From Chiloscyllium plagiosum (Eukaryota): a DNA stretch of 60,660 nt. The translations under genes were made by a program, and so were the position numbers. How positions within the stretch are numbered: the first letter of the stretch is position 1; every line of letters begins with the position of its first letter. The stretch is taken from the NCBI RefSeq assembly GCF_004010195.1, contig NC_057749.1:12970137-13030796 (forward strand), written 5' to 3'. Below, piece by piece: positions 1 through 60,660 of this stretch. The notes beneath the pieces were generated by a model. That model did no database searches and was not told the DNA's origin. It worked only from the letters and a program-made list of their open reading frames with translations.

Positions 1-215
1 CCGATTCCCCGCAGATTGTGTTAAACGGGCCGCCCATTTGCCCTTTTAATGGGATTTTCTCGGGAAGCCGCGAGCCGCTATTCGGCCACGGAGGGCATCA
101 CCTCCGATCTCTGCCGATTCCCCCACCGGCTCACCCAGTGTCGTCTCCCCCGGGGGAGAGAGAGTGTCCCCCACAGCCCCCGCCCTGAGTCTCTGCCCTA
201 ACCCCCCGCCCCCCC
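1..215. promoter_or_regulatory. CpG-rich segment, probable edge of the SNX22 promoter/exon 1 CpG island
   Basis: High CpG density in an otherwise CpG-depleted window, upstream of SNX22 exon 2. Confidence 0.35.
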
Positions 216-669
216 AATGTGTGTGTCACTGTGTGTGTCTGTCTGTGCTCAGGATGTACTCTGTTTCAGGTGGTGTGATGTGAAGGGTCTGGGGGGTCAA
301 TGTTTCTAACGGTCTCAGACTCTTCAGAACTGGACAGAGTTGGGTCGGTGCCTGGGGGCGGAGGTGGGGCCGGTGTGAGTGAGAAGACTTCTTAAGAAGG
401 GTCATTACTGGACTCAAAATGTTAATAGTTTGCACAGGTAGTGCCAGACCTGCTGAGTTTCTCCAAAGTGCAGTGTTTGTTTCAGATTTGCAGCATCCCG
501 AGTGTTTTTCTTTTATTGAATTGCTGATGGATTTATCCTGGAGAAAAGATGGGAGCAAAGAGAGAGACCTGGGAAGATTCCAGACTGATTGGATTTGGAG
601 CTTACAGCTGTGACAGAACAAAGAGCAGAGGGAGTGGGAATGATTGGTTGAAGGGAAGTGAAATAGAGA

Positions 670-1745
670 GAGGCAGAATTAGGCCATTCAGCCCATCAAG
701 TCTGCTCCACCATTCGATCATGGCTGATATGCTACTCACCCCCATTTTCCTGCCTTCTCCCCATATCCCTTCAACCCGTTACCAATTAAATATCTGTCTA
801 ACTCCTCCTTAAAGTTTACTCACTGTCTCAGCACCTCCCACACTTTGGGGTAGCAAATTCCACCGATTCATAACCCTTGGGGAGTAGTTTCTCCACAACT
901 CTGTTTTGAATTTGCTATCGCTTATCCTAAGACCTCTCATCCTAGGATGCCTAACAAGAGGAAGCATCTGCTCCGTGTCTATTTTATCCATATCTTTTAT
1001 CATCTTGAATACCTCAATTTGATCTCGCCTCATTTTTCTAAACTCCAGAGAGTATAGGTCTAAACCGTTCAATCTCTCTTCATCTGACAAACCCCTCATC
1101 TCTGGGATCGATCTATTGAACGTCCTCTGAACTGCCTCCGATGTCATTACATCTTTCCTCAAATAAGGGGACTAGAACTGTGTACATCCTCCAGATGTGG
1201 TCTCACCAATGCGGTATAATTGCAACAAGACTCCCTCACCTTTATATTCTACTCCTTTAGCTAAGAGTCAACATTCCATTTGCTTTCTTTACTATCTGCT
1301 GTACCCTGTGTGGCTAGTTTTCTGTGATTCATGACTGAGGACACCCAGATTCCTCTGCAGCGGAGCATCCCAAAGTCTCTCCCCATTTAGATAATAGGTC
1401 ACCTTCCCATTTTTTCATACAAAATGCATGACTTTGCACTTAACCTCGTTAAACTCCATCTGCCACATTTTGGCCCACTCTCCTAACCTATCTAGATTCG
1501 TTTGTAAGGTTCTTATTTCCTCACTGCAATCTATCGTCTCGCCTGTTTTTGTCGTCTGCAAATTTGACTGTAGAGCCTTCTATCCCTGTATCCGAGTAAT
1601 TAATGTAGATTATAAATAGCTGGGGTCCGAGGACCCCACCCTGTGACACCCCATGCGTTACATCTTGCCATCCAGAAAAAAAAATTATCCTGACTCTCTG
1701 TCTTCTGTCCATCAGCCAGTCATCTATCTAAGCTAAAAAATTACC
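670..1745 (-). mobile_element. CR1-clade LINE, degenerate 3' RT fragment
   Basis: ORF pieces GVSQGGVLGPQLFIIYIN..VKFADD and LDLYSLEFRKMRRDQIEVFKM; frameshifted. Confidence 0.85.
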
Positions 1746-1779
1746 CCATGATAAATAGATCCTGAATATGTGTTAATAC

Positions 1780-2040
1780 CAGAATAAAGCATAGCTCTGT
1801 AAAGCCAAGAGATTCAGACAGATTAGAGTAGGGTTGGGGTTGGTTATTGTTGAACTCAGAGTTGAGTCCTGGAAGTTGTACAATGTCTCAAAAATGGGGT
1901 GCTGCTCCCCTAGTTTGCACTGAGCTTCTCTGGAACACGGCAGGGACCCAGGAGAGGAATATGAACATGAGAACAGGAATTGAAACAGCAAGTCATTGGC
2001 AGCTCAGAGTGATGGTTGTGGACAGGGCATAGGTGAGAGG
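1780..2040 (-). mobile_element. Penelope-like element remnant (GIY-YIG C-terminal region)
   Basis: KLGEQHPIF.. resembles the PLE endonuclease tail seen at 27780-27823 (IFRLGTLQP). Confidence 0.5.
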
Positions 2041-3169
2041 GGCTTAAAATCACTGGGGGCAATCTTTATCTCATGGCCGTTTTAGAAAGTGCAGAGATTT
2101 GGTAAGAGTACTTTCACTTTGATTGTGATTCCACACAGATAGGAATTTCACCAGAGTGAAGACTTCAGCATCTTTCCTAGGCAGCAGATACAAGCCTGCC
2201 CTGGGGGGGGTGGCACTGGATAGGGGCATGTCTGTGCCCCATTCCCCCTAAGGAGTCTCAGCACCACCCCCCCCACCCAAGGGAGTCTCAGCACCCCTCC
2301 CCCAACCCCCCATTGGAAGTCTCCACACCACCCTGCCCCACACCCTCCAGTGGAGTCTCTGTGCTCCGCCCACCCCTCACTGCCCTTGGGGGTGGGGCGG
2401 GGGGTTAACTCACCACCACATTCCTCCTCCAAAAGGGGAGTCTCTGTTCCTGTCTCTCATGGAGTCTCTAGGGGAGTCCCTGGGGAGTGTCTGTGCACCT
2501 ACCCCTCACTGAGGGGTGTAGGGTGGGGGGTCTCTGGGGTGAGAGGTGGGTGTGAAAGTCACTGAGTGCTAAGGCAAGGATTTCCTCACAGCAGGGGAGA
2601 TTTAAACAGAGAGTGTGGACTTTTGGATCGGATTTATTTGGTTGAGAATCTCTCTTTGCATGGATGTGGTATGTAGCCATAGCAACAGAGCGTTGAACTT
2701 CTTTGTCAATAACCATGGCAACTTGATGCACTGTGTTGGAGTTATAAAGCAGGGATCTGTTTTCAATGGAGCTGACAGTGAGAGTGGGGGGTGGATTGTT
2801 CCAAGAGCCCGAGAATAGCCTCAGCTTCTCCCCAGGGGTTGGGGGTTAGGTGGCGGGCGGGGGTTGAGGGGGACATGATGTAGTTTGCTTGTGGCCATGG
2901 GGATGAATATTCTGGAGGTGCTGCTGAGAGTAACGAGGGGAGATGTTGCAATTGTCAGCATCTTGGTGAGGCCTCAACATTGAATTATCTCGCAAACGTC
3001 CCCATCCCAGGGCACCACTACACACCGCCCAGACAACTCAACCGTTCTGAGCTATTGTGTTGTAGGAAATATAGCAACTGCTGTGTGAAACAGGATACAG
3101 CAGATGCTGGAAATCTGAAATAAAAACATGGGAAGCCAGCGGAGTGGAGAGTGTTGATGGAACCTATAT

Positions 3170-3390
3170 TGAGGAATAGATGTTGATCAAGACATTGGGT
3201 GGTTTCCTTGTAGGGGCTAGGGGGATGAGTCTGCCTGTAGGGTGGGGGTGGAGTTTCCAGGGGGTGACCGTGTGGTCAGAGATTCCTAAGGCAGAAGATG
3301 AGGCGTTCTTCCTCCAGGTACAGCTGGCCAGGATGTAGTGGTGGAGGAGGCCCAGAACTTGCATGTCCTTGATAGAATCAGGGGGTGGGC
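3170..3390 (-). mobile_element. Penelope-like element remnant
   Basis: ttcctaaggcagaagatgaggcg matches the PLE 3' region at 27806-27823. Confidence 0.55.
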
Positions 3391-3477
3391 GTGGGGGGGG
3401 GGGGGGGGGGGGGTGGTGAGGGGGGGGGTGGGGAATATCCCTGAGGTGGGGGTCACTGACACAGCTTCCTGTTACAG

Positions 3478-3561
3478 GTTTTCCGAGTCGAGGTTCTCAA
3501 CAATGGGCGCAAACACCTCGTGGATCGAAGATACCGAGACTTCCAGGCTCTACATAAAAAG
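3478..3561 (+). CDS. SNX22: SNX22 coding exon 2 (84 nt), PX domain N-part
   Basis: ttacag|GTT...AAG|gtcaga; VFRVEVLNNGRKHLVDRRYRDFQALHKK, containing the PX RRY motif. Confidence 0.92.
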
Positions 3562-6500
3562 GTCAGAGTCCCAGATACTAACCCCCACCATCCTTTACCT
3601 TGCCCACCCACAACCCCCACAAACCCACCCTCTACCCCACCACCCACGAACCCCCTCAGTCACTACCTCTGCCACATTCAACCCTTCACCCTCATTACCC
3701 CCTCCCCCACCTGGTGGTCCTTTGACACTACCCCACCCACATTGCATTGTAAGGTTCAGGAAGGCATTGGAAAATAGCAATGATCAATCCTGAGTAAGAC
3801 AGTTTAACTGATGGACAGTGAACTGTGGTGGGGCAAGAACAGAGCTGGGCAGGATTGACTGGAACATAAGGGTTGGTGGTGAAACCATTACTGATTGATC
3901 AGCTGCCCTCAAAGAGGAGGTGGTTCAGGTACAGTCCCTCAAAACCAATCCCGAGTTCCCTGAATGAAAACTGAGATAGAGATTAAAATAAAGGAGAAAA
4001 AGTATAGTTATGGCAGTATCAGATAGAGAGTACAATTACAAACCGAAAGGAACACCATAGTGTGAGGAGAGATGGAAAAATACATTAGAGAAGTAAAAAG
4101 GGATTATGAGAAAGACTGGCAGCAAACATAAAAAGAAGTCTTCTGTAAGTACATCACCAGAAGAAAGATGGTAAAAGGAGGGATAAGGCTGATCAGGAAC
4201 AAAGAAAGAGCTTTACATTCTGGAGGCAGGAGGCATTGCTGTGGTGGATACTTTACACCTATCCTCTCCAAAGAGGGACATGTTACCCAGGCTGTGATGA
4301 CAGACGAGGAAACTTGGTCATGAGAAGTGTTCAAAATGGATGGATTAATGCTTAAAACTGATAATGCACCAAGACTGGATGAGATAAATCCAGGGCTATG
4401 GAAGGAGGTGAAAGTGGAAATTGCAGGGTCACTGAATAGAATCAGGGGAGGTGTCAGGAGACTGGAAAATTGCAAACATTACAAGCTTGTTCAAGAAAGT
4501 TGTTAGCAATCTCACATCTGGTAGGAAGGCTTCTAGGGACAAGTCAGGATAGAAGTAATAGTCACATGGAAAAAGATGGGTTGGTTATGTAGAGTGAGCA
4601 TGGATTTCTAAAGGGAAATTGTGTTTAACTGTTAATGGATCCAGAAAGCACTTGATACAGTGCCTCATGAGGCTTGTGAGGAAGGTCTTAGGTTTAAAAG
4701 AGACAACAGCAACATTGACCATGTGCTCGGAAACAGAGAGGAACGGTCAATGGCTGGAGGAAGGTTTGTTGTGAAGTTCCTCTGGGGTCAGGATGAAGAG
4801 CCCTGTTTGTCTGAGGCAGTTAATGATCTGGACCTGGATATGCAGGGGACAGTTTTTGAGTTTGCAGATAACAGTAAACTTGGATGAACCAGATATTTTG
4901 GAGCAGGTGGGACTTGAACCCAGACCTCCTGGCTCAGAGGTAGGGACAATACCACTGCACCACAAGAGTCCTTTGGAAGAATTGTCAACTATGAAAACAG
5001 CTGAGAACTTCATAAATACATTGATAAATTGGTGGAGCAGGTGGGTGGTGGCAAATAAAGTTTATTGTGGAGAAGTTAGGAAGAAAATTGAAAAATAATA
5101 TAAAATAGGGGGTCCAATTCTAAAGGGGATGTGGCACGAGCAGAGGGACCTGGGTGTGTGTGTATATGCAGAGATCATTGGAAGTACAAGGATAGGTAGA
5201 GAGAAGCTGAAAATGTGTTGCTGGAAGAGCGCAGCAGGTCAGGCAGCATCCAGGGAACAGGAGAATCGACCCCTGAAAGTAGGGCTCATGCCCGAAACGT
5301 CGATTCTCCTGCTCCTTGGATGCTGCCTGACCTGCTGCGCTTTTCCAGCAACACATTTTCAGCTATTGTGTACAGTCACAGGAAATATGTGAACATATTG
5401 GAGAGAGTGCAGAAGCAATTTAGAGGAACTGCTCCAGGAATGTGGAATTGGTGAAGTTAGGACTTATCACCTTTGAGAGGAAAAGGCTGAGATAAGATTT
5501 GGAGGTTTTCGTGAGTGGACTGGACAGAGTAGATAGGGCAGAGCTTTCCTTGTAAAAGGAACAAGAACAAGAGGGGATGGATTTAAAGCAGTGTGCAAAA
5601 GGAACAAATATGATGGAATAAAAATCCTTCTTCTGCAGCATGAGGAATTCTGTGAACTTATGATGCTGTTAGGGAGGAAATTCCAGGATTTCGACATAAC
5701 AATACTGCACTAATAGTGATATATTTCCAAGTCAAGATGGTGTACGACTTAGAGGGGAATTTGCAGGGGGATGGTATCTGCTGGCGTTGTCCTTCTCACT
5801 GGGAAAGGTCACAGGTTTGGAAAGAGCATTGGTGATTGGCCACAGCTTGGACCATTTCCTGTAGCAATGATGGAGGGAGTAAATGGGAACAAACTGATCA
5901 GGGAGTCAAATGTGTTGTTGTGGTGGAAGGGATTTGATTCCAGGACCACTGGGACTGTCACGGGAAAGAGAGAGTTGTTCCATTGTGACCAACTCCACTA
6001 AACTAGGCTGGGGCCTGTCTACTGTGTAACAGGCTGTCCATATTTTAAGGAGACGGTTCAAAGAAGGGGCATTTAGTAAATCTAAAAAGAAAAGTCAAAA
6101 CCATCGAGCTGTGTAGTGACTGGGTAAAAATAAGCAGGCAGCGAGTGAGAGAAAGGACCAGCAGATTTTGTGGTAAAATTACACCAATGAGGAAGGTTAA
6201 ATGATGGAAAAATAGTGAGAAGTTATTGCTGAAGGTGTTTATCTGACCCCAACAATCATCCCTCTGACTGAGTGACTGATGGCACCAATGAAGAGAAATG
6301 GATTGGATGTAATCCCTATTACAGAGCTGTGCTGGCACAGTGTCTGAGATTGGGAATTTCAGGAGATCTGACCTTTATCGAAGTGGGCCAATGGGTGGCC
6401 CTGACAATAAAGGATACAGGCAGGAGACAGGAGGGATCCTGATTTGGAAGAACAGGGCGTATCAGTAACAGCGAGGGTCAGAAATGCTGGTGAGAGCAGT

Positions 6501-9500
6501 TTCGAGGCCCCTGAGCAGTAACTATCCTGTTAGACAAAACATTAATCAGAAATAAAAGGAGCTTATAACAAAGTCAATGCAATAGTCTTGGGGACTTTAA
6601 TCTTCATGTGAACTGGGCAAAAGAAATTGGCAAAAATAGTTTGGCAATTGATTTATGGAATGCATTCAAGTTAGTTTCTTAGAACAATATATACTGGCTG
6701 TCCCTGTCCTGGGAGTGTTTGATGGGGACAGTGTAAAGGGAGCCTTATTCTGTATCTAACCCCGTGCTGTCCCTGTCTTGGGAGTGTTTGATGGGGAACA
6801 GTGTAGAGGAGGCTTTACTCTGTATCTAACCCTGTGCTGTCCCTGTCATAGAGTCATACAGCACGGAAACAGACCTTTCGGTCCAACCAGTCCATGCTGA
6901 ACATAATCCCAACTAAACTAGCCCCATGTGCCTGCTCCTGGCCCATATCCCTCCAAACCTTTTCTATTCATGTGTCATCCAAATGTCTTTTAAATGTTGT
7001 AACTGTGTCCACATCCACCACTACCTCGAATTCATTTCATGCATGAACTGCCCTCTGTGTAAAAAAATTTGCCCATCATGTCTTTTTGAAATCTCTCTCC
7101 TCTCACCTTAAAAATGTGCTCCCAATCTTGAAACTCCCCCCATCCCAGGGAAAATGCAACTACCATTAACTCGATCTAAAATGTCATTATTTTATAAACT
7201 TCTATCAGATCGCCTCTCAGCCTCCCCAGTGAAAAAACTCCCAGCCTTTCTTTATAACTCAAACCTTCCATACCTGGCAACATCCTGGTAAATCTTTTCT
7301 GAACCCTCTCCAGCTTAATAATATCCTTCCTATAACTGGGTGACCAGAACTAGACACAGTATTCCAGAAGAGGCCTCACCAATGTCCTGTACAATATCAA
7401 CATGACGTCCCAACTCCTATACTCAGAGGACTGAGCAGTGAAGGCAAGCTTGCCAAATACCTTTTTAACCACCCTGTTTGTGTGACACAAACTTTAAAGA
7501 ATTATGTACATGCACCCCTAGGTCCCTCTGTACTGTAACACTACCCAAGGGCTTACCTTTAATTGTATAAGCTCTACCCTTGTCTTAAAATGCAATAACT
7601 TGCATTTATCCAGATTGAACTCCATCTGCCATTTTTCAGCCCATTGACCCATTTGATCAAGATCCTTTTGTAATCTTAGAAAACCTTCACTGTCTACTAT
7701 ACCACCAATTTTGGTGTCGTCCACAAACTTACTAACCATGCCTTCTATATTCATATCCAGATCAGTTATATAACTGACAAACGAAAGAGAATCCAGGGCT
7801 GATCTCTGTGGAACACCACTGATCACATGCCTTCAGTCCGAAAAACAACCTTCCACCATTACTCTGTCTCCTGCCGTTAAGCCAACTATGGAAGCAATTG
7901 GCAAGCTCGTCCTGAATCTCATGTGACCTAACTTTACTAATCAGTCTACCAGGCGGAACTTTGTCAAAGGCTTTACTAAAATCCAAATAAACAACGTCTA
8001 CTGCTCTGCCATCATCAATCTTTTTGCTAACTTCCTCAAAAGAACTCAATCAAGTTTGTGAGACATGATTTTCCTTGCACAAAACCATGCTGACTATCCT
8101 TAATCAATTTTTGCCTCTCTAAATATCCATAAATCCTATCTTTTATAATTACCTCCAACAATTTACTCACATGTCTATAGTTCCCCGGTTTCTCCTTACA
8201 ACCTTTTCTTAAACAGAGCTGCAACATTAGCAACCCTCCAGTCATCAGGCACTTCACCTGTACTTGTAGATGATGCAAATATTTCAGCAAAGGGTTTCAT
8301 AAGTTCCTCCTTATTTCCCATAACGTTTTGGGATACATTAAATGAGGTTCCAGAGATTTAACCTGGAAGTGTTAGAGGGAGCCTTACTCTGTATATAACC
8401 TATGCTGTCCCTATCCCTGGTGTGTTTGATGGGGGACAGTGTAGAGGGAGCTTTACTCTGTATCTAACCTCATACTGTCCCTGTCCTGGGAGTGTTTGAC
8501 GGGGACATTGTAGGGGAAGCTTTACTTTGTATCTAACCCCGTGCTGTCCCTATCCTGGGAGTGTTTGATGGGGGGACAGTGTAGAGGGAGCTTTACTCTG
8601 TATCCATCCCTGTGTTGTCCCTGTCCTGGGAGTGTTTGATGGGGGACAGTGTAGAGAGAGCTTTACTCTGTATCTAACCTCATACTGTCCCTGTCCTGGG
8701 AGTGTTTGACGGGGACAGTGTAGGGGAAGCTTTACTTTGTATCTAACCCTGTGTTGTCCCTGTCCTGGGTGTGTTTGATGGGGGGACAGTGTAGAGGAAG
8801 CTTTACTCTGTATCTAGCCCTGTGCTGTCCCTGTCCGGGGAGTGTTTGATGGTGAGTGTGTAGAGGAAGCTTTACTCTGTATCTAACCCTGTGCTGTCCC
8901 TGTCCTGGGAGCTCGAGTTTTATTTTTGGAATGCAGGGGCAGGGGCAGGGGCAGGCCCTTCAGCCCCTTGAGATTCCTGCACCATTGAATCGGATCATGG
9001 CAGGATCCTCTTTTTTTTTAATTACCTACCCCCACCCCTCAACTCCTTTGGTAACCAGAAAACTATGAATCTCTATCTGACACAAACTGAATGCAAGACC
9101 CTGTGGTTTTCTGAAGCTGGCTTTTCTCAGTGCAGTCTCTTTGTGTTTTTTATTCTGGTTCAGTTTCTGATATCCATTTCCTTGAGGACACTTGCCTGTG
9201 AGCTGTCTGGTTCCCAAACACACACTGATGTCGCTCTGAAAATAGATCTGATATTCCCTGGTGAACGGAATGTAATTAGGGTGAGCACTAAGACCAGAGA
9301 AGGAACGTTAAAGGATTGGGAGATAATTACAGGACGATGTTGTGAGGTGAAATCACAAATAGATTTAATACCACCTTTTGACCTTCCATTGATCAGTCAC
9401 GTAAGTCTGGTCAGTCAGCAGCTACACTGGCCTCTTGTTTCTGTACACCTTCCCAATGCTGCTGACACCAGCCTGTTAATGGATTTGGGGTGGACCACAG

Positions 9501-12500
9501 CCCCACAGAGAGAGATGGCAAGAGAAGAATGGGCCATTGTGCCACCCCCTCAGAATGCCTTCTACTCCACCAGCCCTCCCACCAAAGGCTTGAGGTGAGG
9601 TGCCTGAGGCTGACATTCCCTCCATGTTTCTGTTACCTACAGTTAAAAAAGACAACAAAAACACCAGACTTTCCCTCAAAGAGAGGCCTGAATCGAAGGC
9701 CCAAAGCCCTGGAACAGAAGAGGTCAGGATTGGAGGCATATTTACAGGTAAGGCCCAGAGAAAGCAAGACAGAGAGCACAATGCTGAGGGGGCGCCGCAC
9801 TGTCGGAGGGTCGGCGCTGAGGGGGCGCCGCACTGTCGGAGGGTTCGGCGCTGAGGGGGCACCGCACTGTCGGAGGGTCGGCGCTGAGGGGGCGCCGCAC
9901 TGTCGGAGGGTCGGCGCTGAGGGGGCGCCGCACTGTCGGAGGGTCGGCGCTGAGAGGCCGGTGTTTGGGGACTGGGCCCTGTATCTAAAGGTTTCAGGAT
10001 GGTTGGAGCTGTGACAAGTGAGGTAACCAGGCAATGACCTTTTCTGTATACAGACAAGTTTTTCTGTCTCTCTGTCTGTCTCTCTCAGAGTCTTGTGTGT
10101 GAATGCGACAATTGGACTTTGTCCCGGGAAATCCTCGACTTCCTGAACATCAAACACATCCCGGTCGGAAAGTCGCCTAATACAGTGAGGTCAGTGCCTG
10201 AAGGATTTATTGGTACATCATTTACTGCTGTTCCTGAACTATCAGAAACCCTATCAGTAATAACCCTGCTACTGCCCTCAGAGCCTGAGTGAACTGGGGA
10301 GTCAGGGTCACCTGGTTTGGACTGAGCCAAGGAAGAATTGCTTTGCACAGAGCGTGGGGAAGGTTTGGAATTGGCTACTTCAGGGGACTGTGGAGTCTCA
10401 GCTGTTGAGTGTTAAAGGCAGAGGTTCATGTTACTGTTGGGTGGGGTGTTGAAGAATATGGGGATGTTTGGGTTAATGAAATTAAAATCAAACTGCCCAA
10501 CATTTAAAAGAACAGGAGAACAGGCTGGAGGGGCTGAATGGCCGCCTCCTGGTCCTTTAACAACACACAGAAATTCAGAAGGATTAGTTTGAGTCGGGAA
10601 CATTGTGACTCAAAATAACTCCCAAGTAATTTGAGGTTTTGCCGAGTTGGCATTAATGTGAGGGAACTGTCTCCTGCCTCTGTCTGGATTTGGCTGCACA
10701 TTCCGCCACCTGGTGGTCACGGACAGAATGGCAGCTCCTGGTTCCCCAGACCAAGGGCTGAATCAGCTCACAAGTTGTCTGCCCAGTCTCCACACTGTCT
10801 CCCTCTCCCACATCTCCATATTGTCACTATTCCTTGTTTCCCCTTGCCTCAGTGCCTGGCCAGGGTTAAAAGGTCTCAGTGAAGGTGAAGACAGCTGCTC
10901 TGTTTGTGGTGTGGGTGCACAGACGGAGGGATCAGGGTGTTAGCGCACAAATTAGAGAGCGTGAAAGGTCCCCTGAAATTCCTGAATTCCAGTGCTTTCT
11001 TTATAAGTAGAGGAATGGGGCACAAAACCCAAGAAATTATTCTAAACCTCTGTCTGCTGGAACATCAGAAACTGAGGGGTGACCTTATAGAGGTTTATAA
11101 AATAATGAGGGACATGGTTACGGTGAATACACAAGTCTAAAACCAGAGGACATAGGTTGAGGGTGAGAGCAGAAAAGTTTTTTTCATGCAGAGGGTGGTA
11201 CGTGTATGGAATGAGCTGCCAGAGGAAGTGGTGGAGGCTGGTACAATTACAACATTTAAAAGGCATCTGGATGGATATATGAATAGGAAGGGTTTAGAGG
11301 GATTTGTGCCAAATGGGACTAGATCATTTTAGGATATCTGGTTGGCATGGACGAGTTGGACCGAAGGGTCTTTTTTTGTGCTGTACATATCTGTGACTCT
11401 GACAGGGATATAGGGTACAAGAGCAAGGAGGTGGTGATGGATTTGTCTAAGACCTTGGTTAGAGCTCAAAAAGAGTACGGTGTGCTGTCCTGAGCTCCAT
11501 ATTATAGGAAAGATGTGAACACATTAGAGATAGTGCAGAAGCAATTGACAAGAACAGTTCCTGGGATGAAAAGAGTTAGCGGAGAGGTTTTCAAAAGGGG
11601 TGTGGACAGAATAGACAAGAGAGAAAGGTTCCACCGCAGAGAGGATTGAGATCAAGGAGGCACAGATTTAAAACAACTGACAAAAGAAGCAAATGTGCTG
11701 AGGAAGAGCTTTTTCATGCAGCACCTGGTTAGGTCTGGAACATTCTGTGGAAGGGTCACCGGACCCAAAACCTTAACTCTGCTTTCTCTCCACAGATGCT
11801 GCCAGACCTGCTGAGTTTTTCCAATGACCTTTGTTTTGGTTTTTGTTTCTGATTTCCAGCATTTCTTGGTTTTTTTTTTGTTAAACATCTAGAATGCACT
11901 ATCTGAGAAAGTGGAGGAGGCTGGTTCAACTGAAGCATTCAGAAAGTAGACAGAATCTAACCTTGGAAAGGGAGAATGTGTAGGGTCACAGAGAGGGCCG
12001 GAGCCAAGCAGGAAATGTTTGTTTGAAAAGCTGGTGAGGCTTATGATGGGCAGGTCCTGCTTTGTAACAATACAGCTGTTTGATCTGAAGGAGAGAATTA
12101 GGGAGAGCACATTTTAGGAAGGAATACAATCAGGAAATTGAGAACAAAGGGACTCTGCAGAAAGCAGGTCATTTTGATTTCGATCAACAGGTATAAAAGT
12201 GAGAGAAATTGAGTCATCATTGCTTTGAATTGATTTCATGTCCTTCCTTTTCTTTAGTGCCTTGGATCAACTTGACCTGCAGAATTACAGGTGAGCACTG
12301 GGAAGCTCTGCTTCGATCAGCATCACATTAAATTCCCTGAACTCCTTTTAAAGCGCAAGCAAAGCTACCCCCACACTTTTCCCCATCAGACTCTCTCAGG
12401 TCAGGGACGCTGGAAATGAGGATCATATGTTGATTTTGTTTTTCTGCTCCTGTCCAGGTTTTTTTGTCACCAGGTGGTCAGTTTCACAAAGGATGCCTTT

Positions 12501-15500
12501 TCTCAACCGAACCCAGCAGGTAATGGGCAGAGTGAAAGTTAGGTTGTGTTATTGTGGAGCCTGTACCTTGGGGCAGGAGGGAATTTTGAGGGGGGGCATT
12601 GTCGCACTGTCGGAGGGTCAGTGCTGAGGGAGTGCCGCACTGTCGGAGAGTCAGTGCTGAGGGAGCACCGCACTGTCTGGGGGTTTGGTGATGAAGGAGC
12701 GCAGCACTGTCGTGGATGAGGGGGGGTCAGTGCTGAGGGAGTNNNNNNNNNNNNNNNNNNNNNNNNNNNNNNNNNNNNNNNNNNNNNNNNNNNNNNNNNN
12801 NNNNNNNNNNNNNNNNNNNNNNNNNNNNNNNNNNNNNNNNNNNNNNNNNNNNNNNNNNNNNNNNNNNNNNNNNNNNNNNNNNNNNNNNNNNNNNNNNNNN
12901 NNNNNNNNNNNNNNNNNNNNNNNNNNNNNNNNNNNNNNNNNNNNNNNNNNNNNNNNNNNNNNNNNNNNNNNNNNNNNNNNNNNNNNNNNNNNNNNNNNNN
13001 NNNNNNNNNNNNNNNNNNNNNNNNNNNNNNNNNNNNNNNNNNNNNNNNNNNNNNNNNNNNNNNNNNNNNNNNNNNNNNNNNNNNNNNNNNNNNNNNNNNN
13101 NNNNNNNNNNNNNNNNNNNNNNNNNNNNNNNNNNNNNNNNNNNNNNNNNNNNNNNNNNNNNNNNNNNNNNNNNNNNNNNNNNNNNNNNNNNNNNNNNNNN
13201 NNNNNNNNNNNNNNNNNNNNNNNNNNNNNNNNNNNNNNNNNNNNNNNNNNNNNNNNNNNNNNNNNNNNNNNNNNNNNNNNNNNNNNNNNNNNNNNNNNNN
13301 NAGGGAGCGCCGCACTGTCCGGGGGGGTTGGTGCTGACGTAGGACCTCACTGTCGGGGGGGGGGGGGCGGTCGGTGCTGAGGGAGTGCTGCACTGTCGGG
13401 GGGGGGGGTCCACATTTGTGCCTCCCTCCTCCTCCTCCCCTCCCCCCACCATCCCACCCAACATTTATAAATGATGTGCTAGAATAAGGGGCAGTTGAAT
13501 AGAAATACACAATGCTGATTTCTGGGATGGAGGATTGACTTATCAAGAACATCTTATAATTTTTTCTCCCATGTTACTCTTCTCCAATTGGTTTGTCAGG
13601 TCAATGCAGGTTAAAATCGCCCATAACAATTTAAGTGCCCTTCTTACATACCTCCATTATCTTCTGATTAATATTTTGTCTCTTGTTTCTTTTTGACTTC
13701 CTTTTAATTGAAGTCTCCCACCAGTATTTAATTTAAAGCCATATCTACAACCCATGGTCCATAATTCGCCAGGACACAGGTGTCAGCAAAGTTCAAGTGA
13801 AGCTCTTCCTGTTTCCCCAGAGCCACAAGAATCTGTTTGTCCCATCCCGATTTGCATGTGGCACAGCTAGTAATCCTGAGATTCACTTTTTCAGTTCTGC
13901 TTTTTAATGTTGCCTTGAGCTGCTCTCAATCCCTCGGCAGAACCTTTCACCTTGTCCTAACTATGTGGGTAGTAACAATGTTGACCATGACAATTGGATC
14001 TCTTCCCCTCCCATTCCAAATTTCTTATCATCTCTGGAGAGCTGACTTGAAACTTGGCTTTGGATGGACAGTGCAGCCTTCCAGACTCTCAGCAGAGGAC
14101 AGTACAGTCTCCCACTGCATTTCTTTTCTCTTCCCCCACGTATTGCTCTTCTGGACCATGGCTCTTTGGTCATTTTGGAGAAAGTAAGGACTGCAGATGC
14201 TGGGGATCAGAGCTGAAAATGTGTTGCTGGAAAAGCGCAGCAGGTCAGGCAGCATCCAAGGAGCAGGAGAATCGACGTTTCGGGCATGAGCCCTTCTTCA
14301 GGAATTTCCTCATTCCTGAAGAAGGGCTCAAGCCCGAAACATCGATTCTCCTGCTCCTTGGATGCTGCCTGACCTGCTGCGCTTTTCCAGCAACACATTT
14401 TCAGCTCTTTGGTCATTTTGTTTGTCCTCCCTGCACTATGTCCTTGGTTCCCCCCCTAGGAGCAGGAGTAGGGCTTAAGCCCGAAACGTCGATTCTCCTG
14501 CTCCTTGGATGCTGCCTGACCTGCTGTGCTTTTCCAGCAACACCCACTCGACTAGGAGTAGGCCATTCGGCCCATCAAGCCTGCTCCACCATTCAATAAG
14601 AACATGGCTGAGCTTTTCGTGAACTCAGCTCCACTTACTCACCCTCTCATCATAACCTTAATTCCTTACTGTTCAAATTTCTATCTTTACCTTAAAAACA
14701 TTCAACAAGGTAGCCTCAACTGCTTCACTGGGCAGGGAATCTGACAGATTCCCAACCCAATGGGGGAAGAAGTTCCTCCTCAACTCAGTCCTAAACCTGG
14801 TTTGAGGCTATGACCCCTAGTTCTAGTTTCACCCACCAATGGAAACAATCAGTCTACACAATCTCTCCTCACTAGGTAACCCTCTCAACTCTGGAATCGG
14901 AACCCTCTGCAGACTTTGTGTCCTCTGCACACCTTCCTCTCCCACTCGTCTTAGTGTCTTCTATGAACTTTGACACACTACACTTGGTCCCCAACTCTAA
15001 TTGATGTAAATTGTAAATAATTGCAGTCCCAACGATGATCCCTGATCACTGCTGGAAACATGTCTTTGTAATGTCTCTGTTGGGACCTCAAGATCCCCTT
15101 CGGTTAATCGGTATTCAGATAATCGTGGTTCCCTTGTGTTCCTTTTTTTAAATTACTTGCTGCATGTGCAAAGCAACCGTCTGTGATTCATGCCCAAGGA
15201 TACCCAGGTCCCTCTGCACAGCAGTGTGCTACAACTTTTCCCCATTTAAATAATAGTCCATTTTGCTGTTACTTCTACCAAAATGGATGACCTCACATTT
15301 ACCAACATTGTACTCCATCTGCCATGCCCATTCACAAGCTATCTCTAACCCTCTGCAGACTTTGTGTCCTCTGCACACCTTCCTCTTCCACTCGTCTTAG
15401 TGTCTTCTATGAACTTTGACACACTACACTTGGTCCCTAACTCTAATTGATGTAAATTGTAAATAATTGCAGTCCCAACAATGATCCCTGAGGCACACCA

Positions 15501-17813
15501 CTGGTCACTGACCATCAATTGGAAAAACACCCATTTATGCCCACACTTTATTGTCTGTTAGTTAACCAACCCTCTATCCATGGTAATAAATTACCTGTAA
15601 CGCTATGCACTTTTATCTTATGCAGCAGCCTTTTGTGCAGCACCTTGTCGAATGCCTTTTGGAAATCCAGATACACATACTCACCGGTTCCCCCATTGTC
15701 CACCGTGCTTGTAATGTCCTCAAAGAATTCCAGTGAATTAGTTAAACATGACCTGCCTTTCGTCTGCCCATGGGCTAATTTCTATCCAGATATGAAGAGA
15801 GTGTTTGGTATGCTTTCCTTTATTTGCCAGTGCATGGAGTAGAAGAGTTGGGAAGTCATGTTACAGTATATTAGTTAGGCCACTTTTGGAATACTGTGTG
15901 CAATTCTGCTATAGGATGATGTGAAACTTGAAAGGGTTCAGAAATTTTACAAGGATATTGCCAGGATTGGAGGGTCTGAGCTATAGGGAGAGGCTGAACA
16001 GCATGGGACTGTTTACTCTGGAGTGTCAGAGACTGAGGAGTGACCTTGTAGAAGTTTATAAAATCATGAGGGGCATGGATAAGGTAAATAGAAAAGATCT
16101 TTTCCCTGAAGGGGTGGGGAGTTCCAGAAGTGGAGGGCATAGGTTTAGTGTGAGGGGGGAAAGATTTAAAAGGGACCTAAGTGGCAACTTTTTCATGCAG
16201 AGGTTGGTACGTGAGCTGCCAGAGGCTGGTACAATTACATTTAAAAGACATCTGGATGGGTATATGAATAGGAAGGGTTTAGAGGGAAATGGGCCAAGTG
16301 CTGGCAGGTGGGACTAGGTTAATTTAGGATATCTAGTCGGTAGGACAAGTTGGACCGAAGGGTCTGTTTCCATGCTGTACATCTGTGATGCTGTCTCACT
16401 ATTTCTTCCTTGTAGATTGAAGCATTTTGCACTTTACAGAAGTTTAGTAACAGACCTGTAGTTACCTCCTTTGTTTTAACATCACATTTGCTGTTTTCCA
16501 ATTTGCTGGAACCACCCAAGAGTCCACCGAATGTTGGTAAATTACCATGAGCACCTTTGGTATTTCCCCATTGTTTCTTACATTCCATCAGGATCAGGTG
16601 ACTTGTCTACCTTTTGCCCCATTAGCTTGCCCAGCACTACCTTTCAGTGATAATGATTGCTTCTAGGTCCTCACCTGCCATGCCCGCCTCGTCATCAGTT
16701 ATCGGCATGTTATTTTGTATCTTCCACTATGAAGATTGACACAAAATACCTATTCAATACCTCGTCCATTCCTCATTTCCAGTTATTAAATCCCCTCCTC
16801 ATATTCCAAAGGAACAGTGTTTACATTAGCCACTCTTCCTTGTTTTATATATTTGTCAAAATGTTTGCTATCTATTTACATTCTTAGTTTACTCTCAAAT
16901 TCTATCTTTCTTTGTAGTTTTCTGTTGATTTTTGAAGATTTCCCAATCCCTTAGTTTCCCACTAACCCTTTTGCCACTTTGTGTGCATGAGCTTTCACTT
17001 TGATACCTTCCTTTATTTAATTATCTCTGGCTGGGTATTTCTTTTTCTACAGTCCTTTCTTTTTGCTGAAAACTATGAAAAATCACTTTGAAAGTCCACT
17101 GTTCCTCATATGTAGCCACACCTTCCAGCATCTGACTGTGTGCATCAGATTTGACTTGATTAATCTAGGTGTGACTGTCTCCTGAAATTTAGCAGAACAC
17201 TAACTTTCCCCTCCCTGATGTCTAGGTGTCAGTGGCTCACCAACTCTGAGTCAAGGATCCTCAAGCATCCAAGACTTGATGTTGTGCCCATGGGTCACAC
17301 CGGTGACCAACAGCTCTTACAGCTGCAACACATGGTCTGCCCAGCCATCTCATCTGTTTATTTAATTTGGATGTTAAAATATTTTAAGTGGATTTCTTAA
17401 CTGTACTCTGATGTAAATCACAGCCATTCAAAAGGGACACAATGGAAATGCCTACCTGTTTTCCTGTCATAGTACACTCCAATCCTGACAGGGTAAAGGA
17501 GCTGTTTGCTGCTGTTGTCCTTCTCGTGCTGGCTTGCTCTTCACTTTCTGATGCTGCTGTCCTGACACACACTTTATGATGCAATGTTGCTACTTGAGAC
17601 ACTGCTCTGCTATCCAGGGTTATTCTGAAATTGGGGATGGATGAGACCATACTCACAGCTGCTGCTTGCTTTCCAGGCCTTCTCCCCAATGTGATTGTGA
17701 TGGGTGTTCTTCAGGGATTGTACCTCACGGAACCGGATTCGGAAATCCACAGTGGAGCAGGCTCTCCAGGAACAATGAAATTGCACATTCCTGGACCTGA
17801 AAGCTTTGTCTGA
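3478..17813 (+). CDS. SNX22: Sorting nexin-22 (PX domain), spliced; coding exons 2-7: 3478-3561, 9643-9747, 10089-10189, 12258-12290, 12458-12519, 17677-17813; exon 1 not located
   Basis: All exons AG/GT-bounded and phase-compatible. Spliced product VFRVEVLNNGRKHLVDRRYRDFQALHKK-LKKTTKTPDFPSKRGLNRRPKALEQKRSGLEAYLQ-SLVCECDNWTLSREILDFLNIKHIP...LPNVIVMGVLQGLY matches the SNX22/SNX24 family. Tail-to-tail adjacency to PPIB (not PPIC) favours SNX22. Confidence 0.9.
3785..6690 (+). mobile_element. Old, fragmented CR1-clade LINE pieces with nested short inserts
   Basis: DLDLDMQGTVFEFADNSKLG, EQRDLGV and LERVQKQF motifs; endonuclease-like GDFNL segment near 6590. Confidence 0.6.
5203..5364. mobile_element. 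Short fold-back Penelope pLTR derivative with degenerate hammerhead
   Basis: Inverted arms agctgaaaatgtgttgctgg.../...ccagcaacacattttcagct; centre ctgaaagtagggctcatgcccgaaacgtc. Confidence 0.75.
6697..6847 (+). repeat. ~69-bp minisatellite (gtgctgtccctgtcctgggagtgtttgatggggacagtgtagagggagctttactctgtatctaacccc)
   Basis: About 2 units; the array resumes at 8373 after a CR1 insertion. Confidence 0.85.
6846..8370 (-). mobile_element. CR1-clade LINE (5'-truncated RT) inserted in minisatellite
   Basis: KEKPGNYR, SQHGFVQGKSCLTNLIEFF, DVVYLDFSKAFDKVP, SKFVDDTKIGG; (ctatgact)-type 3' tail at 6846-6860. Confidence 0.92.
8373..8911 (+). repeat. ~69-bp minisatellite, about 7-8 units
   Basis: Tandem copies of ctgtccctgtcctgggagtgtttgatggggacagtgtagagggagctttactctgtatctaacc. 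Confidence 0.95.
9643..9747 (+). CDS. SNX22: SNX22 coding exon 3 (105 nt)
   Basis: ctacag|TTA...CAG|gtaagg; LKKTTKTPDFPSKRGLNRRPKALEQKRSGLEAYLQ. Confidence 0.92.
9783..9954 (-). repeat. 33-bp minisatellite (GC-rich variant), about 5 units, SNX22 intron
   Basis: ggcgctgagggggcgccgcactgtcggagggtc in tandem. Confidence 0.95.
10089..10189 (+). CDS. SNX22: SNX22 coding exon 4 (101 nt)
   Basis: Pyrimidine tract + cag|AGT...GAG|gtcagt; SLVCECDNWTLSREILDFLNIKHIPVGKSPNTV. Confidence 0.85.
11055..11400 (+). mobile_element. CR1 3' end nested in older CR1 (10995-11720)
   Basis: LRGDLIEVYKIMR, gtatggaatgagctgccagaggaagtgg, CR1 3' UTR. Confidence 0.85.
12258..12290 (+). CDS. SNX22: SNX22 coding exon 5 (33 nt)
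   Basis: ttctttag|TGCC...ACAG|gtgagc; phase 2-2 mini-exon ALDQLDLQNY keeps the frame. Confidence 0.8.
12458..12519 (+). CDS. SNX22: SNX22 coding exon 6 (62 nt)
   Basis: tgtccag|G...GCAG|gtaatg; FFCHQVVSFTKDAFSQPNPA, resembling the family HQ.V..F..D motif. Confidence 0.8.
12600..13400 (-). repeat. 33-bp minisatellite spanning an assembly gap
   Basis: cgcactgtcggagggtcagtgctgagggagtgc units on both sides of the N-run. Confidence 0.85.
14178..14403. mobile_element. Fold-back Penelope pLTR derivative with two head-to-head hammerhead motifs; 17-bp TSD
   Basis: TSD gctctttggtcattttg at 14161-14177 and 14404-14420; CTGAAGA..GAAA cores on both strands. Confidence 0.85.
14270..14305 (-). ncRNA. Minimal type I hammerhead ribozyme motif
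   Basis: attcCTGAAGAa gggc tcat gccc GAAA c GTC gat on the - strand. Confidence 0.7.
14550..17100. mobile_element. Cluster of CR1 fragments: old (-) element interrupted by a (+) 3' fragment at ~15790-16390
   Basis: (-) VSKFIEDTK; (+) FTRILPGLEGLSYRERLNSMGLFTLECQRLRSDLVEVYKIMRG. Confidence 0.8.
17677..17813 (+). CDS. SNX22: SNX22 terminal coding exon
   Basis: ttccag|GC...; LLPNVIVMGVLQGLYLTEPDSEIHSGAGSPGTMKLHIPGPESFV* containing the conserved PNV.V.GVLQGLY motif. Confidence 0.88.
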
Positions 17814-18521
17814 TGGTTCTTTAGGATTTATTGTGATAGTTTTGTGTGTGAAACTCATTACTGCTATTAAATTCATCACTTCCTTTCTGTAACAGTGTGG
17901 TAAGGGTGAACTGTCCCCCATTTCTTGGGCTTGGCAAATGTGATGGGTCAAATACCTTGTATTTGAATTGAAGAGTGAGTGAGACTTGCTGCAGGAGGCA
18001 TGTGACTAGGGTGACCAATCCAACTTATTTTAACAAATGAATGTATGACATGATCTTGAGCCCTGTCTTGTCCTAGGCCTGTGAGTGTTTACTGGGACAG
18101 TCTCAAGGAACTTTTTGAAAGTGAGATTTACATTTTGTATACAAGAATAGAGCAAGCTTTGCTCTGTATCTAACCTTATGCTGTCACTGTGTCGCTTAAC
18201 TGGAATGGTTTGGAGTAATTTAATACACACAAATTAGAAACCTTCCCACCAAAATTTATTTTTTCCCAGCTGCTGTAATATTTTCCTCATCCATCTGTTT
18301 CCCAGTTTCTGCTGTAGAACAGCAGACCATGTGTAATTCAACACACTCTCAATGAGGCAAGGAATGGACTATTTCTCTAGTTACTCGTCACTCTGATGCA
18401 GGAACAGGATTACTGGTCAAACACACGCAGTATCATCCATTGTTATGGGGAGTTCAGGAACTGAGCTGGATTTCATCTCATACAGAACACTACACAACCA
18501 AGCACTAGAAAACCAACCATG

Positions 18522-18527
18522 TTTATT
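18522..18527 (-). terminator. PPIB polyadenylation signal AATAAA
   Basis: tttatt on the + strand about 135 nt downstream of the PPIB stop, followed on the - strand by a GT-rich tract; a second AATAAA lies at 18255-18260. Confidence 0.65.
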
Positions 18528-18661
18528 AATGCTGTGTACTTTTTACAAACCCAAGGAGAACCAGAGAGTCTGGAATGTTTGGATATCTACACAGCCTGGA
18601 AGCCCAGGATCAGGATAATAGCAAACAGGATTTTCCCAGTTGTAAGCCAAGTGGCTGCAGC

Positions 18662-22724
<4,063 letters not shown>

Positions 22725-22759
22725 CCGGGCACCACGAGGTCAGGGGGTGGGGATGACCC

Positions 22760-23415
22760 CACCCGGAAACGGGGACCTGGGCCGACAGCGAGGCTTGAGG
22801 GGCAGCACCGCCCCGCAACATGGCGGCTGGGAGAGACCATCACAACACCAGAGAGGGAACAGAGCTACATACCAAACACTGTTGCAGCACGTAGGCTCCT
22901 GTCAAACTCGCATTATAAAGTAATATATATATTGTTGCATGGTATCCCCACGTCAGCTCATATAGTGTCCAAATCTAATGACGGATCTTTAAGCGAACCC
23001 CTACCCTCCGAATGGTCCATGCGAAACCCCAATTTGCCCGATGTACGCGTGCGCCCATATTAGGATAGTCCATTTTGTGTGGAGGAGACACTGGACGTCA
23101 TTAACACACAGAACTTCAGGAAATTACGTGAAATCTATGAAAATATGACATAAAAAGAATTTTACATTTAATTTTAAATTATTATAAAATACGTTAATTT
23201 GTTGTAATGTTTCCTCGTTTAGACTTTTCAGAAGTGTATGGAAGATTATCCCCTTTTTTTGTGGTACATCCGGAAACCCTGCCGGCATGTGCCACGTTAC
23301 CCATTTGCGATTGGCCACGTGAGCGCCAGCATGGGCCAATCAGAAATGACAGACTGTAGAGATTAACCAATGGGAAATAGCTGCTCTGGTCTGCGGTTTG
23401 TGGACGAATCAGGAA
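22760..23415 (-). promoter_or_regulatory. PPIB promoter region (CpG-rich; YY1, TATA-like, UPRE, CArG, E-box, CCAAT boxes)
   Basis: On the - strand: GCCGCCATGTTG (YY1-like, ~22815-22826), AT-rich TATA-like stretch (22912-22932), TGACGTGG (22955-22948). On the + strand: CCATATTAGG (23055-23064), ATTGG (23310), CACGTG (23316-23321), CCAAT (23336, 23367). Confidence 0.6.
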
Positions 23416-23579
23416 AGTGTGTTGGTGCTGTTGCTGGGCAGATTTGGGTGGTGGGGGTAGACAATGGAAGAATCCCCATGACTGAGCTGAGTTTGGAGAG
23501 TTTAGATTGGGCAATGATAGCTCTCCAAACTCAGCCAATACTGTATTAACCTGGAGTTAGGTGTTTCAGGTGAAATTAA

Positions 23580-25105
23580 TAGATTCATAGAAAATAGAAG
23601 AGTACAGCACAGGAACAGGCCTTTTGGCCTACACATTGTGCTGAATGCCAAATTAAACTAATCCCTTCTGCCTGCCCTTTAGATTAGGATCCCCAACAGT
23701 GTGAAAACACACCCTTTGGCCCAACAAGTCCATACTGGAGAGAGACCCACCCAGATCTATTCTCCTACATTTACCCCTGCCTAACGCACCTAACACTATG
23801 GGCAATTTCCCATGGCCAACTCGCCTAACCCACACATCTTTGGATTATGGGAGGAAACCCACGCAGACACAGGGACAATGCGCAAACTCCACACCCAAGG
23901 CTGGAATTGAACCCAAGTCCCTGGTACTGTGAGGCAGCAGTGCTAACCACTAAGCCACCGTGCTGCCCTTGGTCCATATCCCTCCATTCCTTGCATATCC
24001 ATGTACTGATCTAAAAGTCTCTTCTACACCCCTATCGTATCTGCCTCCACCACCACCCCTGCCAGTGTGTTCCACACTCCTACCAGTCTCTGTGTAAAAA
24101 ACCTGCACTCATGTCTCCGTTGAACTTTCCCCCTTTCAAATGCACGCCTCTCAGTTTTTCAAATTTCAATTCTGGGAAAAAGATTCTGACCATAAATCTT
24201 ATCTATGCATCTCATAATTTTATAGACTTCTATCAAGTCTCCCCTCAGCCCCTGCCGCTCCAGAGAAAACAACACGAGTTTTTCTAGCCTCTCCGTGTAG
24301 CTCATACTGTCTAATCCAGGCAGCATCTGGTAAACCTCTTCTGCAACTTCTCCAAAGCCTCCACATCCATCCTGTAATGTGGCAAACAGATTTGGACATG
24401 ATACTCTGAATGTGGCCTAACCGAAGTCTTATAAAGCTGCAATATGACATCCTGACTCATATACTCAATTCCTCGACCACTGAAGGCAAACGTACCATAT
24501 GGCTTCTGTACCAGCCTATCTACTTCGTGGCCACTTTCAGGGAACTATGGACTTGAGAGGTACAGTTAGTAAGTTTGCAGATGACACCAAAATTGGAGGT
24601 GTAGTGGACAGCGAAGAGGGGTACCTCAGATTACAACAGGATCTGGACCAGATGGGCCAATGGGCTGAGAAGTGGCAGATGGAGTTTAATTCAGATAAAT
24701 GCGAGGTGCTGCATTTTGGGAAAGCAGACCTTAGCAGGACTTATACACTTNNNNNNNNNNNNNNNNNNNNNNNNNNNNNNNNNNNNNNNNNNNNNNNNNN
24801 NNNNNNNNNNNNNNNNNNNNNNNNNNNNNNNNNNNNNNNNNNNNNNNNNNNNNNNNNNNNNNNNNNNNNNNNNNNNNNNNNNNNNNNNNNNNNNNNNNNN
24901 NNNNNNNNNNNNNNNNNNNNNNNNNNNNNNNNNNNNNNNNNNNNNNNNNNNNNNNNNNTTTCCCTGGGGTGGGGGAGTCCAGAACTAGAGGGCATAGGTT
25001 TAGGGTGAGAGGGGAAAGATATAAAAGAGACCTACAGGGCAACCTTTTCACTCAGAGGGTGGTACGTGTATGGAATGAGCTGCCAGAGGAAGTGGTGGAG
25101 GCTGT
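23580..25105. mobile_element. CR1 fragments: (-) 23580-24550 and (+) 24550-25105 across a gap
   Basis: VSKFADDTKIGGVVDSEEGYLRLQQDLDQMGQWAEKWQMEFN; RVWNELPEEVVEA. Confidence 0.85.
23690..23968 (-). mobile_element. HE1-like tRNA-derived V-SINE nested in CR1
   Basis: Reverse complement of gggcagcacggtggcttagtggttagcactgctgcctcacag... with the V-domain gtgtctgcgtgggtttcctcc. Confidence 0.8.
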
Positions 25106-25258
25106 AATGGAGAATGGCAGTGGGGAGCGAGCAGGGGAATGGAATCAAGTTGAATAAGTCAAAGAGCCAGCTCACCACTGTTGGCAATGAGATTTTTGTG
25201 GGGCAGTGGGTAGTGACCCTTGCTCTGAGCCAGTGGATTTTGCTTCAAGCCATGACAT

Positions 25259-25350
25259 TCCTGAAGAAGGGCTTATGCCTGAAACATCGATTCTCCTGCT
25301 CCTTGGATGCTGCCTGACCTGCTGCACTTTTCCAGCAACACATTTTCAGC
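25259..25350 (+). mobile_element. 92-bp solo pLTR unit carrying a hammerhead motif; 14-bp TSD
   Basis: TSD tcaagccatgacat at 25245-25258 and 25351-25364; CTGAAGA at 25261-25267, GAAA at 25281-25284. Confidence 0.8.
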
Positions 25351-25374
25351 TCAAGCCATGACATGTCCAGATTT

Positions 25375-25850
25375 GTTATAGAGTCATACATGACGGAAAC
25401 AGAACCTTCAGTCGAACTCGCCAGCACTGGCCAGACATCCCAATCTGATCTAGTCTCATTTGGCCCATATCCCTCCAAACCCTTCCTATTCATATACCCA
25501 TCCAGATGCCTATTAAATGCTGTAAATGTACCAGCCTCTACCACTTCCTCTGGCAGCTCATTCCATACATTCACCACTGTCTGCATGAAAAAGTAAACTG
25601 TAAGCACTAACGATGATTAGGAATGCAGGGGTTTATTCAATAGTAATTTTAAAAGTTAGGTCCCTTTTAAACTTTCCCCTTTCACCTTAAACCTATGCCC
25701 TCTAGGTTTGGGCTCCCCGACCCTGGGGAAAAGACCTTGGCTATATATTCTAGGCATGCCCCTCATGATTTTATAAACATCCAGAAGGTTAACCCTCAAT
25801 GCTCCATAGAAAAAAGTCCAGCCTATTCAGACTCTCTCTATAGCTCAAAA
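25375..25850 (-). mobile_element. CR1 3' fragments
   Basis: VWNELPEEVVEAGTFTAFNRHLDGYMNRKGLEGYGP. Confidence 0.8.
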
Positions 25851-25896
25851 ACTTTTTTAAAATCGTCTGTGGACTGAATAGTCTCACTTGGCACAA

Positions 25897-27417
25897 GAGT
25901 CATAGAGTCATAGGGATGTATAGCATGGAAACAGATCTTTGGTCCAACCTGTCCATGCCGACCAGATATCCCAAACCAATCTAGTCCCACTTGCCAGCAC
26001 CTGGCCCATTTCCCTCCAAACCCTTCCTATTCATATACCCATCCAAATGCCTTTTAAATGTTGCAATTGTACCAGCCTCCACCACATCCTCTGGCAGCTC
26101 ACTCCATACATGTACCACCCTCTGCATGAAAACATTGCCCCTAAGGTCTCTTTTATATCTTTCCCCCCTCACCCTAAACCTATGCCCTCTATTTCTGGAC
26201 TCTCCCACCCCAGGGAAGAGACTTTGCCTATTGCCCCTATCCATGCCCCTCATGATTTTATAAACCTCTATAAGGTCACCCCTCAGCCTCCACACTCCAG
26301 GGAAACAGCCCCAGCCTGTTCAGCCTCTCCCTGTAGATCAAACCCTCCAACCCTGGCAACATCCTTGTAAATCTTTTCTGAACCCTTTCAAGTTTCACAA
26401 CATCTATCCGATAGGAAGGAGACCAGAATTGCACGCAATATTCCAACAGCGGCCTAACCAATATCCTGTACAGCCGCAACATGACCTCCCAACTCCTGTA
26501 CTCAATACTCTGACCAAGAAAGGAAAGCATACCAAACGCCTTCTTCACTATCCTATCCACATGTGACTCCATTTTCAAGGAGCTATGAACTTGCACTCCA
26601 AGGTCTCTTTGTTCAGCAACACTCCCCAGAACCTTATCATTAAGTGTATAAGTCCTGCTAAGATTTGCTTTCCCAAAATGCAGCACCTCGCATTTATCTG
26701 AATTAAACTCCATCTGCCACTTCTCGCCCATTGGTCCATCTGATCAAAATCCTGTTGTAATCTGAGGTAAACCTCTTCGCTGTCCACTACACCTCCAATT
26801 CTGGTGTCATCTGCAAATGTATTCACTATACCTCTTACGGTCACATCCAAATCATTTATATAAATATTGAAAAGTAGAGGCCCAGCACCAATCCTTGTGG
26901 CACTCCTCTGGTCACAGGCCTCCAGTCTGAAAAACAACCCTTCACCACCACCCTCTGACTTCTACCTTTGAGTCAGTTCTGTATCCAAATGGCTAGTTCT
27001 CCCTGTATTCCGTGAGATCTAACCTTGCTAACCAGCCTCCCATGGGGAACCTTTTCAAAGGCCTAACTGAGGTCCATACAGATCATGTCCACTGCTTTGC
27101 CTCATCAATCCTCTTTGTTACTTCTTCAAAAAACTCAATCAACTTTGTCAGACATGATTTCCCACGCATAAAGCCACGTTGACTATCCCTAATCAGTCCT
27201 TGCCTTTCCAAATACATGTACATCCTGTCCCTCAGGATTCCCTTCAACAACTTGTCCAGGCTCACTGACATCAGGCTCACTGGTCTATAGTTCCCTGGCT
27301 TGTCTTTACCACCCTTCTTAAACAGTGGCACCGTGTTAACCAACCTCTAGTCTTCCTGCGCCTCACCTGTGACTATTGATGATACAAATATCTCAGCAGG
27401 AGGCCCAGCAATCACTT
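25897..27417 (-). mobile_element. Relatively young 5'-truncated CR1-clade LINE RT
   Basis: VPLFKKGGKDKPGNYRPVSL, IYINDLD..FADDTRIGG, LVRPLLEYCVQFWSP; (ctatgact)n tail; several frameshifts. Confidence 0.93.
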
Positions 27418-27418
27418 A

Positions 27419-29135
27419 GAGGAGAAAGTAAGGACTGCAGATGCTGGAGATCAGAGCTGAAAATGTGTTGCTGGAAAAGCGCAGCAGGTCAGGCAGCATC
27501 CAAGGAGCAGGAGAATCGACGTTTTGGGCATAAGCCCTTCTTCAGGAATGAGGAAAGTGTGTCCAGCAGGCGAAGATAAAAGGTAGGGAGGAGGGACTTG
27601 GGGGAGGGGCGTTGGAAATGCGATAGGTTGAGGGAGGTCAAGGTGAGGGTGATAGGCCGGAGTGCGGGTGGGGGCGGAGAGGTCATGAAGAAGATTGCAG
27701 GTTAGGAAGGTGGTGCTGAGTTCGAGGGATTTGACTGAGACAAGGTGGGGGGAGGGGAAATGAGGAAACTGGAGAAATCTGAGTTCATCCTTTGTGGTTG
27801 GAGGGTTCCTAGGCGGAAGATGANNNNNNNNNNNNNNNNNNNNNNNNNNNNNNNNNNNNNNNNNNNNNNNNNNNNNNNNNNNNNNNNNNNNNNNNNNNNN
27901 NNNNNNNNNNNNNNNNNNNNNNNNNNNNNNNNNNNNNNNNNNNNNNNNNNNNNNNNNNNNNNNNNNNNNNNNNNNNNNNNNNNNNNNNNNNNNNNNNNNN
28001 NNNNNNNNNNNNNNNNNNNNNNNNNNNNNNNNNNNNNNNNNNNNNNNNNNNNNNNNNNNNNNNNNNNNNNNNNNNNNNNNNNNNNNNNNNNNNNNNNNNN
28101 NNNNNNNNNNNNNNNNNNNNNNNNNNNNNNNNNNNNNNNNNNNNNNNNNNNNNNNNNNNNNNNNNNNNNNNNNNNNNNNNNNNNNNNNNNNNNNNNNNNN
28201 NNNNNNNNNNNNNNNNNNNNNNNNNNNNNNNNNNNNNNNNNNNNNNNNNNNNNNNNNNNNNNNNNNNNNNNNNNNNNNNNNNNNNNNNNNNNNNNNNNNN
28301 NNNNNNNNNNNNNNNNNNNNNNNNNNNNNNNNNNNNNNNNNNNNNNNNNNNNNNNNNNNNNNNNNNNNNNNNNNNNNNNNNNNNNNNNNNNNNNNNNNNN
28401 NNNNNNNNNNNNNNNNNNNNNNNNNNNNNNNNNNNNNNNNNNNNNNNNNNNNNNNNNNNNNNNNNNNNNNNNNNNNNNNNNNNNNNNNNNNNNNNNNNNN
28501 NNNNNNNNNNNNNNNNNNNNNNNNNNNNNNNNNNNNNNNNNNNNNNNNNNNNNNNNNNNNNNNNNNNNNNNNNNNNNNNNNNNNNNNNNNNNNNNNNNNN
28601 NNNNNNNNNNNNNNNNNNNNNNNNNNNNNNNNNNNNNNNNNNNNNTCTCTTTCCAATCCTCCCACTTCCTCCAAACCAAAGGCGTAGCCATGGGCCCCAG
28701 CTATGCCTGCCTCTTCGTAGGATATGTGGAACAGTCCATCTTCCGCAGCTACACTGGCACCACTCCCCACCTTTTCCTCTGCTACATCGATGACTGTATT
28801 GGTGCTGCCTCGTGCTCCCACGAGGTGGTTGAATAGTTCATCCACTTTACCAACACCTTCCACCCCGACCTCAAATTCATCTGGACTGTCTCAGACTCCT
28901 CCCTCCCCTTCCTAGACCTCTCCATTTCTATCTCGGGCGACCGAATCAACACGGACATTTATAAACCGACCGACTCCCACAGCTACCTAGACTACACCTC
29001 CTCCCACCCTGCCCCCTGTAAAATGCCACCCCATATTCCCAATTCCTTCGTCTCCGCCGCATCTGCTCCCAGGAGCACCAGTTCCAATACTGAACAACCT
29101 AGATGGCCTCCTTCTTCAAAGACCGCAATTTCCCC
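27419..29135. mobile_element. Penelope-like element with inverted pLTR (-) and RT fragment (+), gapped
   Basis: (+) FLQTKGVAMG.PSYACLFVG..YIDD; (-) IFRLGTLQP endonuclease tail and pLTR with hammerhead remnant at 27514-27548. Confidence 0.88.
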
Positions 29136-30000
29136 TCATCTGCATTATCTATACCTGACATATGCTTCCTTCATTTTCTTAACAAAACCCTCAATTTCTT
29201 TAGTCATCCAACATTCCCTCCCAGTAATGAATCTTAAATGGTTATATTGTACCAAGATTGGATGGAAGAATACAGTCATCACTACAAGTAATAAAGATTT
29301 TTTAGGGAATAAAAAATGCATAAACCCTTGTTCATTTCCCCCTTTAGTCTTCTTTCTCCAGAAGCAGATTTAATTTCCTGAACCTAATAATTGTCATTAA
29401 TCTTAACCATTTTAAGGGCTCATTTGGTAATGTCCCTACCTCTGAGTCAGAAAATCTGGACTCAAACCCCACGTGCTCTGGAAGTGTGTTATAGTATCTC
29501 TGAATGGGTTGGTTAAAATATATATAAAACATTCATAGATTTTACAAACATTATAACTCTCTTACGTCAAACTGTTTGATCTGCAGGAACCACTATAGCA
29601 TGTTGTTGATATTTCAATGTTATCTCTCTCCCTTGAATTCTATCACCAGGATACACAGAGAGAAAACAGAATTGAGAGTGTTGTTAATACTTCAACTCCA
29701 ATGAAGGAGAAGTGATGTAAAGGCAGCCCTTAGAGAGGAGACTCTGCCTGTGTATACAGATTGGGTCGAAAGGAATTTGGTTCATGTGTGAACATGGTGT
29801 GGAGTGTGGAAGGTGCTGCTCCTTTTTCAGGTTCCAGAGGCTGGAGAAGGCACAGTTCTGTTTTCCAAGGAACAGAGGGTAACCTAGAGCCAGCAGTAAG
29901 AGTTTGAAGAGCTTGGCGAGTGTGCTCTGAGCCTGTGGGTTCAGAGCATTCAGAGGGAATGCTCTGATAGTAAAAGCAAAGACGGTAAGCAATTGATTTC

Positions 30001-31303
30001 AAAGTTTGTGAGAAGATTTGTAGCTCGGGTGCTTGTTGTTGTGGTTCTGTTCGCCCAGCTGGGAATTTGTGTTGCAGACGTTTCGTCCCCTGTCTNNNNN
30101 NNNNNNNNNNNNNNNNNNNNNNNNNNNNNNNNNNNNNNNNNNNNNNNNNNNNNNNNNNNNNNNNNNNNNNNNNNNNNNNNNNNNNNNNNNNNNNNNNNNN
30201 NNNNNNNNNNNNNNNNNNNNNNNNNNNNNNNNNNNNNNNNNNNNNNNNNNNNNNNNNNNNNNNNNNNNNNNNNNNNNNNNNNNNNNNNNNNNNNNNNNNN
30301 NNNNNNNNNNNNNNNNNNNNNNNNNNNNNNNNNNNNNNNNNNNNNNNNNNNNNNNNNNNNNNNNNNNNNNNNNNNNNNNNNNNNNNNNNNNNNNNNNNNN
30401 NNNNNNNNNNNNNNNNNNNNNNNNNNNNNNNNNNNNNNNNNNNNNNNNNNNNNNNNNNNNNNNNNNNNNNNNNNNNNNNNNNNNNNNNNNNNNNNNNNNN
30501 NNNNNNNNNNNNNNNNNNNNNNNNNNNNNNNNNNNNNNNNNNNNNNNNNNNNNNNNNNNNNNNNNNNNNNNNNNNNNNNNNNNNNNNNNNNNNNNNNNNN
30601 NNNNNNNNNNNNNNNNNNNNNNNNNNNNNNNNNNNNNNNNNNNNNNNNNNNNNNNNNNNNNNNNNNNNNNNNNNNNNNNNNNNNNNNNNNNNNNNNNNNN
30701 NNNNNNNNNNNNNNNNNNNNNNNNNNNNNNNNNNNNNNNNNNNNNNNNNNNNNNNNNNNNNNNNNNNNNNNNNNNNNNNNNNNNNNNNNNNNNNNNNNNN
30801 NNNNNNNNNNNNNNNNNNNNNNNNNNNNNNNNNNNNNNNNNNNNNNNNNNNNNNNNNNNNNNNNNNNNNNNNNNNNNNNNNNNNNNNNNNNNNNNNNNNN
30901 NNNNNNNNNNNNNNNNNNNNNNNNNNNNNNNNNNNNNNATCCATGAACACCAACTAGCCACGAAACGACATGACCAGCTATCCTTAGTAGCCACACACGC
31001 AGATGACAAGCAATATGAATTTGACTGGGACAACACTACTATTATAGGACAAGCCAAACAGAGAACAGCCAGGGAATTCCTAGAGGCATGGGACTCATCC
31101 ACTGATTCAATCAACAAGCACATCGATCTGGACACAACATACCGGCCACTGCAACGGACAGCTGGAACTGACAACCGGAAGTGGCAGGTTCAAACCACTA
31201 CAAATGCCGGAGGAAAGATCACAGCAGCGCTTCACTGGAGGCTCCCAAGCACTGAGGATGTCACCTAGACAGGGGACGAAACGTCTGCAACACAAATTCC
31301 CAG
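30001..31303 (+). mobile_element. Second Penelope-like family (GIY-YIG C-terminus) with inverted left pLTR
   Basis: IHEHQLATKRHDQLSLVATH..FDWDNTTIIGQ..AREFLEAW..INKHIDLD; 30061-30095 is the reverse complement of 31267-31301. Confidence 0.88.
31249..31288 (+). ncRNA. Minimal type I hammerhead ribozyme motif
   Basis: gca CTGAGGA t gtcacct agac aggggac GAAA c GTC tgc. Confidence 0.75.
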
Positions 31304-31842
31304 TTTCTTTTTCTCATCTCAATGTTATTTACATAAGTGTAATGTTAATTGAAGTAATAACAATAAGAATCTGAAATTCAGACACTTTATTAGGAAGGCT
31401 TTATTAGTCCTGGTAAGGTTGACTAAACCATAAACAGTAATAATGGTTACGAGTGGAGAAGTTTATTCGTTATTAGTTTAAAAAGTTACTAATTAATTAT
31501 TTAAAAAGACTTCTGGCCTTTCAGAAATATGACCAAATAATTAAAAGTTAATAAATTCACACATGAGGACGACAGGGCATCTGAGGTGTTGCAGCTACAG
31601 GGTAATCCATGAGAAGCTTTTTAGAGTGAATGTCCGCAGCTCGGGGAGATCTGTCTCAAAGCCATGGAGCTGGAAGCTGGGCTATAGACATTGACACTTC
31701 AGACAATTAGATTAATTGACATAACAGCCTTTGAACATATGAATCAAAGTAGGAGTAGGCCAATTGGCCCCTCATTCCAGCCTGCCTCAGACAACTTCAC
31801 ATTCCCATCTATACATGGTGTTAATGGGTAAGACTTTATACT

Positions 31843-33520
31843 CGGAGAAAGTGAGGACTGCAGATGCTGGAGATCAGAGCTGAAAAATATGTTGCTGGAA
31901 AAGCGCAGCAGGTCCGGCAGCATCCAAGGAGCAGGAGAATCGACGTTTCGGGCATTAGCCCTTCTTCAGCAATGAGGAGGGTGTGCCAAGCAGGCTAAGA
32001 TAAAAGGTAGGGAGGAGGGACATGGGGGAGGGGCGTTGGGAATGCGATAGGTGGAAGAAGGTTAAGGTCAGGGTGATAGGCTGGAGAGGGGGTGGGGGTG
32101 GNNNNNNNNNNNNNNNNNNNNNNNNNNNNNNNNNNNNNNNNNNNNNNNNNNNNNNNNNNNNNNNNNNNNNNNNNNNNNNNNNNNNNNNNNNNNNNNNNNN
32201 NNNNNNNNNNNNNNNNNNNNNNNNNNNNNNNNNNNNNNNNNNNNNNNNNNNNNNNNNNNNNNNNNNNNNNNNNNNNNNNNNNNNNNNNNNNNNNNNNNNN
32301 NNNNNNNNNNNNNNNNNNNNNNNNNNNNNNNNNNNNNNNNNNNNNNNNNNNNNNNNNNNNNNNNNNNNNNNNNNNNNNNNNNNNNNNNNNNNNNNNNNNN
32401 NNNNNNNNNNNNNNNNNNNNNNNNNNNNNNNNNNNNNNNNNNNNNNNNNNNNNNNNNNNNNNNNNNNNNNNNNNNNNNNNNNNNNNNNNNNNNNNNNNNN
32501 NNNNNNNNNNNNNNNNNNNNNNNNNNNNNNNNNNNNNNNNNNNNNNNNNNNNNNNNNNNNNNNNNNNNNNNNNNNNNNNNNNNNNNNNNNNNNNNNNNNN
32601 NNNNNNNNNNNNNNNNNNNNNNNNNNNNNNNNNNNNNNNNNNNNNNNNNNNNNNNNNNNNNNNNNNNNNNNNNNNNNNNNNNNNNNNNNNNNNNNNNNNN
32701 NNNNNNNNNNNNNNNNNNNNNNNNNNNNNNNNNNNNNNNNNNNNNNNNNNNNNNNNNNNNNNNNNNNNNNNNNNNNNNNNNNNNNNNNNNNNNNNNNNNN
32801 NNNNNNNNNNNNNNNNNNNNNNNNNNNNNNNNNNNNNNNNNNNNNNNNNNNNNNNNNNNNNNNNNNNNNNNNNNNNNNNNNNNNNNNNNNNNNNNNNNNN
32901 NNNNNNNNNNNNNNNNNNNNNNNNNNNNNNNNNNNNNNNNNNNNNNNNNNNNNNNNNNNNNNNNNNNNNNNNNNNNNNNNNNNNNNNNNNNNNNNNNNNN
33001 NNNAAGTGGGAGGATTGGAAAGAGAAGTTGTTCAGGGTGAGGACCAGTTCGGTCAGTCGAAGGAGGGTGTCGGTGGAAGGGTACTGGGTGGTACGGCGGG
33101 AGAGGAAGAAGCGGAGTGCTTTGAGTCCTTTGTGATGGGGGATGGAGGTGTACAGGGACTGGGTGTCCATGGTGAAGATGAGGCGTTGGGGACCGGGGAA
33201 GCGGGAATCCTGGAGGAGGTGGAGGGCGTGGGTGGTGTCACGAACGTAGGTGGGGAGTTCTTGGACTAATGGGGACAGGACCGTGTCGAGGTATGCCGAG
33301 ATGAGTTCGGTTGGGCAGGAGCAGGCTGAGACAATGGGTCGGCCGGGGCAGTCAGGTTTGTGGATTTTGGGCAGGAGGTAGAAACGGGCGGTGCGGGGTT
33401 GTGGGACTATGAGGTTGGAGGCGGTGGATGGGAGGTCCCCTGAGGTAATGAGGTTATGGACGGTCTGGGAGATGTTGGTTTGGTGGTGGGGGGTGGGGTC
33501 ATGGTCAAGGGGACGGTACC
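31843..33520 (-). mobile_element. Penelope-like element RT plus pLTR, gapped
   Basis: Open frame PQPRTARFYLLPKIHKPDCPGRPIVSACSCPTELIS..YVRDTTH..IFTMDTQSLYTSIPH..LVLTLNNFSF. Confidence 0.92.
31938..31973 (-). ncRNA. Minimal hammerhead ribozyme motif in pLTR
   Basis: attgCTGAAGAa gggc taat gccc GAAA c GTC gatt on the - strand; stem I weak. Confidence 0.6.
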
Positions 33521-34344
33521 ATGCAAGATTCATGTAATCAGACTTGGAAAGGAATTACAAAATTGTGTCTACAGTTCAAAAGAAGGAAACTTATAGCATC
33601 CATTCAGTAAAGATTGAAATAAGTCAGTGTGATGGATGGTGTTGGGAAACAGGGTTAATTTCACTTTGGTGTTTATGTTACAATCTTTCTAAATGTATTA
33701 TATATCATTTTATTTGCTTTCTTTATGGAATACCTTGTGTTCTTTTGTTAAAGAAGCTCTGCAGCCTCATTTGAACATGTTTCAGAAACTAATAACTACC
33801 TTAACTAACTACAGAACGTAAATATATTATCTATCAAGGCAAGTTTCATTCCAGAGTCGGACTTGTCCTGTAATACCATCGCTAGGATCATAAAAACCAT
33901 TGCAGCATTGGCCATGGAAACAAGGTCTATATTCATCTTGTGTGGGCAAGCTGATCCTCTGGGAGTCTGCATTCCATCTGGGGTTATTCTGTAGGATTCA
34001 GCATTGTATAAAATATTCCTGATTCACCACCAGATTTTCCAGTGACAGAGAAACATTGTCTCCACTTTCCTCGCTCTTTCCTTCCTCCTTATAAATCTGT
34101 CTCCCTTGAGAACTTCCTCCAACTCAGCAGCAACTTAGTCGTCTGAATCAATTTCACTGAAACAGAAACAATTAGATGGAAACTGATGAAGAGTATTCTG
34201 AGAGGTTACTGAGTCCCATTGCCCTTTCCATGATGGTTTACTGTCGGATGAAGATCTGATGGGGACATCTCGTGGTGAAAGTTGTAATTGCAATCTATCA
34301 TAAGTGTCTTCAGCAGAATAATGATGGTAACACATGGACATAGG

Positions 34345-34700
34345 TCATCACAGACAGACAGACAGACACAGACTCTCACAGGGAGACAGACAGGCACACA
34401 GACACAGACTGTTAGAGAGAGACAGATGGGCACAGGCAGACACAAACTGTTACAGAGACACAGACTGTTACAGAGAGAAAAACAGACACAGACAGTTACA
34501 GAGAGACAGACAACACACATGGTTACGGAGAGAAAGACTGTCACAAGCAGACATAGCCTGTTAAGAGATACAGACAACACAGTCTGTTACAGAGATAGAT
34601 GGTCACAGACAGACACAGACTGTTACAGAGAGAAAAACAGACATAGACAGACAGTTACAGAGAGACAGACAGACAGACACAGATAGTCACAGGCAGACTC
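34345..34700. repeat. Low-complexity (ACAG/AGAG) degenerate tandem repeat
   Basis: acagacagacacagactgttacagagag motifs repeated. Confidence 0.85.
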
Positions 34701-34739
34701 CCATGTTCCATGAAGGAGTGAAAAGAATCACTGTGATCC

Positions 34740-35412
34740 TAAAACAGAATCATACAGCACGGAAACAGACCCTTCGGTACAACCACTCCACAATTCCAAG
34801 CTAAACTCGTCCCATCTGCCTAGGCTTGTCCCAAACACCTCCAGACATTTCTTATTCATGTACTTATCCAAATGTATAGAATCCCTACAGTGTGGAAGCA
34901 GGCCATTCAGCCCATTGAGTCCACACCGACTCCCCCAAAGAGCACCCCAGACCCTATCCCTGTAACCATGCATTTCCCATGCCTAATCTACCTAGCCTGC
35001 ATATCCATGGATACTATGAACCACTTAGCATGGCCAATCCACCTAACCTGCACATTTTTGGACTGTGGGAGGAAGTCCATACAGATACAGGGAGAATGTG
35101 AAAGTTTCACACAGACAGTCACCCAAGCGTGGAATTGAACCCAAGTCCCTGGCGCTGTGAGGCAGCAGTGCTAACCATTAAGCCAAGCGTGTCTTGTAAA
35201 TGTTGTAACTGTACTCACATCCATCACTTCCTCTGGAAGTTCGTTCCACACATGAACCACTCTCTGTGAAAGAAAATTGCCATTTGTGTCATTGTAAAAT
35301 CTTTCTCCTCTCATCTTAAAGTTGTGCCCCCAGTCTTGAAATCCCCCCACCCTATGGAAAACAGACCCACTGTTCACCTGATCAATACCCCTCGTGATTT
35401 TGTAAACCTCTG
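34740..35412 (-). mobile_element. CR1 3' fragment with nested HE1-like SINE (34878-35180)
   Basis: RVVHVWNELPEEVMD; SINE head ...ggcgctgtgaggcagcagtgctaacca. Confidence 0.8.
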
Positions 35413-36059
35413 TGCTGTAAAGGATCCTGTCTTCATTTCATTCTTTCACGGGATGTGGGCAACTCTGGGCAAGCTGAGTGGTGGCTCAGTTATTTCTCAG
35501 GACAGTTGCCGTGTGCATGGAGTCACGTGTGGATTGGACCGGGTGAGGCTGGTCACTTTGCTTCCTGAATGATTTTAATGAACCTAGCAGGATTTCCCCC
35601 CAACAATCAGCAAGACCTGCCTTCAGTTCCAGATTTATGGTGGGAAGATTTGACCCGTGTGCCCAGTGCATTAGCTTAGTCTAGACTTTAGACTGGTGAC
35701 ATTAGCACTGCACCACCACCTACCCTGCAACACTGCCTCATTTGACCTGTGACCTTGCCCTGTGTTCTTGCCCCATGACCGTATTCCTGTGAACATGCTG
35801 ACAGTCATAGTAACAACGTTAGGGTGTTGTAAAACGAAGGGGATCAGCCTTGAGTCCTGAGGTAATTAAACATCTGTCACAAACAAGGGCTCATGTGGCA
35901 CAGTGGTAGTGCCTCTACCTTTGAGCCAGGATGCCAGGGTTCAGGTCTGTACTGTTCCAGAGGTGCGGAATACTGAATCGGTTCATCAGAAACTATCAGA
36001 GAGAAACCAAGGAGTCAGTCCTGTGTGACAATAACACTCATCATAAAATGGGGAAAGTT

Positions 36060-36145
36060 GGATGCTGCCTGACCTGCTGCGCTTTTCCAGCAACACATTT
36101 TCAGCTCTGATCTCCAGTATCTGCAGTCCTCACTTTCTCCTCGAA
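36060..36145 (+). mobile_element. Penelope pLTR fragment
   Basis: ggatgctgcctgacctgctgcgcttttccagcaacacattttcagctctgatctccag. Confidence 0.75.
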
Positions 36146-36604
36146 GGTTAAACCTGACCAAAGGATTTCTCTGTCACTGGCACCAGGTTTGAGACAGTGG
36201 AGGCTGTATCTGATCCGAGTGAATCTTTATACAGGCTGTATCTCCCAGTCTCAAATAACAGACCTTTACAGAAATGGAATGTGACTGTGACAAAGGGAAC
36301 CCAGTTTCCTCCTGATTCTCAAGCTGCAGATAGGGAGGTGGGTGAGTGGAGGGGTGAAGGTGAAGCGAGTGGGAAGGAGATGGAGGGAGAAGGGAGGGGA
36401 GGAGGGGAGTAGATGGTGAAGCCTGGGCTGCAGGGTGACAGTAACCCATCCATGGCCATTTACGAGTGGGATAGTAACATCGCCATTGACCAGAAGGTGA
36501 ACTGGACTGAGCAGAACAAAACCCGGGGGAGTGGCAAGTGGGGAGTGACTCACCTTCAAACCTCTTAACCACCTCAAGTCAGGACAGGACAGGAATAGGG
36601 ATGC

Positions 36605-36785
36605 AGGGGCTTTGGGGAAGTTTGGGGTTCAGTGGGGTTTAAGCGGTTTGAAGATTTGGGTTTGAGGATTTGGGGTTTAAGGGGTTTGGGTTTGAGGTGC
36701 AGAGACTAGGGGAATTTGTTGTTTGGTGTTGGTTGGGGTTTGGTTTTGAGGTTTTTGGGTTGGGGTCTGGGGGTTTTGGGTGTGT
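36605..36785. repeat. G/T-rich low-complexity tract
   Basis: tttggggttt-type runs. Confidence 0.7.
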
Positions 36786-37589
36786 AAATCTCTGCAGTGC
36801 ACTGTAACAATTTTCGGTGGTATGAGCAGGAACAGCAGTGTTTGGTTGTGAGGGGAAGGAGTGAATTTTCTGGCTGGATTAGACGAGATTTGGAAGGATC
36901 ACTGAACAATGTCTCGGGACATCCCCATGGAAGGAGTGACCATCTGCCTGAGGTGATACTGGGCCAGAGAACACAGGGAGCTTGAATTCTATTGCTCCTG
37001 GCAGATGTTGTGTGAAAACTTTGTTAAAAGAACACTTTCCTGTAAAAATGCAGATAGTGTCTGTCTCATATTTCTGTGTGGATCATCCAGACAGCCCATA
37101 ATAACCTGAGCTGCTGGTTATGGCCTCAGTTGTGAGTGTTCTTTATCAGGAGCCGCAGACATTAGTTGAGTTCATTAACAAACAGCAAATGTTGTCAAAA
37201 CCCGGGGCAAAAGAGGCTGATTAACATTCAATCAGTGAGTTTAACACAGGAAGTACTCAGTGTTTAATTACTACACTCAGTACATTTCATTAATTTGTGT
37301 TGTGTGTGGAGATGTTTATTAGGGCAATGGTGTTGGAATGGAAGATTATAGCAATCTGACCTGTCAGTGATAGCCTCAAGCAAGCATTCGAAGGTCAAGA
37401 GCAGGTCAGCCAAGAAAATTGCATTCTGACTGAATTCTCCAAACTGATGAAACAGGAATAGTTAGCAGTGCACTGTAAGAAATCCTCACTGTATTTAAAC
37501 AAACATTATTCTCAGGGTATGAGCTTTTAATGGCAAGGACCAGCATTAGCCTAGTCTGCAATAAGAAGCTAATCTCAGTGAGGGTGACC

Positions 37590-37830
37590 ATGCAGGATTC
37601 CTCAATCATTGTAAAAATCCATCTGGGTCATTAATCTCCTTTCGGGAAGGAAATCTGCCATCTTTATCAGGTCTGGCCTACATGTGCCTCCAGACACACA
37701 GCAATGTGGTTAACTCTTCATCACTCTCTGAAATGGCCGAGTGAACCAATGTGTTTGTTCACCATCATCTTCTCAAAGGGCAGTTAGAGATGGAGCATAA
37801 ATACTGGCCTTGTCAGTGATATCTCTACCC
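37590..37830 (+). mobile_element. Old SINE-family copy (also 19065-19200 and 56350-56695)
   Basis: Shared ggaaggaaatctgccatc..tggtctggcctacatgtg.ctccagac motif at three loci. Confidence 0.6.
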
Positions 37831-37883
37831 CATGACTGTATGATGCAATGAGGAAGGATTGAGTGCTCCCATGTCCCGGGGTG

Positions 37884-37906
37884 GTGTGTGTGTGTGTGTG
37901 TGTGTG
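37884..37906. repeat. (GT)n microsatellite
   Basis: gtgtgtgt run. Confidence 0.9.
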
Positions 37907-38416
37907 TCCTGCAGAGAACCTCTTAAGAGTCCTCAACCCACCCCCCTCCCTCTCCCACCTGTCCGGCTCAGCTACGAGGCCTACCAAGGTTGAATGGCAC
38001 CAATCTCCAGCTTCTCACAAGGTGGTTGCTGATTAGAGCAAGGCTTGCTGGCGGACGGTCTATATTTATGGGAGCTTCTCTGATCAAGTTTGGGGGAGGT
38101 GGGGGGGAACAGGAGGAAGGAGGGAGGGGAGCAGAGAAGACAGGAGCCATTGTGGAGGGAAGGTAGAGAGGGGGATGAGAGCCAACCTCTGGTACAGCCT
38201 CACTGTGTGATTGCATTGCAATCCCTCGATGCGTTTCCAGAAATGGGGTCACATCCAGCAGAAGATTAAAACTAAGAAGCCTCAAAAGAAATATTGAGCA
38301 GCTTTTCAACTGCCCTCCCCCTGTTATAAAACCACTCTCCTGTCTCAGAAACAGTGAACATTGAGGCAAAGAGATGAGTCAAACTGTCAGGCCAGAATTC
38401 TCTTCATCGGCTCTCA

Positions 38417-39180
38417 ATAGACAATAGACATTAGGTGCAGGAGTAGGCCATTCTGCCCTTCGAGCCTGCACCACCATTCAATATGATCATGGCTGATCAT
38501 CCTTAATCAGTATCCTGTTCCTGCCTTATCTCCATAACCCTTGATTCCACTATCCTTGACAGCTCTATCCAACTCTTTCTTAAATGAATCCAGAAACTGG
38601 GCCTCCACTGCCCTCTGGGGAAGAGCATTCCACACAGCCACCACTCTCTGGGTGAAGAAGTTTCTCCTCATCTCTGTCCTAAAATGGCCTACCCCGTATT
38701 CTTAAGCTGTGTCCTCTGGTTCAGCACTCACCCATCAGCGGAAACATGTTTCCTGCCCCCAGAGTGTCCAATCCTTTAATAATCTTATATGTCTCAATCA
38801 GATCTCCTCTCAGTCTTCTAAAGTCAAGGGTATACAAACCCAGTTGCTCCAATCTTTCAATGTAAGGTAATCCCGCCATTCCAGGAATTGACCTCGTGAA
38901 CCTACGCTGCACTCCCTCAATAGCCAGAATGTCTTTCCTCAAATTTGGAGACCAGAACTGCACACAGTACTCCAGGTGTGGTCTCACCAGGGCCCTGTAC
39001 AGCTGCAGAAGAACCTCTTTGTTTCTATACTCAATCCCTCTTATTATGAAGGCCAGCATGCTATGAGCTTTCTTCACTACCTCCTGTACCTGCATGCTTG
39101 CCTTCATTGGCTGGTGTACAAGAACACCCAGATCTCTTTGTACTGCCCCTTTACCTAACTTGACTCCATTTAGGTAGTAA
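38417..39180 (-). mobile_element. CR1-clade LINE 3' fragment
   Basis: QRDLGVLVH..LLQLYRALVRPHLEYCVQFWSP..LRGDLIETYKI. Confidence 0.92.
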
Positions 39181-39534
39181 TCTCTCATCTCCCCTTCCAT
39201 CTGTATCTTTCATTCTTCTAACGTTCAATTCTAGGCACTGCTTCCTTCAAAGTTCCCAATTACTCTGTCCGATACACATTATCTCAGTCCCAATCATTGG
39301 CTTCCTTTATAGATACAAGCCTTTCCTTGATGTTGCTCATTAAATGAGGATCTCAGCTGCAGAGCAACAATCAGCTCTGCTTCCTTTCCCCTCTCTTCCT
39401 CCTCACCCTCCTCTCCTCCTGTGTCCTCCCCTCCCTTGTCCCCCCATTTCCTTCCCTCCCTTCTCTCATCTTCCCTGTTCTCACTTCCTATCTCAATAAG
39501 TGAACTCCGTCACTCACAAAATTATATAATGGTA

Positions 39535-40145
39535 GACTCAGACAGCACGGAAACAGACCATTTGGTCCAACCGATCCATACCAACCAGAATCCCAAACTA
39601 AACTACGTAGTCCCATTTGCCTCTGTTTGGCCCATATCCCTCGAAACCTTTCCTTGTCATGTAAATAGCTGAATGTCTTTTAAATGTTGTAACTGTACCT
39701 GCATCCATCCTCTGGAAAGTCATTCCACACATGAACCATTCTCTGTGTAAAAAACTTGCCTCTCATGTCGTTTTTAAATCTTTCTCCCCCACCTTAAAAA
39801 TGTGCCCCCTAGTTTTGAAATCCCCACCCTGGGGAAAAGACACCTGCCATTCACCTTATCTATGCCCCTCATGATTTTATAAACCTGTATAAGATCACCT
39901 CTCAACCTCCTATTCTCCAGTGAAAAAGACCCAGCCAATCCAGCCTTTCTTTATAACTCAAATCCTCCATTCTCAGCAACATCCTGGCAAATCTCTTCTG
40001 AACTCTCTCCAGCTTAATAATATCCTTCCTATAACAGGGAGACCAGAACTAGACACAATATTCCAGAAGAGGCCTCACCAATGTCCTGTACAACCTCAGC
40101 ATGACATCCCAACTCCTATGCTCAAAGGACTGAGCAGTGAAGGCC
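39535..40145 (-). mobile_element. CR1-clade LINE 3' fragment
   Basis: Similar to 6850-7445; CR1 3' UTR ending ...gtctgtttccgtgctg. Confidence 0.85.
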
Positions 40146-40531
40146 ATAAATTGAAGGAACTTTCTCTGAACTGCTTCTAATGCAATCCACTTTAAAATAA
40201 GGAGATTAAATTTATACACAGTCTTCAGATGTAGCCTTACTAATATTATACACTAGAGGAAGCCATGACTCTGCTGATACTCCATTCACCTTGCAATGAA
40301 CCACAGCATTGTGTTTCACATCCAGATCTCTCTGTAGCTCAGAGCTCTGCAATCTTGCCAATCTCGCTAATATGCTGTTTTTCATTACATTCTGTTTAGA
40401 TCTAGTTCCCCAAGTTTTAATTTACCTGCAATTTTCCCATTAAATACCCACCAGAATTATGTCAATGTGAGGAACAAGGTACACTCCCCATCAAACATTC
40501 CCAGCACAGGGTTAGGTACAGAGTAAACAAG

Positions 40532-40835
40532 TGGGCAGCACGGTGGCACAGTGGTTAGCACTGCTGCTTCACAGCGCCAGAGACCCAGGTTCAATTCCGG
40601 CCCCGGGCGACTGACTGTGTGGAGTTTGCACGTTCTCCCCATGTCTGCGTGGGTTTCCTCCGGGTGCTCCAGTTTCCTCCCACAGTCCAAAGATGTGCAG
40701 GTTAGGTGAATTGGCCACGCTAAATTGCCCGTAGTGTTAGGTGAAGGGGTAAATATAGGGGAATGGGTCTGCGTGAATTGCTCTTTGGAGGGTCGGTGTG
40801 GACTTGTTGGGCCGAAGGGCCTGTTTCCACACTCT
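40532..40835 (+). mobile_element. Near full-length HE1-like tRNA-derived V-SINE
   Basis: A-box gtggcacagtggttag, B-box ggttcaattcc, V-domain, and a LINE-derived 3' end ttgggccgaagggcctgtttcc. Confidence 0.88.
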
Positions 40836-40860
40836 AAGTTATCTATCTATCTAAACATCA

Positions 40861-42425
40861 CTCTACACTGTCCCCATCATACACTCCCAGGGACAGGGAC
40901 AGCATAGGGTTAGATATAGAGTAAAGCTCCCTCTACACTGTCCCCATCAAACACTCCCAGGGACAGGGACAGCATAGGGTTAGATACAGAGTAAAGCTCC
41001 CTCTACACTGTCAAAAGAACAAAGAACCTTACAGCACAGGAACAGGCCCTTCAGCCCTCCAAGCCTCCGCTGATCCAGGTCCTCTATCTTAACCTGTTGC
41101 CTATTTTCTCAGGGTCTGTATCCCTCTGCTCTTTGCCCATTCATGTATCTGTCTAGATACATCTTAAATGACGTTATTATGCCCGCACCACCACCTCCGC
41201 TGGAAACACATTCCAGGCACCCACCATCCTCTACATAAAGACCTTTCCACGCATATCTCCCCTAAACCTTTCCCCTCTCACCTTGAACTCGTGACCCCTA
41301 GTAACTGAGTCCCCCACTCTGGGAAAAAGCTTCTTCCTATCCACCCTGTCTGTGCCTCTCATGATTTTGTGGACCTCAATCAGGTCCTCCCTCAACCTCT
41401 GTCTTTCTAATGAAAATAATCCTAATCTACTCAACCTCTCGTCATAGTTGGCACCCTCCATACCAGGCAACATCCTGGTGAATCTCCTCTGCACCCTCTC
41501 TAAAGCGTCCACATCCTTTTGGTAATGTGGTGACCAGAACTGTATGCAGTATTCCAAATGTGGCCGAACCAAAGTCTTATACAACTGTAACATGACCTGC
41601 CAGCTCTTGTACTCAATACCCCGTCCGATGAAGGAAAGCACGCTGTGTGCCTACTTGACTATTCTCTTTTCCTGTGTTGTCACCTTCCGGGAACAATGGA
41701 CCTGAACACCCTGATTTCTCTGTACATCAGTTTTCCCCAGGACTTTTCCATTTATTGGATCTTCCAAAATGCATCACCTCACATTTGCCCGGATTGAACT
41801 CCATCTGCCATTTCTCTGCCCAACTCTCCAGTCTATCTGTATTCTCCGACAGTCCTCTTTACTATCTACTACTCCACCAACCTTAGTGCCATCTGCAAAC
41901 TTGCTAATCAGACTACCTATACCTTCCTCCAGATCATTTATGTATATCACAAACAAGTGGTCCCAACCTGGATCCCTGTGGAACACCACTGGTCATTTTG
42001 AAGAACTCCCTTCCAATGCTACTCTCCGTCTCCTGTTACCCAGCCAGTCCTTTCTCCTTCTAGCTAGTACACCCTGGACCCTATGCAACTTCACCTTCTC
42101 CATCAGCCTCCCATGGGGAACCTTATCAAACGCCTTACTGAAGTCCATGTATATGACACCTACAGCCCTTTCCTCATCAATCAACTTTGTCACTTCCTTA
42201 AAGAATTCTATTAAGGTGGTAAGACATTATCTTCCCTGCACAAAACCAGAGGAGGCTTTACTGTGTATCTAATTCCGTGCTGTCCCAGTCAAATACTCCC
42301 AGGACAGGGACAGCACAAGGGTAGGTACAGAGTAAAGCTCCTTTTACACTGTCCCCATCAAACACTCCCAGGACAGGGACAGCACAGGGTTAGATACAGT
42401 GTAAGGCTCCCATTACACCATCCCC
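40861..42425 (-). repeat. ~69-bp minisatellite units (40861-41012, 42249-42425) split by a CR1 insertion
   Basis: ctctacactgtccccatcaaacactcccagggacagggacagcatagggttagatacagagtaaagctcc. Confidence 0.8.
41013..42248 (-). mobile_element. CR1-clade LINE RT fragment
   Basis: YMDFSKAFDKVPHGRL; IYINDLEEG..SKFADGTKVGG; LVRPHLEYCIQFWSP. Confidence 0.92.
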
Positions 42426-44332
42426 AGGGCAGGGATATATGGTTCATTGCCTGCCTTCCTGTAACAGGCTTTTTAGTTTTCACAGTCTCTTTCATTCTGT
42501 GTGCTGATGCCATGTCAGAGCTCAAGTGTTCCAGGAACCACCCCACTTACAGCTGCAGAATGGTCAAATTGTGAGATCAAAAAGATTTTGATGATTTCAT
42601 TCAGAAAGCTATCGCCTCTTGAAGTGCTGCCTTGAATCACTACAGTAGCTGGAAATCCTCAAGGAAGGAATTAAAATGGGGAAGTGAAGTTTCTGTTGGT
42701 GTTTGTAGCTGCAGATGCCCGATCTGCTGTTCACGACCTATCCTCGTCAGTCTCACCACATCCTCACAATCCACTGGAACCCCTCCCTAACCACACTGTA
42801 ACATCGTCAGCCTCCAGCCTCCACATTCCCCTCTCGGAGAGATCTCTGTAGCTTTGTTGCTCTGATTAAAAGTCTGAAACACTGAGATTAACTTTCCTGG
42901 ATATTGCTTTTTAGAGTTTCCTTTGCTTTTGCAATTTCAAGCACCTCTTTGTTTGTGATAGAAGCTTATACGACAGTGTTATTGGTTAATGATGTTTAGC
43001 TCTATGTGTGGTTTGTATTTCTTTATTGCATGTGCTAAGACTGGAGCAAATGTGGTTTCATTTTCATCTTGCCTTGTAAGTGATGCTGGGGCGTCTGGAG
43101 GTTTGACCTGTTTAGATACGTTAAAAACTTTTATGGTCAATAAGTTGGTTCATTAGGAAAGAGGTGAAAGAGGAAATAAAGCGGTGTCATCTAGCGACTG
43201 AATCGAGCAAAACAGTAAATCACCAAGAGGCAGTGTGAGGGAAACAGTCTTCATAACAGCAGCTGTATCAATGTTCAAGACAGTCAATGCTTGGCAAAAT
43301 GTCCTGAGCTGCTTTGAGGAAAGTTCCGGAAGTAGAAGGCTGTGGAATACATGAGGTTCAGGAACCTTTGCTAAATAATAAGTGAGCAGTGTTAGCAGTT
43401 TGTTTAAGTGTCTTGGAAAGAGATATTCACTGAAGAAAATAGCATTAGGTGAGTACAGACCACTGCTGAAAAGAAACCCATTTCAGCCTGACTGAGCAAC
43501 AGGGAGATTTAAAATGAGAAAGGAGGCAAGGACCCTTCACTGAATATCTGTAAGGTTGTTGAGGGTAAATGGGCTGATATGATATTTATGCATGGTATTT
43601 GAAATATGACTGTTACAAATTGTGCTTGGTTTCATTTGGTCTGATAAACTTTGATGTTCTTTTGTTAAATGTAATCAGTGGCCTTTTGTGAATATCAGAC
43701 ACTGATCATCATGGGAAAGAAATGACAGAGAGAATCAAGCATGTTCCATTCTGAGATCTGACATCTCCATATTACCACCTGTTGGGGAGATAGCACATTG
43801 TCTTATAATGTTGAGAGGATGTCATCAATCAGAGGGTCGTGGAGGTTTGATGAAATTCCTAAGGTAGCACATTGAATCCACCAGGAGCTATCTAACCACA
43901 AGCAAACCAGAAAACGGGAGACTGGGATTGGGGGAATACCTCACGAAGATCACTCTATCACAAAACTCTGGAGGTAGCCAGTACTTTGGATTTTCATAGG
44001 CTCCTTGATATTGGGTCAGATCCACATCTTAATGTCTTCAATCAAACAAATTTCATTCTTTTTTGCACACTGAAAAGAAACATTCACATGGCAGATGAAA
44101 GGGAAGATTAAGATTAGGATCTGGGACATGTAGTTTCTGAGTAACTGACTTTAATGAATGGTAGAGCTCGCATAAACAAAAGTGTGAACCAGATAAGCTT
44201 CTGCTGATGTTGGCTCATGGATTGGACATTGCTCAGAATGTTCCTGCTTTACTCAAAATAGTGGCCTTTTTGCAAATTACAAGGGGAGTCACAGGACCTT
44301 GATTTAATGTCTAATTCCAAGTGCCATCTACA

Positions 44333-44494
44333 ACAGTGCGGCGCTCCCTCAGCACTGACCCTCCGACAGTGCGGCACTCCCTCAGCACTGACCCTCCGAC
44401 AGTGCGGCTCTCCCTCAGCACTGACCCTCAGACAGTGCGGCACTCCCTCAGCACTGACCCTCCGACAGTGCGGCACTCCCTCAGCACTGACCCT
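44333..44494 (+). repeat. 33-bp minisatellite (cagtgcggcactccctcagcactgaccctccga) within a DeuSINE relic
   Basis: About 5 units running into a gap; the left flank resembles the Deu-domain continuation. Confidence 0.9.
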
Positions 44495-44617
44495 NNNNNN
44501 NNNNNNNNNNNNNNNNNNNNNNNNNNNNNNNNNNNNNNNNNNNNNNNNNNNNNNNNNNNNNNNNNNNNNNNNNNNNNNNNNNNNNNNNNNNNNNNNNNNN
44601 NNNNNNNNNNNNNNNNN

Positions 44618-47600
44618 CTCCCTGCATTGCTGCTGTACTCTCTGCATTGCTGCTGTACACCCTGCATTGCTGCTGTACATCCTGCATTGCTACTCTACTC
44701 CCTGCATTGCCGCTGTACTCTCTGCACTGCTGATGTACTCCCTGCATTGCTACTGCACTCCCTGCATTGCCGCTGTACGCGCGGCATTGCAGCTGTACTC
44801 TCTGCATTGCTGCTGTACACCCTGCACTGCTACTGTACTCACTGCATTGCTGCTGTACTCCCTGCATTTCTGCTGTACTCCCTGCATTGCTACTGTACTC
44901 CCTGCATTTCTGCTGTACTCCCTGCATTGCTACTGTACTCCCTGCACTGCTGCTGTACTCCCTGCACTGCTGCTGTACTGCCAGCATTGCTGCTGTACAC
45001 CCTGCATTGCTGCTGTACTCCCTGCTTTGCTGCTGTACTCCCTGCATTGCCGCTGTACTCCCTGCACTGCTGCTGTCATCCCTCCACTGCTGCTGTACTC
45101 CCTGCATTGATGCTGTACTCCCTGCACTGCTGCTGTACTCCCTGCATTGCTACTGTACTCCCTGCATTGCCGCTGTACTCTCTGCACTGCTGCTGTACTC
45201 CCTGCATTGCTACTGCACTCCCTGAATTGCTGCTGTACACGCTGCATTGCAGCTGTACTCTCTGCATTGCTGCTGTACACCCTGCACTGCTACTGTACTC
45301 ACTGCATTGCTGCTGTACACCCTGCATTGCTGCTGTACTCCCTGCACTGCTGTACTCCCTGCACTGCTGTACTCACCGCATTGCTGCTGTACTCCCTGCA
45401 TTGCTACTGTACACCCTGCATTGCTGCTGTACATCCTGCATTTCTGCTGTACTCCCTGCATTGCTACTGGACTCTCTGCATTGCCGCTGTACTCCCTGCA
45501 CTGCTACTGTACTCACTGCATTGCTGCTGCTGTACTCCCTGCACTGCTGTACTCACTGCATTGCTGCTGTACTCCCTGCATTGCTACTGTACACCCTGCA
45601 TTGCTGCTGTACATCCTGCATTGCTGCTGTACACCCTGCATTGCTACTGTACACCCTGCATTGCTGCTGTACTCTCTGCATTGCCGCTGTACTCCCTGCA
45701 CTGCTACTATACTCACTGCATTGCTGCTGTACTCCCTGCATTTCTGCTGTACTCCCTGCATTGCTACTGGACTCTCTGCATTGCCGCTGTACTCCCTGCA
45801 CTGCTACTGTACTCACTGCATTGCTGCTGTACTCCCTGCATTTCTGCTGTACTCCCTGCATTGCTACTGTACTCCCTGCATTGCTACTGTACTCCCTGCA
45901 CTGCTGCTGTACTCCCTGCACTGCTACTGTACTGCCTGCATTGCTGCTGGACACCCTGCATTGCTGCTGTACTCCCTGCATTGCTGCTGTACTCCCTGCA
46001 CTGCTGCTGTCCTCCCTGCATTGCCGCTGTACTCCCTGCACTGCTGCTGTCATCCCTGCATTGCTGCTGTCCTCCCTGCACTGCTGCTGTACTCCCTGCA
46101 TTGCTACTGTACTCCCTGCATTGCCGCTGTACTCTCTGCACTGCTGCTGTACTCCCTGCCTTGCTACTGTGCTCCCTGCATTGCTGCTGTACACGCTGCA
46201 TTGCAGCTGTACTCTCTGCATCGCTGCTGTGCATGCTGCACTGCTACTGTACTCACTGCATTGCTGCTGTACACCCTGCATTGCTGCTGTACTCCCTGCA
46301 CTGCTGTACTCCCTGCATTGCTGTTGTACTCCCTGCACTGCTGTACTCCCTGCATTGCTGTTGTACTCTCTGCATTGCTGCTGTACACCCTGCATTGCTG
46401 CTGTACATCCTGCATTGCTGCTGTACTCCCTGCATTGCCGCTGTACACCCTGCACTGCTGCTGTACCCCCTGCACTGCTGCTGTACTCTCTACATTGCTG
46501 CTGTACACTCTGCTTTGCCGCTGTACACCCTGCATTGCCATTGTAATTTCTGCACTGCTGCTGTACTCTCTGCACTGCTGCTGTCATCCCTCCACTGCTG
46601 CTGTACTCCCTGCACTGCTGCTGTACTCCCTGCATTGCTACTGTACTCCCAGCATTGCCGCTGTACTCTCTGCACTGCTGCTGTACTCCCTGCATTGCTA
46701 CTGCACTCCCTGCATTGCTGCTGTACACGCTGCATTGCAGCTGTACTCTCTGCATTGCTGCTGTACACCCTGCACTGCTACTGTACTCACTGCATTGCTG
46801 CTGTACTCCCTGCATTTCTGCTGTACTCCCTGCATTTCTGCTGTACTCCCTGCACTGCTGCTGTACTCCCTGCACTGCTACTGTACTGCCTGCATTGCTG
46901 CTGTACACCCTGCATTGCTGCTGTACTCCCTGCATTGCCGCTGTACTCCCTGCACTGCTGCTGTACTCCCTGCTAGGCTACTGTACTGCCTGCATTGCTG
47001 CTGTACTCCCTGAACTGCTACTGTACTGCCTGCATTGCTGCTGTACTCCCTGCACTGCTACTGTACTGCCTGCATTGCTGCTGTACTTCCTGCACTGCTA
47101 CTGTACTGCTGCATTGCTGCTGTACACCCTGCATTGGCACTGTACTCCCTGCATTGCTGCTGTATACCCTGCATTGCTGCTGTACTCTCTGCATTGCCGC
47201 TGTACTCCCTGCACTGCTACTGTACTCACTGCATTGCTACTGTACTCACTGCATTGCTGCTGTACTCCCTGCATTGCTGCTGTACTCCCTGCATTGCTAC
47301 TGTACTCCCTGCACTGCCGCTGTACTCCCTGCATTGCTGCTGTACTGCCTGCATTGCTGCTGTACACCCTGCATTGCTGCTGTACTCCCTGCATTGCTGC
47401 TGTACTCCCTGCATTGCCGCTGTACTCCCTGCATTGCCGCTGTACTCCCTGCACTGCTGCTGTACTCCCTGCATTGCTACTGTACTCCAAGCATTGCTGC
47501 TGTACTCTCTGCATTGCCGCTGTACTCCCTGCCCTGCTACTGTACTCACTGCATTCCTGCTGTACTCCCTGCATTGCTACTGTACTCACTGCATTGCTGC

Positions 47601-49311
47601 TGTACTCTTTGCATTGCCACTGTACTCCCTGTACTGCTACTGTACTCACTGCATTTCTGCTGTACTCCCTGCATTGCTGCTGTACTCCCTGCATTTCTGC
47701 TGTACTCCCTGCATTGCTGCTGTACTCCCTGCATTGCTACTGTACTCACTGCATTGCTACTGTACTGCCTGCATTGCTGCTGTACATCGTGCATTGCTGC
47801 TGTACTCCCTGCATTGCTGCTGTACACCCTGCATTGCTGCTGCACTCTCTGCATTGCCGCTGTACTCCCTGCACTACTACTGTACTCACTGCATTGCTGC
47901 TGTACTCCCTGCATTGCTGCTGTACTTGCTGCATTTCTGCTGTACTCCCTGCATTGCTGCTATACTCTCTGCATTGCCGCTGTACTCCCTGCACTGCTGC
48001 TGTACTCCCTGCACTGCTACTGTACTGCCTGGATTGCTGCTGTACACCCTGCATTGCTGCTGTACTCCCTGCATTGCTGCTGTACTCCCTGCATTTCTGC
48101 TGTACTCCCTGCATTGCTGCTGTACTCCCTGCATTGCCGCTGTACTCCCTGCACTGCTGCTGTACTCCCTGCACTGCTACTGTACTGCCTGCATTGCTGC
48201 TGTACACCCTGCACTGCTGCTGTACTCCCTGCACTGCTACTATACTGCCTGCATTGCTGCTGTACACCCTGCATTGGCGTTGTACTCCCTGCATTGCTGC
48301 TGTACACCCTGCATTGCTGCTGTACTCCCTGCATTGCTGCTGTACTCCCTGCATTGCCGCTGTACTCCCTGCACTGCTGCTGTACTCCCTGCACTGCTAC
48401 TGTACTGCCTGCATTGCTGCTGTACACCCTGCACTGCTGCTGTACTCCCTGCACTGCTACTGTACTGCCTGCATTGCTGCTGTACACCCTGCACTGCTGC
48501 TGTACTCCCTGCACTGCTACTATACTGCCTGCATTGCTGCTGTACACCCTGCATTGGCGTTGTACTCCCTGCATTGCTGCTGTACTCCCTGCATTGCCGC
48601 TGTACTCCCTGCACTGCTGCTGTCATCCCTGCATTGCTGCTGTACTCCCTGCACTGCTGCTGTACTCCCTGCATTGCTACTGTACTCCCTGCATTGCCGC
48701 TGTACTCTCTGCACTGCTGCTGTACTCCCTGCATTGCTACTGTACTCCCTGCTTTGCTGCTGTACACGCTGCATTGCAGCTGTACTCTCTGCATTGCTGC
48801 TGTACACCCTGCATTGCTGCTGTACTCCCTGCACTGCTGTACTCCCTGCATTGCTGTTGTACTCCCTGCATTGCTGTTGTACTCCCTGCACTGCTGTACT
48901 CCCTGCATTGCTGCTGTATTCTCTGCATTGCTGCTGTACACCCTGCTTTGCTGCTGTACATCCTGCATTGCTGCTGTACTCCCTGCATTGCCGCTGTACA
49001 CCCTGCACTGCTGCTGTACCCCCTGCACTGCTGCTGTACTCTCTACATTGCTGCTGTACACTCTGCTTTGCCGCTGTACACCCTGCATTGCCATTGTAAT
49101 TTCTGCACTGCTGCTATACTCTCTGCATTGCTGCTGTACTTCCTGCATTGCTGCTGAACACCCTGCATTGCTGCTGTACACCTTGCATTGTCACTGTACT
49201 CTCTGCATTGCTGCTTTACACCCTGCATTGCTGCTGTACATCCTGCACTGCTGCTGTACTCCCTGAATTGCTGCTGTACACCCTGCACTGCTACTGTACA
49301 CCCTGCATTGC
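44618..49311 (+). repeat. 4.7-kb 20-bp satellite, consensus CTCCCTGCATTGCTGCTGTA (~235 units)
   Basis: Continuous tandem array with substitution and 3-nt indel variants. Confidence 0.98.
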
Positions 49312-49709
49312 CCTCCGCAGTAACTGCATGGGAGGTCAGGCTTCTGGCTTCTTGATAATTAATGAAAAATCAGAGATGATATTTTTCGCAGCGCAGAGAT
49401 CCCAGGAGGAGGGACTGTGCTGACAATTGCATATTAATTTCTGAAAAATCTCCAGGGATGTCCAGATCATAATATGTAATGTATGTAAAATATCCTCCTG
49501 CTGAGAAGCTCCACTCATTCTCAATCTATAAATACCTGCAATGCAGGCAGAAACATTAGCAATGAATCTTCCTGTTCAGCTAGTTATCTATCTATAGTCA
49601 GCACTCTTTTGAATGTTCCTTCTTATTATCTGCTCTCTCCATCTTCACTGTAAGGCAGGTCTGACTGTTCACTGCATCTCTGAATCAAATCCCTCAGCTC
49701 TGACAGCAT

Positions 49710-50312
49710 GACAGTGCGGCACTCCCTCAGCACTGACCCTCCGACAGTGTGGCACTGCCTCAGCACTGACCCTCCGACAGTGCGGCACTGCCTCAGCACT
49801 GACACTCCGACAGTGTGGCACTCCCTCAGCACTGACCCTCCGACAGTGTGGCACTCCCTCAGCACTGACCCTCCGACAGTGCGGCACTCCCTCAGCACTG
49901 ACCCTCCGACAGTGCGGCACTCCTTCAGCACTGACGCTCCGACAGTGCGGCACTCCCTCAGCACTGACCCCTCAGTACTGACCCTTCAACAGTGCAGCAC
50001 CCCCTCAGCACTGACCCTTCAACAGTGCCCACTCCCTCAATACTGACCCTCCGACAGTGCAGCACTCCCTCAGCACAGACCCTCTGACAGTACAGCACTC
50101 CCTCAGCACTGACCCTCCAACAGCGCGGTACTCCCTCAGCACTGACTCTCTGACAGTACAGCACTCCCTCAGCACTGACCCTCCAACAGCGCGGTACTCC
50201 CTCAGCACTGACTCTCCAACAGCGCGGCACTCCCTCAGCACTGACTCTCCGATAGTGTGGCACTCCCTCAGCACTGACCCTCCGACAGTGCGGCACTCCC
50301 TCAGCACTGACC
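49710..50312 (+). repeat. 33-bp minisatellite, about 18 units
   Basis: cagtgcggcactccctcagcactgaccctccga in tandem. Confidence 0.95.
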
Positions 50313-50447
50313 TTGCGGCAGTGGGATTATTTTGATGTTGTAATAATCCTGGATTGTGTACTGAGCCTCTGTGACTGATTGCTGTGGGACTATATTTACT
50401 GAAAACAGAAAGCATTTGTCTGAAGTGAGTCAACCCATAGTTGTAAA

Positions 50448-50643
50448 CTTCGAGGAGAAAGTGAGGTCTGCAGACGCTGGAGATCAAAGCTGGAACAGCA
50501 CAGCAGGTCAGGCAGCATCTAGGGAACAGAAGATTCGACGTTTCGGGCACATTCCTGAAGAAGGGCATGTGCCCGAAACGTCGAATCTTCTGTTCCCTAG
50601 ATGCTGCCTGACCTGCTGTGCTGTTCCAGCAATAAAGTTTCAG
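50448..50643. mobile_element. Fold-back Penelope pLTR derivative with intact hammerhead motif; 13-bp TSD
   Basis: TSD ccatagttgtaaa at 50435-50447 and 50644-50656; inverted arms. Confidence 0.85.
50551..50586 (+). ncRNA. Minimal type I hammerhead ribozyme motif
   Basis: ATTC CTGAAGA a gggc atgt gccc GAAA c GTC GAAT; 4-bp stem I, palindromic ACGT stem III. Confidence 0.8.
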
Positions 50644-50899
50644 CCATAGTTGTAAAGTCAAATGTTGGGGTTCATATCCAATTCCACATCTCCATCCTGT
50701 ACTTACAATATCCCACTGAGCTGCTTGGTGTGTGTTTTATGGACGATCCGAATGCTGTGTTGTATTCCACAGATTCAGCTGCCTGTCTTCATGACTGAGT
50801 TATCACTGGGCGCCAAATCTGTTATCATGATCTGAAACCCAAAGTACTTTGGACATTTTTAATTTTTCAATCCCCAAATGTGTATTTTAAAGGAGAATG

Positions 50900-51710
50900 A
50901 CTAAGTATAGGATTTGGATGTCATGTTGAGGCTGTGCAGGATGTTGGTGAGGTCTCTTCTAGAGTCCTGTGCCCAGTTCTGGTCACCCTGTTATATTAAA
51001 TTGGAGAGGGTTCAAGATTTTTTCTCTAATTTGTGAAGGAGAATCGTAGTTTGTTTATTGCTATTGTTGTTATACTATAAGATTGTTATACTATTTAAAG
51101 TAATTTTATAATTTTGTCAACATTTCAAAATCCATTTCAATTAAAAAAAATCCGGAGAGGATTCAGGAGAGATTTACCGGAATCTTGTGGGAATGGAGGG
51201 TTGAGTTACAAGGAGGCTCTGGATCGCCTGGGAGTTTTTTCACTGGAGTTTGGCAGGTGACCTTTTAGAGGTTTATAAAACCATGAGGGGTACAGATAAG
51301 GTGAATGGCAGATGTCTTTTCCCTCGGGTGGGCGATTTCAAGACTTGGGGCAGAGTTTTAAGTAGAAAGGAGAAAGATTTAAAAGGGATCTGAGGGGCAA
51401 TGTTTTCACACACAGGGTGGTTCATCTGTGGAATGAGCTGCCAGAAGAAGTGGTGGATACCAGTACAGTTACAACATTTAAAAGGTGCCTGAATGGGTAC
51501 AGGAATAGGAAGGGTTTAGAGTGATATGGGCCAAATGATCGCAAATGGCACTAGATTAGTTTCAGAAACCTGGTCGGCATGGATGTGTTGGACTGAAGGA
51601 ACTATTCCTGTGATTGTATGACTCTGTGAAGCTCAGACGGTATGACTCTGTGACTGTGTGACTCTATGACTATGACACTGTGACTGTGTGACTCTGTGAC
51701 TGTCAGACTG
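50900..51710 (+). mobile_element. CR1 3' fragment with (tgactctg)n tail
   Basis: ggtgaccttttagaggtttataaaaccatgaggg; tggaatgagctgccagaagaagtgg. Confidence 0.85.
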
Positions 51711-51892
51711 TGTTTGTATATTCATTGGTGTCTGGTAAAGCTTGGTTTGGGACTCATGGAATATTACCCTGGAAAGTGTCAGGGAATGTTTTAACAGACA
51801 GTGGGAAGTAATGGGAGGAGATAACGTGGGGCTGACTATCAGTCTCCTCTCGTCAGAAAGCCACCTCCTGCAGATATTTTAGGATTAGAATT

Positions 51893-52203
51893 AGAATCCC
51901 TACAGTGTAGAAACAGGCCCTTCGGCCCAACAAGTCCACAACTGACCCTTCGAAGAGTAACCTACCCAGACCCATTCCCCTACCTTGTTATCCCATATTT
52001 ACACCTAAGTAGTGCACCTAACCTACACCTCCCTGAACGCTATGGGCCATTTAGTATGGCCAATATGGGAGGAGACTGGAGCACCCGGAGGAAACCCATA
52101 CAGACATGGAGAGAATGTGCAAACTCCACACAGACAGTCACCCAAGGCGGGAATTGAACCCGGGTTCCTGGCACTGTGAGGTAGCAGTGCTAACCACTGA
52201 GCC
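51893..52203 (-). mobile_element. HE1-like V-SINE
   Basis: Reverse-strand tRNA head and V-domain, as at 40532-40835. Confidence 0.85.
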
Positions 52204-53817
52204 CTAAGGGGAATATACAAACATCAGTTTAAACCCAAGTACAAACTGAGATATGTGTGTGTGCGTGCCAGTAGAGGAAGGTATGCTGGTGGACTGAGGG
52301 TCTTGTGTGTGCTACTGTGTGTATACTAGTGAGTCTGATTGGTATCAACAACATGGGGTCTGCTTCTGTCTGGGTGTTTCGGACATAGCCTCTTGCTCCA
52401 GACAATGTGGAGGCCGCAGTGCTGTGGGTTTGAATTGCTTTTTGGCCAAAGAATTGAAGAAGATATAAAGACCATGGTCCACTTTTGTTTTGGTTAAGAT
52501 ATTTTAATGATCAATGATCCTGGCACCTAAGTCTCATTATAACTCCACCATCTCTAGCTTTGCACCAGTTTGAAAGCAGTGTGTCTGATCTCTTTCCATC
52601 CAAAACTGGCTTCCCTGACACTCGGCTACGTTAAAATACGTTTGCCTCAGTTCCCTCCGTTAATTTATCCCACCATTTTCCCTTGGGGATTTCATGTTTC
52701 ATTTGCTTCACACACAAAGCCACTTGATCTTTGTGTCATTAGCAAACCAACTCCTGTAGTTTCCCTTTCGCTGCTGCACGTAGCTACTCTCAGTGGGAGT
52801 TTACTGTCAGGGTCTGTGCTCCGTCTAACACCACCCTCACACACCCCAGCCCCCCACACTCCCTGCTTGTGACACAGTCAGAATCAGGCTAATTTCCACT
52901 CACTCCTTTATGACCCTGACATGACCTGCATATGTCAGAAAGATCATGTGAAAACTGTGTCAATCATGAAAGCTCACTGGCTTTCCCACCCAGCTCTGGT
53001 TGAAGGAGTCCTCTGAGTGTGTTGAGGAGATCCCTCTGACTCAGAGCCATACAGGAGCTCTGACAGTCTGACTCTGATCTGCTCCCTTACTGCTACTGAA
53101 CCAAAAACTCAAAGAACTGCAGATGCTGGAACTGAGAAGTTCAGAAGTTCTGAGAGGGGGTCATCAGACATGAAACGCTTTCTTCTGGTTTCTCTCCACA
53201 GATGCTGCCAGACCTGCTGAGCTTTACCAGCAATTTCTGTTTTTGATGCTAGGCCTGATGGGTCCTGTTTGGAGCCCAGTGTGAACTTGCAGTGGGACCT
53301 CACTGAGTGTTTATCTCTTGTGACATTTTGCTTGTGCTCTCATTGCAAAGGGGAGAGAAAACGCCAGAGGGTGGAGGTGTGAGGGAGTGGGAAGTGGAGG
53401 AAAGGACACTGGAGGCTGTGGAGATGGAGAGACAGAGGAAAAGTGAGTCTGCGATGGGCAGGTCAGTGACAGCCCCAGAAGAGAAGCTGCCCTTGAAATA
53501 AATAGTGTGCCCACCAGAGGGAGTGGCGGTTTATGAAGCAGAGCGCAGTATTTCACCTGCAAAATTCATCATGTCTCCATGGAAGGTTCTGGAAGGTTTT
53601 AGCTAAAACAGCATTGCAAACAGGCCTCATCTGAAATGGACCAGGAAAGAAACTAAAAATAATAATTGAATCAGATTCTGCTCATTCAGAACGTTATAAT
53701 CAACAAAGTGGCAGCATCACAGAATTAGAGCAAAAAAGCACATTTGATACTTTCAAAACAACATTGTGTTCTATTCCCAAAATTAAATCACCCACAAATT
53801 GTCTAAACACTTCCCTT

Positions 53818-54060
53818 TGGAGTATTTGATGGGGACAGTGTAGCGGGAGCTTTACTCTGTATCTAACCCTGTGCTGTCCCTGTCCTGGGAGTGTTTGATG
53901 GGGACAGTGTAGCGGGAGCTTTACTCTCTATCTAACCCTGTGCTGTCCCTGTCCCTGGGAGTGTTTGATGGGGACAGTGTAGAGGGAGCTTTACTCTGTA
54001 TCTAACCCCGTGCTGTCCCTGTCCTGGGAGTGTTTGATGTGGACAGTGTAGAGGGAACTC
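53818..54060 (+). repeat. ~69-bp minisatellite, about 3.5 units
   Basis: Same unit as 8373-8911. Confidence 0.92.
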
Positions 54061-54904
54061 CTAGACTGTAACGAGAGATTTTGTAGTGAACTCACATTAT
54101 TTAAGAAGGTGTAACACTGGACTGGTCCTGTGTGGGGCTGTGCTATGCTGGTTGTGTGTCAGATTAGGGCTTTGTGTCTTTTACTGAATTATTACTCAGT
54201 GTGAGGGGCAGGGGAGGGGGTCGATGCTGGGGCAAATGAATGAATGTAATCCTCTGATTCGGGGAGTGCCCCTGGGAAAGTGAAATATTGGAGTAAAACA
54301 AGCTGAGGGTGAACCTCAGAGAACGGGCGGCTTCTTTATTGTTTCACAGAGTTGGAGAGTCAGGAAGGAGCTGCAGAGTTGGAGCTGAGGTTGGAGCTGT
54401 GTCCAATTATGTGTAAACATTTGACCAATCTTACTGGCCTTGCTGATCCTTTGGGGCCTCTGGTGTAAGGATGGGAGATGTTTATTCTGAAATGGGGACG
54501 AGTGAGGGTGTTGACAGTGTTGAGATTGGCTATACCCCAATGCTCACAGGTAAGGGGCAGTGAGGGAGCTGTCTGAACTCTGATCTGAGAGCCAGACCGA
54601 TTCCCTCCATCAGCCCACTATCAGAGTCACAGTGTGCAATGTAGGCTCTCTCTCTTTAACACTCTCGGCTAAGAATATCTTAACAACCATCCTAACCAGG
54701 GAAAACACAAGTCGTTACCATGACTACTGACTGCAGGTTAAATTGTTCACTTGCAACTGAAGTTAGTCCTTTCACGCAGTGTGTGAAACACAGCTCCTAA
54801 ATCTGAGCAAGGTAGAATTGTCTATCTTGGGTTTCAATGAAACACACTCAGTGATTGCACCATTAAACAGCAAACCACTTACCAGCAACATCATATCGCA
54901 ATCA

Positions 54905-55160
54905 TTGAATCCTTACAGTGTGGAAACAGGCCATTCGGCCCAACAAGTCCACACCGACTCTCCAAACAAATCCCACCCAGATTCACCACACCACCCCCAC
55001 CTTATCCCTGTAGCCTTGCATTTCCTGTAGCTAATCCACCTGCACATCTTTGGATCATGGGAGGGAACCGGAGCACCCGGAGGAACCCCACGCAGACCAG
55101 GGGAGAATGTGCAAACGCCACACAGTCACCTGAGGCTGGAATCGAACCCAGGTCCCTGGC
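54905..55160 (-). mobile_element. HE1-like V-SINE (5'-truncated)
   Basis: gggaaccggagcacccggaggaacccccacgcagac V-domain (reverse). Confidence 0.8.
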
Positions 55161-56969
55161 ACATCATCTCACAGCCATCAGAGAATGGTACTGATGAGGC
55201 TATTCAACTCATTATTACTGTACTGGGCTCTTTAAAAATCTATCGGATTTGCCCTACTCCCCCTTCTCTCGCCCCACTCCCCCTTCTCTCGCCCCACTCC
55301 CCCTTCTCTCCCCCCACTCCCCACCAAATGTTTCCTCTTCAGCTACTTTTCAATTCCTTTTTGAAAATCATTGTTGGCTCTTTAGCAGTTTGTTCCAGAG
55401 CATTACAACTCACTCCTTGAACTAAATTTTCCTCAAAAAACAGCAGTTGCTGGAGAAACTCAGTGGTCTAGCAGTATCAGGGTGCAGAAAGCAGAGGTAA
55501 GGTTTCTTCATCAGAACTGGACTTGAAAGATTAACTCTGCTTTCTTCCCATTGTTGTTGCAAGTCGCCGTCATTTTCTGATTTTGTTTCTGTAATGGAAA
55601 ATTAACATTTATTGTGAAAGCATGTCTGAAACAAAGAAGTAAGGGCCTGACTTTGCAAAACATTGCAGAAAGACAGAAAAAAATGTAAAGTTGAACCGAC
55701 AGTAAGGAATTTCAAGGATAGTAAACTATCATATCAATAGTCAAGGAATGAGAAAAACAACTCCATATGTGGAAAGGAACTCGAATGTTCCAGGCTCCTG
55801 GCCTTGAGATGTTGATAAGGAGAAGCGAAGTATAGTAGAAAGGGAATATGTGAAAGCCATCAGGCGCCCCTTACATGAGGCGTCTTGCCAATGTATCGGG
55901 TCGACTCTGCAGAGTCCAAAAATCAACTTTTTCTTTGCTCTTGCTAGCATTTGAGTCGAGTCGATTTAATTTCCACGACAGTTTCCAATCTCCAGCATCC
56001 ACAGTTCTTTGTTTTAAATTCTTCCCTGGTTCTTTTGTTAAATACCTTTCATCCATGTTCCCAGGTTACTGAGCCTCCTGGCAATGGAATCAGTTTCTCT
56101 TTATTGACTCTGTGAGAAACTTTGAACATTTGCTGCAGCTCTGTTGAATGTGCCCTGACACTGTGCTGCTGTATGTAAGGAGAGACACCTATCTCTCTCT
56201 CCAGGACAGGCTGCCCCTGTTACGCTGCTGCCATTGCATTCAGTCTGCTCTGTGTCCTCTCCGGGTACAGGACATCCTTCTTCAGGAGTGGTAACCTAAT
56301 CTGAAAAATCATACCAAATATTAAACACTCAGGAGAGGAGAGATGTTGGGCTAATATCACTGGACTAGTAACACTATATTGCCAGCTAATACACCCCCAC
56401 ACACAACTTCAAATCTCACTATGGCAGCTGCTGGAAATTCATTTTTATTTTAACTAAAGTCTGGAATATATCAGCTAATCTCATTAGTGTGCCTTGAAAG
56501 TATTGTTGATTGTTGTAAAACCCATCAGTTTTATTCATCCCCTTTAGAGAAGGAATTCTGCCATCCTTACCTGGTCTGGCCTACATGTAACTCCAGACCC
56601 ACACAAACATGGCTGACTCTGAACCACCCTCTGAAATGGTCAAGTATTCAAGGGAAGTTAGGGACCTGCAATAAATACCAATCTCACCAGTGACAGCTCC
56701 AGCTGTGTCAGAATAAACAAACAAATAGTGAGGAAGATGGTATCTTCGGATCTGATGCTTGTTTGAGGTTTAAAGAGCTGCTTTCATTCAACATGGAAGA
56801 GAGATTTCCATTTAGATAGCACCTTTCACATTCTCAGGCAGCTCCAAAGTGCTTTATAACAAAACAAGTACTTTTGAAGTGTGGTCACGTTTGTATGGTT
56901 TATCCTTCAATCTGTGCAGAGATGGCTCATGTTTCCATTGTAACAAATTTTATTTTTGCTGCTTTAGAA

Positions 56970-58225
56970 TGATGAGCTAGAATACAGGAGCGAGATAAAG
57001 TACTCGGTGGCATTGGTGTAACGATAATCATCTTTAACAAGCAAAACAAAGGAGCTGGTCATTGACTTCAGGAAGTGGAGTGGAGGGGACTGAGATGGAG
57101 ATGATCGAGACGGTCAGGCTCCTGGGAGTGACAGTCACTGACTATCTGTCCTGGACCACCCACGTTGATGCAATGCTCAAGAAAGCACAACAATGCCTCC
57201 ACTTCCTCAGGAGGCTAAGGAAATTCAGCATGTTTGTAAAGACTCTTACAGATGTACCATAGAAAACATTCTGTCTGGCTGCAACATGGTTCGGCAACTG
57301 CTCTGCCCAGGACTGTAAGAAACTACAGAGAGTTGTGAAGCGAGTTTTGAGAAGGTTTGTAGCTCAGGTTGAGGTTCTGGATGTAGATTTGCTCGCAGCT
57401 CAGGTTGAGGTTCTGGATGTAGATTTGCTCGCTGAGCTGGAAGGTTCATTTCCAGATGTTTTGGCTACCACAAACCCACCAACACACTAAAACAGCAGCT
57501 ATTGAAAGACCCTATACAGACAACATGCAAAACTAATGTCATTTACAAAATACCATGCAAGAACTGTAAACTCTATCAACAAACACATTGAGTTAGACCC
57601 CATCTACCATCCCCTGAGAAAAAGAACAGGAAATGACTCCACCACCGGACATGACATCACTACAGGAAATGACATCACCAACCCAAAGAAACCCAAACAT
57701 ATAAATAGAAAGCAGGAATTATCACTAGTGCTTTGCCTGAAGGCCCACTGAAGATGTTACCTAGTATGGTGACGAAACATCTGGAAATGAACCTTCTAGC
57801 TCAGTGAGCAAACCTACGTTCAGAGAGTTGTGAACACAGCCCAGACCATCGCACAAACCAGCCTTCCATCCATTAACTCCGTCTACATTTCCTGCTGTCT
57901 TGGGAATCACCATCATCATCAAAGGCCCCTCCCACCCTGGTTATAATCTCTTCCAACCTCTTCTGTCAGGCAGAAGATACAAAAGCTCAAACACATCAGA
58001 CCAACAAGTTCAGGACAGCTTCTTCCCCATTGTTATTAGACTTCTGATTGGACCTCTCAAATTTCAAATTCAACGTTGATCTCACTCTTTGTGGACGTTC
58101 TCTGCAGCTGTAACATTATGTTCCTTACTCTGTTCTATCACCCTAATACATTTTGTATGGTATGATCGACCTTTATTGCAAAACAAATCATTTCATTGTA
58201 ATACGGTACACCTGAATAATAAATC
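56970..58225 (+). mobile_element. Rex1/Babar-like LINE 3' fragment
   Basis: KTKELVIDFRK, RLLGVTVTDYLSWTTHVDAMLKKAQQCLHFLRRLRKF; ends near aataataaa. Confidence 0.7.
57340..57820 (+). mobile_element. Penelope-like insertion with inverted 5' pLTR, hammerhead motif and 14-bp TSD, nested in the LINE
   Basis: TSD cagagagttgtgaa at 57326-57339 and 57821-57834; SINKHIELDPIYHPLR; CTGAAGA at 57748-57754. Confidence 0.85.
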
Positions 58226-58424
58226 AACTCAGATCCATGCTCCAGTTCAGCTTTTCAGCTCCTCCTTGGGCTTCACGTACGTCCCACAGCCCCCGTCACC
58301 AAATCCACATCCAGGTTTAACCAATCAAGCACAATGACCATCAATAGTAAAAAGACTCACATAATCAAACACAAACAATTGAATTCTAAGTCTACAGCAT
58401 GCTCAGACAACAATATGACAATGA

Positions 58425-58805
58425 CCAGATCTGCTGTCCTTGTGATGTTGGCTGAGGTGGTAACTAATAGCCAGGACATCAGGGAGATCTCCCCTGTCTC
58501 TCTTTAAATTGTACCATGGGATTGTTTCCATTCAGTTGGAACATGGATGGGCCCTTGGTTTAATGTCTCAATTAAAGTCTGGATTTACCAAAATAAATCA
58601 CCTGGCAAAATTGGGAAATGTAACAGGAAGGGCAGGTAGATACAGAGGAAAGAAAGCTCTTTCTCTGTTGCAGTGTAATGTCTCGCAGCTCCAGTGATGC
58701 TGTGGAATCTGTGGGTGAGTTTGATATTTGAAGTTTGTTGAGTGTAATGTGAGAGGGAGCCACCCACACAATGGAACTTCTCCATCTGCTCCTACCTGAG
58801 CCTTT
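58425..58805 (-). mobile_element. Ancient DeuSINE (SacSINE/AmnSINE-like) relic
   Basis: gccaggacatcagggagatctcccctg..ccatgggat..cttggtttaatgtctca resembles the reverse Deu-domain (from recall). Confidence 0.55.
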
Positions 58806-59361
58806 GTCTCAGGGGAGATAAGTCTGACATTGGGGTTGATTCAACCCATGCCCCTGGAGGGTATTGGTTGGTGCTATCGCAATTCATTATCTTAATTAAA
58901 ACAAGTTTCTAAATATATCAGGATGTGAATTTGTGTATTTGTACTCTGTTCACACTGAACAGTTTGGAAATCACTACAGTATTCTCAAGAGAGGGTTGAG
59001 ACATATGGAGCATGTTCACAGGAAGATAGTGGGAAATGCGTTTAACAGAGACTGGGAGGTGGGGGAGGCGGAAAGGATTGAAAAACACAAATACGTCAAA
59101 ATCTGTAACAGGAAAAGACCTATGTTTCGCACCTTGTCATTACCCAAACATTGGGAGGGAGAGTTACTCCGTATCATTATTGCCGCATTATTGCAGCCCA
59201 ACTCAGAGCCTACCCTCAGCTCATACCCCATCCCAAACACATTCCAAAATGGCGGCAGAGTAGGACACTTCAACTGGAACCCATCCGCTCCGTCTGTATC
59301 CTTCTCTTCTTTTCTTTCTCTCTCTTGGTGTTTCTTTTCTTCCTTCTCTTGACTCTCGGCC

Positions 59362-59657
59362 TCAGCACGGACCCAGCGAGGCATCCTCGTGACCTGGCCC
59401 GGTCCGTGGCATGTCTCCTCCCAGTCTCTTGGCCTGGCGTGGCAGTGTCTCAGTGTCTGAGTGGGTCCTGCGTGGAATGTTCTGGAGGCAGTGGGGGGAG
59501 AATGGGGGGGGGGCGACGGCAGCTTCAGCAGCAGCGATGGCATTGCAGTCCAATGTGGAAAGAGCGAGTGGTGAGGCAGCGGCATTGGGAGCAGGCAGCT
59601 GAGATCTCCCGGAGGGTGAGCTAAGTGGAGGACTCATCAAACCAGTGCCAGGAACAA
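59362..59657 (-). CDS. Candidate terminal coding exon of an unidentified minus-strand gene
   Basis: atgacag| acceptor, then a non-repetitive GC-rich frame VPGTGLMSPPLSSPSGRSQLPAPNAAASPLALSTLDCNAIAAAEAAVAPPPFSPHCLQNIPRRTHSDTETLPRQAKRL..GPC*, followed by repeat-free UTR-like sequence; no family recognised. Confidence 0.3.
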
Positions 59658-59744
59658 CTGTCATGTTAACGTGAGGGTGACCCGGTGGTTATCACTGCTA
59701 CCTCACAGTGCCAGGGACTCAGGTTCAAGATCACCCTTAAATGG

Positions 59745-60150
59745 ACTTTTTTTCCCTAGAACATGAGGGGTTGAGGGGTGACCTTATAGGGATTTATAAA
59801 ATCATGAGGGGTGTGGATAGGATAAATAGACAAGGTCCTTTACCACCAAGGTAGGGGAGTGCAGAAGTGGAAGGCAGAGGTTGAAGATGAGAGGGGAAAG
59901 ATTTAAAAGGGTCATGAGGAACAATGTTTTTACACAGAGAGTGGTTAGTGTGTGGAATGATGTGCTAGAGGAAGTGGTAGTTAGTACAGTTACAATATGT
60001 AAAAGACATTTGGCCATTGACATGAATAGGAAGGGTTTAGAGGGAAATGAGTGAAATATAGGCAAGTGGGACTAGATTAGTTTGGGAAACTTGGTCAACA
60101 TGGACGAGTTGGGCCGAAGGGTCTGTTTCCGTGCTGTATGACTGTATAAG
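59745..60150 (+). mobile_element. CR1 3' fragment
   Basis: ggggtgaccttatagggatttataaaatcatgaggg; CR1 3' UTR. Confidence 0.85.
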
Positions 60151-60244
60151 GACTTCAATGTGAACTATTAACTTATTTCTTTATTTTTCTACTTATTCTA
60201 TGAAGGTAATGCTTAACGTTTTGAACGTTGTTTCTTTTACTACT

Positions 60245-60660
60245 TAGAACATAGAACATAGAACAGTACAGCACAGAACAGGCCCTTCAGCCCACGATGT
60301 TGTGCTGACCATTGATCCTCATTTGTGCACCCTCAAATTTCTGTTCCATATGCATGTCCAGCAGTCTCTTAAATGTCCCCAATGACCTTGCTTCCACAAC
60401 TGCTGCTGGCAACGCATTCCATGCTCCCACAACTCTCTGTGTAAAGAACCCGCCTCTGACATCCCCTCTATACTTTCCTCCAACCAGCTTAAAACTATGA
60501 CCCCTCGTGTTAACAATTTCTGCCCTGGGAAATAGTCTCTGGCTATCGACTCTATCTATGCCTCTCATTATCTTGTATACCTCAATTAGGTCCCCTCTCC
60601 TCCTCCTTTTCTCCAATGAAAAAAGTCCGAGCTCAGTCAACCTCTCCTCATAAGATAAGC
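60245..60660 (-). mobile_element. CR1 3' fragment with (tagaaca)n tail
   Basis: LGLFSLEKRRRRGDLIEVYKIMRGIDRVD..RVVGAWNALP. Confidence 0.9.

Follow-up and report, generated by a model that had tools for sequence, protein, structure and literature searches.

The fold-back element at positions 50448-50643 of the window, i.e., of the whole 60,660-nt stretch of Chiloscyllium plagiosum contig NC_057749.1 that was analysed here, is very probably a dead by-product of the integration of a Penelope-like element (PLE), made of two 5'-truncated copies of the ribozyme-bearing PLE end that were joined head to head in one integration event. More generally, fold-backs of this kind most likely represent a common dead by-product of PLE integration in this genome, as opposed to a new mobile family driven by its ribozyme. 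The "ribozyme element" of the window would then be integration debris, one of tens of thousands of such pieces in the genome, and recognizing it as such removes a tempting false lead.

Anatomy of the element

Sequence reading and a repeat finder agreed with the anatomy that an earlier note on this DNA had described for the 196-bp element. A 13-bp target site duplication (TSD; CCATAGTTGTAAA, left copy at 50435-50447 and right copy at 50644-50656) encloses two inverted arms of 67 nt each (50489-50555 and 50564-50630), which the repeat finder reports as 99% complementary with an 8-nt spacer, and no ORF lies inside the element, the three overlapping ATG-initiated ORFs of at least 20 aa each extending into the flanks. 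Inverted arms, a TSD and the lack of an ORF are also what a miniature inverted-repeat DNA transposon (a MITE or fold-back element) would show. We rejected this reading, whose probability we consider negligible, because the inverted repeat is not terminal (a 42-nt unique tail stands on one side), the TSD is of variable length (10-17 bp), and both arms are PLE sequence that ends at PLE reverse-transcription start sites.

Positions in the PLE sequence (x) are numbered here from the core base C3 of the ribozyme (x = 0, at 50555); on this scale cleavage at the predicted site would create a 5' end at +28. From the left, the element begins with six nucleotides (50448-50453, minus strand) that are the reverse complement of TCGAAG, the bases that follow the tail in full PLE units (locus L070 served as the contiguous natural reference), and continues with the 36-nt PLE "tail" in antisense (50454-50489, minus strand; x = +89 to +124, by comparison with PLE copies) and the antisense arm itself (50490-50552, minus strand), which runs from x = +74 down to +12 and ends in the loop of ribozyme stem II. 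The antisense copy as a whole (50448-50552) covers x = +130 down to +12, including the tail and six further PLE bases, and lacks 14 nt (x = +75 to +88) at a deletion flanked by direct CAG repeats; its reverse transcription appears to have started 6 nt past the usual tail end. The sense arm (50550-50643, plus strand; x = -5 to +88) contains the whole minimal hammerhead ribozyme, extends as far as the first reverse-transcription start site, and has no tail; the tail is confined to the left, antisense arm. Common to both arms is the trinucleotide CAT at 50550-50552, a microhomology that marks the junction referred to as J1 below. Just upstream of the element lies a 33-bp minisatellite (49800-50323; two overlapping rows in TRF, 5.2 copies at 95% matches and 10.8 copies at 85%), which generates a spurious 187-aa minus-strand ORF beginning inside the fold-back.

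The hammerhead motif

The sense arm carries a minimal type I hammerhead motif (ATTC-CTGAAGA-A-GGGC-ATGT-GCCC-GAAA-C-GTC-GAAT; 50551-50586, plus strand), identified by sequence reading and pattern matching exactly where the earlier note had placed it. Stem I is formed by ATTC/GAAT, and the catalytic boxes are present, i.e., the core CTGAAGA at 50555-50561, GAAA at 50575-50578 and GTC at 50580-50582. An unpaired, bulged A at 50562 (between A9 and G10.1) precedes stem II (GGGC-ATGT-GCCC), in which GGGC at 50563-50566 pairs with GCCC at 50571-50574, including the G10.1-C11.1 pair. C17 corresponds to C50582, and the cut is predicted directly 3' of this base, also as the note had it. Helix III is absent, and the palindrome ACGT (positions 15.2-16.2) at 50578-50581 would permit a dimer.

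To call this a "textbook" hammerhead was an overstatement, given the extra A between A9 and G10.1, the absence of helix III and the outcome of the Rfam scan that the note had proposed: no hammerhead model matched at gathering score in the window or at E<=10 in 50350-50750, where the relaxed scan gave sub-threshold miRNA-like hairpin matches, a few other weak ones, and nothing else. The silence of Rfam on the motif is likely due to the missing helix III. The assignment to the minimal type I hammerheads of PLE pseudo-LTRs (pLTRs), on the other hand, holds up well. The hallmarks of metazoan PLE ribozymes according to Cervera and de la Pena (2014, PMC4209133) are found here, namely both catalytic boxes (CUGANGA and GAAA), an unpaired base ahead of stem II, the G10.1-C11.1 pair, the palindromic 15.2-16.2, a short helix I and no loop 3, and the motif sits in the repeated end of the PLE, after the ORF and 3'UTR of PLE copies. 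It differs from the Schistosoma families in the same source in that stem II is 4 bp rather than 7-8 bp long.

The motif is far more abundant than expected by chance, since the 3.56-Gb genome contains 88,166 exact occurrences of the pattern CTGANGANGGGCNNNNGCCCGAAACGTC and none of the reversed control pattern, and the window itself holds four matches at up to three mismatches vs. none in 100 shuffles. This copy number is about ten times the 4,000-9,000 given for coelacanth and Xenopus (PMC4209133). Further, the motif is apparently maintained by selection in the PLE lineages, because the ribozymes of two of them (termed F2 and A) are identical at 25 of 28 positions, differing only at N7 and in loop II, where the sequence upstream is identical at only 23 of 56. 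The earlier note had let its reading depend in part on whether the core is more conserved than its flanks, and across these lineages it is: the ribozyme clearly exceeds the upstream sequence. The arm block at +45 to +77 (30 of 33 positions identical) is conserved equally with it.

The copy studied here is a different matter. The predicted fold of the element's plus-strand RNA is a single hairpin (MFE -153.0 kcal/mol), a ribozyme-forming fold is predicted to lie 38 kcal/mol above it, and the minus-strand RNA has no CUGANGA box. Under this folding model, the hammerhead at 50448-50643 is a PLE passenger that the 67-bp hairpin would lock if it were transcribed. Nothing indicates that the ribozyme acts in this copy. 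A candidate closing helix, CUGAAG (x = 0 to 5) with UUUCAG (x = 83 to 88), was also considered and set aside; it is present in lineages A and F1, absent from F2, and probably due to chance.

In one polyA single-cell RNA run, whose library type is unsuited to mapping RNA 5' ends, 616 reads fell on such repeats, on both strands, and a second run contributed 0 reads. Unrelated sequence follows the repeat in 88% of these reads, no pile-up of read ends was seen (a library of this type cannot settle cleavage), and the sole joint that "goes back" was supported by three reads of this one run and unsuited library. At one locus (L066:1441; x = +87, the arm end), 60 reads of the run diverge into a T run on the plus strand, with a consensus agreement of 0.57. 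The T run corresponds to A's after the arm on the sense strand, AATAAA lies 8 nt before the arm end in the young lineages, and arms with AATAAA may supply polyadenylation sites.

The strong hairpin raises the question of a hairpin-RNA gene, i.e., that read-through transcripts fold into the 67-bp perfect stem and are diced to small RNAs directed against the PLE recognition module. The MFE of -153 kcal/mol, the reads on both strands of such repeats in the one RNA run, and the miRNA-hairpin matches in Rfam, sub-threshold only, are what it would lead one to expect; nonetheless, we judge it very unlikely, as the best of these matches (mir-1791) scores 40.3 bits against a gathering score of 75 and the structure is fully accounted for by its mode of formation. 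A microRNA precursor as such was rejected, there being no curated Rfam family at gathering score.

The source of the two arms

The window contains PLE remnants at 27.4-29.4 and 31.8-33.6 kb, and their ends bear the same module as the element, in which a minimal ribozyme of 28 nt is followed by an arm of ~60 nt and a tail of ~36 nt. On the sense strand the order at these ends is 3'UTR, ribozyme, ~60-nt arm ending in ...TTTTCAG, and 36-nt tail ending in ...CACTTTCTCC. The module occurs twice per PLE unit, once directly ahead of the region in which the ORF starts and once at the 3' end, and in full units the tail continues into TCGAAGATTTC..., followed ~45 nt on by an ATG that opens the reading frame. 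ORF fragments of the window align to an 893-aa protein with precomputed Pfam domains including RVT_1 (reverse transcriptase, RT) and GIY-YIG, over residues 327-503 at 56% identity (1e-65) and residues 565-627 at 52% (5e-19). A Pfam search with three short window ORF fragments found no domain, and the readable part of the window, which is interrupted by large N blocks, shows no GIY-YIG segment. Of the RT/GIY-YIG that the earlier note had reported in the window, the alignment of ORF fragments to such a protein is thus supported, and the GIY-YIG segment itself is not seen in the readable letters.

The closest match to the element, however, is not to these remnants. The sense arm is identical at 94 of 94 positions to a long A-type PLE copy (stem II loop ATGT); the antisense arm, its tail and the six further nucleotides are identical to long A-type copies save for the one 14-nt deletion; and long copies exist in the genome in which the PLE 3'UTR stands upstream of the same ribozyme. 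The PLEs in the window share only 76-86% identity with the element and are older relatives rather than the source lineage. The source would be the young, A-type PLE lineage, and the copy at 50448-50643 is itself very young; having no substitutions, it may still be polymorphic among individuals. The note's proposal that the window PLEs had mobilized the element therefore captured the module common to their ends and missed the lineage. Similarly, mobilization by PLE as such is borne out, in that the sequence is PLE-derived and the variable-length TSDs point to PLE-type reverse transcription, but not as that of a non-autonomous family.

The lineages also differ in the form of their copies. F2 is a second abundant PLE lineage (CTGATGA, loop TTTT, distinct 3'UTR) with longer copies at 10 of 12 sampled loci and few short fold-backs, and lineages F1, A and B showed short arms or fold-backs at 15-16 of 18 sampled loci. 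On one contig (C1), three ORF-less short PLE units (L070, L083 and L084) have three differing deletion junctions and the layout tail, ~113 nt of 5' region, last ~12-35 nt of the 3'UTR, ribozyme, arm and tail; two of them adjoin an N block that presumably contains a full PLE. By their sequence they look like template jumps over the ORF, and they come nearer to a "retrozyme-like" unit than the fold-back does. Within the window, a PLE 3' part at 27415-27830 (minus strand; ORF end, 3'UTR, ribozyme with G12 changed to A, arm and tail) faces an RT fragment at 28648-29020 (plus strand) across an N block, and the pair may be a large version of an inverted-plus-direct arrangement.

A recurrent junction

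A genome search with the element gave 400 candidates, of which 40 were scored, and all of these 40 were near full length. The top 30 of them were examined, and every one (30/30) was flanked by a TSD of 10-17 bp (median 14). The J1 junction (GGGCA-CAT-TCCTGAAG) was present in 29 of these 30 best-scoring copies and the undeleted 210-bp form in 28. This set was picked by likeness to the query and is thus biased toward one junction and one tail configuration. Genome-wide, J1 has 71 exact copies compared to 1,922 A-type ribozymes and 22,289 arms of the A and B types.

On their face, these data could be explained by a self-propagating, non-autonomous fold-back family, that is, a master fold-back that is transcribed, recognized in trans by the PLE enzyme, and copied as a unit. 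The junction is common to at least 38 near-full-length copies whose TSDs all differ; the 71 exact J1 copies are spread over many contigs; and the differences between sub-lineages A and B are mirrored in both arms. We inspected 20 further J1 places outside the 30-copy set (14 of the 71 J1 places lie outside the inspected sets), and the tail was found on the same arm in 16 of them. That is, the tail was on the short arm in 16 and on the long arm in two, a skew that exceeds the 12:8 of random pairs and, like the one junction and one tail configuration shared by the best 30 matches (clone-like, yet picked by similarity), speaks against the by-product reading.

Nevertheless, we consider such a family unlikely, for several reasons. 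The same 20 places comprised 13 with the configuration of the window copy, two with the tail on the other arm, three with a shortened arm and their own TSD, and two rearranged otherwise, and they belonged to lineage B in 17 cases and to the older lineage F1 in three. J1 is hence found in three lineages (A, B and F1) and in both tail configurations, which indicates, as far as the copies can tell, a recurrent junction for which clonal descent is unlikely. Its recurrence can also be rationalized, since a cDNA extended as far as CATTCC has an end able to pair with the CA/CAT of the stem II loop. No substitution was private to the J1 copies relative to long PLE copies, and the arms are letter-for-letter those of long copies of the young PLE. 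The mirrored A/B differences are automatic if both arms were copied from one PLE RNA, as expected under that model. In addition, other junction classes equal or exceed J1, which accounts for 71 of ~22,000 arms, and fold-backs with many other junctions are common. Finally, a plus-strand transcript of the fold-back would stop at the tail-less site, without downstream PLE sequence, whereas the template of the Anolis PLE needs ~55 nt beyond the start site (PMC11167929). For these reasons, the independent non-autonomous family proposed in the earlier note finds no backing here, and we favor fold-backs as by-products of PLE integration.

Fold-backs and copy ends across the genome

An arm-based census covered the first 100 places of an arm 30-mer (22,289 exact occurrences genome-wide), all on one contig and corresponding to 78 loci. 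Among these loci there were 22 pairs in (-,+) order, 58-359 nt apart; no (+,-) or same-strand arm pairs within 400 nt occurred among the 100 places. Exactly one arm was tailed in all 20 fold-back pairs that were analysed. Their junctions fell at many positions, with a 1-4 nt overlap of the arms in 16 and filler in four; one junction type recurred four times among the 20, in both tail configurations, and other junction classes were as frequent as J1 or more so. Random samples of ribozyme loci gave the same fold-back picture.

Three additional fold-backs, all from older PLE lineages and each with its own junction distinct from J1, lie in the window, at 5207-5362, at 14177-14404 (plus 14467-14540; TSD CTCTTTGGTCATTTTG) and at 19369-19555 (plus 19574-19649), together with a solo arm at 25255-25349 (older lineage, TSD CTCAAGCCATGACAT) and an arm-plus-tail fragment at 36061-36146 (older lineage). 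Among these three fold-backs, one carries ribozymes on both strands, and another has its junction precisely at the stem II loop and contains no complete ribozyme. The fold-back at 5207-5362 has the tail on neither arm, which counts against the by-product reading.

The 3' ends of 87 arms lay at x = 84-96 in 34 cases, at x = 121-137 in 49, and between these ranges in only four; that is, integrated copies end at two sharply defined 3' sites, ~+88 (tail-less) and ~+125 (tailed). The 5' ends of 47 unpaired arms, mapped by ungapped extension, in which microhomology with the target blurs positions by 1-4 nt, lay at -7 to +2 of C3 in 26 cases and at +20 to +29 in six, the remainder being scattered, and none of the 47 lay at the predicted cut (+28). 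Nine of 56 unpaired loci stand outside this count, four being long copies and five ending at about -5 to 0. At two loci the sequence jumps at the 5' end, at L032 to the sequence of another retrotransposon and at L098 to another PLE position, which fits the 5' end of an RNA, where template jumps are expected. At L032 the PLE arm is joined at its 5' end to what appears to be coding sequence of the other retrotransposon.

These patterns bear on whether the element is a metazoan (non-LTR) retrozyme, in which tandem hammerhead units are transcribed, self-cleaved and circularized and subsequently reverse-transcribed by a PLE. Animal non-LTR retrozymes (Cervera and de la Pena 2020, PMC7229834; Li et al. 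2026 preprint) are likewise PLE-related, hammerhead-bearing, ORF-less and a few hundred nucleotides long, they have been proposed as PLE dependants (PMC7229834; bioRxiv 10.64898/2026.07.22.740005), and the element, with its PLE-type type I hammerhead, no ORF, and a size inside the 170-400 nt range, resembles them in these respects. Yet retrozymes are arranged in tandem and yield circular RNAs in which the ribozyme is free, whereas the element consists of one inverted pair, carries only one sense ribozyme and lacks a tandem unit, and same-strand arm pairs within 400 nt numbered zero among 100 places. Its ribozyme is buried, locked by 38 kcal/mol in the predicted fold, while most metazoan retrozyme circles leave the ribozyme free according to PMC7229834, and its ends coincide with PLE reverse-transcription start sites and not with ribozyme cut sites. 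The label "retrozyme-like" given by the earlier note is thus misleading, and a retrozyme origin appears most improbable.

A model for the origin of fold-backs

The preferred reading, two truncated PLE copies joined during one integration, would involve the following steps, of which the 5' end of the RNA and the order of events are inferred, while anatomy, counts and identity to PLE copies were read directly. The template would be a PLE RNA whose 5' end, to judge from the DNA copies only, lies ~3 nt before the ribozyme and may be a transcription start within an initiator-like YYATTCC. Both target strands would be nicked by the PLE enzyme ~14 bp apart, and each would prime reverse transcription, one of them at the tail site and its partner at the tail-less site; the two short antisense cDNAs would then extend toward the RNA 5' end. 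There they would be joined head to head by 1-4 nt of microhomology, in the present case CAT in the stem II loop, giving tail, antisense arm and sense arm within a TSD.

Several of these steps have counterparts in previously described systems. PLE insertions are often accompanied by a neighboring 5'-truncated copy in inverted orientation and by a tail of 30-40 bp on one of their ends (PMC8557442). The complex insertions described by Craig et al. (2021, PMC8557442) share with the element the inverted-plus-direct arrangement, heavy 5' truncation, variable TSDs, a tail at one end only, and a hammerhead in the repeated end; they differ in extent, as both copies are cut here to 77-94 nt with only the ribozyme/arm module left, for a total of 196 bp. 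In vitro, the enzyme of the Anolis Poseidon PLE cuts both strands of the target and extends both (Frangieh et al. 2024, PMC11167929). It initiates reverse transcription at two neighboring internal sites, the stretch between which is the tail, and the RNA that it inserts is unprocessed (PMC11167929). The two start sites correspond to the 3' ends at ~+88 and ~+125 seen here, and the cleavage and extension of both strands to the two-strand priming proposed here. The same study reports insertion without a need for hammerhead cleavage and no reads ending at the cut site (PMC11167929). The two systems differ in that the Anolis ORF starts inside the ribozyme, whereas the likely start codon here, inferred from the reading frame, is ~45 nt past the tail, and the portions of that study available to us contain no description of head-to-head short products (PMC11167929).

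The regularities found across the genome, i.e., two 3' end sites ~37 nt apart, a tail on exactly one arm of a fold-back, and 5' ends that cluster immediately ahead of the ribozyme, with none at the cut, provide in vivo support, from a distant vertebrate, for the mechanism inferred in vitro with the Anolis PLE. These regularities in the genomic copies also argue that hammerhead cleavage does not shape the integrated templates, even though the motif is kept by selection in PLE lineages. Further, a fold-back origin offers a simple source for the "dual min-HHRs ... in opposite strands", 100-700 bp apart, that were noted in 2014 along with many solitary motifs from truncated PLEs (PMC4209133).

The proposed event is also akin to a process in another class of retrotransposons, albeit with a clear distinction. 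Inversions that human L1 produces by twin priming use the second target strand as a further primer on the same RNA and join the inverted 5' part by microhomology, and their two parts derive from adjacent RNA regions. In the element, one and the same region was copied into both arms, starting at two defined sites.

A broader interpretation, to which we assign a low probability and which is offered as speculation, is that solo arms and fold-backs are run-off products on a PLE RNA that starts ~3 nt before the hammerhead. The ribozyme could then be a 5'-terminal switch between messenger and template, its cleavage stripping the cap and the first 31 nt, rather than a processor of tandem transcripts; the one-tail rule could reflect coupled two-strand priming by a dimeric PLE enzyme in vivo; and the perfect hairpins, thousands in number, could feed small-RNA silencing of the PLE recognition module.

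Other features of the window

ORF fragments of another reverse-transcriptase family (...FADDTKIGG...WQMEFNSDKCEVLHFGK...) occur on both strands at 24.4-27.3 and 25.9-26.8 kb, which resemble LINE (CR1/L2-type) remnants. The sole Rfam match at gathering score in the window is a SNORA79 H/ACA snoRNA gene at 20244-20387 on the minus strand, which scores 127.9 bits compared to a gathering score of 55.
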